64,000 bases of DNA from Nitrospirota bacterium (GTDB lineage Bacteria; Nitrospirota; Thermodesulfovibrionia; UBA6902), in assembly GCA_039715075.1 (NCBI GenBank), contig JBDLIC010000004.1:3041-67040 (forward strand), given 5' to 3'. Positions within the stretch are counted from its first letter, which is position 1; each line of letters opens with the position of its first letter. The translations under genes were made by a program, and so were the position numbers. The notes beneath the pieces were generated by a model. That model did not search any database. It was not told the origin of the DNA and was given only the letters and a program-made list of their open reading frames with translations. Shown one piece after another: positions 1 to 64,000 of the stretch.

Positions 1-421
1 CCTCAAGCTCTGTAAGTTCTTCGCTGTTTGATCCGGTTGTAATTGCCCCTATTGGATGAACAGTGCAGGACCCCTGCTTTTTGGCCTTGTCAAGTATTAA
101 TTCGGTGACCGCAACATTATCATTAACAGGATAGGTGTTCGGCATACAGCAGACAGTTGTGAAACCGCCCCTGACCGCGGACAGGGTGCCTGTCTCAATA
201 GTTTCCTTATATTCAAAGCCCGGCTCGCGAAGATGTGTGTGTATATCAACCAGCCCCGGGATTACAAGACATTTTGAAGCGTCAATTGTTTTATCCGCTT
301 CAGGTGCTTTGCCTTTGGGGTAGATACCTTCAATTTTACGGCCCTTTATAAATATGTCCCTGTGGCCATCAATATTTTGAGAAGGATCGACAACATGACC
401 ATTTTTAATAACTATGTTCAT
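1..421 (-). CDS. pyrC: dihydroorotase PyrC, N-terminal part (gene continues beyond window start)
   Basis: The minus-strand frame from the ATG at 421..419 reads [69 protein letters not shown], the metal-binding HxH motif of cyclic amidohydrolases. Its start overlaps the pyrB stop as ATGA. Confidence 0.85.
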
Positions 422-1338
422 TTCTTGACTCCCGAAAGAAGATACAGTACAGCCATCCTGACCGCGATTCCGTTTGTGACCTGCTCAAGAATAACAGACT
501 GCTGCCCGTCAGCAACTGATGACGCTATTTCAACTCCCCTGTTCATAGGCCCGGGGTGCATTACAATCGCGTCTTCCCTGGCCAGTTTAATTCTTTCTGC
601 TGTAAGGCCGTAGAGTTTAAAATATTCCCTCAGCGATGGGAGAAAGCCCTTGCTCTGGCGCTCAAGCTGCAGCCGCAGTGCCATGACAACATCAACGTTC
701 TTTAATCCCTCATCTGTGGAGTGATAAACCTTGACTCCGAGCCTGTCCACTTCAGCAGGGGTAAGTGTCGGGGGGCATATCACTCTTACTTCGGCATCCA
801 GCTTTGTGAGGGCATATATATTGGATTTGGCGACTCTGCTGTGAGCAATATCTCCGATAATAGCCACCTTGAGGCCTTTGAAATTCTTCTTGTGTGACTG
901 AATCGTAAACATGTCCAGGAGTGCCTGTGTCGGATGTTCATTTGAACCGTCTCCCGCATTAATGACCGATACATCAAGAAGATTACTCAGCAGATGCGGT
1001 ACACCGGAAGAGGAGTGCCTGACTAATACAAAGTCCGCGCCGAGGGCCTGAATTGTGAGGGCTGTATCCTTCAGGGATTCGCCTTTTACAACACTGCTGG
1101 TAGAAACAGAAAAATTAACAAAATCGGCGCTCAGGCGTTTTGACGCAAGTGCAAAAGATGTTTTTGTTCTCGTTGAAGGTTCAAAGAACAGGCTTACTAC
1201 GGTCTTGCCCCTGAGAGGCGGGACCTTTTTTATGTCTCTCTTCAGAACATCTTTAAAGCCGGCAGCAGTATCCAGAATAAGATATATTTCTTCGGGTTTA
1301 AGTTCTTTTATTCCCAGGAGGTCTTTTGAACTAATCAT
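418..1338 (-). CDS. pyrB: aspartate carbamoyltransferase catalytic subunit
   Basis: 306 aa; STRTKTSF carbamoyl-phosphate binding motif and HPGP motif; pyr operon context. Confidence 0.95.
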
Positions 1339-1391
1339 TGTATATCCACAAATATATATTTTTAAAGCAGACTGTTTTTAATAGTGCAGAA

Positions 1392-2032
<641 letters not shown>

Positions 2033-2229
2033 AGTTTAAAGGTTGTTTTGATAAACATAATAATACAAAAAATGCGGCATTGTCAATAAAGGTCTTCCTG
2101 AAATTATATGAAATGGCGTTTCTATTGATTTTTTTGTTTCAGGGGCGATACTGTTATTGACAAATATATATTATTGTTAGAAAAACATTTTAATATTATG
2201 ATTAAGCACTGAATGTTACGGAGTCATTA

Positions 2230-2556
2230 ATGCCTGTTATTACAAAAGAAGCACTTATCAAGAAAACCGGAGACCTTAAGGTCCTGTCTTTTGTTGCAAA
2301 AAAGATCCTTGATACAATCAGTGACGACAATCTATCATTCTCGGACCTGGCGGATATTAGCGAGAAGGACCAGACTATCGATGCACGTGTACTAAAGGTT
2401 TCAAACAGTCCCATGTACGGGTTAAGGCAGGAAGTAAACAGTATTCAGCAGGCCCTTATGATACTCGGGCTAAAAACAATAAGAAGTCTTGTCCTGTCCC
2501 TTTCAACAAGGTCCCTTTACAAAAAATTCGGTATGACCGATGGTCCAAAATATTAG
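2230..2556 (+). CDS. HDOD domain protein, apparently C-terminally truncated (N-terminal ~108 aa only)
   Basis: N-terminal HDOD signature (LKVLSFVAKKILDTISDDNLSFSDLADIS..ARVLKVSNSPMYGL..VNSIQQALMILGLKTIRSLVLSLS). A stop occurs after 108 aa and no continuation is found in any frame. Confidence 0.5.
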   Translation: MPVITKEALIKKTGDLKVLSFVAKKILDTISDDNLSFSDLADISEKDQTIDARVLKVSNSPMYGLRQEVNSIQQALMILGLKTIRSLVLSLSTRSLYKKFGMTDGPKY

Positions 2557-2586
2557 CGAAACCTATGAAAATGAAAAGGCAGTCTT

Positions 2587-2925
2587 TCAGTTATCACCGT
2601 GTCTGTATTTAATGATACTGACCTTTTCCATTGTAATTAATCCTTCCTTTACATTGTCATCCAGAAATGGAATTAATTTATTAATGTTTTCTTCCGTATC
2701 AACAATTTCGATCATTACAGGAAGATCTTCAGACAGACGAAGCAGTTTTACAGAGTGAATACGGCTGGTCGCGCCGTAGCCCATTATTCCGCGGAAAACT
2801 GTTGCACCTGCCAGGTTCAGTTTTCTTGCCTCAAGGACTATGGCCTCATACAGGGCCTTTCCCTTGAAGGTGTCTGTTTCTCCAATAAAAATTCTGAGCA
2901 GCTTTCCTTCTTCAGGCAGTTTCAT
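2587..2925 (-). CDS. DUF190 (COG1993) protein, crcB-associated
   Basis: 112 aa, PII-like DUF190 typical partner of crcB; adjacent downstream of crcB. Confidence 0.8.
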   Translation of the reverse strand: MKLPEEGKLLRIFIGETDTFKGKALYEAIVLEARKLNLAGATVFRGIMGYGATSRIHSVKLLRLSEDLPVMIEIVDTEENINKLIPFLDDNVKEGLITMEKVSIIKYRHGDN

Positions 2926-2934
2926 GATTTTTCC

Positions 2935-3321
2935 TTATCTGATGGCGTTAATAATATATTTTGAGAGCAGAAATCCTGCAAATACAAGAGCTATCCCGAT
3001 TATGTTGCTTGCCAGTATATTTGAAAGTGCAAGCTTGATCTGGCCGTCTCTGAACATACTGAAGTTTTCGAGGGCGAATGTTGAAAAAGTGGTAAACCCG
3101 CCCAGTACGCCTATGAAAATAAAGTTTCTTATGTTCGATGAAATGTTTTCGATATCAAAAAAACCCCAGAGAAGTCCTATGGCAAACGAACCCGCCAGAT
3201 TAACAAAGAGGGTCCCCCAGGGGAAGACGCCGTTAAATAATTTGTATGTCAGTCCTGATAGTGAGTAGCGCAGCAGTGTTCCAACTGCACCGCCTGCCGC
3301 GAGAAGTAATATCTTTGTCAT
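2935..3321 (-). CDS. crcB: fluoride ion channel CrcB/FluC
   Basis: 128 aa, 4 TM segments, GTLxVNxxGSF motif typical of CrcB. Confidence 0.9.
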   Translation of the reverse strand: MTKILLLAAGGAVGTLLRYSLSGLTYKLFNGVFPWGTLFVNLAGSFAIGLLWGFFDIENISSNIRNFIFIGVLGGFTTFSTFALENFSMFRDGQIKLALSNILASNIIGIALVFAGFLLSKYIINAIR

Positions 3322-3421
3322 ACGTTATTTATGAAGGCCTCCTGATTTATTGTGACTATAAAAAATTTACATGTTATCTGTCGAAAAATCAATAAATATT
3401 TGATAGAATGGGGGACAAGAA

Positions 3422-4723
3422 ATGCTGAAAAGATATTTTAAACTTGAGGAACTGGGGACAAATGTAAAACAGGAGGTCATTGCCGGTGCAACAACCTTTG
3501 CGACAATGGCCTATATAATAGTTGTTAATCCCAAGATCCTTGAAGCTGCAGGCATCCCCTTCGGACCGTCTATGGTAGCAACTATAATGAGTGCCTTTTT
3601 CGGTACTCTTGCCATGGGTGTCTATGCGAAGAGGCCCTTTGCGATCGCGCCATATATGGGAGAGAATGCCTTTATCGCATATACTGTTGTGAAGGTCCTC
3701 GGCTACAGCTGGCAGACTGCATTGGGAGCAATTTTTATCGGCGGAGTTCTATTTACAATTCTCACTGTGCTCAATATCAGGACCTGGCTGGCAAAATCAA
3801 TCCCGGAGGGACTCAGGATAGGATTTGTTGTAGGTATCGGGTTATTTCTGACGTTTATAGGCTTAAACATGACTGGGATTGTTGTGCCGGGTGTTCCCGG
3901 TGCGCCTGTACATGTAGGAAAAATGAATGACACGACTGTGCTGCTTGCGATATTCGGTTTTTTCCTGACCTCATTCCTTATGATTAAACGGATCAAAGGC
4001 GCTATTCTTTTTGGTATCCTGGCGGTTACTTTTTTGGCATTCGCCATGAAACTGGCATCAATGCCGGACAGGTGGGTCAGCATGCCGCCGAGTATCATGC
4101 CTGTTTTTCTGGAGCTTGATATAGCAGGGGCTCTCAGCTGGGGATTCTTTGCGGTCATCCTTACTGTATTTGTGATGGACTTCGTTGATACAATGGGCAC
4201 ATTGATTGCGCTTTCTTACAGGGCTGATCTGCTGGATGAAAAGGGCAACCTGCCGGAGATGGAAAAACCTATGCTGTGTGATTCCCTTGCAACCGTTGTA
4301 GCCTCTCTATTAGGCACAACTACAACCGGAACATTTCTTGAATCAGCTACAGGGATAGAGTCAGGAGGCAAATCAGGTTTAACGTCGGTTGTGACTGCGT
4401 TCCTGTTTCTGCTTGCACTTTTCTTTGCTCCATTTTTTACTGCAATTCCAGCATACGCATATGGCCCGGCACTGATTATCGTAGGTATGCTGATGCTGTC
4501 CCCGATAAAAAGGATTAAATTTGATGATCTGACAGAAGTCATACCTTCATTCTGCATAATTGTACTCATGAGTTTTACATTCAATATTGGAATTGGAATG
4601 ACAGCCGGTTTTATTGTATATCCTTTTATTAAGACAGTATCAGGAAGGGGCAAGGAAGTCCCGCCCGGGCTCTGGGTGCTTGCTGCGTTATCTCTGCTTT
4701 TCTTTATATTCTATCCTTATTAA
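3422..4723 (+). CDS. NCS2 family nucleobase permease (AzgA/PurP-like adenine/guanine/hypoxanthine permease)
   Basis: 433 aa polytopic membrane protein; N-terminus FKLEELGTNVKQEVIAGATTFATMAYIIVVNP characteristic of COG2252. Confidence 0.85.
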   Translation: MLKRYFKLEELGTNVKQEVIAGATTFATMAYIIVVNPKILEAAGIPFGPSMVATIMSAFFGTLAMGVYAKRPFAIAPYMGENAFIAYTVVKVLGYSWQTALGAIFIGGVLFTILTVLNIRTWLAKSIPEGLRIGFVVGIGLFLTFIGLNMTGIVVPGVPGAPVHVGKMNDTTVLLAIFGFFLTSFLMIKRIKGAILFGILAVTFLAFAMKLASMPDRWVSMPPSIMPVFLELDIAGALSWGFFAVILTVFVMDFVDTMGTLIALSYRADLLDEKGNLPEMEKPMLCDSLATVVASLLGTTTTGTFLESATGIESGGKSGLTSVVTAFLFLLALFFAPFFTAIPAYAYGPALIIVGMLMLSPIKRIKFDDLTEVIPSFCIIVLMSFTFNIGIGMTAGFIVYPFIKTVSGRGKEVPPGLWVLAALSLLFFIFYPY

Positions 4724-4783
4724 AAATGTGAGTTTTGGTATCGTATGTTGCCTGAATAAAAACCCTTCTGCTATACTTAACGC

Positions 4784-5509
4784 ATGATTGTAATCCCCGC
4801 AATAGACTTGAAGGACGGTAAATGCGTAAGACTTCTCCAGGGAAGAAAGGAAGACGTTACTGTCTATTCCGATGACCCTGCTGCGATGGCTCAGCAATGG
4901 GTTGAAATGGGAGCAAAGCTGCTTCATGTGGTTGACCTAGATGGTGCTTTTACCGGAGAGCAGAAGAATTTTGACCGGATAAGAGAGATAAGGAAATCGA
5001 TTCATATCCCGATAGAAGTCGGCGGTGGAATCAGAGATATAGAGAGGATTGATCAGCTTGTTGATCTTGGTGTGGACAGGACTATAATCGGCACTTCTGC
5101 TGCAAAGGACCCTGATATGGTCAAAAAAGCCTGTGAAAAATATCCGGAAAAGGTCCTTGTGGGGATTGATGCAAAAGACGGGAAGGTAGCAGTAAAAGGA
5201 TGGGTAGAGGTCACGGAACTTGGTGCTATTGAATTTGCAAAACAGATGCAGGACATTGGCGCAGCCGGAATTATTTATACGGACATATCCCGTGATGGAA
5301 TGCTTACCGGGCCAAATATTGAAGCGATGGAAAAGATGCTCAGGGCCGTTGACATCCCTGTAATAGCATCCGGCGGAGTGTCAAAGCTGGATGACATAAA
5401 GAATCTTAAAAAGATCAAAAACCTCTGGGGTGTCATAACAGGAAAGGCTTTATATGCCGGTTCAATGGACCTGAAAGCTGCTATTAATATTGCCGGGGAA
5501 GGAAATTAG
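4784..5509 (+). CDS. hisA: phosphoribosylformimino-5-aminoimidazole carboxamide ribotide isomerase HisA
   Basis: 241 aa; MIVIPAIDLKDGKCVRL start; (beta/alpha)8 HisA family. Confidence 0.95.
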   Translation: MIVIPAIDLKDGKCVRLLQGRKEDVTVYSDDPAAMAQQWVEMGAKLLHVVDLDGAFTGEQKNFDRIREIRKSIHIPIEVGGGIRDIERIDQLVDLGVDRTIIGTSAAKDPDMVKKACEKYPEKVLVGIDAKDGKVAVKGWVEVTELGAIEFAKQMQDIGAAGIIYTDISRDGMLTGPNIEAMEKMLRAVDIPVIASGGVSKLDDIKNLKKIKNLWGVITGKALYAGSMDLKAAINIAGEGN

Positions 5510-6352
5510 GTGCTTGCTAAAAGAATAATACCGTGTCTGGACGTAAAGGACGGAAGGGTTGTGAAAGGGGTCAACTTTCAAAACCTTACTGATGCCGGCG
5601 ACCCTGTCGAAAACGCGAAGTTCTATGATGAGCAGGGGGCTGATGAGCTTGTGTTCCTGGATGTAACCGCTTCCCATGAAAAAAGGGCAATTATCCTGGA
5701 TGTTGTCGCAAGGACAGCGGATGATGTATTTATGCCCCTGACCGTTGGGGGAGGTATCAAGACACTGGCTGATATAAGGGACCTTCTGAATGCGGGATGT
5801 GATAAAGTTTCTATTAATACAACGTCTGTCAGGACACCGTATTTTATAAGAGAAGCCTCTGAAAAATTCGGGAGCCAGTGTATCGTCGTAGCAGTCGATG
5901 CAAAGCGGTTGCGGCCTGATATGACATTTGAACCGGAAGAGCCGTGGTTTGATGATCCATTTTTAAACGAGACCTGCCTTAAAATGCTATCAAATGGCGG
6001 GACTGTCTGGGCCATTTCGACCCACGGAGGCAGAAAGATGCGGCAGATTGATGCTATTAAGTGGGCGAAGAAAATGGAAGAGCTTGGCGCAGGAGAAATA
6101 CTTCTTACAAGCATGGACCGGGATGGAACCAAGGACGGCTATGATATTGCACTGACCAGAAAAATATCGGAGGCTGTCACGATTCCTGTTGTTGCATCCG
6201 GCGGGGTAGGGACACTTGAGCATTTACGTGAGGGCCTGGTCGAAGGAAAGGCAGATGCCGCCCTTGCAGCCTCTATTTTCCACTACAGGGAGTATTCCGT
6301 AAAAGAGTCAAAGGAATACCTGAAATCAAAAGGGGTACCTGTGAGACTGTGA
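5510..6352 (+). CDS. hisF: imidazole glycerol phosphate synthase cyclase subunit HisF
   Basis: 280 aa; [16 protein letters not shown] start; carries a ~25-aa insertion relative to canonical HisF. Confidence 0.95.
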
Positions 6353-6356
6353 AAAA

Positions 6357-6387
6357 GCTGTCAGCTATCAGCAGTCAGCTTTCAGCT
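6357..6387. repeat. tandem heptamer array GCTNTCA x4.4
   Basis: gctgtca gctatca gcagtca gctttca gct, between convergent hisF and the ThiI-like gene; the same unit family recurs at 57990..58112. Confidence 0.8.
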
Positions 6388-6408
6388 AAGGCAGGAAAAT
6401 ATATAAAC

Positions 6409-7449
6409 TTATAACATAGAACTTATAACGCTCTTTTTTGCTTTTTTCTTTTCTATCCTGTAATAATTTAAAATATCATCATTTGCAGGAGGTACCTTGA
6501 GGTGGTATTTCTTTTCATTTCTGAAAACCGAAACATTTACTTCGGGAAGGTGTTTTGCGTCGGAATATCTTGCGCACATAGCGGCAGCAGCTGATATGGC
6601 ATCATCGGTAACATTTCCGAGAAGAATTGAAGTAGGACTTCCTATGTCTTCAACCTCTAATAAAGTGTCATCAGGTTCTGATAATGATTTAATAGTCTGG
6701 TTCTCTGCTTCATGTCTCCCGATGATAATTTTGCAGTCTGCTGAATATCTGAAATGTCTGCCGACCCTTAAGAAGTTAATGTCTTTGTAATCAGGGTCAC
6801 TGTTATGTTCCAGAAGGTCCTTTAATTTGTAGGAATAGTTCGGCTCTGTCAGTAAACATCCTCCGGCCGGGGAAGGGTATTCCGTCAGTCCAAGCTCATC
6901 AGCCAGTGCCATCTGCGGTTTTCTTGAGCGGCCGTTAAAGTCATAGAGCAGTTCTCTGTTAACAAAACCATTTTCTTCAGAGATTGTAACAGGGAGGAGT
7001 TTTGCGCTGAGCGGCCTCAGGACCAGTCCATTAACATCAGCTGCCTTGTCGATCATAGGAAAGCATTCTTTCCGCTGGCTCATCGGCCTCTGTCCCAGGA
7101 CTTCGCCTGATATCAGGAAGTCAGCGCCCAGTATCTTCATGAGCTCTTTTGCCTCCTTCAGCATGAGAATCCTGCAGTCAATACATGGGTTCATATTTTT
7201 ACCATGGCCATATTTCGGGTTCTTCACTATATCAAAAAATTTATCGGACAGGTGCGACATTTTAACCTTGAATCCAAACTTCTCTGAAGCAGCAAAAGGG
7301 TCCTTGGAACAGGATGATTTATCACTGATATCGCAGCCAAAGTGGTTCAGGAAAGTTATAGCTGTAACATCAACTCCCTGTTTTAACATAATGAGGACAG
7401 CAAGTGTACTGTCGAGACCGCCTGAGTATAATGCTACCGCTTTTGTCAT
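6409..7449 (-). CDS. ThiI-like PP-loop ATPase (no THUMP domain; C-terminal extension)
   Basis: 346 aa; SGGLDST PP-loop at N-terminus; CIDC...SGEVLGQRPMSQ resembles ThiI CxxC..GESLGQVASQ motif. Confidence 0.65.
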   Translation of the reverse strand: MTKAVALYSGGLDSTLAVLIMLKQGVDVTAITFLNHFGCDISDKSSCSKDPFAASEKFGFKVKMSHLSDKFFDIVKNPKYGHGKNMNPCIDCRILMLKEAKELMKILGADFLISGEVLGQRPMSQRKECFPMIDKAADVNGLVLRPLSAKLLPVTISEENGFVNRELLYDFNGRSRKPQMALADELGLTEYPSPAGGCLLTEPNYSYKLKDLLEHNSDPDYKDINFLRVGRHFRYSADCKIIIGRHEAENQTIKSLSEPDDTLLEVEDIGSPTSILLGNVTDDAISAAAAMCARYSDAKHLPEVNVSVFRNEKKYHLKVPPANDDILNYYRIEKKKAKKSVISSML

Positions 7450-7616
7450 AATAAAAATCCTTTGAGGAATCCAGGATTACAATTACCCGACTTTTATTCT
7501 TTTCATTCTGGCTTCTGGCTCCTGATTTCTTGTTTTTCTGTTTTAATTTTACAATTATTTGGCAGGATCTTTCAAATTCTCCTTGAACAAAAAAAACAAC
7601 TATTGTAAAGTATTCT

Positions 7617-11303
<3,687 letters not shown>

Positions 11304-11359
11304 TTGCAAACTAAAAACGTAGAGAGAGAGTTGCTACTTTTACTGGCAGTCAGGCTATT

Positions 11360-11680
11360 ATGCGGAATGTACGGCGACAGCAGGTCAAGCAAAACAGGAA
11401 AGCGAGAAAGCTGATTTATCTTACCTTCGGGATTCTTCTCTTTATCTTTATGTCTGTTAATATGATTGTCGGGAAAAACGGACTCTTGAGGTATTTGAAG
11501 CTCAAATCTACAAAAGACCGGCTGATAACAGAAACCATTTTAATTGAGAAGCAGAATGCGGACATCCGGAACCAGACAGGGGCACTCGGTAATGAGTCTG
11601 ATATTGTTGAAGAACTTGCAAGAGAATATGGAATGACAAAAGAAGGAGAACTGATTTTCAAATTCAAAGATAAAGAGTAA
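11360..11680 (+). CDS. ftsB: septum formation initiator FtsB/DivIC family
   Basis: 106 aa; single TM plus coiled coil; conserved position after eno. Confidence 0.75.
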   Translation: MRNVRRQQVKQNRKARKLIYLTFGILLFIFMSVNMIVGKNGLLRYLKLKSTKDRLITETILIEKQNADIRNQTGALGNESDIVEELAREYGMTKEGELIFKFKDKE

Positions 11681-11800
11681 GCGTTTTAAGCAATTACTCC
11701 ATCACTCCATTTTTTTGATAATAATCAGGTATAGTTAGTAATATATGGGTGAAATCCGGGCAGCCGGGTTATATAGGGAGAAATAAATTAGGAGACTGAA

Positions 11801-12169
11801 ATGTACGAATTAATGATTGAGTCACAATTTGCTGCCGCTCATCAGCTAAGAGAATATAAAGGGAAATGTGAAGCACTACATGGCCATAACTGGAGAATCC
11901 AGGTGACTGTCTCTTCTGACAAACTGGATGATCTTGGCATGGTAATAGACTTTCATGAGTTAAAGGACATGACCAATGAGACCATTGCATCACTGGACCA
12001 TTCTTTTTTAAATGAAGTTTTTCCATTTACTGAAATAAACCCCTCATCTGAAAACATGGCTAAATGGATCTTTGAATCAATAAAAAAGAAAATCGGGAAT
12101 AAGGCAATCAGTCTTTCATCTGTGACTGTATGGGAAAATGAAACAGCATCGGCTACCTTCTTTGAATAG
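11801..12169 (+). CDS. queD: 6-carboxy-5,6,7,8-tetrahydropterin synthase QueD
   Basis: 122 aa; CExLHGHNW motif of the PTPS/QueD family. Confidence 0.9.
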   Translation: MYELMIESQFAAAHQLREYKGKCEALHGHNWRIQVTVSSDKLDDLGMVIDFHELKDMTNETIASLDHSFLNEVFPFTEINPSSENMAKWIFESIKKKIGNKAISLSSVTVWENETASATFFE

Positions 12170-12175
12170 TGTTTA

Positions 12176-12357
12176 AACCTAAATCCGGCAGTTGAAACCT
12201 ACTGCGAAATGATAATGCAATGAATCTACAGTCTTTTTCAGAACATTTTTGTCTCACCGTAGAGGTGACTACGCCTTCGCCAAAAATAACCTGAAAAAGC
12301 CTGTATCTTCATCACCTTATCCTCTCTCGTCACGCCTTCAACTGCCGGATTTAGGTT
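12176..12357. repeat. REPIN/MITE-like element: 21-bp perfect inverted repeats flanking a 140-bp interior
   Basis: Left arm aacctaaatccggcagttgaa at 12176..12196; right arm ttcaactgccggatttaggtt at 12337..12357 is its exact reverse complement. Sits between convergent queD and the lipoprotein gene. Confidence 0.8.
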
Positions 12358-12390
12358 AGAATTTAACCGGGGATATTGATGGATTATGGG

Positions 12391-13299
12391 TTATGTGGAC
12401 TGTTCCCCGTTTTGAGCAAAACCTATTCTGGTGGTAAAGGGTACAATAATTTTGCCGCCGTGATTATCGTCTACCAGGACCTTTATTTCGTGAAGTCCTT
12501 CGTTTTCATGGCTGACTTTCCATTTGATAACTCCACTTGATGGATCGATGGTCATTCCGTCAGGGCTTTCCAGCAGCGAGTACGTAAGGAGATCGTTGTC
12601 CGGATCGGATGCGGAAACATGGTATTCGTAGGTATCCCCTGTAAAGGACGGTGATGATTCAGAAAAGACCGGTAATGAATTGTAAACACTGCTTTTTAAT
12701 ACAAGTTGCTTGCCGGATTCATCGCCGTCGTAAGGAGTAATACTGATTGAGATTTTGTCTCCTCTTTTAAGCGTGGCTTCGAGATAGTTTTCTTCACCTG
12801 CAAAATTACCATTCAGGGCCCATTCGTAACTATAGGAGACAATATCATTGTCAGCGTCCCTGGCCTTAACATTAATCTGCAATACTGAGTCGACCCTCGG
12901 GATTCTGGGTGACAATTTTGCATCTGCTATTGCGGGCGGTGAGTTTTTAATTGTTATTTCATTTGACATGAACTCCTGTTCATCTTTTTTCACGATTGCC
13001 TTAACCCTGTCCCCTTTATTAAGATCATTTGAACTGAAACGATAACCCTGAGCAGACTCAACTAATCCTTCGTTAATATACCAATGAATCTTTCCGCCGG
13101 TCAGTATGCTTCTTTCAGCCTTCAGAGTGAACTGAGCTTTTCTTGTGGCCTCATGAGGAACTATGGTGACCGGAGATGATATTGCCTGATCGTGTACATC
13201 CGTGTTCAGCGTAGATACCCTGCTGTTATCAGGACCATTACTGCAGCTGAGCAATATAAAAGACAAGAGCAGAATCAGGCATGCTCTGATAACAATCAT
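12391..13299 (-). CDS. lipoprotein with putative Ig/cadherin-like (He_PIG-type) repeats
   Basis: 302 aa; signal peptide with LLSC lipobox; DPDNDLLTYSLLESPDGMTIDPSSGVIKW-type repeat. Its start overlaps the PilY1 stop by 4 nt, so it is the last gene of the pilus operon. Confidence 0.6.
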   Translation of the reverse strand: MIVIRACLILLLSFILLSCSNGPDNSRVSTLNTDVHDQAISSPVTIVPHEATRKAQFTLKAERSILTGGKIHWYINEGLVESAQGYRFSSNDLNKGDRVKAIVKKDEQEFMSNEITIKNSPPAIADAKLSPRIPRVDSVLQINVKARDADNDIVSYSYEWALNGNFAGEENYLEATLKRGDKISISITPYDGDESGKQLVLKSSVYNSLPVFSESSPSFTGDTYEYHVSASDPDNDLLTYSLLESPDGMTIDPSSGVIKWKVSHENEGLHEIKVLVDDNHGGKIIVPFTTRIGFAQNGEQST

Positions 13300-16200
13300 T
13301 TATTTTCCTCTCCGACCCAGCCGGTAAGGCGGGAGTTGATTTTAACTGCCGGATCTGCTTCCAGTTCAGCAATGGCTCCGGTCGACTGCTGGGCAAATCC
13401 CTTGATTGTGCCGCTTGCTGTGATCTGGGCGCTTACAGAAGAAGGCATTCCTTTTCCGAGGTTCTTTACCCTGGCAACGGTCGATGATGGGTTTGCTTGT
13501 TCCTTCTGCTCCTTGAAAACGTACTTTGTAAAAGCTGTCCCTGTTTTATAAAAAACAGCATACAAATTACTCTCACCCTCAAATGCGCAGGTGTCTATTC
13601 CCGGGATATATGTTGTCCATGTTACAAGTCCCCCGAATACGAGTGGCGATGATGTAACTCGCTCTCCAGGGTGAGACAGGGACTCTCCGGTGAAATCAAT
13701 GGATTCACCAACTCTGTCAAAAAAGATGGACCATCCATCGCAACCGTATGATCCGGACAGCAGGCTTGGCCACGTAGATGTAGCGGCACTGGAGCAGTTG
13801 CCTGAAACTCCTGACACATTACCGTCTGTATCAACCGCTGAAACAGATGCATCCAGCAGGTCAGAATAGGATGTGGTGCAGTTTCCTCTCCAGCATTCGT
13901 CTCTCATTGCATAGAAACCTCCGGTATCTGTCTGGTTTTTGTCTCCGCTTCCGTAAAACTGGCCGGTACCGAAAAATACCCAGAGCTTTCCTCTGCTGTC
14001 CATTGAAGCAGATGGACTGGAAGTTATTCTCCTAACGACATCATAATTGCCTGACCCATCAATATCGTCAACATTTGCAAGTGTTGAAAGGACCCAATTA
14101 GCGGGGTCGCTCATTGTTCCTTCGCTAGTTGTGATCCTGCGCATGAGTGTATTCCATGTAGTCACTTGATTATTTGCGGGACCAGTTATGGTAGCGATGT
14201 TCTCGCCTATGTACATAATGTCATCATTAAAATCTGAATTAATGTCAAGAGTTATTGGGTGGGCCATAAACGCATTGCTGTTTCCGGTTGATATTTTCCA
14301 GAAGTTTGTATTCTCTACCCATGCAGCTATTTTACCGTCAGCACCGCCGGATATTTTAATGACAAATATATTGCCGTTCTGGTAGGTGGTCAGGTTCGAA
14401 CCTGAATTATAATCTGTAGCGCCGGATCCGAAGATTGCGTACCATGTAGTACCGATTTTTACAATTGTGGGCTTGGACATGGTAAGCCCAAGATCAGCGT
14501 GTGTGAATGACCATAACAGTTCAGGATTCAGCGGATCACTGATATCAATAGCAAAGTATTCAGGGGAAGCACTGTAGTCGGTGCTGGATCTTGTCCAGCT
14601 TATATCTTTTCCACCCATACGCATACCGCCGATAAGGATGGTACCCCAGCCTTCTGTATGAGTGCCGGAGTTAAATATTTTTACGTCTGTTACGTAGGGT
14701 TTTAAATCCGTATAGTAAACGTGTGTATAATCAGGGTCTGTAAGCCACTTCATATGTGGAAGAAGACTCCGTGGAATAAAGGCCCATAGTTCATCTCCAA
14801 GTGTATTGCTGCCCCCGGAATAGCACTTACCTACTGCATTAACATCAGCATAGAACTGGTGGTTGACAGAATCATAACAGCCTGCATTAAAGGCATGGAG
14901 CATACCGTCATTTGCCCCGACATATACGACCTGCCTTCTATTGATATTTACAGACCTGAATCTCGAATATGTTGTATCACTGTAGGCCAGATCAAAATTC
15001 TCGGCAGGGCGTGCTACTGTAACCGGGGTTGAATTAATGATATCACCAAGTTTCCATGTGTTTGTTGTGCCTGTAACAGGAGGAATTGTGATGGTTCTTT
15101 CTCTGTATCCAGTAAGATGATTTGCGTCAGTAACACCTGCAAGATCATCTCCCCGGACCCATTTTATGATATTTGTTACTTCTGTTGCATCCGAGTCTGA
15201 TGCCCTTAACCAGGGCTTCAGATCAGTACTGTTTGCTTCAATAAAATCAAGTTCTGTAACTCCATCTATAGTGGTAAAAATATTTCTGCTGGCAGGGGGT
15301 TTTGACCATAGAGATTCACCGCCCCTCCATATGGCCTTAATACTATCAAATTCTTCTGGTGTTGAAGGGCATGAATCAATTGCTCCGTCACCATTGGAAT
15401 CAGAACACTTATATACTTTAGTGCCTTCATTAGTTGTATATGTCATTGAAAGAATCTTGTCAGAGGACATGTCAAGAGCGTTATTGCCGTTTGTGTCTTC
15501 CCTTAGATTGCCGTATTTGTCTACAAATAGGGCCTGCATATACCCCAGCCAGTTCCGGTGCTCAATGCCTTCCATTTTTTCGGGCAGGAAATAGGCCTGA
15601 TAAACAGCACCTTCACCTTCACCGGATGTAGACAGAACACTTACCGCAGTCCCTGATGAAGCTCGTTTAAGCATATCGGTTATTGCCTCCAGGAGGGCTG
15701 CCTCAAGGTTGCTTCCGCCTGTGGCTTCGTAGAAGTTGTCAGGAATGCCGTTAGCGTTTTTGTCCCATTCATTGCATCCGTCAGCCCTTGATGCAAGTGG
15801 AGTTGCAATTGTGTCAGGACATGGGGATGCCGGCAGGGTCACAGCTCTGCTGTCTGCAGGATAAGCAGCCCTGTCATAGGGCCAGGTATTGGAATCAAAG
15901 TCCTCAAAGTCCCCGAACATGGCGACCTGCTGCAGTGAGTTTCTTCCTCCTGCATCTTCTTCTCCAAACGCAGTATAAACCGTGTATGTAATGATATTCT
16001 GTTTTTCGTCTATGTCTGAGCGGATGTCATTTATAAAATTTTCTCTTGCCGGTATGACCGGGTCAATCTTCCCGTTCCAGTCACCGTCAGATATAAGAAG
16101 AACAAAATTTTTACGGCATCCTATCATAGTGCCGTTATCACACATTGGGTCCTGGAGTGATCCCTGGCCACCGAGATATGCATTATTGTCTTCGTAAGAA

Positions 16201-17168
16201 TTGGAGTTTATCTGGCGGTAATAATCATATGCTTCTCTCAGTGCCTCTCCTGGAGTGCTTCCGTGATAGGGTGCTTCACCCTCAAGTGCAGTTAAAAATG
16301 AAGACATATTGGCCCCTTCAATCCCAACTTTCATTTCACCCAGTCTCGCCTCTGAAGCATTCTTACCGTTCGAAAAAACCATAAGCCCAAAGCGGGGTGA
16401 ATCATCATCCCATGTGCCGTTATAATCTTTATCCGACAGACGGTGGATAATTCCGCGTCTCTCATTTTCAGGTACATCTATTTGTACATCAGCACCCGAG
16501 AGAGTGCCTACTGCACAGGTACCGAGGCCGTAGTTACTGATGGTCAAAGTATGGGCAAGATTTGGAAAGGTACCACCGCTGAGTTCAAATGTGCAGTCAA
16601 GAGTGCTGTCCGAATAGGTCCGTCGTCCGCCTTCTCCCCTTAATGTATGTGCATTACCCTGGGTTGAAGCGGACTTTCCGCCCATGAGAACTTTTCTCAT
16701 GAGGTCTATCCTGCTCATTGTGGCCCAGTTAAGCAGATTTCCGGATATACAACCAGCTTTACCGATTTTGTTGTCGGTATCGTTGCACGCGGTTTGTTCT
16801 TCAAATTTGTTTGTGCCGTATCTATAGTACTTATCGATTTTAAAATAGCCGTAATATTTAAGTGAAGAGTCATAGTCATATGATGATGTGCCACTGCCGC
16901 ACTCTGCCACTTTGGTGCTGTATGAAAAATTAAGCAGGTCACAGCCTGTATATGCCGGGAACTGCATGCTTCCGGAGACGTCCAGAACTATAAGAATGTT
17001 CGGTTCGACAATATTAATTGTGAATGCAGGGTAGGCCGTATAATCGACCATTTCGGGCTCTGTTATTACAGCATTACCCGGTAAAGGTATGGCGCTCAAA
17101 AAAGTTATAATAAAAACCAGGAATAAATGTTTGATATTAATATTCATCATATACCTCCTAATGGGCAA
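13296..17168 (-). CDS. pilY1: type IV pilus tip adhesin / biogenesis protein PilY1 (N-terminal vWA + C-terminal PilY1 domain)
   Basis: 1290 aa; signal peptide; vWA MIDAS ILIVLDVSGSM; C-terminal PilY1 signatures VVYVGANDGMLHAF and GDELWAFIP. Confidence 0.85.
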   Translation of the reverse strand: MPIRRYMMNINIKHLFLVFIITFLSAIPLPGNAVITEPEMVDYTAYPAFTINIVEPNILIVLDVSGSMQFPAYTGCDLLNFSYSTKVAECGSGTSSYDYDSSLKYYGYFKIDKYYRYGTNKFEEQTACNDTDNKIGKAGCISGNLLNWATMSRIDLMRKVLMGGKSASTQGNAHTLRGEGGRRTYSDSTLDCTFELSGGTFPNLAHTLTISNYGLGTCAVGTLSGADVQIDVPENERRGIIHRLSDKDYNGTWDDDSPRFGLMVFSNGKNASEARLGEMKVGIEGANMSSFLTALEGEAPYHGSTPGEALREAYDYYRQINSNSYEDNNAYLGGQGSLQDPMCDNGTMIGCRKNFVLLISDGDWNGKIDPVIPARENFINDIRSDIDEKQNIITYTVYTAFGEEDAGGRNSLQQVAMFGDFEDFDSNTWPYDRAAYPADSRAVTLPASPCPDTIATPLASRADGCNEWDKNANGIPDNFYEATGGSNLEAALLEAITDMLKRASSGTAVSVLSTSGEGEGAVYQAYFLPEKMEGIEHRNWLGYMQALFVDKYGNLREDTNGNNALDMSSDKILSMTYTTNEGTKVYKCSDSNGDGAIDSCPSTPEEFDSIKAIWRGGESLWSKPPASRNIFTTIDGVTELDFIEANSTDLKPWLRASDSDATEVTNIIKWVRGDDLAGVTDANHLTGYRERTITIPPVTGTTNTWKLGDIINSTPVTVARPAENFDLAYSDTTYSRFRSVNINRRQVVYVGANDGMLHAFNAGCYDSVNHQFYADVNAVGKCYSGGSNTLGDELWAFIPRSLLPHMKWLTDPDYTHVYYTDLKPYVTDVKIFNSGTHTEGWGTILIGGMRMGGKDISWTRSSTDYSASPEYFAIDISDPLNPELLWSFTHADLGLTMSKPTIVKIGTTWYAIFGSGATDYNSGSNLTTYQNGNIFVIKISGGADGKIAAWVENTNFWKISTGNSNAFMAHPITLDINSDFNDDIMYIGENIATITGPANNQVTTWNTLMRRITTSEGTMSDPANWVLSTLANVDDIDGSGNYDVVRRITSSPSASMDSRGKLWVFFGTGQFYGSGDKNQTDTGGFYAMRDECWRGNCTTSYSDLLDASVSAVDTDGNVSGVSGNCSSAATSTWPSLLSGSYGCDGWSIFFDRVGESIDFTGESLSHPGERVTSSPLVFGGLVTWTTYIPGIDTCAFEGESNLYAVFYKTGTAFTKYVFKEQKEQANPSSTVARVKNLGKGMPSSVSAQITASGTIKGFAQQSTGAIAELEADPAVKINSRLTGWVGEENK

Positions 17169-17490
17169 ACATTGAAACTACAATTTTATTGACGCAGCCA
17201 TTTCCTTCATATAGTTCAACATGTGTTGCTGCTGACAGGTCTTCAAAGGGTATTTCTTTTGTTTTGAAATAGAAAGATATGCCTGTACAAAAATCGAATC
17301 TCATGTTGTCTACAATAATGTAAGACTTCGTAATATCATTCATTTTCCCTTCGTAAACATTGTCAGTGACATTGGCGTCTGAGGCGTAGGTTTCAACAGT
17401 TGCTGCCATATATGTAAAAGAAAACATTATCATCACTATGAATGAGATTAAAACTGTTTTTCTGATTTTCACTTTCATTATTCCCTCCAT
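17158..17490 (-). CDS. small secreted hypothetical protein in pilus operon
   Basis: 110 aa with N-terminal signal/TM segment; translationally coupled between pilX and pilY1; no recognisable domain. Confidence 0.5.
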   Translation of the reverse strand: MEGIMKVKIRKTVLISFIVMIMFSFTYMAATVETYASDANVTDNVYEGKMNDITKSYIIVDNMRFDFCTGISFYFKTKEIPFEDLSAATHVELYEGNGCVNKIVVSMFAH

Positions 17491-18032
17491 TATTTATCAA
17501 CATATATATAAAAAGATCCTGCTGTTGTTTGTGCGCCTATCCCGGGTATAGATGCTTCTGAATTAACTCTGAAGTAGATTGCGCCTTTACCGTCACACCT
17601 GCCCACCCCTTCATAGCAGTTATGGGTCATTATTGCAAAACCTTCACTCTTTGCAGCGCTGACCTTGTCTATGTCAATAGAAACAGTTGTCCCGTCAACT
17701 ACATATGTCATATCAGGGCTTGCATCGGTATTATCTGTATCGAATGAGTCACCTCTCAGTTCATCTATGAGGTTGGAAATGTCGGTAGATGTGCCTAAAT
17801 ATGCAGTATACTCAGCTGGAGCTGTGAGCATTATCATATCGCCAACAGGTTTAGGTATATGTTTGATGCCAGAGTCTGCCAGTGCCTCATTTTCTTCAAT
17901 GATCCTGATATTACCTGACAGAATGTTTTCAATGGAACTCGTTCCCATTGCTGCCATACCGATAACGGTCAGTACCATTAGTAACAAAATAGCAGTAACG
18001 AGGATATAGCCGTTTTCCTGTTCTCTCATCAT
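17490..18032 (-). CDS. pilX: type IV pilus minor pilin PilX-like
   Basis: 180 aa; N-terminus GYILVTAILLLMVLTVIG typical of PilX_N. Confidence 0.7.
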   Translation of the reverse strand: MMREQENGYILVTAILLLMVLTVIGMAAMGTSSIENILSGNIRIIEENEALADSGIKHIPKPVGDMIMLTAPAEYTAYLGTSTDISNLIDELRGDSFDTDNTDASPDMTYVVDGTTVSIDIDKVSAAKSEGFAIMTHNCYEGVGRCDGKGAIYFRVNSEASIPGIGAQTTAGSFYIYVDK

Positions 18033-18034
18033 AA

Positions 18035-19084
18035 TTATAGGACCCCCTCGAGATTTTTAACGAATACTATCGATTGCTGCCACCTGCGTTTGAAATCATC
18101 TCCGGGCTGCGGGATAATGTTATTTTCTATTGCTGCCGGAGGGTTTCCCATACCTCTGAAACTCAGGTCACTAGTCTGGGACATTGTAAGGATATTTATT
18201 CTGACTGCCCTTATCCGTGAATAGTTTGCAGGAGCTACTATGCTGGTGAAATCAGTATCATCCAGCAGATTAGCACTTCCGTCAATTTCTCCAAATGGGG
18301 CTACTACATCGACTGCATATGAAAACTGGAGGTCTTCTATATTTTCAGCGATAATCTGATTAAAGGGTCCAAGTGGTGAGCCTGTACAAGCGGGGAGCAC
18401 AACTCCTAAATCTATTTTATGTAGATTTGCATCAGCATCTACACAGAATGTCGTGTCCTGAAGCAGGTAAACAGGTCTGCCTTTATCACAAAAAGAATCT
18501 CCGTCTGTATCCTCTAACCAATGATTCTGCCCGGTTGTTGTTACGAATGTCACAGCAGTACCTGTAAAGCTGGCAACAGTTGCAAACTCAATGCCGCCAA
18601 GCAGCAGAGTGCTGCCTGCAACAGGACCTACCAGTGGATCATCCAGAATAATATCAGCCCCCCCTGAATCTAGCTCCAGTTTTTGGTCATCTGAATTATT
18701 TCCGTCACAATCCTCATTAGTTCCAGCATTCATACCAGTAGGCCAGAGCTCACCGATACGGCGGGCAGTTATCACGGTAATTGCGTCCGGCCCACCTCCG
18801 AAATCACTAGGGACTATTGTCGAATTAAACCCGAATAGCGTGGCGGGGATTTCGGTAGACATATTAAAAGAAAAGCTGAAAGGGGAACCCTTTATGGTAC
18901 GTTTTATAAGGTCGTGTGCCACTTTTACCTGAGTATTCATTTCTGTTACGTCTTCCTGTGCAGTGTATGAGCGGTTTTGGACTACATATGTTGCAGATGC
19001 AGCGGCAATAAGCATCATACTGATGACTACTGCGACCATTGTTTCAATAAGAGTAAACCCTCTGTCATTTCTTTCTGTAATCAT
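18035..19084 (-). CDS. pilW: type IV pilus assembly protein PilW
   Basis: 349 aa; prepilin-type N-terminal cleavage/methylation motif GFTLIETMVA. Confidence 0.8.
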   Translation of the reverse strand: MITERNDRGFTLIETMVAVVISMMLIAAASATYVVQNRSYTAQEDVTEMNTQVKVAHDLIKRTIKGSPFSFSFNMSTEIPATLFGFNSTIVPSDFGGGPDAITVITARRIGELWPTGMNAGTNEDCDGNNSDDQKLELDSGGADIILDDPLVGPVAGSTLLLGGIEFATVASFTGTAVTFVTTTGQNHWLEDTDGDSFCDKGRPVYLLQDTTFCVDADANLHKIDLGVVLPACTGSPLGPFNQIIAENIEDLQFSYAVDVVAPFGEIDGSANLLDDTDFTSIVAPANYSRIRAVRINILTMSQTSDLSFRGMGNPPAAIENNIIPQPGDDFKRRWQQSIVFVKNLEGVL

Positions 19085-19599
19085 GGGTATTGTATCCTCG
19101 GTGCATTGAATTCTACGGAATGGTTTATTCCATTCTTGTCAGCCCAGCATGTCCTTGTCGTTACCATGCTGAAAGGGGCTGTTGTATTTATGGTGCAAGG
19201 CGGGGCTGCGCCGGCCGGGCCGCATAATGAATTTGCAGCGGGACCAAGTCCCCTGCAGCTGCCGCTGGCCCACCATGACCTTGTGAAGGTGACTCCGCCG
19301 GATATAGCGCTGAAACTGGCTTGATCACCACCAAAACCTGGAAGTGAATAAGGCGTGTCTGTCCCTGCGCCCAATGCAACCATTGTATTATATGGAGTAG
19401 CAAGTATCTGGTCCAGGTATTCGGTATTAAGAGTTGTTGCGATCCTCATTTCCCTGCTAGATGCGTTGCCTGTGACAGCAAAGTACTGCATGCCCATCAC
19501 TCCAAGCACTCCGATAAGCAGGACTGTCATGGCCACCATTACTTCTATCAATGTGAACCCGTTCCTGTTTCTCATCTTACCTCCGTCCAGGCGCAGCAT
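19081..19599 (-). CDS. pilV: type IV pilus modification protein PilV
   Basis: 172 aa; GFTLIEVMVAMTVL N-terminal prepilin motif. Confidence 0.8.
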   Translation of the reverse strand: MLRLDGGKMRNRNGFTLIEVMVAMTVLLIGVLGVMGMQYFAVTGNASSREMRIATTLNTEYLDQILATPYNTMVALGAGTDTPYSLPGFGGDQASFSAISGGVTFTRSWWASGSCRGLGPAANSLCGPAGAAPPCTINTTAPFSMVTTRTCWADKNGINHSVEFNAPRIQYP

Positions 19600-20252
19600 C
19601 TTCTCCGGGCAGAAGCACAGTCAACAACAGTCGCTGGAGCCATGTCTCCTGTTTGACCATCCCACTTCCAGAGTTCCAGTTTTCCTGTCATGTAACTAAG
19701 TTTTACCATATAGCTGTTATTATTGACTGGATGTGTTATCAATGCATAACCCGGTGGTTCATCTATCGTGCCGTCAGCATTAAAAGTCTGGGCCAAAGGA
19801 TTGAGCACCCCGAAGGCAACCGGATTTCCCGTCCCCATGCAGGCAGGACATGAACCAGGAGCATTGCTTGGTGCAAGGGCTGGCGCAGATCCAAATATGA
19901 CTCTGCCTCCATACCTGTTCTGGAGGTTAATTACTTTGGTGGGTAATACTCCGTATCCAGCGAGAATTCCGGTGATAGCTGCGTCTTCAGCCGGGTCGGC
20001 ACCAATCGAATAAGTATTTGCACCAGGGTTAAACAGAATTGTGTACGATTGCCCTTCTTTTATTGCCATTGTCCTTACGAGTTTCATTTCCTGCATAAGT
20101 TCGACCGCTGCTTCCCTGACCATACTGCTGGCATTAAAATTATTATACGCGGGAACTGCGAAGGCGGAAAGGACTGCAATAAGAGCTACAACGCTCATAA
20201 ACTCGATTGTGCTGAAACCTTTTTCATTTTTGATTGTCAGTTTTTTCATCAT
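19572..20252 (-). CDS. GspH/FimT-family minor (pseudo)pilin
   Basis: Prepilin motif GFSTIEFM lies 11 aa after the internal start MMKKLTIKNEK. The ORF-track start at 20369 would give a 50-aa leader, so the start is placed at 20252. First gene of the minor-pilin operon. Confidence 0.65.
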   Translation of the reverse strand: MMKKLTIKNEKGFSTIEFMSVVALIAVLSAFAVPAYNNFNASSMVREAAVELMQEMKLVRTMAIKEGQSYTILFNPGANTYSIGADPAEDAAITGILAGYGVLPTKVINLQNRYGGRVIFGSAPALAPSNAPGSCPACMGTGNPVAFGVLNPLAQTFNADGTIDEPPGYALITHPVNNNSYMVKLSYMTGKLELWKWDGQTGDMAPATVVDCASARRRCCAWTEVR

Positions 20253-20470
20253 GCCATTAAAGAAAGCAAGTTTAATACCAGAAATAAAATGGTTGTTTAT
20301 CCGGAAGTTATCTGAATTAAGATATCCTGTTATGAAACCTGTTACACAGGGATATGTAGAAGGTTTCATGATTTTTCAATGATTCAGAGTAAATTGAAAC
20401 CAGAGAATTGCATTATGTTTTGCAGGTTATATTGTTGTATACTTATTAGAAAAATTTAAGGGAGAAATAA

Positions 20471-21799
20471 ATGGACGCAGCATTTGCAGAAGATGTTATA
20501 AAGAAAGCGATGAAAAAGGGGTGTGATGCAGCGGAGGTTTTTTTAAAGAATTCCCGGGGTATATCAGTTGAAGCAAAGGATGGAAAGGTTGAAGCTCTTG
20601 AGGCCTCAAGGGACTTCGGTATTGCCCTGAAAATCATAAAACAACAGAAACTGGGCTTTTCTTTTACGACCAGTCCCGAAGAGATAGAAAAAACTATAGA
20701 TGAGGCTGTGCAGAGTGCTGAGTGGACTGGGGCCGATGAATACACTGATATTCCTGAATTGATGGAGTACAGTGATGTATTAAATCTTGATGAAAATATT
20801 AAGAAAATAAAAGAAGAAAAGATTATTAGTGATGCGATATTGCTTGAAGATAGTGCCCTTTCCCTTGATAACAGAGTAAAGAGAGTAAGAAAAGCAGAAG
20901 TGAATTCTGCGACAGGGAACACAGTTATTGCAAATTCAAAGGGTGTCAGCATTTCATATGAAAGCAGCTACTACTCAGCGCATGTAACGACTCTGGCCCA
21001 GGACGATGCCGGAGACAGCCAGATGGGGTGGGACTATGCCGGCAGCAGAAGGCTTGCTGATATAGATTTGAAATCAGTTGGAGAAAAAGCCGCAAACAGT
21101 GCGATTGAACTGCTTGGCTCCAGAAAAATATCACCTGTCAAAGCGCCTGTAATACTAAGTCCGTCTGTTGCCGTTGATTTTCTTGATATCCTTAGTAAGT
21201 CTTTATCTGCGGAATCAGTACAGAAGCATCGCTCATTTCTTGTTGGAAAAATTAATCAGGAAATTGTAAGTCCGATTGTTGACATTATAGATGACGGCAC
21301 CATACCCTGGGGAACTGGTACCAGTCCTGTAGATGATGAGGGAGTCCCTGTCAGGAATAAAACATTGATATCTGCCGGGATACTGAAAGGTTTTATCCAC
21401 AATACATACACTGCAAAGAAAGAAGGAACTGTATCTACCGGTAATGCGGTAAGGGGCAGTTCAAAAGGACTTGCCGGCATTGATGCAACGAACCTGTACC
21501 TTAAAGCAGATAAGGGAAGTTCAGATAACGGTCTGATAAAATCTTTATCCAAAGGGGCGCTGATACTTGGCGCAATGGGAATACATACAGCAAACCCTGT
21601 ATCTGGAGATTTCTCAATCGGTATTTCCGGTTTATGGATAGAAAATGGAGAAGCAGTGTATCCATTTAAGGAAGCGGTTATTTCAGGCAATATCCTTGAC
21701 ATGTTTAAGCGTGTGGAAGCAACAGGGAATGATCTCACATTTTACGGAAATACCGGGTCGCCCAGTCTTTTAATTGGTGAAATGGATATAAGTGCCTAG
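20471..21799 (+). CDS. TldD/PmbA family metallopeptidase (peptidase U62)
   Basis: 442 aa; PmbA/TldD family architecture and conserved C-terminal GxxGxxxG region. Confidence 0.85.
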   Translation: MDAAFAEDVIKKAMKKGCDAAEVFLKNSRGISVEAKDGKVEALEASRDFGIALKIIKQQKLGFSFTTSPEEIEKTIDEAVQSAEWTGADEYTDIPELMEYSDVLNLDENIKKIKEEKIISDAILLEDSALSLDNRVKRVRKAEVNSATGNTVIANSKGVSISYESSYYSAHVTTLAQDDAGDSQMGWDYAGSRRLADIDLKSVGEKAANSAIELLGSRKISPVKAPVILSPSVAVDFLDILSKSLSAESVQKHRSFLVGKINQEIVSPIVDIIDDGTIPWGTGTSPVDDEGVPVRNKTLISAGILKGFIHNTYTAKKEGTVSTGNAVRGSSKGLAGIDATNLYLKADKGSSDNGLIKSLSKGALILGAMGIHTANPVSGDFSIGISGLWIENGEAVYPFKEAVISGNILDMFKRVEATGNDLTFYGNTGSPSLLIGEMDISA

Positions 21800-21824
21800 A
21801 ACTTAAACCGTATGTGGAAAGGGA

Positions 21825-22130
21825 CTATTTCTCCTTATTACTTCTATCTGTCTGTTCATCTCCGCTTTTGTGGTTTTTGTTTATATAATTATTCACAAAA
21901 GAGTCCTTCATATTGACTGCTTCTTTTTCAAAACGCTTCATCAGCTTTTTTGCCCATACAAATTCTGTTCCCAGAATGGCAAGCCCAAGAATAGTTGTAA
22001 CAATTCCCGGCCCAGGTGTAACAAGCATGATACAGCCGAAAAGGAGAACAGTAAAACCTATGACAATTTTGATAAGTTTTTTTGCCTGCTCGATAGTTTT
22101 TATTATTGGGTGTTTCTTTTTGCAAATCAT
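21825..22130 (-). CDS. PGPGW-domain small transmembrane protein
   Basis: 101 aa; LVTPGPGIVTTILGLAILG motif of PF09656. Confidence 0.6.
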   Translation of the reverse strand: MICKKKHPIIKTIEQAKKLIKIVIGFTVLLFGCIMLVTPGPGIVTTILGLAILGTEFVWAKKLMKRFEKEAVNMKDSFVNNYINKNHKSGDEQTDRSNKEK

Positions 22131-22250
22131 AATCCATTCATTTTACCCTATATCAGGATTATAATCATTAATGCGGGCGGCATCTGCAGGGGCATGGCGC
22201 GCCATGCCCCTACAGAACGTCAATTTGCAAAACCGATAGCAAATTCATTA

Positions 22251-23027
22251 CTAACCATCATTGGCTTCCTTTTTTGATTTTTTCATGAACGGCTCTAAAA
22301 GGTCAATCGGCACAGGGAAAATTATTGTTGAATTACTATCAGTTGCAACCTCAGTGAGAGTCTGGAGAAACCTGAGCTGGATTGCCGAAGGATGGACACC
22401 TATTATTTCAGCTGCATCCGATAGTTTCCGGGATGCCTGGAATTCACCTTCTGCATGGATAACCTTTGCTCTCCTTTCACGCTCTGCTTCCGCCTGCTTG
22501 GCAATGGCCCTCTGCATTTCTAACGGTAAATCGACATTTTTAACCTCTACGGTAGTGACCTTGATTCCCCATGGTTCTGTCTGATCATCAATTATTTTCT
22601 GGAGTTCCGCATTCAACTCATCCCTCTTTGCAAGGAGATCATCAAGGTTGCTTTGGCCCAGAACGCTTCTAAGTGTTGTCTGTGATATTTGTGAAGTGGC
22701 ATATTCAAAATCAACGACTTCGGTTATTGCTTTTGTGGGATCCAGGACCCTGAAATAAACAACAGCATTGACTTTTACGGTTACATTATCTTTTGTGATG
22801 ACATCCTGAGAAGGGACATCCATTGTAATTGTCCGAAGGCTAACCTTCACAAGTTTATCAATAATCGGCCAGATAATGACAAGCCCGGGCCCCTTGACCG
22901 GTATTAACCGGCCGAGCCGGAATACAACGCCCCTCTCATATTCGCGTAAAACTTTGATAGCGCTGTAGAGAAAATAGACTATTAAGAATAATAATAATAC
23001 TAATCCTGAAAATTCTATCTGAAGCAT
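22251..23027 (-). CDS. SPFH/band 7 (stomatin-like) protein
   Basis: 258 aa; N-terminal TM; [12 protein letters not shown]; paired with an upstream NfeD gene. Confidence 0.9.
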
Positions 23028-23083
23028 ATGTCCCTCCCATTTTAATAAGTTGCAGGTTTTACGCTGAAAACGTATAACGTTTT

Positions 23084-24358
23084 TTATTTTGGTCTTACTT
23101 TTAACTTAAGGTGCTCTACCTGCTCAACGATGACTTTTTCTCCTGCCTTGATTGGTGCATCACTCCAGGCACTCCATATTTCTCCGTGTATAAAAACCTG
23201 TCCATCATCATATACTTTAGTCTTTGCATGGCCTTCAAGTCCCACAAGGCCTTCAGAACCGGTTGACGGCTTTCGTCTGTATGCTTTGATAACAAGGAGT
23301 ATTGTCAGTCCGAAAAACAGGGTGGTGATAAATACAGCGGGAAGGATTACTTTTAATGAAATCCTGAAAAAAGGGAGTGGTGAATCAAAGAGCATTATGG
23401 AGCCTATGATCATTGAGATAAGTCCACCGATAGTGAGGAGCCCGTAAGAAGTTATCTTGACTTCGAGAACAAAAAGAACAATAGCGAGAACAACAAGGAG
23501 AAGCCCGGCATAATTTACAGGTAGTGTCTGAAAAGAATAAAATGCCAGAATCAGGGATATTGCTCCCATAACGCCCGGGAAGATTGCCCCTGGATTAGTC
23601 AGTTCGAAGAAGATCCCGTAAAAACCGATCAACATAAGCATATATGCGACATTCGGGTTGCTTATAATATCCAGGATCTTCTGCCTGAAACTCATTTCTT
23701 TGTGGTGTATCCTGATTCCTGAAGTCTTTATGATATGCTTTCCGGCCGCTGTTTCAATAATTCTTTTATCAATTGTATTGAGAAGGGTCTTTAGGTCTGG
23801 AGAAACAATATCTATTACTTTTAACTTAAGGGCCTCATCGCTGGTAATAGAGACACTTTCTCTCACTGATTTCTCGGCCCATTCAGCGTTTCTGCCTCTT
23901 TTCTCTGCAAGTGACCGTACATATGCGGATGCGTCATTCACAGCTTTTTCTACCATTGTCTTGTCCATCTCGCCCCCGACACCAACAGGGTGTGCAGCTC
24001 CGATATTTGTTCCAGGAGCCATTGCCGCTATATGTGCTGACATAGTTATAAATACTCCTGCTGACGCAGCCCGTGCTCCGCTGGGAGAGACATAAACCAC
24101 TATAGGGACGTTACTGGAAATGATTTTTTTGACAATGGACCGCATTGAAGTATCAAGACCGCCCGGGGTGTCTAGTTTTATCACAAGCACTTCCGCATTC
24201 TCTTCTTCGGCAGTATCAATGCTCTTTAATATGAATTCGGACATGACCGGATTCACTATGCCTTCGGCATTGATTACTGTTATCTCAGAGTATGAAGTCC
24301 GGATGAAGAAAAGAGATAAGAGAAGGATTGAAATAGGGAAGATAAATTTTTTTATCAT
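23084..24358 (-). CDS. NfeD family membrane-bound serine protease
   Basis: 424 aa; ClpP-like N-domain (LDTPGG), TM segments and C-terminal OB domain; classic NfeD-stomatin operon. Confidence 0.9.
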
Positions 24359-24450
24359 TTGAAAATATATACCTCATTGAACGTTGCAATTGTCAATGCT
24401 GTTCATGGTATTATATCATTAATTTTAGATGGATAAAACTGTATACCGAT

Positions 24451-25095
24451 ATGATTAAAATTAACGAGATATTTGAAAGCATTCAGGGCGAATCGACATA
24501 CTCGGGTCTGCCCTGTACATTTGTGAGACTGGCGGGCTGCAATCTCAGGTGCACATACTGTGATACGAACTATGCCTATTACAATGGAAAAGAAATATCG
24601 GATGAAGAGATAATTGCAAAGATTGATGAATACGGAGTTAAGTTGGTTGAGTTTACAGGCGGAGAACCCCTGCTGCAGGAAGAAACTCCAAAGCTGATCA
24701 AGACTCTCCTTGACAAGGGATATGAAGTCCTTATAGAAACAAACGGCTCGATCTGTATCGGATGTCTTGATAAGCGGCTCAATATTATTATGGATTACAA
24801 AACCCCAAAAAGCGGTATGAGCGAGAGGATGAGAGTCAAGAATTTCGAGTTCCTGAAGAAGACAGACCAGATAAAATTCGTACTCATGGACGAGTCCGAT
24901 TATATATGGGCAAAAGATATTATAGTAAGCAATAACCTGATCGAAAAGCATGATAATATCCTGATGTCTCCTGCTTTTGATGCGCTTTCTCCGAAATCTC
25001 TCGTTAACTGGGTACTTAAAGATAACCTTCAGGTAAGAGTGCAGCTCCAGATCCATAAATACATCTGGGCTCCTGACGAACGTGAAGGGGTTTGA
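24451..25095 (+). CDS. queE: 7-carboxy-7-deazaguanine synthase QueE (radical SAM)
   Basis: 214 aa; IQGESTYSGLPCTFVRLAGCNLRCTYCDT. Confidence 0.9.
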   Translation: MIKINEIFESIQGESTYSGLPCTFVRLAGCNLRCTYCDTNYAYYNGKEISDEEIIAKIDEYGVKLVEFTGGEPLLQEETPKLIKTLLDKGYEVLIETNGSICIGCLDKRLNIIMDYKTPKSGMSERMRVKNFEFLKKTDQIKFVLMDESDYIWAKDIIVSNNLIEKHDNILMSPAFDALSPKSLVNWVLKDNLQVRVQLQIHKYIWAPDEREGV

Positions 25096-26299
25096 GAAGC
25101 ATAGCACAAAGGGCAGAGAGCAAAGAAGAACAAAAAAAGAATTTGGCCCTGAGCTCAGAAAACTCAAGCATCAAAACCTTCTAAGAAAACTTACCTCCCT
25201 GGAATCATCTCACAATTCAAAGATATCTATAAAGGGGCAGACCTTTATTGATTTTGCTTCCAACGACTATCTCAATCTATCATGTCACCCTGAAATTCTA
25301 GCAACAACTGTTAACGCACTTAAGAAGTACGGATTTGGTTCCGGGGCCTCAAGGCTTTTAAGCGGTACGTATCATGCTCATGAGAGGCTCGAAAAAAGGA
25401 TCGCACAATTTAAGAAGACAGAGGCTGCCCTGGTTTTTAATTCAGGATATGCAGCAAACACAGGAGTTATTCCTGTGATAGCCGGGAAAGACGCTCTGAT
25501 TTTCAGTGATGAGCTTAATCATGCGAGTATTATAGACGGCACCAGACTTTCAGGTGCGGATGTTATGGTTTATAAACACAGGGACATGGATTGTCTTGAG
25601 GCTCTATTAAAAAGAAGTTCCAGCAGCGGGAAAATCAAGAGAAGAATAGTTGTTACAGATACGGTATTCAGTATGGACGGAGATATTGCACCTTTAAAAA
25701 ATCTGGTGACGATCAGCAGAAAATATAATACATTGCTTATGATTGATGATGCTCATGGTACCGGGGTTTTGGGCGAAACGGGCAGGGGCGGGCTGGAACA
25801 TTTCGGGATCAGGGGAGACAGTATTATACAGATGGGCACATTCAGCAAGGCATTTGGGTGTTACGGGGCTTTTGTTGCCGGCAAAAAGGATTTGATTAAT
25901 CTTTTAATAAGCAGCGCCAGAAGCTTTATGTACTCAACATCTCTTCCTCCGGCTGTGGCAGAGGCAGGAGTCAAAGCGCTGGAAATTGTTGCTTCAAGGT
26001 CAGCAAGGTTGAGAAAGAGGCTCTGGAAAAACAGAGAACGTCTTTATCATGGATTAAGAGAACTTGGATTTGATACCCTTGGTTCAGAGACTCCTATAAT
26101 CCCTGTTTTAACAGGTGATATAAACAGGACATTAAAGTTAGGGGAACATTTATACAAAAATAGAATATTTGCACCTGCGATAAGACCGCCGACAGTCAAG
26201 GAAGGAAAATGCAGGACCAGGTTTACCGTAACTGCTGGGCATACGGATGAAGATATTGACAGGCTGCTGGAGGTTATGAACAAGGCGAAGAGGAAATAG
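25082..26299 (+). CDS. bioF: 8-amino-7-oxononanoate synthase
   Basis: 405 aa; class II aminotransferase fold; FSKAFG PLP-lysine motif; bioD downstream. Confidence 0.85.
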   Translation: MKGFEKHSTKGREQRRTKKEFGPELRKLKHQNLLRKLTSLESSHNSKISIKGQTFIDFASNDYLNLSCHPEILATTVNALKKYGFGSGASRLLSGTYHAHERLEKRIAQFKKTEAALVFNSGYAANTGVIPVIAGKDALIFSDELNHASIIDGTRLSGADVMVYKHRDMDCLEALLKRSSSSGKIKRRIVVTDTVFSMDGDIAPLKNLVTISRKYNTLLMIDDAHGTGVLGETGRGGLEHFGIRGDSIIQMGTFSKAFGCYGAFVAGKKDLINLLISSARSFMYSTSLPPAVAEAGVKALEIVASRSARLRKRLWKNRERLYHGLRELGFDTLGSETPIIPVLTGDINRTLKLGEHLYKNRIFAPAIRPPTVKEGKCRTRFTVTAGHTDEDIDRLLEVMNKAKRK

Positions 26300-26306
26300 G
26301 GCAAGT

Positions 26307-26330
26307 AGGGGCAGGTTTGAAACCTGCCCT
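26307..26330. repeat. GC-rich hairpin AGGGGCAGG-N6-CCTGCCCT
   Basis: aggggcaggtttgaaacctgccct immediately after the bioF stop; identical stem arms recur at 27927..27950. Confidence 0.7.
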
Positions 26331-26345
26331 AAGGATATCATTAAT

Positions 26346-27053
26346 ATGGTTTGTTTAATAACAGGTTCATCAAGAGGTCTTGGAAAAGAACTGGCCCTAT
26401 ATTTTGGAAAGAAGGGCTACAGGATTGCTGTGCATTGTAAAGAGAGCAGGACAGAATCGGAAGATGTTGCATCACAGGCTGGCGAATCCATCGTTCTTAA
26501 GGCTGATGTCAGGGTCTGCAAAGATGTAAAGGCTATAGTTGATAAGGTTATCGACAGGTGGGGAAGAATTGATCTGCTTGTTAACAATGCAGGCATTACA
26601 AAGGAGTCCCTGCTCATTAAAACATCGGAAGAGGATTTTGATGATGTGATAAATACAAACCTGAAAGGGCCATTTAACATGATCCGGGCTGTGGGAAGGC
26701 ATATGATGAAGCAGAAGAGCGGGCATATCATTAATATTTCTTCTTACGCGGGAGTTAAGGGCAAAGAAGGACTGTCTGCCTATTCTGCGTCAAAATCTGG
26801 CCTTATAGGACTGACAAAGACTGCTGCCAGAGAATTAAGCAGATACAATATTATGGTCAATGCTGTTCTGCCCGGGTTTATGCTCACTGATATGGGTGCC
26901 GGCTCCAGCGGCACGGCAAAAGAGAAGGCATTAAACGAAAGTCTTGTGAAAGATTATTCTAATCCTGCAAAGATTGCGGAGTTTATCGGAAATCTTTCTG
27001 AAGCCTCAGGGATAACAGGGCAGGTTTTTAATCTGGACAGCAGGATAATTTAA
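26346..27053 (+). CDS. SDR family oxidoreductase (FabG-like 3-oxoacyl-ACP reductase)
   Basis: 235 aa; TGSSRGLG cofactor motif; YSASK catalytic motif. Confidence 0.85.
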   Translation: MVCLITGSSRGLGKELALYFGKKGYRIAVHCKESRTESEDVASQAGESIVLKADVRVCKDVKAIVDKVIDRWGRIDLLVNNAGITKESLLIKTSEEDFDDVINTNLKGPFNMIRAVGRHMMKQKSGHIINISSYAGVKGKEGLSAYSASKSGLIGLTKTAARELSRYNIMVNAVLPGFMLTDMGAGSSGTAKEKALNESLVKDYSNPAKIAEFIGNLSEASGITGQVFNLDSRII

Positions 27054-27071
27054 TTAATATTTTGAAGATTT

Positions 27072-27169
27072 AAATCCCCCTTTGGCAAAGGGGGATTTAG
27101 GGGGATTATTAAAATGATTTTAGTATGATTATAAAATCTCCCCTAACCCCTCTTTGCCAAAGAGGGGAA
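27072..27169. repeat. bipartite palindromic intergenic repeat, copy A (~100 bp)
   Basis: hairpin aaatccccctttggcaaagggggattt + agggggatt + AT-rich spacer + aatctcccctaa + hairpin cccctctttgccaaagagggg; homologous copies at 49509..49598 and 63914..63960. Confidence 0.85.
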
Positions 27170-27182
27170 ATATAAAAAGAAA

Positions 27183-27887
27183 ATGAACAAAGGCATATTT
27201 ATTACAGGGACTGATACAGGGATTGGTAAAACTTTTGTAGCCTGCGGATTAATCAGGGCCATGAAAGAAAAGGGAATGAATGTCTGCCCGATAAAGCCCG
27301 TAGAGTCCGGATGCCGGTCGGTCAGAGGGGAGCTTATTCCGTCTGATACAAAAAAACTTATCAAAGCATCAGGTATTGACGAACCAATCGATTTAATCAA
27401 TCCATACAGGCTGAAACATCCGCTTGCTCCATCAGTTGCTGCAAAAATCGAGGGAGTAGCGATTAATAAGAAAAAGATATTTTCCGCATATAAACGGTTG
27501 TCAAAAAAGTATGACATTACAGTTGTTGAAGGGGCAGGGGGTATTATGGTACCTGTTTATAAAAAATATCTTTTCCTTGATCTTGCAAAAGATCTGGACA
27601 TTCCGGTTGTGATTGTTGCAAGGCCGGGTCTTGGAACGATTAATCATACTCTTCTTACAATTGAAGCTCTCAGGAGTAATGGATTGTCTGTTGCCGGTGT
27701 GATAATTAATTGTGCAGTGAAATCCGGAAAAGGATTGTCCGAGAAAACTAATCCTGAAGTTATTGAAAAGCTTGGGGGTGTCCCTGTGTTAGGCTCGGTA
27801 CCGCATGATAACAACACTGCTTTTATCCCTGTAAAAAAAGTATTTGTTCAGATAATTGAAAAGATGCTGCTGCGGTTAATGGGTTGA
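27183..27887 (+). CDS. bioD: dethiobiotin synthetase
   Basis: 234 aa; FITGTDTGIGKT P-loop. Confidence 0.9.
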   Translation: MNKGIFITGTDTGIGKTFVACGLIRAMKEKGMNVCPIKPVESGCRSVRGELIPSDTKKLIKASGIDEPIDLINPYRLKHPLAPSVAAKIEGVAINKKKIFSAYKRLSKKYDITVVEGAGGIMVPVYKKYLFLDLAKDLDIPVVIVARPGLGTINHTLLTIEALRSNGLSVAGVIINCAVKSGKGLSEKTNPEVIEKLGGVPVLGSVPHDNNTAFIPVKKVFVQIIEKMLLRLMG

Positions 27888-27926
27888 AATTGATTTTAAA
27901 ATACTAACAACATCCCACAACGATTT

Positions 27927-27950
27927 AGGGGCAGGTCTTGTGCCTGCCCT
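27927..27950. repeat. GC-rich hairpin AGGGGCAGG-N7-CCTGCCCT (second copy)
   Basis: aggggcaggtcttgtgcctgccct after the bioD stop; same stem as 26307..26330. Confidence 0.7.
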
Positions 27951-28048
27951 GTCTGTATCGCCTATTAGCAATTCTAAATAAAGGGCGCCCGCAAGAGTCG
28001 CCCCTACAATTTGACTAAAGCATTTAAAATCAGTTAATTTGAACGACC

Positions 28049-28885
28049 ATGAGACATCCTGAATGGATAAAAGTTAAATCAACAGGTACACATAATACAA
28101 AGAAAATCCTGAGGCATCATGGAGTATCCACTGTCTGTGAAGAAGCACGGTGCCCCAATCAGGGAAAGTGCTTTTCACAGAGTACCGCCACATTTATGAT
28201 CCTTGGCGACAGGTGTACCCGAAACTGTTCCTTTTGTGCAGTAGAATCATCAGCACCCCTTCCTCTTGATCCTGGTGAGCCAGGGAAAGTTGCTGAGGCA
28301 GCTTCTGCTCTGGGGCTCAGGTTTGTGGTAATAACATCTGTCACGAGAGATGATCTTCCTGACGGCGGGGCAGAGCAGTTTGCCAAAACTATTGAAACTG
28401 TTAGGGAGATAAATAAATCAATTAAAATAGAGGTTTTAACCCCTGACTTTAAAGGAGATAGTGAGGCGCTCAAGACAGTACTGGATGCGCGGCCGGATGT
28501 GTTTAATCATAATATCGAGACTGTTCCATCATTATATAAAAATGTAAGGCCCATGGCTGACTATAACACATCGCTGAATGTACTCAGGACCGTAAGGTCA
28601 CTCTGTCCGGATTTGAGAACCAAATCGGGTATGATGCTCGGCCTTGGAGAATCAGAAAAGGAGGTCCTGTCGGTAATGAGTGACCTGAGAAATGTTGATT
28701 GCGATTTTTTAACGATAGGTCAATATCTGCAGCCCCGGAGAACGAACATTTCGCTGGTTGAATATGTAAAACCGGAGGTCTTCGAACAATACAGGATCAA
28801 AGGTCTCGAAATGGGTTTCAAGGCAGTTGCCTCATCACCCCTTACCAGAAGCTCAATGGATGCGGGAAAAATGTTTGATGGATAA
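28049..28885 (+). CDS. lipA: lipoyl synthase
   Basis: 278 aa; CEEARCPN auxiliary cluster motif and CTRNCSFC radical-SAM motif. Confidence 0.92.
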   Translation: MRHPEWIKVKSTGTHNTKKILRHHGVSTVCEEARCPNQGKCFSQSTATFMILGDRCTRNCSFCAVESSAPLPLDPGEPGKVAEAASALGLRFVVITSVTRDDLPDGGAEQFAKTIETVREINKSIKIEVLTPDFKGDSEALKTVLDARPDVFNHNIETVPSLYKNVRPMADYNTSLNVLRTVRSLCPDLRTKSGMMLGLGESEKEVLSVMSDLRNVDCDFLTIGQYLQPRRTNISLVEYVKPEVFEQYRIKGLEMGFKAVASSPLTRSSMDAGKMFDG

Positions 28886-28888
28886 TCC

Positions 28889-28913
28889 TCAGATTGCACA
28901 GATTGCACAGATT
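28889..28913. repeat. tandem 9-mer array CAGATTGCA x2.7
   Basis: cagattgca cagattgca cagatt directly after the lipA stop; inverted partner array at 29063..29089. Confidence 0.75.
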
Positions 28914-29062
28914 AAAAAAATTGAAAAAAAGAATTTAATAAACTAGCAGGCAGGGAACTGACTCTTAAATTCAATTAATGTATTTCAGTAATAGCACAAA
29001 AGTTTTGGTTACAATTTTTGGATATTTATTTTATATTAGTCAGTGAAAGTTTGTGCCATAAT

Positions 29063-29089
29063 AATCTGTGAAATCTGTGTAATCTGCGG
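29063..29089. repeat. tandem 9-mer array AATCTGTGN x3 (inverse of 28889 array)
   Basis: aatctgtga aatctgtgt aatctgcgg, 19 to 45 nt upstream of the aminotransferase ATG; reverse complement of the CACAGATT units. Confidence 0.75.
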
Positions 29090-29107
29090 ATTAAAGAAGG
29101 AGATTCA

Positions 29108-30280
29108 ATGTACGAATTCAAAAGAATAAAACGGTTACCGCCTTATGTGTTTGCAATTGTTAACCAGCTTAAGATGGAGGCAAGAAGAAAGGGGGAGGAT
29201 GTAATAGACCTGGGTATGGGAAATCCGGATCAGCCTACCCCTGACCATATTATTGACAAACTGGTGGAAGCAGCCAGAAATCCGAAGAACCACAGGTATT
29301 CTGCCTCAAAGGGTATAACGCAGCTGAGAATGGCGATATGCGAATGGTACAAGAGACGTTTTGATGTTGATCTGGATCCTGAAACCGAAGCAGTGGCCAC
29401 TATCGGTTCAAAAGAGGGGTTGTCTCATCTTGCGTATGCGATGATTGAGCCCGGCGACCTGGTGTTGACGCCTGCGCCTGCCTATCCGATCCATCCGTAC
29501 AGTTTTATCCTTGCGGGTGCAGATGTGAGAAGCATCCCTGTACAGAAGGACAAGGATTTCTTTGAAACCATGGAAAATGAATTTAAGGCCACATGGCCAA
29601 GACCCAAAATACTTCTGATGAATTTTCCGCATAACCCGACGACTACCTGCACTGATATTGAATTCTTTAAGAGAGTGGTTGACTTTGCGAAGGAAAACAA
29701 TATTATTGTTCTTCATGATTTTGCATATGCTGACCTGACATTTGACGGATACAAACCACCGAGTTTTCTGCAGGTACCGGGGGCCAAGGACGTGGGCGTT
29801 GAGTTTTTTTCTCTTACAAAGAGTTATTCCATGGCTGGCTGGAGGGTAGGTTTCTGCTGCGGCAACAGGGAAATTGTTGGAGCACTTACCACCATTAAAA
29901 GCTATCTCGATTACGGGATGTTTCAGCCTATACAGATTGCCGCGATTATCGCTTTAAGAGGACCGCAGGATTGCGTAGGGGATATAGTCAAAGTCTATGA
30001 GAGCAGGAGAAATGTATTAATACAGGGCCTTAATAATGCAGGATGGATAGTTGAGCCGCCCAAGGCTACTATGTTTGTATGGGCTGAAATACCGGAACCC
30101 TTTAAAAAAATGGGCTCTCTGGAATTCACAAAGTTTCTCTTGAAAACAGCAGGTGTGGCTGTTTCACCCGGAATTGGTTTCGGCCCTGCCGGAGAAGGAT
30201 TTGTACGTTTTGCCCTCGTAGAAAACGAGCACAGGATAAGACAGGCGGCAAGGGGAATAAAGAAGGCGTTAAATAATTAA
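29108..30280 (+). CDS. class I/II PLP-dependent aminotransferase (AspC/AlaT-like)
   Basis: 390 aa; [16 protein letters not shown]-terminus; PLP lysine [10 protein letters not shown]. Confidence 0.85.
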
Positions 30281-30282
30281 AA

Positions 30283-30371
30283 ACTGTTCCAACCGTTCCA
30301 ACAGTTTTAACTGTTCCAGCAGTTAACGGCTCAAGCGGCTGAAACGGCTGAAACGGCTGGAACGGTTTTTT
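30283..30371 (+). terminator. compound repeat-hairpin terminator (inverted 9-mer arrays + T6)
   Basis: Array ctgttccaa ccgttccaa cagttttaa ctgttccag and an inverse array aacggctga aacggctgg aacgg, followed by tttttt. Confidence 0.55.
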
Positions 30372-30461
30372 ACATCTTGAATAAATCCCTTTATTTAGAG
30401 CATAATATCAAGTTAGATATAATCTGAGAAAACTCAAAATAGTATGAAATCAGGAGTATAA

Positions 30462-31772
30462 GTGAGAAAAGACGCTGTAAATGTAGGTATTATCGGTTTT
30501 GGCACTGTAGGGGTGGGGACTGCAAAGATTCTCTTGAACAGGCAAAAAAAGCTTGAGAAAGAGCTGGGGTTTCCTGTTGTTCTGAAGAACATTGCCGACC
30601 TTGATACAAAGCGAGACAGGGGCGTTAAACTCAAAAAAGGTGTACTGATAAATGACGCTGCTGCAATATTAAATGATCCTGAGATAGATATTATTGTAGA
30701 GCTGATTGGTGGAATTCACCCTGCAAAGGAAATGGTAATTGAGGCTGTCAATAATAAAAAACATGTGGTTACTGCAAATAAAGCTCTTCTTGCAGAAGAG
30801 GGTAGTGCCATTTTCAGGGCTGCAGGGAAAAATAAAGTGGATGTTGGTTTTGAAGCTTCAGTCGCCGGATGCATACCTATTATTAAGGTTGTAAGAGAGT
30901 CAATGATCGGAAATGAAATAAGGAACATATACGGGATCATTAACGGGACTGCTAATTATATACTGACAAAAATGACAGAAGAGGGTGTTGATTTTGAGTC
31001 TACCCTTAAGGAGGCACAGGCACTGGGATACGCGGAGGCAGACCCGACTTTTGATATTGAGGGTATTGATTCCGCGCACAAGCTTGCGATACTGGCGACG
31101 CTTGCATTTGGAATACCGTTTTCATTGAAAAAGATCCATACCGAAGGTATTACCGGGATAACCCCGCTGGATATACAGCTTGCATCTGAGTTGGGGTACA
31201 AGATCAAACTACTTGCAATTGCAAAACAGTCAGGCAAAGACATAGAAGTAAGAGTTCACCCTACAATGCTGCCTAAAGGTGAACTTATTTCTAATGTCAA
31301 CGGCGTCTTTAACGCTATTTTTGTTGAAGGTGACGCAACCGGCGATTCCCTTTATTACGGCAAGGGAGCTGGTGAAATGCCGACTGGAAGCGCTGTTGTG
31401 AGTGATATTATAGATATTGCAAGAAATATAAGGACCGGAGCCACAGACAGGATCAGGAGTGTTGAGGTTTCAGCAAACTCAGGCCCGAAGATTAAAAAGA
31501 TGGAAGATATACGGACCTGTTATTACCTTCGTTTGTCTGCCATTGACAAGCCGGGCGTACTTTCCAAAATATCAGGGATTCTGGGCAAGCATAATATAAG
31601 TATTGAATCGATGATCCAGAAAGGAAGAAAAAAAGAGAAGGCCGTGCCCCTGGTCATGATGACACATGAAGCCAGGGAAAAGGACATGGTCCGGGCATTA
31701 CGGGAAATCAAGCGACTTTCCGCCATATCCGGAGAGCCCATGTACTTAAGAGTTGAAGGAGGTAAAAACTGA
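30462..31772 (+). CDS. hom: homoserine dehydrogenase
   Basis: 436 aa; GTG start; NAD-binding VGIIGFGTVG; C-terminal ACT domain. Confidence 0.93.
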   Translation: MRKDAVNVGIIGFGTVGVGTAKILLNRQKKLEKELGFPVVLKNIADLDTKRDRGVKLKKGVLINDAAAILNDPEIDIIVELIGGIHPAKEMVIEAVNNKKHVVTANKALLAEEGSAIFRAAGKNKVDVGFEASVAGCIPIIKVVRESMIGNEIRNIYGIINGTANYILTKMTEEGVDFESTLKEAQALGYAEADPTFDIEGIDSAHKLAILATLAFGIPFSLKKIHTEGITGITPLDIQLASELGYKIKLLAIAKQSGKDIEVRVHPTMLPKGELISNVNGVFNAIFVEGDATGDSLYYGKGAGEMPTGSAVVSDIIDIARNIRTGATDRIRSVEVSANSGPKIKKMEDIRTCYYLRLSAIDKPGVLSKISGILGKHNISIESMIQKGRKKEKAVPLVMMTHEAREKDMVRALREIKRLSAISGEPMYLRVEGGKN

Positions 31773-31773
31773 A

Positions 31774-32022
31774 ATGAGTGATGAAAAGATAGATAAAAAA
31801 CTTGATATAAGGGGCGAAAAATGCCCGTACACGCTCGTTAAATCAAAACTCGGTGTCGAGAGTATTGAAGTAGGCCAGGTGATAGAAATTCTATTGGATT
31901 ATCCCGAGGCTGCAGACAGCATCCCGAAGGCGATGCTTAATTACGGCAATGCAGTACTTAAAGTCGAAAAAATAAACCCAAAAGAATGGATTATTCATGT
32001 AAGAAAAGAGGTTGAAGACTGA
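31774..32022 (+). CDS. TusA-like sulfurtransferase
   Basis: CPYTL motif in DIRGEKCPYTLVK; ATG at 31774 has a GGAGGT SD 9 nt upstream; the track ORF start at 31753 is a TTG. Confidence 0.75.
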   Translation: MSDEKIDKKLDIRGEKCPYTLVKSKLGVESIEVGQVIEILLDYPEAADSIPKAMLNYGNAVLKVEKINPKEWIIHVRKEVED

Positions 32023-32822
32023 TGGACTTTAATGAAGAGCAATTAAAAAGATACAGCAGACATATTATCCTGCCTGAAGTAGGGGGCAAGGGTCAGAAAA
32101 AAATATCCGCGGCAAAGGTCCTGATGGTTGGTGCAGGCGGGCTTGGATGCCCTGTCGGCTATTACCTTGCTGCTGCAGGAGTCGGCACCATTGCTGTCGT
32201 AGACAATGATGAGGTGGAACTCAGCAACCTTCAGAGACAGATTGCGCACAGCGTGAAGACACTGGGTGTAAATAAGGCCGAATCTGCCAAGCAGACCTTC
32301 GAGGGGCTTAACCCGGATGTAAACGTAGTAACAATAAAAGAGAGATTAAACAGTAAAAATATCCTTGATCTGATGAAGGATTATGATATTGTTGTTGACG
32401 GTACGGACAATTTCCCAACACGGTATCTTATAAATGATGCATGTGTAATGCTGAAAAAACCCCTTGTGAGCGGAGCAATTCTGAGGTTTGAAGGACAGAT
32501 AACAACAATATTGCCGGGTGAAGGGCCGTGTTACCGCTGTTTATTTGAAGAGCCGCCTCCGGCAGGGCTTGTCCCGTCGTGCCAGGAAGCAGGGGTACTT
32601 GGAGTGCTGCCGGGTGTTATAGGTGCGCTTCAGGCAACAGAGGTCCTTAAACTAATACTGGGCAAGGGAAAGCCTTTAAGCGGCAGCCTGCTTATATATG
32701 ATGCACTCGGAGTAAATTTCAGAAAAGTTAAAATCCCTAAAAACGATGACTGTCCGGTCTGTGGGAAAGATCCGAAGATCACGGACCTGGAAGATCTTCC
32801 GGAAGAGTATTGTTCAATTTAA
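32022..32822 (+). CDS. ThiF/MoeB family sulfur-carrier-protein adenylyltransferase (E1-like)
   Basis: 266 aa; GAGGLGCP nucleotide motif; C-terminal CYRC...CPVCG zinc motif; no rhodanese domain. Confidence 0.88.
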   Translation: MDFNEEQLKRYSRHIILPEVGGKGQKKISAAKVLMVGAGGLGCPVGYYLAAAGVGTIAVVDNDEVELSNLQRQIAHSVKTLGVNKAESAKQTFEGLNPDVNVVTIKERLNSKNILDLMKDYDIVVDGTDNFPTRYLINDACVMLKKPLVSGAILRFEGQITTILPGEGPCYRCLFEEPPPAGLVPSCQEAGVLGVLPGVIGALQATEVLKLILGKGKPLSGSLLIYDALGVNFRKVKIPKNDDCPVCGKDPKITDLEDLPEEYCSI

Positions 32823-32825
32823 AAA

Positions 32826-32914
32826 GGATCCAAGGGGTCCAGGGTTCAAGGATTCGAGTGAAAGAAAAATCAGTTTCACTTGAACCCTCGAATCCTTGAA
32901 TCCTTGAATCCTAG
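32826..32914. repeat. inverted tandem-repeat arrays (GGNTCCAGG-type 9-mers vs CCTTGAATC-type)
   Basis: ggatccaag gggtccagg gttcaagga ttcgag ... cttgaaccc tcgaatcct tgaatcct tgaatcct, between moeB/thiF and the ThrC paralog. Confidence 0.7.
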
Positions 32915-32979
32915 ACTCCTGGTAATAAACAGGAAATATTTTACTAAGTATAGAAGTAATATTGGAGGCAAATTAAATT

Positions 32980-34215
32980 ATGGGTTATGTAAGAGGACTT
33001 AAATGCAGAGAGTGCGGCAGGGAGTATCCTGTTAAACCTATATATGTCTGTGAGTTCTGCTTTGGTCCTTTGGAAGTTGTTTATGATTACGAAGGCATCA
33101 AAAAAGTTCTGACCAGGGAAGTGATTGAATCAAGGCCGCAGAATTTATGGCGTTACAAGGAACTGATGCCGATCGACAATGAGCCGACATGCGGGCTTCA
33201 TTCCGGATTTACGCCCCTTGTCAAGGCTGATAAACTTGCAGCGCATATCGGGCTGAAAGAACTGTATATTAAAGATGATACGGTGACTCACCCGACACTC
33301 TCGTTCAAGGACAGGGTAGTTGCGGTTGCGTTATCAAAGGCAAAGGAGTTCGGATTTGACACTGTTGCATGCGCATCTACGGGAAACCTGGCGCACTCGG
33401 TTTCAGCACACGGCGCTGCCGCGGGCCTGAAAAGGTTTATTTTTATTCCCGCGAGCCTTGAGCAAAGCAAGATAATCGCTTCTCTTGCATATGGGCCTAA
33501 TCTGATCGCTGTTGATGGTAATTATGATGATGTTAACAGGCTCTGCAGTGAAGTTGCCAATAAGTACAACTGGGCCTTTGTGAATATTAATATCAGGCCA
33601 TACTACGCGGAGGGGTCAAAGACACAGGGTTATGAAATAGTCGAACAGCTCGGGTGGAAGGTGCCCGACGCGGTTGTTGTCCCATGCGCAAGCGGTTCCC
33701 TGCTTACGAAGATATGGAAGAGCATGAAGGAAATGAAAGAGGTAGGACTTATTGATGAGGTGAATACTAAAGTGTTCTCTGCACAGGCCACGGGGTGTTC
33801 ACCGATTGTTGCGGCTATAAAGGACGGTGTAGATGTTATTAAGCCTGTAAAGCCGAATACTGTTGCGAAGTCACTTGCTATCGGAAATCCTGCCGACGGT
33901 TTTTACGCAACACGCGTAATAAAGGAGAGCGGGGGGTATGGAGCCGATGTTTCGGATGCGGAAATAATTGAGTCAATGAAACTCATGGCAGAGACCGAAG
34001 GAATATTCGCTGAAACTGCCGGGGGCGTAACTCTTGCTTCAGCAATAAAGCTGATAGAGAGCGGCCATATAGACCGTAATGCTGTGACTGTTCTATGCAT
34101 AACGGGTAATGGATTGAAGACAAAAGAAGCGATAATGGGACATACGGGGGAGCCTCATCATATTGATCCTAATCTGAAATCCTTTGAGGAAGCTCTCGTT
34201 CAAATGAAAAGATGA
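32980..34215 (+). CDS. threonine-synthase-family PLP enzyme with N-terminal zinc ribbon (MetM-like candidate O-phosphohomoserine-dependent homocysteine synthase)
   Basis: 411 aa; CxxC...CxxC at the N-terminus; PLP-lysine motif FKDR; ThrC fold; neighbours are sulfur-carrier genes. Confidence 0.7.
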   Translation: MGYVRGLKCRECGREYPVKPIYVCEFCFGPLEVVYDYEGIKKVLTREVIESRPQNLWRYKELMPIDNEPTCGLHSGFTPLVKADKLAAHIGLKELYIKDDTVTHPTLSFKDRVVAVALSKAKEFGFDTVACASTGNLAHSVSAHGAAAGLKRFIFIPASLEQSKIIASLAYGPNLIAVDGNYDDVNRLCSEVANKYNWAFVNINIRPYYAEGSKTQGYEIVEQLGWKVPDAVVVPCASGSLLTKIWKSMKEMKEVGLIDEVNTKVFSAQATGCSPIVAAIKDGVDVIKPVKPNTVAKSLAIGNPADGFYATRVIKESGGYGADVSDAEIIESMKLMAETEGIFAETAGGVTLASAIKLIESGHIDRNAVTVLCITGNGLKTKEAIMGHTGEPHHIDPNLKSFEEALVQMKR

Positions 34216-34273
34216 ACAGGTTAAAAGAAAAATCATCTGATAAATCTGTGGATATATAAAAGGAGGAAGATTC

Positions 34274-34555
34274 ATGGCTGTAACAGTAAAAATACCGGTC
34301 CCGCTGCAAAGGCTTACGCAGGGGAAGGAAGAAGTTGAAGGTGCTGCAGGCACAATAATATCACTCATTAACGATCTGGAACAAAACTATCCGGGCCTTG
34401 CTGAAAGGATAACCGAGGACGGTAAACTGAGAAGATTTGTTAATGTGTATGTGAACGAAGAAGACGTAAGGTTTATGAAAAATGAAGAAACAGAAGTCAA
34501 GGACGGAGATGAAGTCTCTATAGTTCCTGCAATTGCAGGCGGAGCTGCAAGATAA
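34274..34555 (+). CDS. ThiS/MoaD-family sulfur carrier protein with C-terminal GG-AAR extension
   Basis: 93 aa beta-grasp; ends ...VSIVPAIAGGAAR. Confidence 0.7.
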   Translation: MAVTVKIPVPLQRLTQGKEEVEGAAGTIISLINDLEQNYPGLAERITEDGKLRRFVNVYVNEEDVRFMKNEETEVKDGDEVSIVPAIAGGAAR

Positions 34556-34580
34556 TGCAGGTATACAGAAGGGAGCAGTT

Positions 34581-34817
34581 ATGAAGACCAGGATAAAGCT
34601 CACCTTTCCCCAGGACCTTATAAGGGAACCGGTTATATTTGTTATGGCAAAGGAGTTTGACATCATGCCGAATATAAGGAGGGCGCGTGTTACCGAAACT
34701 GTAGGGGAGATGATAATGGAGCTTGAGGGTTCAGATGAGAATGTCAAAAAAGGTATCGAGTCACTTAAGCAGAAGGGCGTGGATGTTGAGCTTGTAGAGG
34801 GTGATATTTTAGAGTAA
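34581..34817 (+). CDS. NIL-domain protein (methionine-pathway associated)
   Basis: MKTRIKLTFPQDLIREPVIFVMAKEF resembles the NIL domain of MetN C-termini; the internal ATG at 34581 has a GAAGGGA SD, whereas the track start at 34533 overlaps the carrier gene. Confidence 0.55.
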   Translation: MKTRIKLTFPQDLIREPVIFVMAKEFDIMPNIRRARVTETVGEMIMELEGSDENVKKGIESLKQKGVDVELVEGDILE

Positions 34818-34819
34818 TT

Positions 34820-35887
34820 ATGAAAGCATGGCATGGACTGATTAACCAGTATAGAAATTTTCTACCCGTTACCGGAGAAACACCTGTTATTACCCTCAAT
34901 GAAGGGAATACTCCACTAATAAAAGCTTCTCATATAAGAGACGTTGTGCAGGAAGATATAGACCTGTACTTTAAATATGAAGGCTCCAATCCAAGCGGTT
35001 CATTTAAGGACCGGGGCATGACCCTTGCCATTTCAAAGGCAGTCGAAGAAAAAGCAAGGGCCGTCATATGTGCATCCACCGGAAATACCTCGGCCTCTGC
35101 GGCTGCATATGCAGCGAAGGCTAAACTGGGGGCTCTTGTCCTGATCCCTGAAGGCCAGATAGCTATGGGGAAACTTGCCCAGGCCATGATTCATGGTGCG
35201 ACAGTGCTGCAGATCGACGGCAACTTTGACGATGCATTGAAAATTGTAAAAATTCTTGTTGAGAAACATCACTTTTCTCTTGTTAATTCCCTGAACCCGT
35301 TCAGAATCGAAGGCCAGAAAACAGGGGCCTTTGAGGTCTGTGATCATCTTGGCAAAGCACCTGATTATAATATCCTTCCCGTAGGGAATGCCGGAAATAT
35401 TACAGCATACTGGAAGGGGTACAATGAATATCGTGATGCAGGCAGAATCAGTCATCTGCCGAAGATGCTCGGTTTTCAGGCAGAAGGAGCAGCGCCGCTC
35501 GTAAATGACAGGCGTGTAGAGAATCCCGAGACGGTGGCAACTGCTATCAGGATAGGGAACCCCGCAAGCTGGAATGGAGCAATAGCTGCAAGAGATGAAT
35601 CCGGGGGGCTGATAGAATCAGTGACAGATGAGGAAATACTTGAGGCATATAAATTCATTGCGTCAAAAGAAGGGATATTCTGTGAGCCCGCTTCTGCCGC
35701 TACCCTGGCAGGTCTTATAAAAAAGGCTAAGCAGAATTACTTTTCTGATGGAGACACAGTCGTCTGTACACTGACAGGCCACGGTCTAAAGGACCCAGAC
35801 ATAGCGCTGAAAATGTCGGAGCAGCCCGTAAAGGTGAAAGCAGACATTTCTGCTATAGAAGAAATACTAAGAGGCTGCTGCCTGTAA
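34820..35887 (+). CDS. thrC: threonine synthase
   Basis: 355 aa; short-form ThrC with SFKDRG PLP-lysine motif. Confidence 0.92.
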   Translation: MKAWHGLINQYRNFLPVTGETPVITLNEGNTPLIKASHIRDVVQEDIDLYFKYEGSNPSGSFKDRGMTLAISKAVEEKARAVICASTGNTSASAAAYAAKAKLGALVLIPEGQIAMGKLAQAMIHGATVLQIDGNFDDALKIVKILVEKHHFSLVNSLNPFRIEGQKTGAFEVCDHLGKAPDYNILPVGNAGNITAYWKGYNEYRDAGRISHLPKMLGFQAEGAAPLVNDRRVENPETVATAIRIGNPASWNGAIAARDESGGLIESVTDEEILEAYKFIASKEGIFCEPASAATLAGLIKKAKQNYFSDGDTVVCTLTGHGLKDPDIALKMSEQPVKVKADISAIEEILRGCCL

Positions 35888-35934
35888 TTCTAAACTCGGG
35901 CCTGACACCGGTTTACCTGTCTAAGTTTCCGGCT

Positions 35935-36750
35935 TTAATCTTTGAAGTCCCATTTCCTGACAGCTGACAGATACTTCTTCATTTTATGGTCCTCAATGCC
36001 GTCAATTCCCTTTTTAGTTGCAGCATTAAGTGCTCCGTCAAAGTAATCAAGAAAACGAAACCAGAACCCCGGATCATTATGAAGTGTTTTTTCTTCAGAT
36101 ATGTACATATAGGACCCGACATGGCTGTAGCCCATAGCGCGGGCAGGTACACGGGTGACAAGATCATTATTGTTCTGAAAACGGTAAAAACGTGACTTTG
36201 CCTCAACATTAAAGATGCGTGACGTATCTCTTGACATGGTACGGGGCTGACCGAATGTATATACAGAAGTAAACGGAAGGTCCATATGAATGAGCTTTGC
36301 AGCGGCAATAGTTGCCATTGCCCCTCCGAGACTGTGCCCTGTGAGAAAGAGCGGGCGTTTTTTAATAACTCTGAGCTTATCATAACGACTATACAACCCA
36401 TCCCAGACATCAAGGACAGATTTCCAGAATCCCCGGTGAAAATCTCCGAATAGGACATTTTCGGGAAATATATTTGCATTGTCCATCCAGTCCGACATCT
36501 CATCGGTACCGCGAAAGGCCATGCAGAGATAATCAGCATGTTCAATTAAAGCTGCCTGTGAACTATTTTTTGAAAAGCCCTTCACCGATTTAAAATGGGA
36601 ATCTTCACTCTTTAATTTTTCAAGTATTTTCTTGTTATCCGGTGAAGGGTCTTTCTTTGAGCACTTGCAGTAAACTGCATCAGAAAGCTTTGCCATCCAG
36701 TATGCATTACCTTTATTAAGTGTTGTTGTATAAGGGTCTACTTTTCCCAT
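35935..36750 (-). CDS. lipase class 3 (alpha/beta hydrolase) family protein
   Basis: 271 aa; GHSLGGA nucleophile elbow. Confidence 0.8.
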   Translation of the reverse strand: MGKVDPYTTTLNKGNAYWMAKLSDAVYCKCSKKDPSPDNKKILEKLKSEDSHFKSVKGFSKNSSQAALIEHADYLCMAFRGTDEMSDWMDNANIFPENVLFGDFHRGFWKSVLDVWDGLYSRYDKLRVIKKRPLFLTGHSLGGAMATIAAAKLIHMDLPFTSVYTFGQPRTMSRDTSRIFNVEAKSRFYRFQNNNDLVTRVPARAMGYSHVGSYMYISEEKTLHNDPGFWFRFLDYFDGALNAATKKGIDGIEDHKMKKYLSAVRKWDFKD

Positions 36751-36787
36751 CCTGTCCTCCCCGAATTAAGGTTAATTGTTGGATATA

Positions 36788-37234
36788 TCAGCTTATGACA
36801 AGGACCGGATATTTTGTATTATTATGGAGCAGTCCGTAGGTAACGCTTCCGAGTACAGCTGATTCAAGAGATCCTTTGCCATGGGAACCGATGATAATGA
36901 GATTGCTTTTTGACCTTCGTGCTTCCTTTATTATTTCCTCCACGGGATGGCCTGTGCGGCTAACTGTCTTGGGTTTAATACCTTTCTTTTTACACTTCTT
37001 CTCAGCCTCTGTCAGATATGCTTCGGCGAGCTGGATCAGATAATCTTCGATGGGCATCCTAAGATGTGTAAATGCAGCTTCGGCCGGAACGGACTGGGCC
37101 ACAAAAGCACCTTTGTCCACTACAACAAGAATTGTTATGGAAGCGTCCGTCTGTTTTGAAAGCCCGATCGCATAGTCAAGCGCCTTTTTTGATGCCTTTG
37201 TGCCGTCTGTTGGAACAAGTATTTTTGATATCAT
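36788..37234 (-). CDS. universal stress protein UspA family
   Basis: 148 aa; ILVPTDGT ... GSHGKGSL ATP-binding motifs. Confidence 0.85.
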   Translation of the reverse strand: MISKILVPTDGTKASKKALDYAIGLSKQTDASITILVVVDKGAFVAQSVPAEAAFTHLRMPIEDYLIQLAEAYLTEAEKKCKKKGIKPKTVSRTGHPVEEIIKEARRSKSNLIIIGSHGKGSLESAVLGSVTYGLLHNNTKYPVLVIS

Positions 37235-37280
37235 GTTTCCTCCTTATTCATTCAATAAGCTCTTTTTTAATAACAGCATA

Positions 37281-37664
37281 CTAATCACAAACATGATGTT
37301 TGGATCGATCTATGTCCTGATCCATAAAAGGCATTTTTTGCATCATTCCTTTTGAAAGTTCGCCGCACTTTTTCATTGCCTGCATAGAGGGGTCCTTCGC
37401 CATTTCCTTTCCGAATGAAATAGCCTTTTTCTGCGCTTCGTCACGTTTCCCGCTGGTACATAGAGATTTCACCTCTGCCCCGAACTGGTTTGAACGCTGC
37501 TCAAGAACTTTCAATTTATCCTGATCAACATTTTGCATACAAGCCTGCATTTTCTGCATCTGCTGCATCACCTTCTGCATTTCTTCCTCGTTCATGCCCT
37601 GATAATTCTGTGCAGCAGCTACCATTGGTATTAACACTAATAGAATACTTGCTGATATTTTCAT
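37281..37664 (-). CDS. Met/Gln-rich small secreted protein
   Basis: 127 aa; signal peptide LIPMVAAAQ; repeated MQxxMQKMQ motifs. Confidence 0.5.
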   Translation of the reverse strand: MKISASILLVLIPMVAAAQNYQGMNEEEMQKVMQQMQKMQACMQNVDQDKLKVLEQRSNQFGAEVKSLCTSGKRDEAQKKAISFGKEMAKDPSMQAMKKCGELSKGMMQKMPFMDQDIDRSKHHVCD

Positions 37665-37880
37665 ATTATATTCTCCTGTTCTCCATTTATTATTGTTCTA
37701 ATCCTGGCTGCAACCTGTTCGGCAATCTTCCGATATCTGTTGCGAGTCACACAAGATATTAACAGGCCAATCACATGATTAACAACAAATAAATTATTAA
37801 ATTTAAAAGTCCCTGCTTCTTGGTCCCTGATTCCAGTATAATTAAGGGTCTTTCAAAACTGGAAAGATCGGAAAGGATCT

Positions 37881-39143
37881 ATGAAATTCGATAAATACCA
37901 CATATCAGAAACAATTAAAAAGAACCTTGCCCTGATGGGTTTCAAACGGCCTACGAACATACAGTACAAGTCCATCCCCTCAATCATGAAAGGCGAGGAC
38001 GTCCTGGCAATAGCACAGACCGGGACCGGGAAGACGGCTGCTTTCGCGATACCCCTAATCGACATGATCCACAGGGAGAAGAGCAGCAGCCGCTCCTATG
38101 GGATCAAGTGCATTGTCATGGTCCCCACGCGTGAACTGGCAATGCAGATCGGGGAGGTCTTTGAAAAGCTTGCCCGGCACACGAAGGTCAAGACCTTTGC
38201 TTTGTACGGAGGCGTTGAGCAGGACCCGCAGATTAAAAAGCTTCAGGACGGAATCGACGTACTTGTTACGACCCCTGGACGGATGTTTGATCTTATAAGC
38301 CAGGGATATGTTGAACTCTCACGAATCAGGACACTTGTACTTGATGAGGCCGACCATATGCTTGACCTCGGGTTTATTGATGACATCAGGTATGTGAAGA
38401 GAAAGCTCACAAATAAACACCAGACACTCTTCTTCTCAGCCACGATCAGTAAGGAGATCAAGAAGCTCGCCTTCTCTCAGGTTAAGAGCTCTGCAATACG
38501 CATACAGATAGCACCGGAAGACCCTGTCTCGAAGAATGTATCGCACTTTGTCATGTTTGTGGAAATGGATGACAAACGTTTTTTCCTTGAGAGGTTTATC
38601 AAGGATAATCCAGGAAGCAAGGTTATCGTATTTGTCAGGACACGGGTGCGTGCTGAACGGGTGGCAAAGGCCATGGGACGGGTGCATATAGATACAGCTA
38701 CTATACACCGGGACAAGAAACAGGACGACCGGTCAGAGGTGATGAAAAAGTTCAAGGAGGGCAGCTGCCGCATGATGATCGCCACGGACATCAGTGCCCG
38801 CGGGATTGACGTGCCTGATGTAGATTACGTAATCAACTATGATCTTCCGGACAAGCCCGAGAATTACGTGCACAGGGTTGGAAGGACCGGTCGCGGCATC
38901 AACCTGGGTGAAGCGATATCATTCTGCAGTAAAGATGAAAAGGAACTTCTTGAGGATATTCAGCAGCTCATCAATAAAGATATTGAGGTCATAAAACTCT
39001 ACAAAAAAGATTACGATGAAATTGTCAGCTCAACCGGGGAGGACCTCAATCTGCTTGAGATGATCAAAGAACATGAGCAGTGGGAAGCGGACAGGAAGAA
39101 AAAAAAGAAGAAACCCTCGAAGACACGAAAGAAGAAGAAATAA
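37881..39143 (+). CDS. DEAD-box ATP-dependent RNA helicase
   Basis: 420 aa; Q-motif; AQTGTGKT, DEAD, SAT and HRVGRTGR motifs; Lys-rich tail. Confidence 0.95.
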   Translation: MKFDKYHISETIKKNLALMGFKRPTNIQYKSIPSIMKGEDVLAIAQTGTGKTAAFAIPLIDMIHREKSSSRSYGIKCIVMVPTRELAMQIGEVFEKLARHTKVKTFALYGGVEQDPQIKKLQDGIDVLVTTPGRMFDLISQGYVELSRIRTLVLDEADHMLDLGFIDDIRYVKRKLTNKHQTLFFSATISKEIKKLAFSQVKSSAIRIQIAPEDPVSKNVSHFVMFVEMDDKRFFLERFIKDNPGSKVIVFVRTRVRAERVAKAMGRVHIDTATIHRDKKQDDRSEVMKKFKEGSCRMMIATDISARGIDVPDVDYVINYDLPDKPENYVHRVGRTGRGINLGEAISFCSKDEKELLEDIQQLINKDIEVIKLYKKDYDEIVSSTGEDLNLLEMIKEHEQWEADRKKKKKKPSKTRKKKK

Positions 39144-39571
39144 AAGCGGGTGAATCAAATGATGAAATAGTTACTATTATAAAAAGGATAATTGCTGTTA
39201 ATAAAATCAATGCAGAGAAAGTAAGCAAAATGAAGGATGGACTCCTGAAGAATGTTTCTACTCTTCACAACAGTACAAAGGCTGTCAGGGCATATCAGAC
39301 CTCTTCATACTGAAATATGAAGCCGGGCAATCAAAAGGGATAGTCAATATATTGACCTTATCAACTACGCGCTTGAAAATCATTTGTAGTGACAAAGATG
39401 TAATGATATCTGAACTTAAGACCAAAATTGATTTCATCATCAATCATTTCATGCTCGAGAAAGAAGGTCTGCTGACAGCTGAAAAGAAACTCGTAAATAT
39501 CAGTGCATCTGGTATAAGGTATACAGATATTTATTCCGACAAACGTTGAACTGGAATCAGATATCCGGGAA

Positions 39572-40015
39572 GTGATGGGTGTACTGATTTCAAAATCTGA
39601 GGGAGGAATAGATGTCAGAAGAGAAGGGCGGGGTGTTATAATATCAATCATGGATAAATTCTTTTTTGAGACAGGGTCTGCAGATCTGAAAGAGAGTTCG
39701 AAAGGCTTACTTGATAAGATATTCCTTGCTGTAAGCAAGTATAAGAATATGATAAGGATAGAAGGTCATACAGACAATATTCCTATAGGCACTAATAAGT
39801 ACCCCTCAAAATGGGAAGTATCAGCATCAAGAGCAATAAATGTAGCAAAGTATTTTGTAAAAAAACATGGTATACAGCCTGGAAGAATATCTACAAGCTG
39901 TTACTCTTCCTATAAACCTGTGGTATCAAACGATACACCTGAAGGAAGATCGAAAAACAGAAGAGTTGATATAGTAGTTATGAATGAATCTGAAAGCCAA
40001 AAAGAACCTCTATGA
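39572..40015 (+). CDS. OmpA/MotB C-terminal domain protein (no N-terminal TM)
   Basis: 147 aa; OmpA-like peptidoglycan-binding domain (IEGHTDNIP...NRRVDI) without signal peptide or TM. Confidence 0.65.
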   Translation: MMGVLISKSEGGIDVRREGRGVIISIMDKFFFETGSADLKESSKGLLDKIFLAVSKYKNMIRIEGHTDNIPIGTNKYPSKWEVSASRAINVAKYFVKKHGIQPGRISTSCYSSYKPVVSNDTPEGRSKNRRVDIVVMNESESQKEPL

Positions 40016-41493
40016 CAAAAAAGAAAGCTGTCCTGAAAGCACTTCTGATAAGTAAAAGCAAAAAAGACACCAGACTGTTCGAACAAACGTTAGGTCCCGA
40101 AAATGTACCGCTTGATCTGATAAAAACTGAAGGTCCAAAACCTGCCCTCACAATACTGCTTCAAGAGAAAATAGATATTATTTTTGTTGATTTTGGACAA
40201 TCAAAAACAAACCTGAATTTTCTGAAAGAACTCGTAAAGAGAAATACGACTGCACCTGCCATAGCCCTCATCGAAAAGGGGGAGGAATTGATGGCTGCTG
40301 AAGCGATAAAAGAAGGAGCGTACGACTATATTATAAAGGACAGTAAATATTCCGATTCATTGTTACGTTCATATAAGAAAATACGCAGGACACTGAGTGT
40401 GATCGGTAAATCAGATGAAGAGCAGTACAGGCATTCTCTGCTTTTCAAACAAATATACAAAAGTCATAAATGGTGGCAGAACATAATTGACTCAATAACC
40501 GATTATCTGTTCGTTATCGACAGCAGATACAGGATATTGAGAACAAACAAGGCCTTCTCGGACCTCTTTTCAAAGGAGCCGGCTGATATTATAATGAAGC
40601 CCTACTATGAACTGTTCGGGATGAATGAACCGCATGAGTGGTGCGTTCTGTCAAAAAAGGGAGATGAGCTTGCACCCAGTACAATCGAGAGAAAGATAAA
40701 CGAATCAATATATCTGATCAGTTACTTTCCGATCTCGCATGACAAACACAGGGCTGTTGTCTACATTTTGAAGGACATTACGGAGACCAGGCGTTTAAAG
40801 GACCAGATATACCACCTGGACAAACTTTCCTCACTTGGCACTCTTACATCCGGCGTAGCTCATGAGATAAATAATCCGCTTACTGGAATAATCGGTTATA
40901 CGGAAATGCTCCTTATGAAGAAGCCGGATGAAACAATGAGCAAGTATTTGCGGAATGTTTATGATTCTGCCCTGAGATGTAAAAGAATAGTTGAAAACAT
41001 GCTTACATTTTCCCGCCAGAATTCGGCAATTAAAAACCCTGAAAATATAAATGACATTATTGACCGAACTGTTGAACTGCATGAATACTGGCTTAAATCT
41101 ACTAATATAGAGATAGTTAAGAAATATGAACAAGTACCCTTTATTTCTGTTGACCAGCAGCAGATTCAACAGATAATACTTAATCTGATAATCAATGCGG
41201 AGCAGGCAATTGCTGATACGGAAAGACGGGGAAGGATTGAATTCTGTACATCATTCAGAAAAAAAGCAAAAAACATTGTAATAAAAGTCTCAGATAATGG
41301 CAATGGCATACCGCAGGATATACTGCCCAAAATATTCGATCCTTTTTTTACGACAAAACCGGTAAACAAGGGTACAGGACTGGGACTTTCGATCGCCCAC
41401 GGGATTATTGCAGAGCAGGGAGGCACAATTGAAGCAAAGAGCGAACCAGGCAAGGGTACCTCATTTACCATAAAACTTCCTGTCATAAATTAG
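40012..41493 (+). CDS. sensor histidine kinase (receiver-like N-domain, PAS, HisKA, HATPase_c)
   Basis: 493 aa; H-box HEINNPLTGIIGYTE; G-boxes GTGLGLSI and GKGTSF. Confidence 0.85.
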   Translation: MTKKKAVLKALLISKSKKDTRLFEQTLGPENVPLDLIKTEGPKPALTILLQEKIDIIFVDFGQSKTNLNFLKELVKRNTTAPAIALIEKGEELMAAEAIKEGAYDYIIKDSKYSDSLLRSYKKIRRTLSVIGKSDEEQYRHSLLFKQIYKSHKWWQNIIDSITDYLFVIDSRYRILRTNKAFSDLFSKEPADIIMKPYYELFGMNEPHEWCVLSKKGDELAPSTIERKINESIYLISYFPISHDKHRAVVYILKDITETRRLKDQIYHLDKLSSLGTLTSGVAHEINNPLTGIIGYTEMLLMKKPDETMSKYLRNVYDSALRCKRIVENMLTFSRQNSAIKNPENINDIIDRTVELHEYWLKSTNIEIVKKYEQVPFISVDQQQIQQIILNLIINAEQAIADTERRGRIEFCTSFRKKAKNIVIKVSDNGNGIPQDILPKIFDPFFTTKPVNKGTGLGLSIAHGIIAEQGGTIEAKSEPGKGTSFTIKLPVIN

Positions 41494-41668
41494 TGTCTGT
41501 ATATAAACTTGGTTTATCGATTCGTCATTCCCGAAATCCTTAATCGGGAATCTATTCTGTTAAGCAAGTTCTGGATGCCCGATTACTGACTTCGGGCATG
41601 ACAAAAATAAAAAACAGCAGTTTATAATTAGTTGTTTTTCAGGACGGGGCTCCAGGAGTTTTTATTTA

Positions 41669-42187
41669 TTACAGGATCCCATCTCTTATCCTTAACGACA
41701 GGACTCCAGCGTTCCTCTTTTTCAGCTGTATCTGTGACCTTTTCTTTAACTGGACTCTTTTTAAGGGACGTATCCTTCTTTTTAAGTTCAAAGGGGATAT
41801 GCTTCTTTTTTGTATCCGGTTTTCTTTTACCAGGTATAACCAGTGCGGTAGATTCATGTCTTTATTCGTTGTCTGAAGATCTTTTTCGGATGTTTCCTTA
41901 TTTGTATTATTCAGGGTCTTCAGGGTAATACTGATTCGTCTGTTTTGAGGGTCTGCGGGATTTTCCTTTATCAGAGGGTCTGTGTCTGCATAACCCGCAA
42001 CGCGAATAATGCGGTCAGGGGCAAGACCATTGGCTTCGAGTCTCCGTCTCGATGAAGATGCACGCTCAGTGGAGAGCTCCCAGTTGCTGTAGTCCTTTCC
42101 CGAATAGGGGATTGAATCTGTATGCCCTTCGATAATTACCTTATTGGGAAGCTTGTTTATATTGCCGCTGATTACCTTATTGATATT
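41669..42187 (-). pseudogene. 5'-truncated MotB/OmpA-like gene remnant
   Basis: The minus frame opens right after a TGA at 42188..42190 and reads NKVIIEGHTDSIPYSGKDYSNWELSTERASSSRR...NRRISITL then a K/R-rich tail. There is no start codon before the OmpA core. Abuts tRNA-Leu. Confidence 0.5.
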
Positions 42188-42291
42188 TCATCTTTTGATA
42201 AGTGTATGAGAATCATCTGCCCTTGATTATTATTTCCCGGTTTATTATCGTAGTAGCTACGAATAGATGATTGATTATTCATGAAATTCGA

Positions 42292-42377
42292 GCCGGAGTG
42301 GTGAAATGGCAGACGCGTCGGACTCAAAATCCGATATCCTCCGGGATGTGTGGGTTCGAATCCCACCTCCGGCACCA
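42292..42377 (+). tRNA. tRNA-Leu (anticodon CAA)
   Basis: 86 nt; GCCGGAG acceptor stem; long variable arm; anticodon loop CUCAAAA; TPsiC arm GGTTCGAATCC; terminal CCA encoded. Confidence 0.88.
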
Positions 42378-42514
42378 TAAAAACTGCTGAATTTTTAAGG
42401 TGTTAATCGATCTTTCAAGGCCCTTAAGCAGAGGGGGAGCTCGGATATGAATCACCCGAAAGATTTGATATACTCACCGAAATTTACCTCTGATAAATAA
42501 ATCTTAAGCAGGCT

Positions 42515-42847
42515 GTGAATGTCGGTATTCATTCAGAAAGGATTCCCTGTAACGTGAATGCAACCATCACGTCTGAAGGCAATATCTTTGATGGTGTTAT
42601 AGAAAACGTCTCTGAGGGAGGAATGGAGTATTTAATAACTTCCTCAATTATGTCATCTGGAAACTTTACTCCCAAGAAAATGATAAAACTTAATTTCCGA
42701 ATCCCTTCAGGAGAATCACTTGATCTTGATTGTGAAGTGGAATGGTTTTTAAAGACCCCGCAGGATGAAAATAAATCTCTGATACTGGGAATGAAGATTA
42801 TTGATCCGCCTGAGATATACAGGAAGCTGGTCAATAGAGAATGCTGA
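42515..42847 (+). CDS. PilZ domain protein (c-di-GMP binding)
   Basis: 110 aa; RIPCNVN ... ENVSEGG, i.e. RxxxR...(D/N)xSxGG. Confidence 0.65.
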   Translation: MNVGIHSERIPCNVNATITSEGNIFDGVIENVSEGGMEYLITSSIMSSGNFTPKKMIKLNFRIPSGESLDLDCEVEWFLKTPQDENKSLILGMKIIDPPEIYRKLVNREC

Positions 42848-42870
42848 TGACTGTATTGAATTAGATCAGA

Positions 42871-43191
42871 TTATTCCAGCGGAGCTGCAAGCAATTCTTT
42901 AAGATGAAATGCGTTTTTGACCGCAAACCCACCGTGGCAGTTATTAAACATCGCATATGTTTTTTTTGCCTTTCTGTTTAATCTGCGGACCGATCCGGCA
43001 AATTCTTTCAGCTCGCTGTCAGAATAAAGGTAGGAATATCTGAGAGATGTTTCCACTCCTTTTTTAAGCCAGTTCTGAGTGTTTCTGCCGTGGAACCTGA
43101 AGTATGCAATTCCGCTCGTGACCTCAGGATAGAATTTGAGGCGGTCCCTGGCTGTTTTAACATTGGGAGAATAAAACTCACCTCTCTCAAA
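42871..43191 (-). pseudogene. C-terminal remnant of a DUF72 (YecE/UPF0759) gene
   Basis: The open frame after the TGA at 43192..43194 reads ...YFRFHGRNTQNWLKKGVETSLRYSYLYSDSELKEFAGSV...MFNNCHGGFAVKNAF. This matches only the last ~105 aa of the ~260-aa family and has no start. Confidence 0.55.
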
Positions 43192-43272
43192 TCAGTGCCT
43201 CTTGATATAACAATTTAATATCAGTTACTATTTTAAACTACTAAAAAATCTTTATTGTAAGGGACAATAATA

Positions 43273-43806
43273 ATGAAAAGAAAAATTCTTTTGACCATAG
43301 GTGTTGTTTTTTTGGCTATCACGCTTTCTGCGGTTCTGTTTAATGAATATGCTGAAGGGACAAATCCTTACAGTTCCGGAAGGATGATAGGCCAGCCGGC
43401 ACCTGATCTTTCTCTGAAGGACCTGTCAGGCAATGAGGTATCGATAGCATCTTTTAAAGGAAAAACAGTTTTGTTGAATTTCTGGGCCACATGGTGCCCA
43501 TATTGCAGAAAAGAGAGGACCGAACTGAACACCCTTCATGATGAATATAAGGACAAAGGTCTGGTGATTGTTTCGGTATCAATCGACAGGTCTATGGAAA
43601 AACTGAAGCGCTATATGAAAGAGATGCCTGCTGAATTTATTGTCCTGTCCGATACAGAGGGTTCGTCAGCCGGATCATATGAAATTATGGGTCTGCCGAC
43701 TTCTTATATGATAGACAGCAAGGGAATAGTAAGGCACAAGAATACGGGGTACAAAAAATGGACCAGCTCTTCTTCAAGGAAAATCATTAATGACCTGGTC
43801 AATTAA
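43273..43806 (+). CDS. TlpA/ResA-like thiol:disulfide oxidoreductase
   Basis: 177 aa; signal anchor; thioredoxin fold with WATWCPYCR. Confidence 0.85.
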   Translation: MKRKILLTIGVVFLAITLSAVLFNEYAEGTNPYSSGRMIGQPAPDLSLKDLSGNEVSIASFKGKTVLLNFWATWCPYCRKERTELNTLHDEYKDKGLVIVSVSIDRSMEKLKRYMKEMPAEFIVLSDTEGSSAGSYEIMGLPTSYMIDSKGIVRHKNTGYKKWTSSSSRKIINDLVN

Positions 43807-43968
43807 GAGCCTGTCGGACTTAGGGAATCGTCACGAAAAATGGATAAATTTAGAACAGATTTTCAAGGTTTTGAGGCGAATAGTAGAGCTATTTAACGAA
43901 AAACCATGGAAATATGAGCAAATTTAGCCATTTTGCAGTAGATTACTTCCTAAGTCCGACAGGCTCTT
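43805..43968. repeat. REPIN/MITE-like element: 20-bp perfect inverted repeats flanking a 124-bp interior
   Basis: aagagcctgtcggacttagg at 43805..43824 and cctaagtccgacaggctctt at 43949..43968; core CCTAAGTCCGACAGG is related to the arm of the 12176 element but in the opposite arrangement. Confidence 0.8.
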
Positions 43969-43982
43969 ACGACCCGTTTTTC

Positions 43983-44011
43983 TTGACAAAATAGTTTTCC
44001 AAGTATAGAAT
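43983..44011 (+). promoter_or_regulatory. sigma70-type promoter upstream of gcvH
   Basis: TTGACA - 17 bp - TAGAAT, about 60 nt upstream of the gcvH ATG. Confidence 0.55.
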
Positions 44012-44070
44012 TTCACTCACTAAAGATAAAACTTATCACGGGCAAACCCTGATAAAACAAGGAGGTCAAA

Positions 44071-44463
44071 ATGTATCCTGATAATCTTAAATATCACAAA
44101 GAGCATACCTGGGTAAAGGTATCAGGCAACAAGGCAACTGTGGGAATAACATTCTATGCCCAGGAGTCCCTTGGAGACATCGTTTATGTTGATACGCCTG
44201 AAATCGATTCAACCATAGAAGCTGGTACGGAACTGACACAGATAGAGTCGACAAAAGCTACCTCATCGGTAATCAGTCCGGTAAGCGGAACCGTCGTAGA
44301 GTTTAACGAAGAGCTCGGAGATTCTCCGGAAATTATTAATGAAGATTCCTATGAAAAAGGCTGGGTTGCGATTATTGAGGTTGAGGATGATTCAGAGCTT
44401 GAAGGCCTTCTGGATGCTGATGAGTACGAAAAATATATTGAAGAAGAGGTGAAGCTTAAATAA
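44071..44463 (+). CDS. gcvH: glycine cleavage system H protein
   Basis: 130 aa; lipoyl-lysine region IESTKATSSVISPVSG. Confidence 0.85.
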   Translation: MYPDNLKYHKEHTWVKVSGNKATVGITFYAQESLGDIVYVDTPEIDSTIEAGTELTQIESTKATSSVISPVSGTVVEFNEELGDSPEIINEDSYEKGWVAIIEVEDDSELEGLLDADEYEKYIEEEVKLK

Positions 44464-45848
44464 TGAAAGTAACAGTTCTGGGAGCAGGTCCGGGAGGCTA
44501 TGTAGCCGCACTTAAGGCTGCGCAGATGGGGGCCGATGTAACGGTCATTGAAGAGAGCGAAGTTGGAGGAACATGTCTTAACTGGGGATGCATCCCTACA
44601 AAGACACTTATCGCATCAGCTGAAGTGCTTCACAAGACGAGGAACGCAAAGAGCTTCGGACTGGAGCTTGAAGGAACGATCTCTCCAAACATCGAGAAGA
44701 TAGTTGAGAGAAAGAATAAGGTCGTCGGGACACAGATAAAGGGTATTCGCGGGCTTTTTAAATCATGGGGTGTAAACCTTGTTGAGGGAAGAGGAGAAAT
44801 TGTTAGTCCGAAAAAGATAAAGATTACAAATAAGGAAGGATCAACAACGGAAATTGAAACAGATAAAATAATCATAGCCACCGGTTCGAAGCCGGCACAG
44901 ATACCGGTTTTCCCTTTTGATGGGAAAAGGATACTATCAAGTGATCATGCCATCAATCCTGACTCAATCCCAAAAAGTCTTCTTATAGTCGGAGCAGGTG
45001 TAATAGGGTGCGAATTTGCATTCATATATAAAGAATTCGGTTCTGAAGTTACGATGGTCGAAATGATGCCGAATGCCGTCTCAACAGAGGATGAAGAGAT
45101 ATCTGCAATACTCGAAAGAGAACTGAAAAAAAACAAGATAAAATTACTGAAAGAGACGAGTGTCGAGAAGGTAGACGTTAAGGGAGATGGTGTTTCGGTC
45201 CAGCTGTCCAATGGAAAAACAGTGGAAGCGGAAAAAGTGCTCGTATCAATCGGGCGTGCCGTAAACAGCAGGAATATAGGACTTGAAGCGGTTGGTGTGA
45301 ATACAGGGCAGCGCGGTGATATAATTGTTGATTCCACAATGCAGACAAATGTTGAGGGGATTTATGCTATCGGAGATGTTGTTGGAGGCATAATGCTTGC
45401 CCATCTTGCTTCGACTGAAGGGACAGTGGCTGCTGAAAATGCTATGGGAGGAAACTCCAAAGTTAATTATGATGTTGTCCCTGCCGCGATATTTACCAGT
45501 CCTGAAATAGGCTCGGTTGGTCTCAGGGAAAAACAGGCTGTTGAGAAAGGGCTGAAATATAAAGTAGGAAGGTTCCAGTTCAGGGCCCTCGGAAAAGCCC
45601 ATGCAATGGGAGAGATTGTGGGTCTATTCAAGATCATTGCCGATCAGGAGACTGATAAGATACTGGGAGCTCATATAATAGGTGCCCATGCGTCTGATCT
45701 TATACATGAGATTGCTTTAGCAATGGAAAAGGGTTTGACAGTAAAAGACATTGCACATACAATTCATTCACATCCGACTCTGGCAGAAGGAATCATGGAA
45801 GCTGCTGAAGATGTCCATGATGCCGCGATTCATGCGCCAAAGAAATAG
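44463..45848 (+). CDS. lpdA: dihydrolipoyl dehydrogenase
   Basis: 461 aa; GGTCLNWGCIPTK redox disulfide; FAD and NAD Rossmann motifs. Confidence 0.95.
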   Translation: MKVTVLGAGPGGYVAALKAAQMGADVTVIEESEVGGTCLNWGCIPTKTLIASAEVLHKTRNAKSFGLELEGTISPNIEKIVERKNKVVGTQIKGIRGLFKSWGVNLVEGRGEIVSPKKIKITNKEGSTTEIETDKIIIATGSKPAQIPVFPFDGKRILSSDHAINPDSIPKSLLIVGAGVIGCEFAFIYKEFGSEVTMVEMMPNAVSTEDEEISAILERELKKNKIKLLKETSVEKVDVKGDGVSVQLSNGKTVEAEKVLVSIGRAVNSRNIGLEAVGVNTGQRGDIIVDSTMQTNVEGIYAIGDVVGGIMLAHLASTEGTVAAENAMGGNSKVNYDVVPAAIFTSPEIGSVGLREKQAVEKGLKYKVGRFQFRALGKAHAMGEIVGLFKIIADQETDKILGAHIIGAHASDLIHEIALAMEKGLTVKDIAHTIHSHPTLAEGIMEAAEDVHDAAIHAPKK

Positions 45849-45880
45849 GGCACTTTTTATTCCGACCTATTAAAGTTAAA

Positions 45881-46711
45881 TTGATGACAACCAGGGAAGT
45901 TCAGATAGGGAACATAAAGATAGGCGGGGACAATCCCCTTGCATTCATCGCCGGTCCCTGTGTCATCGAAAATGAGAAATCAACCCTGAGGGCTGCCGAA
46001 AGATTAAAAGAGTACTCTGCAAAAAACAACATACCATTAATATTCAAAAGCTCGTATGACAAGGCCAACAGGACGTCCATCGATTCGTTCAGGGGCCCGG
46101 GAATTGAAGAGGGTTTAAGAATCCTTGGAAGAGTCCGGAATGACATAGGACTGCCTGTCCTTTCTGATATACATTCAGAAAGCGAAATAAGCAGGGCTTC
46201 AGAAGTACTGGATGTTCTGCAAATCCCGGCATTTTTATCAAGGCAGACAGATATAGTAGTTGCTGCATCCAAAACAGGGAAACCCGTGAACATTAAGAAG
46301 GGACAGTTCCTGGCGCCGGGTGATGTGAAAAATATAGTCAGCAAGGCACTTTCAACGGGTAATGAAAATATATTAATCACTGAAAGAGGAGCGTCATTCG
46401 GGTACAATAATCTTGTTGTGGATATGCGTTCTATCCCGATTATACAGAGAACCGGTTTTCCGGTTGTTTATGATGCGACCCACAGTGTGCAGCTCCCTGG
46501 AGGAGAGGGCAGCAGTTCCGGCGGACAGAGAGAGTTTATAGTGCCGCTTTCAAGGGCTGCAGTTGCCGCCGGCTGCAATGCGGTTTTCATGGAAGTGCAT
46601 GAGGACCCTGACAAGGCCCCATGCGATGGCCCCAATATGCTGAAGATCGACGATTTTGAGATTTTGGCGAAACAATTAATGGAAGTTAACCAGCTTTTAC
46701 ATCGCTGGTAG
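45881..46711 (+). CDS. kdsA: 2-dehydro-3-deoxyphosphooctonate aldolase
   Basis: 276 aa; DAHP/KDO8P synthase family. Confidence 0.95.
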   Translation: MMTTREVQIGNIKIGGDNPLAFIAGPCVIENEKSTLRAAERLKEYSAKNNIPLIFKSSYDKANRTSIDSFRGPGIEEGLRILGRVRNDIGLPVLSDIHSESEISRASEVLDVLQIPAFLSRQTDIVVAASKTGKPVNIKKGQFLAPGDVKNIVSKALSTGNENILITERGASFGYNNLVVDMRSIPIIQRTGFPVVYDATHSVQLPGGEGSSSGGQREFIVPLSRAAVAAGCNAVFMEVHEDPDKAPCDGPNMLKIDDFEILAKQLMEVNQLLHRW

Positions 46712-46731
46712 AAAAGATACAGAAAATATCC

Positions 46732-47700
46732 ATGAAAGAAACTATTGATCAGGCAAAAGACATTTTAAGGATTGAGGCACAGGCCGTTGAAGCTCTTATC
46801 GACCGCATTGATGAAAGCTTTATAAAGTCAATCGATATTATGTATTCATGCTGCGGCAAGATCGTGGTGACAGGCATGGGAAAATCCGGCCTTATTGGAA
46901 AGAAGATTGCGGCAACCCTTGCATCTACAGGCACTCCTGCTTTTTTTCTCAATCCTGCTGAAGGGAGCCATGGCGATATAGGAATGGTTACCAGGGATGA
47001 CGTTGTTATTGCTATCTCAAACAGCGGGGAAACAGAAGAGATCGTAACGATACTGCCGACACTGAAGAGACTTGATATGAAAATAATTGCCATGACAGGA
47101 AACCATAAATCAGCGCTTTCACGGGCATCCGATGTTACCCTGGATGTATCGGTAAAAGAAGAAGCCTGTCCGATGGGCCTTGCCCCAACAGCATCTACAA
47201 CAGCTGTCCTTGCGATGGGAGATGCACTCGCTATTACACTTTTAAATAAAAGGGGTTTTACCGAAGATGATTTCGCCATTATTCACCCCGGAGGAAACCT
47301 CGGCAGAAGACTCCTGTTGACAGTAAAGGACCTTATGCATACGGGTGATTCAGTACCGACAGTCAAACTTGACAATCTGATGCGGGAGGCAATCATTGAG
47401 ATCTCTTCAAAGAGGCTGGGGATTACGACTGTTGTTGACGATGATTCCAGGCTGATGGGAATTATTACAGACGGGGACCTGCGGAGGGGACTCGAAAAGT
47501 GGGGCGAGGATTTCTTCTCTCACAAGGCCGGAGATGTGATGACGCACAAACCGAAAGTGCTGTCCAAAAATACTCTGGCAGCAAAGGCGGTCGCAGTCAT
47601 GGAAAAGCATTCCATTACCGTCCTTGTAGTTGCTGATGAAAAAAACAATATTGATGGCATAATCCACCTGCATGATCTTTTGAGGGCAGGGATAGTATAA
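46732..47700 (+). CDS. kdsD: arabinose-5-phosphate isomerase (SIS + tandem CBS)
   Basis: 322 aa; GMGKSGLIGKKIAATLASTGT SIS motif; C-terminal CBS pair. Confidence 0.93.
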   Translation: MKETIDQAKDILRIEAQAVEALIDRIDESFIKSIDIMYSCCGKIVVTGMGKSGLIGKKIAATLASTGTPAFFLNPAEGSHGDIGMVTRDDVVIAISNSGETEEIVTILPTLKRLDMKIIAMTGNHKSALSRASDVTLDVSVKEEACPMGLAPTASTTAVLAMGDALAITLLNKRGFTEDDFAIIHPGGNLGRRLLLTVKDLMHTGDSVPTVKLDNLMREAIIEISSKRLGITTVVDDDSRLMGIITDGDLRRGLEKWGEDFFSHKAGDVMTHKPKVLSKNTLAAKAVAVMEKHSITVLVVADEKNNIDGIIHLHDLLRAGIV

Positions 47701-47738
47701 GACGATAAATTATCAATTACAAATTACGAATTAAAGAA

Positions 47739-48269
47739 ATGATCAAAAAAAGCATAAAAGAAAAGGCGACAAAAATTAAGCTCTTAATCCTTGATGTGGA
47801 TGGTGTAATGACTGACGGGAGCATTCTGCTTGATAATAAGGGGAATGAGTATAAAAGGTTCCATGTTCGTGACGGTCATGGTATTAAAATGATCGGCAGG
47901 GCCGGGATAACGATAGCGATTATAACGGGCAGGAGATCAAAGGTTGTGGAATTAAGAGCAAAGGAGCTTGGCATCACCGAGGTATATCAGAAGATATTCA
48001 AAAAATCACAGGTCTATGAAAAGCTTTTGAAAAAATATAAATGTAAAGATGAGAATGTCGCCTTTATGGGTGACGATGTTGTTGATCAGGAATTGCTTAA
48101 GAGGGCAGGGCTGTCCGCGGCCCCTGCTGATGCTGAGGAAGAGGCAAAAAAACTGGCGGATCTTGTTACCAGAAGAAACGGTGGCAGAGGGGCTGTCAGG
48201 GAATTTACTGATCTGATACTGAAATCGACGGTCCTATGGAAGAATGTATCAGGGGAATCATTTGATTAG
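47739..48269 (+). CDS. kdsC: KDO 8-phosphate phosphatase (HAD)
   Basis: 176 aa; LLILDVDGVMTDG; GDD motif. Confidence 0.88.
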   Translation: MIKKSIKEKATKIKLLILDVDGVMTDGSILLDNKGNEYKRFHVRDGHGIKMIGRAGITIAIITGRRSKVVELRAKELGITEVYQKIFKKSQVYEKLLKKYKCKDENVAFMGDDVVDQELLKRAGLSAAPADAEEEAKKLADLVTRRNGGRGAVREFTDLILKSTVLWKNVSGESFD

Positions 48270-48801
48270 CATTCCGACCATTATAACCTTAAGCAGGATA
48301 TTGATAATTCTTCCTTTTGTACTTGTTGCTACAGACAATCCCCTGCTTGGCGCCATACTGTTCAGTATCGCTTCTCTCACCGACCTGCTGGACGGATATG
48401 TCGCAAGAAAGACCAGGCAGGTAACAAAACTCGGCATACTCCTTGATCCGATAGCGGACAAACTGCTGGTTATCTCTGCGCTTATCCTGCTGGTTGATAC
48501 AGCCACGATCCCTGCATGGATAGCAATTATAATAATCGCGAGAGAATTTATTGTCACCGGTCTGCGCATAGCCGCATTATCAAAAGACATCATGATCCCG
48601 GCTGAAATGGGGGGCAAGATAAAAATGGGCTGCCAGATAGCAGCCATACTTGTACTCTTCATCGAGAAGACGCTTCTTCTGGACAGAATAATGCCAGACA
48701 TTGATTTTTATTCCCTGGGCATTGCTTTATTATGGACAGCCATGGTCCTTGGTGTCATATCCGGTGTCCAGTACTTTATTCTTTTTTGGAAAAGAATATA
48801 A
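48244..48801 (+). CDS. pgsA: CDP-diacylglycerol--glycerol-3-phosphate 3-phosphatidyltransferase
   Basis: 185 aa; CDP-alcohol phosphatidyltransferase motif DGYVARK...G...D...D. Confidence 0.85.
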   Translation: MYQGNHLISIPTIITLSRILIILPFVLVATDNPLLGAILFSIASLTDLLDGYVARKTRQVTKLGILLDPIADKLLVISALILLVDTATIPAWIAIIIIAREFIVTGLRIAALSKDIMIPAEMGGKIKMGCQIAAILVLFIEKTLLLDRIMPDIDFYSLGIALLWTAMVLGVISGVQYFILFWKRI

Positions 48802-49457
48802 TGGAGAATGCTTTTTCAGGCAACATTCTTTTATATCTACTCATACCTGTTGCCTTTCTTCTCGGTTCAATCCCCTTTGGCATTATTTTTACAAAGGGCA
48901 GCGGTATTGATATAAGAAGTGTCGGCAGCATGAATATAGGCGCCACAAATGTACTGAGGTCAGCAGGTAAGGTGCCGGCAATTCTTACCCTGCTCGGCGA
49001 TATTCTTAAGGGTTCAGTGGCAGTAATTCTGTGCAGAATTGTATTGGTTAAAGTTGTGCAGCCCGGCTCTGAGACCGGAATTCCTGCTGGAACGGAGGAT
49101 CTGTGGCTTGGCATTATCAGCCTGACAGCTGTGCTGGGACATATGCTGTCCGTTTTTTTGAAATTCCGGGGCGGGAAGGGTGTAGCTACAGGTTTTGGAG
49201 TGATGATCGTTTACAGCCCTCCTGTTGCGGGCCTCATGCTTCTTGTCTGGATTGCGGCTGCAGTATCATTTAAATACTCATCTCTGTCCGCACTTATATC
49301 AGTCAGCATAATGCCTTTTTTATTATTAATGTTCGGAGCTTCCGGCATAAAAATTATATTCGGGATACTGCTGGCACTAATAATTATTTATAAGCATAAG
49401 ACGAATATCAGGGCTCTTCTGGACGGGACAGAGGAAAAAATAGGGCATAAAGAATAA
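48801..49457 (+). CDS. plsY: glycerol-3-phosphate acyltransferase PlsY
   Basis: The ATG at 48801 overlaps the pgsA stop (TAATG) and starts MENAFSGNILLYLL; GSMNIGATNVLR motif; the ORF-track start at 48732 is upstream of this. Confidence 0.9.
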   Translation: MENAFSGNILLYLLIPVAFLLGSIPFGIIFTKGSGIDIRSVGSMNIGATNVLRSAGKVPAILTLLGDILKGSVAVILCRIVLVKVVQPGSETGIPAGTEDLWLGIISLTAVLGHMLSVFLKFRGGKGVATGFGVMIVYSPPVAGLMLLVWIAAAVSFKYSSLSALISVSIMPFLLLMFGASGIKIIFGILLALIIIYKHKTNIRALLDGTEEKIGHKE

Positions 49458-49508
49458 TTAAGAATTACGAATTTTGGATTAATATTTCATGAAAAGTTAT
49501 CCTTTTAT

Positions 49509-49598
49509 ATCTCCCCCTTTGGAAAAGGGGGATTAAGGGGGATTTTATAATTACATCATTGAAAAATCCCCCCTAGCCCCCCTTTACTAAAGTGGGGA
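49509..49598. repeat. bipartite palindromic intergenic repeat, copy B
   Basis: atctccccctttggaaaagggggattaagggggatt...aatcccccctagcccccctttactaaagtgggg; homologous to 27072..27169. Confidence 0.85.
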
Positions 49599-49648
49599 AT
49601 ACAAGTTGAGGAGTCAATAATGCAGTTAACCTTTATAAGGCATATTTA

Positions 49649-50428
49649 ATGAAAAAAGCGGTAGTACTTTTGAGTGGCGGGCTTGATTCTACGACTACAC
49701 TGGCTTTGGCCAAATCTGAAGGGTATGAAGTTTATGCTCTCAGTTTTGATTATGGGCAGAGGCATAATATTGAGCTTGAGCTTGCACAAATGAATGCAGA
49801 TAAATATGATGTAAATAAACATTTCTTGATAAATATTAACCTTAATGACATGGGCGGTTCAGCTCTGACCGCTGATATTGAAGTACCGAAGAGAGTTAAG
49901 AGTCAGGAGTCAAGAGTTAAGAGTAAAGAACAAAAGAAAGACGTAGAGCATAACTCATCACTCCAGACTCAAAACTCTTCTGTTGTTCCTGTTACATATG
50001 TTCCGGCGAGGAATACCATATTTCTTTCTTTTGCTCTTGCTTGGGCAGAGACTCTTGGAGCAGAGGATATTTTTATCGGGGCAAATGCCGTTGACTACAG
50101 TGGATACCCTGACTGCAGGCCTGAATATATAAAGGCATTTCAGGATATGGCAAACCTTGCGACAAAGGCATCTGTGGAAGGAAAGGTCAGGTTCAAAATT
50201 CATACTCCATTGATAAAACTTACAAAGGCGGAGATTATTCAAAAAGGTACGGAACTGGGTGTTGATTATTCGCTGACATGGAGCTGTTATGATCCGGAAG
50301 CAGAGCAAAGAGCACAGAACTCAGAACACAGATTATATTCTCCCTGTATGAAGTGTGACAGTTGTCTGTTTCGGGCAAAGGGGTTTAAGGAGGCAGGAAT
50401 CAAAGACCCGCTGGTCGTTAAAGTTTAA
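49649..50428 (+). CDS. queC: 7-cyano-7-deazaguanine synthase QueC
   Basis: 259 aa; [14 protein letters not shown]-loop; C-terminal Zn-Cys cluster CxxC..C..C; contains a ~30-aa K/S/Q-rich insertion. Confidence 0.92.
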
Positions 50429-50497
50429 TATGATGTTAATAGATATAATTCCCTGTAATTAAATAGTTATATCGGTTTGTATCGCCTGCCAAAAATC

Positions 50498-50836
50498 TTA
50501 TTCATCATGCTCAGTAGTACTGAACGTATAAGAAGCAACAATACCATTGTCATCAAAACGGATCAAAAGGTCCTTCGCGTTCTTCTCGGTAAATAGACCG
50601 TAACCATATTTGCCGTATGTCCATGTGCGCTGACCGTCCTCAATACCTACCCTCCATGGTGAACCGAACATGCTACGTATATCATTCTGGGTGGTCTGTC
50701 CTATTTTAATATCAGAGACTCTGGATGTCGGAAAGTCCTGGCCGACAGTTGCGCATCCTGCAATGAGCATGATGAGTGAGGTTGAAACAAGAATCAATCC
50801 GGCAAACATTTTGAGTCGTTTAGAATTATCATTCAT
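50498..50836 (-). CDS. small outer-membrane lipoprotein, BamE/SmpA-OmlA-like
   Basis: 112 aa; signal peptide with IAGC lipobox; ~85-aa mature domain. Confidence 0.5.
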   Translation of the reverse strand: MNDNSKRLKMFAGLILVSTSLIMLIAGCATVGQDFPTSRVSDIKIGQTTQNDIRSMFGSPWRVGIEDGQRTWTYGKYGYGLFTEKNAKDLLIRFDDNGIVASYTFSTTEHDE

Positions 50837-51713
50837 TTGTGGTCCTCCTTCTTCTTAATTTACCTTTCATTTTCAGCCATCTTACAGCATTTCCACTGCC
50901 AAGCTCTGCTGCTTTTCTGATATCATTCAATCCGGTCTTCTTCTTTCCCATTCGCCGGTAAGTTCTTCCTCTTTGAAAATAGGCATCTTTTACATCAGGA
51001 TTCAGGCTGAGCACTTTATTGAAATCCTGTATTGCATTTTCATGATGTTTCAATTTCATATGTACCTTGCCTCTTTGATAAAAGTATATATAATTGGGCT
51101 GAATCTCTATTGCTTCATTAAAAGCTGATACAGCATCACTGTGTCTTTCTTCACGTATAAACTGCAAACCTGATTCATATAATTCCCATGCACTCAGAAC
51201 CTTTGATGCAGAACTGTAGTCACTATTAAGATTTATTAAATTTTTCTGGACCCTCTCCAGCTCATCCTTCAATTCTTCTATTTTTTCAATTGACCGTGCA
51301 TTAACGTTTTTCAGTTTTGAGATCATCTCCCTGCCTTCCCGGCTCTTCCTTAATTCATCAATCGATTTAGCAACAGCGTCAGGGTCAGCCTCAATCTTTG
51401 CAATAAGCTCATAAGTCTTTCCATCCCATTTCTCATTAACAATTTCTGTTTTGATAATCCCGGCCGTCAAAGTCGTAACCTCGTCTCTCGTAAGCTGAAA
51501 ATTAACAACTTCAGTCTTTGCTTCAAGGTAAGTGCCGAGCTTTTCGAGTAAAATCTTCTTGACCTCCAATAATGATATGGCCCGACATGTCAACTTACTG
51601 TCAGCATCACTCGCGTCATACGTATACTGTTCCTCAAAATTAACTGTTTCGGCCTGAAGGAAAGTCGGGATAAATAGAATGAGTAGAGAATAAATTAACA
51701 ATACTTTTTTCAT
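50829..51713 (-). CDS. TPR repeat-containing secreted protein
   Basis: 294 aa; signal peptide; C-terminal TPR repeats (AIEIQPNYIYFYQRG...AIQDFNKVLSLNPD...AYFQRG). Confidence 0.7.
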   Translation of the reverse strand: MKKVLLIYSLLILFIPTFLQAETVNFEEQYTYDASDADSKLTCRAISLLEVKKILLEKLGTYLEAKTEVVNFQLTRDEVTTLTAGIIKTEIVNEKWDGKTYELIAKIEADPDAVAKSIDELRKSREGREMISKLKNVNARSIEKIEELKDELERVQKNLINLNSDYSSASKVLSAWELYESGLQFIREERHSDAVSAFNEAIEIQPNYIYFYQRGKVHMKLKHHENAIQDFNKVLSLNPDVKDAYFQRGRTYRRMGKKKTGLNDIRKAAELGSGNAVRWLKMKGKLRRRRTTNE

Positions 51714-51819
51714 TGATTAAATCCTTGAGTTATCGTACATGATTTACATTTGTTGATCAAGTGAAATAATTGGAAATAATTGGAGGAGTGAACTTTTATA
51801 TCAATAAGAGCATGTATGT

Positions 51820-54183
51820 TCAGTCTTTTTTTGTTAATAGAACCATCATTGCCGGTGCTAACAAAAAATCAGCAACAAGTGCCATACAGATGGTGAAACC
51901 GGTAATGAGTCCGAAGTTGAATGTACTCTTCAGCTCTGCAAATAAAAGAATAAAAAAACCGGCTGCGAGGATTATGGTGGTGAAGAGCATTGCCCTGCCG
52001 GATGTTGTCAGTGTGCGGCGTACTGCCTCCCGGGCATCTCCGCACTTGTCGTGATAGCGGCGGAAGTTGTGCATGAAATGGACGGTGTCGTCTACTGCGA
52101 GGCCGATGGCGATTCCACCAACCATTATGGTTGAGTAGTCGAGGGGAATTCCTGTAAGTTTCATTAATCCGAGTCCGAGCACTATCGGGAAGAAGTTAGG
52201 CCCCATGCTGCAGAGGCCGAGACGGACATTGCCTATCAGCAGTATCATGAGTATTGAGATAACACAGCCTGCAATCAGATAGCTTTCGGACATGCTCCGG
52301 ATTATCGATGCGAGTGTGCGCATTATGATTGCGGCCATGCCTGTCAGAGTGACGGTTGCGTGACCTGCAAAAAGGCCGCGCATCTTTTGCTCAAAATCGT
52401 AAAGCACATGGTTGTAAGCAACTGCATCTACCCAGGGTACTATCACGGATATCCGTGCTCTTCTGTATTCACGGTCAATAAACTTTTCAAGGTTTTCACC
52501 TCCTCCTACTTCATATAAGAGCAATTCCTGCGCGATCAGTTCACGGTCACCAGGTATTCTATATTCATCTATTTTCCCGCCATGTAGTGCCTGATTGATC
52601 TCCTTTATAATATCTGCGACTGCCGAGGCCCTGCCCACTTTCCTTCCCTCTATTACCATTTCCTCTGCAAGATGCTGTGCCTCTTCTATTTTTTTCATTA
52701 CCTCCGGCTCATACAGTCCATAGGGCTTTCCCGTATCGATCAGGAATTCAACACCAATAGAGCCGTTCATTTTATCATCTATCAGTTCGGTTGCCACACG
52801 TACCGGGACATCCTTTTTCAGATAGATCAGGGAATTGTGTGTGAACCTGAGCTGGAGGGCGAGAAGTAATGCACCGAGGAAAAGGCAGCAGCTTACTATT
52901 ACCACTCTCCATGGATAGCGAGTGGCGAAATCGCCTATAGCGGCAAGCATATTATCAAGTTTTGACAATGATGTATCATCAGTGTAAGGCTTCTGTTTTT
53001 TCTGCGGGGTGACAGACAGAAGGGCAGGGAGCGTCACGAGTGTAAAGCCGAGTGCCAGCATTACCCCTATTGCAGCGAAAATACCAAGGTTGGTGACCGG
53101 TTCAATGCCTGAAGTGACAAATGATAAAAGCCCGCCTGCTGTGGTAAGACTGGTCATGAGCACTGCAAGGCCTGAATGTCCGAGTGCAAAGGATATTGCC
53201 TCTGATCTGTTCCCGTGTTTTCGTAGATGCCTGTAATATATTGCCAGGATATGGACCGAATCGCCGATACCTACTGCAAGCAAAAAGGAAGGCAGTATTG
53301 TTGTGTTCAGGGTGATCGGTACCCTGAATGCAGCCATCAGTCCCAGTGTTGAGTACAAGGCGAAATTGACGACTACGAGAGGAATCAGGACACCGGATAT
53401 CCTGCGGAACAGGAACGCAAATATAATTATGATTACCAGAGTGGTGTAGCCTGTGAAGCGCATCATGGTGCTTACGGTCATGCCCTTCAACACTTCCTCT
53501 ACTGTCGTATCACCACCGAGGTGAATCGGGAAATCAGGAGAATGAAAACGACTGATGACTTTTCTGATGCTGTCCACAAATGCGGTCACCTCCTTTTCAC
53601 TCAATTTCTGTGAAGATGTGTTGGATGACAGATCCTTTCCTGCAGGAGATAAAAGGAGAGGTTTGATAATCACAACCGTAAAGGAACCGTCACCGGAAAC
53701 AAGAACGTTACGGTAAAGAGGATTCGAAAGGACGCGTGATTTGAGGTCCTTCATTTCAGCTTCATTTTCAGGAAGGCTTTCCAGCAGGTCCTCCACAATG
53801 AGATCATCACTTTCACCATAAATATGATCGGCATTGACCAGGCTCGTGACCTCATCAAGAAAGGGGACCTCCTCTTCGAGGGCTGAATGGAACTCCTGAA
53901 GTTTGCGGAGGAAGGCAGCATTAAATACATTTCCCGAATCAATGGCTGCTATTGCCATCGTGTCCCTGCCGAATTGCTGACGGAAGGACTCGTAGGTCAC
54001 GAGGGCAGGGTTCTTTTTGTGAAGAAGCCCCTCTGCCGATGTGTCCACTATAATATGCGGAAGTTGTGAGACCAGTGAGGCAACGACCAGAAGGCTTCCG
54101 AGAATGAAGAGCCATGGACGGCGGTTTACTATGTATCCGAAATTTGAAAAACGGAGTTCAATACGGTCTCTAATATTCTGCAT
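51820..54183 (-). CDS. MMPL/RND-superfamily transporter (HpnN-like, two SSD domains)
   Basis: 787 aa; 12 TM with two large periplasmic loops. Confidence 0.85.
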   Translation of the reverse strand: MQNIRDRIELRFSNFGYIVNRRPWLFILGSLLVVASLVSQLPHIIVDTSAEGLLHKKNPALVTYESFRQQFGRDTMAIAAIDSGNVFNAAFLRKLQEFHSALEEEVPFLDEVTSLVNADHIYGESDDLIVEDLLESLPENEAEMKDLKSRVLSNPLYRNVLVSGDGSFTVVIIKPLLLSPAGKDLSSNTSSQKLSEKEVTAFVDSIRKVISRFHSPDFPIHLGGDTTVEEVLKGMTVSTMMRFTGYTTLVIIIIFAFLFRRISGVLIPLVVVNFALYSTLGLMAAFRVPITLNTTILPSFLLAVGIGDSVHILAIYYRHLRKHGNRSEAISFALGHSGLAVLMTSLTTAGGLLSFVTSGIEPVTNLGIFAAIGVMLALGFTLVTLPALLSVTPQKKQKPYTDDTSLSKLDNMLAAIGDFATRYPWRVVIVSCCLFLGALLLALQLRFTHNSLIYLKKDVPVRVATELIDDKMNGSIGVEFLIDTGKPYGLYEPEVMKKIEEAQHLAEEMVIEGRKVGRASAVADIIKEINQALHGGKIDEYRIPGDRELIAQELLLYEVGGGENLEKFIDREYRRARISVIVPWVDAVAYNHVLYDFEQKMRGLFAGHATVTLTGMAAIIMRTLASIIRSMSESYLIAGCVISILMILLIGNVRLGLCSMGPNFFPIVLGLGLMKLTGIPLDYSTIMVGGIAIGLAVDDTVHFMHNFRRYHDKCGDAREAVRRTLTTSGRAMLFTTIILAAGFFILLFAELKSTFNFGLITGFTICMALVADFLLAPAMMVLLTKKD

Positions 54184-54332
54184 GATCAGAGCGGAATGTA
54201 TATATTATTTTTATGGCAGTAAACATATTCATTTCCAGTAGGTTATATGGTTAAAAATTGTCCCCAGTCTCTTTAACACAGGTGCATCGAGAGCATGAGA
54301 GAAGAAAGCCTTTTAATCTGTCAGCAATTTTA

Positions 54333-54398
54333 TTATTTTTTCACAAATAAGTATATAGCAAATACTGCAAGAAGTACTGCTAAATATTTTATATCCAT
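54333..54398 (-). CDS. candidate 21-aa hydrophobic membrane peptide
   Basis: cttAAGGAGAtacaaATG then MDIKYLAVLLAVFAIYLFVKK and TAA; near-ideal SD spacing; lies 150 bp upstream of the MMPL transporter. Confidence 0.35.
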   Translation of the reverse strand: MDIKYLAVLLAVFAIYLFVKK

Positions 54399-54511
54399 TT
54401 GTATCTCCTTAAGTGTTAATTGGACGGCTAACAGATAGTATACAGATTTTTCCCCGTTCCCATGTTACAATGGCTCATGACTTATGAAAGTTCAGATCTA
54501 GTGTCCTGACC

Positions 54512-55210
54512 GTGCATATTCCTCCCTATCTTGTTAATGAACATTATGATGACCGCTATTTCGATGTAGTAAATGCAATCGAAGAAGCGAAGCATATCTA
54601 TTTTCGGGGTGCAGGCATCATTGATATTCTTTCTGCCGCAGGGCAGGGGCGGAAAGAATTCAGAATAGGTGAAACCGGCTTTGGCGCAGGCCGTTTACTG
54701 ATTGCCCTCATGGATTTCCTGGACAATTGCGGCATCACGGACATAGAGATTACCTACAATTCCGTTGAACTGCATCCGGTCACTTTTGAGCGAATGGCAT
54801 CCATTCTCAACGGATTCAGAACAGAGGCTGGTCCGCTTATTGATCAGCTTGTCCGGACCTACAGCAGCATCGACATATCCAAACCGGGGTGGCACCGGAT
54901 AAAACTCACCCGGCCTTTTGGAATCGTGTCCCTGAATCTCTGGATTGGTGAGGCCCTCGAAATGGTCCATGCACTAACAGTTCCCTGTGACGCATGGTTC
55001 CTGGATGGTCATGGACCGAAGAAAAATCCTGCCATGTGGCGGCATGAGCTTCTTATTGCGATAGGAGAAAAAACAGTGACAGGTGGAACCTTTGCCACCT
55101 TTACTGTTGCCGGAGCTGTTCGACGGGGACTCATAGCTGCGGGGTTTTCTGTTGAGCAGTGTCCTGGTATTGGCGTAAAAAAATCAGCGCTCAAAGGGCT
55201 GAAACTATAA
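54512..55210 (+). CDS. MnmC2-like SAM-dependent methyltransferase (DUF752) for tRNA mnm5s2U synthesis
   Basis: 232 aa; GTG start; GETGFGAGRLLIALMDF and FLDGHGPKKNPAMW motifs of the MnmC N-terminal domain. Confidence 0.75.
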   Translation: MHIPPYLVNEHYDDRYFDVVNAIEEAKHIYFRGAGIIDILSAAGQGRKEFRIGETGFGAGRLLIALMDFLDNCGITDIEITYNSVELHPVTFERMASILNGFRTEAGPLIDQLVRTYSSIDISKPGWHRIKLTRPFGIVSLNLWIGEALEMVHALTVPCDAWFLDGHGPKKNPAMWRHELLIAIGEKTVTGGTFATFTVAGAVRRGLIAAGFSVEQCPGIGVKKSALKGLKL

Positions 55211-55359
55211 CGCGGGCGCCTGAACCAAAAAATTAAATGCAAGTAAATAATTATTACTTTCACTAAAAACAAATCAGTTAAAACCTTCTATTTCTTTCAT
55301 AAATATAGCCTATTGCCAATCGTCCGCTTTTCATTGTATGATGAAAGTAAGAGGCACAG

Positions 55360-56166
55360 ATGATGCTAAGAATGATCATTATTGTATTTATCCCGTTCTT
55401 CCTTTTCCCCGGAGGAGCTTATCCTGCCCTTGACGACAATGGAGGTGTTACTGCCATGGTAAAACCATTGATTGAAAATAATAAAAGTATACCGCCGATT
55501 GATACGGTAATACCCGATAAGATAGAAACAGCAACGTTTGCAATGGGGTGATTCTGGGGCCCTGACTCCCAGTTCGGGAGTATGAACGGAGTTATTCGGA
55601 CTCGTGTCGGCTATGCAGGCGGGACATCGGACAACCCTACATACCGGATGCTTGAAGATCATGCAGAGGCCTTCCAGGTTGATTATGATCCGTCCCTGAT
55701 ATCATATGAGGAACTGGTGGGGATGTTCTGGGAGGGCCACAGTCCTACAATCAGGCCATGGTCTTCACAATACAGACCGGCTATTTTTTATCACGATGAC
55801 GGACAGAAAAGGGCGGCGGAAGCGTCAAAAGAAGAGATTGCCTCAAACATGAACAGAAGAATCATCACAGAAATACTCCCGTTCAAAGAGTTCTATCTTG
55901 CCAAAGACTACCACCAGAAACATAACCTCCGCACAAACCCGAGAATCCTGGATGAACTGACAGGAATTTATCCTGATGTTGAGAGTCTCATAGCTTCTTC
56001 GGCAGCAGCCCGTATAAATGGATACCTCGGAGGAAACGGCACTTGCGAGCAGCTCCAGTCAGAAATAAAAAGCCTCGGTCTCTCTGTATCAGGAAGTAAT
56101 AGCCTACTCAAAACCGTCTGCGGGAGAAATGCGAAGATGTATTGTCCGACTAACAGGTGTAATTAA
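55360..56166 (+). CDS. msrA: peptide methionine sulfoxide reductase MsrA, candidate selenoprotein (in-frame UGA at catalytic position)
   Basis: Single frame 55360..56166 interrupted only by TGA at 55549..55551. Context ATFAMG-[TGA]-FWGPDSQFGS matches the MsrA active site GCFWG with UGA replacing the Cys codon. The rest is typical MsrA (VGYAGG...YHQ). N-terminal signal peptide. Confidence 0.7.
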
Positions 56167-56353
56167 AAGATGGGTAACCGGACCATTTACATCACCGCAG
56201 ATGATCTTCACCTTTTAAAAACTACGATTGACGAATGACGAGGTTATTACTACTTCGTAATTCGTCAATCGCTATTCGTCAATTTCTTTTCCTGTTGTTT
56301 AAAGGATTAGTTACCTTCTGTCTGCGATATAAGGATAGTGATAGGAGAATAAA

Positions 56354-57037
56354 TTATAACAACGACCCCTGGTCCAGATTTCCGGAAGAACCTTTAGCAG
56401 GAGTTTTTGATTTGGCCTTCCTGGCACCTGTTCCGCTGCCTTCAATAAAAATCGAGACCGTCTCTGTCAGGGTCTTTTCGAGGGGGAAGAGTTTCGGGTC
56501 AGAGAGCCAGCTCATGCATGCTGTCAGAAAAGAGACCTCAAGATGCTTGACCATCAATTCAACAGATATATCTCTTCTGATATCTCCCCCCTGTTGGCCG
56601 AGTTTTATTATCATGGTGAATATGTCTTCAAACCCGCTTTTAAGGTTTTTGCTGTATGATGGGTTGGCGATATTCTTGAACCAGAAACTCAGATATATTT
56701 TATAGATGTCCTGTTTTGATTTGAACAATTCGGAGGCTGCTTTTGTGAAAGTTTTTTCCAGCCTTTTTTTCGTATCAGGGAGCAGCTGGATCATCTGGAG
56801 GAGCTGAAGTTTGAGCTCTTTTACATTGTTCTGCCAGTATTCACTTATGATAGCTTCCTTGACAGGGAAGTAGTTGTAAAGGGTGGCCTTTGAGATATCA
56901 ACGTCCTCCGAGATCTGCTCCATAGAGGTTGAATCAAAACCATTTTTGCGAAATAAATACATTGCAATCTTTATGATCTTCTGTTTGGTTTCCAGCTTCT
57001 TTCTCTCGCGTCTATTTAATGTAGAATTTGATTCCAT
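56354..57037 (-). CDS. TetR/AcrR family transcriptional regulator
   Basis: 227 aa; HTH TSMEQISEDVDISKATLYNYF. Confidence 0.9.
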   Translation of the reverse strand: MESNSTLNRRERKKLETKQKIIKIAMYLFRKNGFDSTSMEQISEDVDISKATLYNYFPVKEAIISEYWQNNVKELKLQLLQMIQLLPDTKKRLEKTFTKAASELFKSKQDIYKIYLSFWFKNIANPSYSKNLKSGFEDIFTMIIKLGQQGGDIRRDISVELMVKHLEVSFLTACMSWLSDPKLFPLEKTLTETVSIFIEGSGTGARKAKSKTPAKGSSGNLDQGSLL

Positions 57038-57231
57038 CTATTATTGTACTCCTCTTACAATTGGTCTATGTCTAATATTATATACAGTTAAATATTAAAC
57101 TGATTATAATTATCTGTCAAGTCTTATTTTGATTTATTCCTGTAACTAATTGAAATATAGGCTAAAGATGGACAAGGTGCGGGAGGCTTAATGCTATAGA
57201 AAAAAAACAAATGAGCTTGATGCAGAATAGT

Positions 57232-57939
57232 TCATTTTTTAAGCGTACGTATTCTGGCAATATCTTCCTGGTATCCGTAGATGTGTGCGCCTGCGCTGTA
57301 GACATACATCGGTCCGCTTTTCAATCCTGCTTCTTCAGCAACATACTGCTTCAATAATTCTATTCCGCCCAGGTTGGACGGGAACCCTGCCCATAAATCC
57401 CAGGAGCGGAAATAGCAGGTTACGGTAAGCACAAGATCATCCCCCCGGGGTATTGCTTTGAAATCCAGAAGACGTAGACAGGGAGGATCAAAGTTGCCGT
57501 CATTGCCATAGCAGACATCATAATCCTCTGGTGTGGCAATTTCTACAACCGCCTGGTTTGTAAGTGGTGTTTCTTTCAACATCGCGATGGCCCGCTCAAG
57601 CTGTGTTCCTCCCTTGGGCATTGGATAATGTATGCGGCTGGAATACCTGTAGGTTTCATTTTCGGTCAGCTCCGGGTCCATCAGGTAATTTGCAAAGTAG
57701 TCTTCAATATATTCCATTGTTGTAGGGGACGGAATGCCGAGGGCCGGGGGTATCACAGGGACCATATCCTGGTCAGGGTGCTCAATAAAAACTGCCATAC
57801 CGGGAAACTGGAGACGGTACTGCTCTTTCTCAAAAGATCCCTTCTGGATCTGCTGTGTATATGAATTGTCAAATATATTATAGAGGAGCTGAAACCATGC
57901 ATCAGAGATAGTTTTTGCCTTTAGATAATATGGAAACAT
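57232..57939 (-). CDS. thymidylate synthase family protein (divergent, archaeal-type ThyA-like)
   Basis: 235 aa; DPPCL catalytic-Cys context and YFRSWDLWAGFPSNLGG aligning with the ThyA YQRSxDxxLGxPFNIASY region. Confidence 0.6.
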   Translation of the reverse strand: MFPYYLKAKTISDAWFQLLYNIFDNSYTQQIQKGSFEKEQYRLQFPGMAVFIEHPDQDMVPVIPPALGIPSPTTMEYIEDYFANYLMDPELTENETYRYSSRIHYPMPKGGTQLERAIAMLKETPLTNQAVVEIATPEDYDVCYGNDGNFDPPCLRLLDFKAIPRGDDLVLTVTCYFRSWDLWAGFPSNLGGIELLKQYVAEEAGLKSGPMYVYSAGAHIYGYQEDIARIRTLKK

Positions 57940-57989
57940 AAAATGGGCCGCCTTTCTGAAATGAGATATCTTACCATTAATAGTACTAA

Positions 57990-58112
57990 GCTGTCAGCCG
58001 TCAGCTATCAGCTCTCAGCCTTAAAAAAAAAACGAAAGCACCTGCTTTAGTTTAGCTGTCAGCTATCAGCTCTTATTTTTTAGCTGACCGCTGAAAGCTG
58101 ACGGCTGACAGC
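57990..58112. repeat. GCTNTCA heptamer arrays (direct array + inverted array pair) with embedded terminator
   Basis: 57990..58020 gctgtca gccgtca gctatca gctctca gcc; 58054..58072 array; 58083..58112 inverted array ctgaccgctgaaagctgacggctgacagc. On the minus strand a hairpin AAGCAGGUGCUU plus U10 at 58023..58049 terminates the OYE gene, whose C-terminus is encoded within the arrays. Confidence 0.8.
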
Positions 58113-59205
58113 TTTTTTTCTTTACACAATAAATTCCTGTACCCCTTAAGCCAGGCCTGAAACACGCATTGTCGGACATGCATGCTGATTGTATTTCTTT
58201 ACCTGATTCCCACCTGTTGATCAGATCAGGGTCCCGGATGAAAGAACGGCTCATCGATATATAGTCAGTGGTCCCTTCGGTTAACAATTTTTCAGAAACT
58301 TCAAAAGAACGGATACCACCGACGAGCATTAACGGGACAGTGATTTCGGACTTGAATAATTTTGCGGCTTCCAGGTAATAAACCTCTTTATCTGATTCAG
58401 GCATGCCGGGCCTTACCGGTCTCAGCTTTCTGTCAGAATGAATCGTGCCTCCGCTTAACTCAATCGCATCGATGCCCTCTTTTTCGAGCATACGGGAGAC
58501 CACTATCATTTCTTCAACATTGAGTCCGTCTTCCAGAAAGTCTTCAGAGTTTATCTTTATTAAAACAGGGAAGTCATTACCCACGGCATTCCTGACTGAT
58601 CTGTATGATTCAATTATAATACGTGCACGGTTTTCAATGCTGCCGCCATAATCGTCTTCTCTCCTGTTGTAAAACGGTGAGAGGAACTGGCTTAGAAGAT
58701 AACCATGTGCAGCATGAATCTGGACTCCGTCAAAACCGGCCTCTTTTGCCCTGGCAGCTGCATCCCCGAATGCCCTGACTGTTTCTGCTATATCTTCAAT
58801 GCTCATTGCCCTGCATATTGCTTTTCCATTAATCTCAAGGGCGGATGGTCCTGATGGCTCATCTCCGGTGAGTTTCAGGCTGGCCTGGCAACCTGCATGC
58901 GCGAGCTGAAGTACGATCGTTCCATTACTTTGATGGACAGCTTCTGTCATTGATTTAAAACCGGGAATAAAATCATTTTTATGAATACCCAGCTGAAAAG
59001 GCCCTGCCTGGCCTGCGGACTGTACAAAGGCATATCCGGTTATTATCAAACCAGCACCGCCCTCTGCCAGTTTCACCATCATGTCTGTTAACTGTGGAGT
59101 GCAGGAACCGTCCTTTCCTGCGAGCCCCACCCATGTTGCAGAACGCACAAAACGGTTTTTTAGAATCATATTATTTATTTCTGTTTTTTCAAATAAATCT
59201 GACAT
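58066..59205 (-). CDS. Old Yellow Enzyme family NADH:flavin oxidoreductase
   Basis: 379 aa; TIM-barrel OYE motifs (HAAHGYLLSQFLSP); C-terminal Cys residues. Confidence 0.88.
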   Translation of the reverse strand: MSDLFEKTEINNMILKNRFVRSATWVGLAGKDGSCTPQLTDMMVKLAEGGAGLIITGYAFVQSAGQAGPFQLGIHKNDFIPGFKSMTEAVHQSNGTIVLQLAHAGCQASLKLTGDEPSGPSALEINGKAICRAMSIEDIAETVRAFGDAAARAKEAGFDGVQIHAAHGYLLSQFLSPFYNRREDDYGGSIENRARIIIESYRSVRNAVGNDFPVLIKINSEDFLEDGLNVEEMIVVSRMLEKEGIDAIELSGGTIHSDRKLRPVRPGMPESDKEVYYLEAAKLFKSEITVPLMLVGGIRSFEVSEKLLTEGTTDYISMSRSFIRDPDLINRWESGKEIQSACMSDNACFRPGLRGTGIYCVKKKSCQPSAFSGQLKNKS

Positions 59206-59216
59206 GTAATCTCCTG

Positions 59217-59495
59217 TTAATCGAAAATCAAGGGATAATTATAAGAGCCGTTACAGATAAATGTCAAACATAATATTGAGGTTTCCCTATATTTGTTAAA
59301 CCAGCGCCTGCTCAAGACAGACAGGAGGTCTGATACATCTTCAATCCCTGCAGACAGACGGAAGAGGCCGTCTTCCGTGTTTTCGAGCGCGCGCAGCTTA
59401 TCGATGAGTGTCCTCTGGTTAGGCGTATTGAAATAACGTGGATAGACAGGGCCTGTCGAGATATTCAAATGCAGAGTATGTGAATATAGAAGTAT
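59217..59495 (-). pseudogene. 3' remnant of a Cys/Met-metabolism PLP enzyme (MetY/MetB/MetC family)
   Basis: Open frame after a stop at 59496..59498 reads ...LIDKLRALENTEDGLFRLSAGIEDVSDLLSVL. This is the C-terminal signature (G)LIRLSVGIEDxxDLIxDL of cystathionine synthase/lyase and sulfhydrylase enzymes. Only ~45 homologous residues remain, then readthrough. Confidence 0.55.
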
Positions 59496-59583
59496 TTACT
59501 CCCCGTACCTCCTTTTCATTATATGTGCCGCTGTGTACGCATTGAGTATGTTTTTTCATTGTCTTCTCCCTGGGAAACCAGAC

Positions 59584-60306
59584 TTAAGTGATCCCTTGAT
59601 GTATTTCTTCCAGACTTTTCATGAAAGCGTCAATGTCCGTATAATTTTCATAAACATGTCTCAGGCCGTTTCCTTTGAGCGGGCGCAGCCTCTCCCCGAT
59701 CCCTATGAAGTTATAACCGAGTTTAAGTGCGGAATTAAGGTCCCATATCCCGTCTCCTATATATGTAACGGATTTGAACTCCTTTACTCCATTTGATTCC
59801 TTTGCCTTTTGCAAGGATGCTTTCAGGATGTCCTCGCGCGCGACGGCATCAGTTGAAGATGCCATAGGGACTGAGGACATATTAAATCCCGAATGGTCAA
59901 GTTTGAAAAGGGCCTCGTCAGCCCAGCATCCGGTTGCCAGAGAGATTGCAATATGGTCCATCTCCTGCAATTTATCAAGCATCAGCTTTGCACCTGGCAC
60001 TTCAATAAAATCTTCCCTGCATTCCTTATATCTCTGTTTAAGATGAAACATTAAACGGGATTCAACCCTTTTCATCTCCTCTTCTGATCCTGCTTTTCCA
60101 GTCTGTCTCTCAATTGCTTCCATAGTAATGCCGGTACTCGAAACATGCCTGTAATTGGACCAGTCGGAATCAATATCTTCAGTTCCGAGGAGATCCCTGA
60201 TCGCCGAGACAAAGCACTCCCTGTCGTATTCAAAGGAACCGGTAAGGGTCCCGTCAATGTCAAACATGATCAGATGCATATATTTCCTTTTTAATATGTC
60301 GTTCAT
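59584..60306 (-). CDS. HAD family hydrolase (phosphatase)
   Basis: 240 aa; motif I IMFDIDGTL; motif IV GDGIWD. Confidence 0.8.
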   Translation of the reverse strand: MNDILKRKYMHLIMFDIDGTLTGSFEYDRECFVSAIRDLLGTEDIDSDWSNYRHVSSTGITMEAIERQTGKAGSEEEMKRVESRLMFHLKQRYKECREDFIEVPGAKLMLDKLQEMDHIAISLATGCWADEALFKLDHSGFNMSSVPMASSTDAVAREDILKASLQKAKESNGVKEFKSVTYIGDGIWDLNSALKLGYNFIGIGERLRPLKGNGLRHVYENYTDIDAFMKSLEEIHQGIT

Positions 60307-60309
60307 AGA

Positions 60310-61239
60310 TCATACCTTATTGTTTCTGCCTAATGAACAAATCATGGATCCGGCAACAACGATAAAAGCTCCTGCAATACTCAGGCTGTTAAGGTGTTCC
60401 GGTTCGATAAAGCGGGGGAACAGGGCTGAGCATATCTTCATTGCCACGACCGTAATAACAGGAGTCGTAGCCACTATCATACTCACCCGGGAGGCTTCCA
60501 GATGGTCCAGCGCTTCCGCAAAGCTTCCATAGGCAATAAAAGTATTTATAGAACAAAAACCGAGCAGCAGGAACCCCGGGCCGTCCAGATTAAGAACAAT
60601 GGATGGTCTGGCAAAGGGAAAGAACAGAAGTGCTCCTGAAATAAAAATAAAGAGCATGACTGTTTCTGACCGAAATGACTTAAGCAGCTGTTTTTGTGCC
60701 AGTGCATAGACTGACCATAAAAGTGCGGCTGCTAATATAAAAAGAACACCTGTTGTAAATTCCCCCAGCCGGGAAAACAGTTCATTGATGCGATCGTTAA
60801 AAAAAAGTGCCAGCCCGATAAGCAGCACCAGAAAACCTGCCCATTGCCCTGTACTGAATCTCTCCCTGAATATAAGAAGGCTTCCAAACAGCAAAAAAAC
60901 AGTTGCCATCTGGATAACTATTGTTGCCGTGCTCGGAGGAAGGTGATCAAGCCCAACTGCGTAAAAAATATAGTTGCTGCATAGTCCGGCACTGGCGACA
61001 AGAAGAAGGGAAATAACAGATTTCCTCAATTTATTTAAGGGAGGAATACTGTTTCTCCTGATTACAAAAGCAGACATCAGCACCGCAGCTCCAAAGAAAC
61101 GGTACCATGTAACAGTAAATGCATCCATATAATCAAGCAGGACCTTTAAAGCAACAGGCAGTATGCCCCACATCAATGCTGTAACCATTGAAAGGGCAAG
61201 CCCGAGACGCCACCGTCCTGTTGTAACATGTACATTCAT
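60310..61239 (-). CDS. DMT superfamily transporter (EamA family)
   Basis: 309 aa; 10 TM; two EamA repeats. Confidence 0.85.
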   Translation of the reverse strand: MNVHVTTGRWRLGLALSMVTALMWGILPVALKVLLDYMDAFTVTWYRFFGAAVLMSAFVIRRNSIPPLNKLRKSVISLLLVASAGLCSNYIFYAVGLDHLPPSTATIVIQMATVFLLFGSLLIFRERFSTGQWAGFLVLLIGLALFFNDRINELFSRLGEFTTGVLFILAAALLWSVYALAQKQLLKSFRSETVMLFIFISGALLFFPFARPSIVLNLDGPGFLLLGFCSINTFIAYGSFAEALDHLEASRVSMIVATTPVITVVAMKICSALFPRFIEPEHLNSLSIAGAFIVVAGSMICSLGRNNKV

Positions 61240-61727
61240 AGGGTATCACTCATTACGTTCCCCATTCTTTTAATTCCTTCCTCAATATTTGCAGGAGAGG
61301 CATTGGAGAAATTAAGCCGCATGGTATTTTTGCCCGAGCTGTCAGGGAAGAATTCCTGCCCTGGAACAAAAGCAACATTATGGTCAATACATATTGAAAA
61401 CAGCTGGTTAGCATCACACTGTTCAGGTAATTTCACCCAAAGGAACATACCCCCTCCCGGGCGGTTCCATGTAACGGAAGAGGGGAAATATTGTTCCATC
61501 GCAGCGATCATGCAGTCGCGGCGGTATTTGTACTCTTTCTTCAGAAGCAGTATGTGTTCATCATAGCAGCCGCTTTCGAGATATTCGTTGATTACATACT
61601 GTCCAAAGGTATTCGTATGCAGATCAGTGCCCTGTTTGATGACTGAAAGCTTCGCGATCATTTCTTCATCCGCTGCAATGAACGCTACTCGGAAGCCAGG
61701 GGCAATAGTTTTCGAAAAAGTGCTCAT
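61236..61727 (-). pseudogene. C-terminal half of a class I/II (MocR/AAT-like) aminotransferase
   Basis: 163 aa starting in the middle of the fold (SFSKTIAPGFRVAFIAADEEMIAKL ... RPGGGMFLWVKLPE ... MRLNFS). The N-terminal ~230 aa are absent and only 145 bp of non-coding sequence lie upstream. Confidence 0.6.
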
Positions 61728-61872
61728 GTATATATAGTTCCCTGATTTAGCAAGATTAAACAGGGAAGGGGGGCTCTCACCGTCAAATGATATCTTTCCG
61801 TATCCCTTGCTGTGATTTTTAAGATATCACGGATTGCGGAGTTTTTTAAGTTGCCCGATCTTTCTGAATACA

Positions 61873-62079
61873 TTATATATAATCCTCCTTTATGGGATAC
61901 CATGCATCTATCGCCTTTGCAGGTTTCGATAGAATTTTTGCACTGTGCTCCTGGTTCGGCATAATAACAACGCCGTCACCTGCTTTCAATATCTTTGTTT
62001 CACTCTCGAGAGTAAATTCGATTTCACCTTCTATAACATACGTTATCTGCTCATGCGGATGCTTGTGAGAAGGAATCAT
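61873..62079 (-). CDS. cupin-2 domain protein (short, possibly N-truncated)
   Basis: 68 aa; HKHPHEQITYVIEG and GDGVVIMPNQEHS cupin motifs; start overlaps the upstream methyltransferase stop (ATGA). Confidence 0.55.
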   Translation of the reverse strand: MIPSHKHPHEQITYVIEGEIEFTLESETKILKAGDGVVIMPNQEHSAKILSKPAKAIDAWYPIKEDYI

Positions 62080-62828
62080 AAGACCTCGGGAATGACTGCA
62101 GTTGATACCCTTTTCCCGCCATAAACAGCAAACACCCCGTATTTATAATAACAATCTACCTCAACAAACCCAATGTCCCTTAAAGCATTTAACTGGCTGT
62201 CAAGAGTATCTGGCTTGTTTTCATCATAGGCCTTATACCTCCTTGTCACATCTTTGAAGAGGTCCCTGTCGATGTTGAACTGCTTTTTTTGCTCTTCCAT
62301 CCATTCATTCCACATTTGCAGGTACCACTGCTCAAGGGTATCTGTCGGCGGCAGTATAACATCGATATTCAGGAAGTAACCTCCTTTATGCAAATGCGAA
62401 TGAATCTTATTGAAAAATAACATCTTCTCATCTGTTGTCAAATGATGTATTGCCAGAGAGGAGACGATGAAATCAAAGCTGCTCCGGATAATATCCTGCC
62501 CCATTACCTCCTGAAAGCTGGCCCTGATATAATCTATATTTTTGTAATCCTTCAAACGCTCCTTTGCCTTGACGAGCATATCATCAGAAGCGTCAACTAA
62601 AGTTGCTGAAACGTTCCCGTCAATTTCAAGAATTCTCTCAATGAGAATACCGTCACCGCATCCAAGGTCGAGGAGTTCTTTTTTATTATTGCCGGAAATA
62701 AAGTATCTGTAAAAAGATGCCATGATCCCGATCATCCTCTGCCTCTCAACAATGAATATATCAGCGTTGTCCCTGTATTCCTTCGCGAATTCGTTGTCTG
62801 CCCATCTTGTCTTATTGAATTCCGTCAT
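62076..62828 (-). CDS. class I SAM-dependent methyltransferase
   Basis: 250 aa; LDLGCGDGIL motif I. Confidence 0.8.
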   Translation of the reverse strand: MTEFNKTRWADNEFAKEYRDNADIFIVERQRMIGIMASFYRYFISGNNKKELLDLGCGDGILIERILEIDGNVSATLVDASDDMLVKAKERLKDYKNIDYIRASFQEVMGQDIIRSSFDFIVSSLAIHHLTTDEKMLFFNKIHSHLHKGGYFLNIDVILPPTDTLEQWYLQMWNEWMEEQKKQFNIDRDLFKDVTRRYKAYDENKPDTLDSQLNALRDIGFVEVDCYYKYGVFAVYGGKRVSTAVIPEVL

Positions 62829-62840
62829 AATTATGTCCTT

Positions 62841-63779
62841 TTACTGTTTGGCTTTAATGTATTTCATCTGAATGTTCGCCGGGACGAGCCCCTGTCCTTC
62901 CGGACGCCACGGCAGAGATTTAATAATCTTATCTGTAATGTATTTAGCATCCGTTGAAATGGCGGCCAGCTCTTTTGCTTTTTTATCGAATGCAAGAAGA
63001 TAATATTTCATATCTGTGATGTCCTGTTTCCCTGAAACCGGCCCGTGTCCCGGAATTATCGTACGGATATCCATTGTCATAATACGGTCGAGAACTTTAA
63101 TCCATTTGCCAATATCTCCTTCTGCCAGAAAGGGATGGTAATCAGTAAAGAGTATGTCTCCTGAAAACAGTATCCTGCTCTCAGGCAAATAAACCAGAAT
63201 GCTCCCGTCCGTATGAGACGGTCCCGGATATATCAATTGTACTATTTGATTTCCAGTATCTAATTCCATCCTGTAAGGAAACGTTATTCCGGGATATGAG
63301 ATTTCCGTACCCTCCATATCCTCTTCTGTCAGGCCGTAGTTGCCTGCATTTTTCAGGGCGGCTTCACCTCTGTTTTTCAGATTGCGCCTGCAGATGTCAT
63401 GAGATATGACAGTTGCCCCGAGTTTTACAAATTCAGCGTTTCCAAATGCATGATCGAGATGGTAATGAGTATTGACTACCCATTTAACGGGTTTATCGGT
63501 AACTGCCCTTATGTCTTTAATAAACCTTTTTGCCTCTTTTGACGAGATGAGAGTATCAATAACAATGATCCCGTCTGTTCCGATAATAATTCCTGCATTC
63601 GCCCCGTAGCTGTTTTTGGGTGAACCATTTTTTATATCAACATATGAGTAAACATTATCCGCAATTTTTGTAAGCCCCCCCTGGGCCTGGGCCTGTTGAG
63701 CAACAAATAAGATGCTGGCAAAGGCGAGTACTATAATACTTAATGTGATAGTCCTTTTTCGAAAATGTAATTTTATCAT
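62841..63779 (-). CDS. MBL-fold metallo-hydrolase (secreted)
   Basis: 312 aa; signal peptide; THYHLDHAFG zinc motif. Confidence 0.85.
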   Translation of the reverse strand: MIKLHFRKRTITLSIIVLAFASILFVAQQAQAQGGLTKIADNVYSYVDIKNGSPKNSYGANAGIIIGTDGIIVIDTLISSKEAKRFIKDIRAVTDKPVKWVVNTHYHLDHAFGNAEFVKLGATVISHDICRRNLKNRGEAALKNAGNYGLTEEDMEGTEISYPGITFPYRMELDTGNQIVQLIYPGPSHTDGSILVYLPESRILFSGDILFTDYHPFLAEGDIGKWIKVLDRIMTMDIRTIIPGHGPVSGKQDITDMKYYLLAFDKKAKELAAISTDAKYITDKIIKSLPWRPEGQGLVPANIQMKYIKAKQ

Positions 63780-63913
63780 CCTTTTCTCCTTTTGATTACG
63801 ATTATGCTAATCTTCAATTTATTAAAAAATGATATTCTCCAACATGGTTAAACAATGAGTCTCATCATCTTATTGCTGCCTTTCTGGAAAAGACGATCCA
63901 GCTCCAGCTTTTT

Positions 63914-63960
63914 TCCCCTCTTTAGCAAAGAGGGGTTAGGGGAGATTTTCTAATTATAAT
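63914..63960. repeat. bipartite palindromic intergenic repeat, copy C (inverted orientation; remainder beyond window end not assessed)
   Basis: cccctctttagcaaagaggggttaggggagatttt is identical (1 mismatch over 38 nt) to the reverse complement of the right half of copy A (27135..27169). Confidence 0.8.
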
Positions 63961-64000
63961 TCTTTCCACTTTTGTATGAAATCATTGCCGTTATCGGATG

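Follow-up and report, generated by a model that had tools for sequence, protein, structure and literature searches.

A probable selenocysteine methionine sulfoxide reductase A gene in a Nitrospirota bacterium

Introduction

Within a 64-kb stretch of Nitrospirota DNA (64,000 nucleotides, hereafter the window), two consecutive open reading frames together spell out methionine sulfoxide reductase A (MsrA; peptide-methionine (S)-S-oxide reductase), with a TGA at the position of the catalytic residue. This arrangement raises the question of whether the locus is a single gene whose UGA codon is read as selenocysteine (Sec), or whether the TGA is a terminating codon in an inactivated gene or a codon for some standard amino acid. 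Here, we combine translation, family searches, comparison of relatives, analysis of the RNA downstream of the TGA and inspection of the surrounding genes, and conclude that 55360..56166 is, with high probability, one intact Sec-MsrA gene.

Results

A single TGA at the catalytic codon separates two parts of one MsrA frame

The original prediction described two same-frame ORFs parted only by a TGA, which takes the place of the catalytic Cys codon in the MsrA motif (FAMG-UGA-FWGPDS); coordinates and translation bear out the first statement, and translation together with the TGA of relatives (see below) the second. ORFs 55360..55551 and 55582..56166 share one frame (offset 222 nt), with the TGA at 55549..55551 as the sole stop between them. 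Read-through translation yields 268 codons, in which ETATFAMG precedes and FWGPDSQFGS follows the TGA, and ends with TAA at 56164..56166; the translated frame has no further disruptions.

55360..56166, plus strand: complete msrA coding sequence, 268 codons and TAA, with UGA codon 64 very likely read as selenocysteine (translation, Pfam PMSR, TIGR00401, PDB matches)
55549..55551, plus strand: probable UGA selenocysteine codon, residue 64, in the motif G-U-F-W-G (translation; TGA at the aligned codon in relatives)
55528..55929, plus strand: MsrA catalytic (PMSR) domain, residues 57-190 (PF01625; VGYAGG, DHAEAF, QYRPAIF)
55930..56094, plus strand: candidate C-terminal helical domain of the selenoprotein-MsrA type, containing Cys229 at 56044..56046 (PF20939, alignment with Clostridium oremlandii MsrA)

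The read-through protein scores above the family cut-offs, with 143 bits for PF01625 PMSR in Pfam (cut-off 23.7, E 1.1e-41) and 134.2 bits for TIGR00401 msrA in NCBIfam (cut-off 108.1). It contains the active-site residues G63-U64-F65-W66-G67 as well as the motifs VGYAGG, DHAEAF and QYRPAIF, which we take to be the sites of Tyr82, Glu94 and Tyr134 of E. coli MsrA; Glu103 and Tyr138 are invariant in an alignment of 75 sequences. The best PDB matches found by phmmer are entries of C. oremlandii MsrA (CoMsrA; E 2e-55, compared with 2.6e-30 for E. coli MsrA), with query residues 53-239 aligned on residues 5-191 of the 209-residue CoMsrA. In the C-terminal region, PF20939 matches residues 208-242 weakly (22.3 bits, E 1.1e-4, Pfam cut-off 23.7), and many close homologues carry this family.

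The TGA is conserved among relatives and flanked by selected sequence on both sides

The original prediction proposed an alignment with Sec and Cys orthologs as a check. Among 77 relatives from species-representative genomes, namely those whose catalytic codon was locatable (a motif match was lacking in 7 of 83 loci), this codon is TGA in 74 and TGC or TGT in 3. The 77 relatives span at least six phyla, with members in Nitrospirota, Chloroflexota, Desulfobacterota, Actinobacteria, Synergistaceae, Spirochaetales and other groups. TGA is also found in the closely related L001 and L002 (92% identical) and in L003 (58% identical). Compared with L001, dN/dS is 0.27 on the 5' side of the TGA and 0.08 on its 3' side, and both halves of msrA are under purifying selection.

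These data bear directly on the alternative raised in the original prediction, namely that an ordinary Cys-MsrA was inactivated by a recent TGC/TGT-to-TGA mutation, the two ORFs being what is left of it. Such a pseudogene would fit the output of gene callers, which report separate ORFs of 63 and 194 amino acids, and the fact that no Sec machinery is seen in the window. However, the TGA is shared by relatives in several phyla, selection acts on both sides of it in a comparison with a relative that itself carries TGA, the frame is otherwise undisrupted, and constraint on synonymous sites preserves a hairpin that complies with the SECIS model (next section). The conservation of the TGA and the purifying selection on both flanks contradict a recent inactivating mutation, and a nonsense pseudogene is effectively excluded.

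A constrained hairpin follows the TGA

A hairpin, ACTCCC-AGTTC-GGGAGT, begins 13 nt after the TGA and is part of the minimum-free-energy fold.

55565..55581, plus strand: putative bacterial SECIS core hairpin, 6-bp stem ACUCCC/GGGAGU, apical loop AGUUC, UGA-to-loop distance 19 nt (bSECIS criteria, fixed third positions, compensatory pairs, recoding test)

Published criteria for bacterial SECIS elements (bSECIS) require a loop of 3-9 nt, an upper stem of 4-16 bp, a G in the first two loop positions, a spacing of 16-37 nt and a minimum free energy of at most -7.5 kcal/mol (PMC13188914). The hairpin lies within all these limits, with a 5-nt loop carrying G at position 2 followed by U, 6 bp, 19 nt and -8.6 kcal/mol. 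Structures of this kind follow only 25 of the 2785 TGA triplets in the window (0.9%), an energy of -8.6 kcal/mol is attained at 14 of the 2785, and synonymous recodings of the same peptide with the genome's codon usage produce a compliant hairpin in 87 of 5000 cases (1.7%). The fold energy of the region as a whole is ordinary (z 0.1 to -0.7).

Comparison of 72 distinct Sec forms reveals that the third codon positions within the hairpin are fixed: codons +6 and +7 are NCC and NNG without exception, the Ser at codon +10 is always AGY, and 65 of the 72 have GGG at codon +9, whereas the four-fold sites at +3, +4, +13, +14 and +16 take all four bases. As a control, we assembled nine Cys forms, three from the genome scan and six from a metagenome scan with the same peptide motif (8 stretches, 6 of them usable); the loop G is present in just 3 of these 9 (Fisher p 2.6e-7). 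Compensatory pair changes are also seen (UA to GC in 9 sequences, CG to UA in 3), amounting to 12 compensatory cells compared with 3.4 +/- 1.5 in shuffles, none of 500 shuffles reaching 12. Most columns of the stem hardly vary, which keeps the covariation modest. The resulting coding-region consensus, UGA-UUC-UGG-GGN-CCN-GAY-UCC-CRG-UUY-GGG-AGY, is unusually well conserved across the family. The hairpin is thus constrained at the RNA level, and the SECIS-like loop and spacing of the original prediction hold up against both the bSECIS limits and the constrained synonymous sites.

Other searches define the reach of this result. RNAalifold on the 72 sequences does not recover the hairpin and returns a different, weak consensus of -2.3 kcal/mol; 20 of 71 family members fall short of -7.5 kcal/mol in a strict version of the criteria that allows no bulges; and no Rfam family covers the hairpin, the gathering-threshold search giving only tRNA-Leu and the E-value search one chance match. 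Four Cys forms (L084, L088, L089, L091) retain the hairpin, which by itself is therefore no proof of current use.

Recoding is local, and the window holds no Sec machinery

Neither selA, selB, selC nor selD lies within the 64-kb window, and a search for TGA-split genes there gave no second selenoprotein candidate, only antisense frames and adjacent genes. Among the relatives, L052 carries a tRNA-SeC 5.5 kb from its TGA-msrA, with no sel genes among the ORFs surrounding this tRNA. Sec machinery, including selB and selC, has been reported in Nitrospirae (PMC13188914). A tRNA-Sec that lies within selB or overlaps it is also reported for Nitrospirae.

The machinery question is central to a second alternative, in which a true Sec-MsrA was inherited, selABCD have since been lost, the UGA now terminates translation and the gene is decaying. 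Consistent with such a history, the window holds no Sec machinery, and Sec has been replaced by Cys or Ser with the hairpin kept in L084, L088, L089, L091 and L092, indicating that family members do at times abandon Sec. Yet in the window gene the TGA, hairpin, start, Shine-Dalgarno site and downstream frame are all intact, the downstream dN/dS of 0.08 against L001 is unexpected after loss of function, and selB and selC are on record for the phylum; we consider this history very unlikely.

In a third alternative, stop-codon reassignment or near-cognate suppression would place a standard amino acid, whether Trp, Gly or Cys, at the UGA. This might seem to be supported by public gene calls, in which 25 of the 120 best database homologues have W at the catalytic position. 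In at least one such case, L093, the W-called codon is TGA in the DNA, and erroneous annotation is the best explanation of the W calls. Moreover, TGA is the ordinary stop of 16 of the 51 Pfam-supported genes in the window, and recoding is therefore local, with no genome-wide reassignment. An enzyme with Trp or Gly instead of the catalytic nucleophile would be inactive, and read-through of this type leaves the conserved G-U-loop hairpin at SECIS spacing unexplained. Decoding as a standard amino acid is thus extremely improbable, and Sec remains the strongly supported reading of the UGA at 55549..55551.

Elements flanking msrA

55313..55342, plus strand: candidate sigma-70-like promoter, TTGCCA-18-TATGAT (consensus scan, 10 of 12 matches; prediction only)
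55348..55354, plus strand: Shine-Dalgarno-like TAAGAGG, 5 nt before the ATG (sequence; identical in L001 and L002)
56225..56271, no strand assigned: 20-bp inverted repeat, 90% complementary, between the convergent msrA and a tetR-family gene (56354..57037, minus strand)

The sigma70 promoter named in the original prediction exists as a site and is plausible as such, while promoter-like sites are no more frequent in the region than in shuffled sequence; the corresponding element in the 92%-identical L001 and L002 reads TTGCCT...TAAAAT. Downstream of msrA, the inverted repeat folds with -32.2 kcal/mol (z -5.5), and none of 200 shuffles is as stable. A simple terminator scan does not call it; it is probably a bidirectional terminator. 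We take the ORF at 56235..56705 on the plus strand to be spurious, as it matches no family and overlaps the Pfam-supported TetR gene on the opposite strand.

A hydrophobic N-terminus and additional cysteines

55360..55428, plus strand: predicted N-terminal signal peptide or membrane anchor, residues 1-23, MMLRMIIIVFIPFFLFPGGAYPA (hydrophobicity, relatives)
56119..56160, plus strand: cysteine-rich C-terminal tail with Cys254, Cys262 and Cys267, VCGRNAKMYCPTNRC, candidate resolving or relay cysteines (positions; L001, L004, L006)

The likely export signal and the extra cysteines are the gene's only unusual traits. The window MsrA has a 48-residue N-terminal extension in which the putative signal or anchor segment is accompanied by the conserved linker IPPID. 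As the original prediction implied, the N-terminus is indeed hydrophobic, with a maximal Kyte-Doolittle mean of 2.76 over 13 residues; that it acts as a signal peptide is a prediction. Of 73 Sec relatives, 58 have a comparable N-terminal hydrophobic segment and 12 have a lipobox.

Four cysteines accompany the catalytic position (229, 254, 262 and 267), the last two forming a C-terminal C-x4-C, and the tail pattern recurs in L001, L004 and L006. The full multi-Cys pattern is found in 11 of 74 Sec forms, and 45 of the 74 are of the type with no extra Cys. The window MsrA accordingly falls outside the 1-Cys type, in which the catalytic Sec or Cys stands alone (PMC4333827). Across the 74 loci, no conserved reductant gene (CcdA/DsbD, thioredoxin) lies next to msrA, the neighbours being only antisense artefacts, generic histidine kinases and, in 7 loci, MsrB. 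Among the clade relatives, L018, L021, L025 and L028 are MsrB-MsrA fusions. The window also encodes KDO-pathway-like, OmpA and type IV pilus families, as would fit a diderm cell.

Discussion

Our data point to an intact selenoprotein gene, and the established bacterial mechanism suggests how it would be expressed. On meeting the UGA at 55549..55551, the ribosome would not terminate; the hairpin at 55565..55581, acting as a bacterial SECIS, would recruit SelB-GTP with Sec-tRNA(Sec), and Sec would be inserted as residue 64 of the G-U-F-W-G motif. By analogy with the family, Sec64 would then attack methionine-S-sulfoxide in oxidised proteins, releasing methionine and becoming a selenenic acid, which would be recycled through a selenenylsulfide.

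More tentatively, the N-terminal hydrophobic segment may export the enzyme across the inner membrane of this diderm Nitrospirota or tether it there, and an exported or anchored MsrA could repair envelope proteins. Cys229, Cys254 and the terminal Cys262-x4-Cys267 may serve as resolving or relay thiols that a thioredoxin-like reductant re-reduces. Both export and the cysteine relay are read from the protein sequence. Extending this idea, the gene could belong to a widespread, undescribed extracytoplasmic branch of Sec-MsrA with an N-terminal signal, lipoprotein or anchor segment and the IPPID linker, within which a Nitrospirota subgroup would have a relay of its own C-terminal cysteines (Cys229, Cys254 and the terminal C-x4-C); we regard this as a real possibility, although somewhat less likely than not. 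If such a branch exists, it would mean selenium-based repair of oxidised envelope proteins in anaerobes, and the relay, if real, would link periplasmic selenenic-acid chemistry to a thiol-disulfide reductant.

The window gene is very probably a further case of an established enzyme type, a sound but ordinary one, and current understanding is not overturned by it. Its practical value lies mainly in annotation, since in public data msrA appears split (ORFs of 63 and 194 amino acids) or with Trp at the catalytic position, and the conserved coding-region SECIS consensus could become a search model. The gene probably marks this Nitrospirota MAG as a selenium user, and it points to a multi-cysteine, possibly periplasmic Sec-MsrA variant.

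Comparison with known systems

The putative SECIS resembles those of E. coli fdhF and fdnG in being a stem-loop within the coding sequence directly 3' of the UGA, with a G followed by U in the loop and the right spacing (criteria from PMC13188914). In contrast, the window hairpin, as the putative SelB site, is unrelated to them in sequence, its upper stem is short (6 bp) and a bulged U is not evident.

Neisseria PilB/MsrAB and Streptococcus pneumoniae MsrAB2 (with CcdA and Etrx) are extracytoplasmic Msr enzymes of the Cys type. Like the arrangement proposed here, they have an N-terminal signal or anchor and carry out MsrA activity outside the cytoplasm. However, they use cysteine and belong to other MsrA subfamilies, PDB matches of the 3BQE type reaching only E 1e-17, and their thioredoxin-like reductant is fused or neighbouring, whereas the Sec-MsrA loci have no such conserved neighbour.

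The closest characterised system is CoMsrA, the native selenoprotein MsrA of Clostridium (Alkaliphilus) oremlandii, which has been studied experimentally (PMC4333827, PMC4479559; PDB entries 4LWJ, 4U66, 7C13 and 4W8C). That CoMsrA natively contains Sec parallels the Sec reading of the window gene, and the two proteins share the active-site stretch G-U/C-F-W-G-P-D-(S/A)-Q-F-G-S and probably also a layout of two domains, the C-terminal one being helical and absent from other solved MsrAs. They differ in that CoMsrA has 209 amino acids with Sec at position 16, compared with position 64 in the window MsrA, and in that CoMsrA, a 1-Cys type enzyme without any cysteine that is reduced by glutaredoxin (PMC4333827), lacks the extra cysteines of which the window MsrA has four (229, 254, 262 and 267). 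The short N-terminus of CoMsrA leaves no room for a signal segment, which suggests a cytoplasmic enzyme. The sole characterised bacterial Sec-MsrA, being 1-Cys and signal-less, is therefore unrepresentative of the multi-cysteine variant.

The original prediction placed Sec-MsrA in a few anaerobes. The family, with its GUFWG/H motif, is wider than that: as a selenoprotein family it is both recognised and widely distributed (PMC13188914, PMC1794560), and selenoproteome surveys catalogue it, for example in Syntrophobacter fumaroxidans (PMC13188914, PMC1794560, PMC2398784). These surveys and reviews make no mention of signal peptides, a periplasmic location or extra cysteines for Sec-MsrA (PMC13188914, PMC1794560, PMC2398784). 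In anaerobic bacteria, Deltaproteobacteria among them, family members resemble the window gene in that a UGA takes the position of the catalytic Cys in a PF01625/COG0225 protein and is followed by a bSECIS. There is no essential difference between this family and the window gene, which adds a Nitrospirota member to it.

The in-frame TGA of msrA is a conserved codon

The original prediction joined two open reading frames into one msrA gene, split at its catalytic codon:

55360..55551, + strand: msrA N-terminal ORF, 63 codons
55582..56166, + strand: msrA C-terminal ORF, 194 codons, same frame

Our analysis agrees on each point: the only stop between the two ORFs is the TGA at 55549..55551, and the 268-residue read-through product (...IETATFAMG-[UGA]-FWGPDSQFGSMNGVIRTRVGYAGG...) matches Pfam PMSR (E 1.1e-41, residues 57-190) and TIGR00401 (134 bits, cut-off 108). 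The read-through protein is an MsrA, and UGA stands exactly at the family's catalytic cysteine. With a stop 3 codons upstream, the start is well defined, and a Shine-Dalgarno-like TAAGAGG is found 5 nt 5' of the ATG. The predicted promoter (TTGCCA-18-TATGAT, 55313..55342) was recovered as a site by our scan, but such sites are not enriched there relative to shuffles. Between this promoter-like site and the upstream Methyltransf_30 gene (54512..55210), the window carries about 85 nt of extra AT-rich DNA (55225..55310) compared with two 92%-identical metagenomic contigs, L001 and L002.

The alternative reading, a recent TGC/TGT-to-TGA nonsense mutation, predicts cysteine codons in close relatives. 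Using one genome per species (GTDB representatives), we scanned for homologues with a profile of the protein part downstream of the TGA, which is blind to the residue at the catalytic codon. The best 80 loci fall in Nitrospirota/Thermodesulfovibrionia, Chloroflexota (Anaerolineae, Dehalococcoidia), Desulfobacterota, Actinobacteria, Synergistaceae, Spirochaetales, NC10 and others. Counting these and three further contigs, with the motif unmatched in 7 loci, the catalytic codon is TGA in 74, TGC in 2 and TGT in 1 of the 77 loci where it was located. The metagenomic contigs L001 and L002 (92% protein identity) and L003 (58%) have the identical split and the identical TGA. Both gene parts are kept as coding sequence, since dN/dS against L001 is 0.27 over the 63 codons before the TGA and 0.08 over the 204 after it. 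These counts and ratios contradict a recent inactivating mutation, which we regard as excluded for practical purposes. TGA also terminates 16 of the 51 domain-supported genes in the window; the code of the source genome is therefore standard, with UGA recoded only locally.

A SECIS-like hairpin is conserved in the family

55565..55581, within msrA: hairpin ACUCCC-AGUUC-GGGAGU, 13 nt after the UGA, present in the minimum-free-energy fold

The consensus model of bacterial SECIS elements calls for an apical loop of 3-9 nt closed by an upper stem spanning 4-16 bp, a G at loop position 1 or 2, usually with G or U next to it on the 3' side, a UGA-to-loop spacing of 16-37 nt, and an energy no higher than -7.5 kcal/mol (PMC13188914). 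With its 5-nt loop (A-G-U-U-C), 6 bp, 19 nt from UGA to loop and -8.6 kcal/mol, the hairpin conforms on all four counts, bearing out the spacing and G/U loop originally predicted. Of the 2785 TGA triplets in the window, counting both strands, 25 pass the same criteria and 14 reach -8.6 kcal/mol. Because the element falls in conserved codons, we added a synonymous control in which its peptide was recoded 5000 times with the codon usage of the source genome; 87 recodings (1.7%) passed and 54 (1.1%) reached -8.6. Bulk folding energy around the hairpin is ordinary.

The strongest evidence comes from comparing relatives with TGA at the catalytic codon (Sec forms) and those with TGC or TGT (Cys forms), the alignment that the original prediction had called for. 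Across 72 distinct Sec-form sequences, all four bases occur freely at the third positions of four-fold codons on either side of the hairpin (+3 Gly, +4 Pro, +13 Gly, +14 Val and +16 Arg, counted in codons after the UGA), whereas third positions within it are fixed. At codon +6, all 72 sequences have TCC or GCC; codon +7 is restricted to CGG, CAG, AGG or TGG, so that the loop G is present in all 72; Gly +9 is GGG in 65; and Ser +10 is always AGY, never TCN. By contrast, only 3 of 9 Cys-form homologues, whose encoded peptide is the same or similar, have the loop G (Fisher p 2.6e-7). Over the six stem pairs, explicit counts find UA replaced by GC in 9 sequences and CG by UA in 3, a total of 12 double-change cells versus 3.4 +/- 1.5 in shuffles (0/500 reach 12), and pairing in register is 82% versus 23-53% when slid. 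Covariation is nevertheless modest because most columns hardly vary; an RNAalifold consensus did not return this helix, and with an energy version without bulges 20 of 71 relatives lie just above the -7.5 kcal/mol threshold, most at -6 to -7.3. The hairpin is retained in four Cys forms (L084, L088, L089, L091; TGC/TGT) and in one Ser form (L092:1501-2304), whose TCA is a single step from TGA. These hairpins seem to be fossil SECIS elements that have outlasted a recent replacement of Sec by Cys or Ser. The Ser form should be catalytically dead, or it may be a sequencing variant.

Taken together, the conserved TGA, the family-conserved SECIS and purifying dN/dS support the selenocysteine reading, and the gene very probably encodes a selenocysteine MsrA with a bona fide-looking SECIS shared across its family.

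Family genes are commonly and systematically mis-annotated in public databases. In 13 of the best 120 database homologues the active-site stretch is absent, as in ORFs truncated after the TGA (five such sequences were inspected), and in 25 (set P0002-P0119) the catalytic position is W. For P0008 (L093:169-930), the only W-bearing homologue compared with its DNA, the codon is TGA, so gene callers probably applied a TGA=Trp code to such contigs.

Genomic setting

The window is chromosomal, with housekeeping families that by Pfam look like pyrB, pyrR, hisA/hisF, kdsB, pyrG, eno and others. No sel gene was found within its 64 kb, and its sole tRNA is Leu-CAA (42292..42377); the surrounding ~1.7 kb (41500..43270) is without a long ORF, the only sizeable one being 42515..42847 (110 aa). 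Indirect support for selenocysteine machinery comes from outside the window. In a Desulfomonile tiedjei MAG, a tRNA-SeC with anticodon TCA (L052:15423-15520) lies 5.5 kb downstream of the TGA-containing msrA; the ORFs around it (aminopeptidase N, Ogt, radical SAM, YsxC, RNase E/G) include no sel gene. In Nitrospirae, selC is reported to lie inside selB or to overlap it (PMC13188914).

Elsewhere, a 163-aa minus-strand ORF (61236..61727) matches only positions 215-360 of a 361-position class I/II aminotransferase model. It resembles the C-terminal half of an aminotransferase and, as no N-terminal half turned up on its upstream side among the ORFs in the Pfam scan (the adjoining 61873..62079 and 62076..62828 lay outside it), is possibly a truncated gene remnant. 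Downstream of msrA lies a further structured element:

56225..56271: 20-bp inverted repeat CGATTGACGAATGACGAGGT / ACTTCGTAATTCGTCAATCG, -32 kcal/mol, z -5.5, between the convergent msrA and tetR-family genes

At 56274..56283 there is a third copy of ATTCGTCAAT. The repeat is probably a bidirectional terminator, with a TetR operator palindrome as a possible alternative.

Possible export, extra cysteines and candidate reductants

Residues 1-23 (MMLRMIIIVFIPFFLFPGGAYPA) resemble a Sec-type signal peptide or an anchor, and the linker after them contains a conserved IPPID motif. With start codons of the relatives' loci chosen heuristically, a hydrophobic segment at the N-terminus (Kyte-Doolittle mean of at least 2.0 over 13 residues) occurs in 58 of 73 distinct Sec forms and a lipobox in 12; four are MsrB-MsrA fusions behind a hydrophobic segment. 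In these fusions, from Anaerolineae MAGs (L018, L021, L025, L028), Sec-MsrA is the C-terminal half of a ~390-420 aa fusion ordered as N-terminal anchor, MsrB (SelR) domain and MsrA with UGA, and a separate MsrB gene adjoins Sec-msrA in 7 other loci. The window encodes families consistent with KDO biosynthesis (CTP_transf_3, DAHP_synth_1, SIS+CBS, HAD phosphatase), an OmpA-family protein and type IV pilus proteins, which we read as a diderm cell with a periplasm. The minor-pilin and tip gene cluster (12391..20369, minus strand) comprises a 1290-aa PilY1-like protein, PilX-like and PilW-like proteins, prepilins with N-methyl motifs and an Ig-domain protein.

Besides its catalytic position, the protein carries a cysteine in the probable helical domain (Cys229), another at position 254 (Cys254) and a terminal pair, Cys262-x4-Cys267; the full pattern recurs in L001 and in the Thermodesulfovibrionia MAGs L004 and L006. 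The multi-Cys pattern is found in 11 of 74 Sec forms, a tail cysteine alone in 13 and no extra cysteine in 45. E. coli MsrA has C-terminal resolving cysteines, and by analogy these four residues are candidates for resolving or relay thiols. Among the neighbours of msrA in 74 loci, no conserved reductant gene was found. The window's nearest signal-anchored thioredoxin-fold protein is 11.5 kb away and unlinked in relatives:

43273..43806, + strand: TlpA/ResA-like thioredoxin-fold protein (AhpC-TSA/Redoxin) with N-terminal membrane anchor and WCPYC

It is a candidate extracytoplasmic reductant. Tentatively, these sequence features make plausible a widespread exported or anchored branch of Sec-MsrA, here with its own cysteine relay.

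Relation to known selenoprotein MsrAs

MsrA is among the established selenoprotein families of prokaryotes, where its motif is GUFWG/H (PMC13188914), and is represented in Syntrophobacter fumaroxidans (PMC1794560) and in GOS metagenomes (PMC2398784). Since surveys list Sec-MsrA as established, this kind of gene is already known, and what is new here is one more member. Among all PDB sequences, the best matches are entries of CoMsrA, the selenoprotein MsrA of Clostridium oremlandii (4LWJ-M, 4U66, 7C13, 4W8C; E 2e-55, query residues 53-239), compared with E 2.6e-30 for E. coli MsrA. CoMsrA is a native selenoprotein (Sec16) whose Sec version exceeds the Cys version 20-fold in activity, and its unique C-terminal helical domain is essential for the active site (PMC4333827). 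The helical region is probably also present in the window protein, on which PF20939 scores 22.3 bits, marginally below the 23.7 cut-off, and many homologues bear PF20939. However, CoMsrA is of the 1-Cys type, without other cysteine, and is recycled by glutaredoxin, not thioredoxin (PMC4333827), whereas the window protein differs in its N-terminus and its extra cysteines; the short N-terminus of CoMsrA is matched by only a minority of Sec forms.
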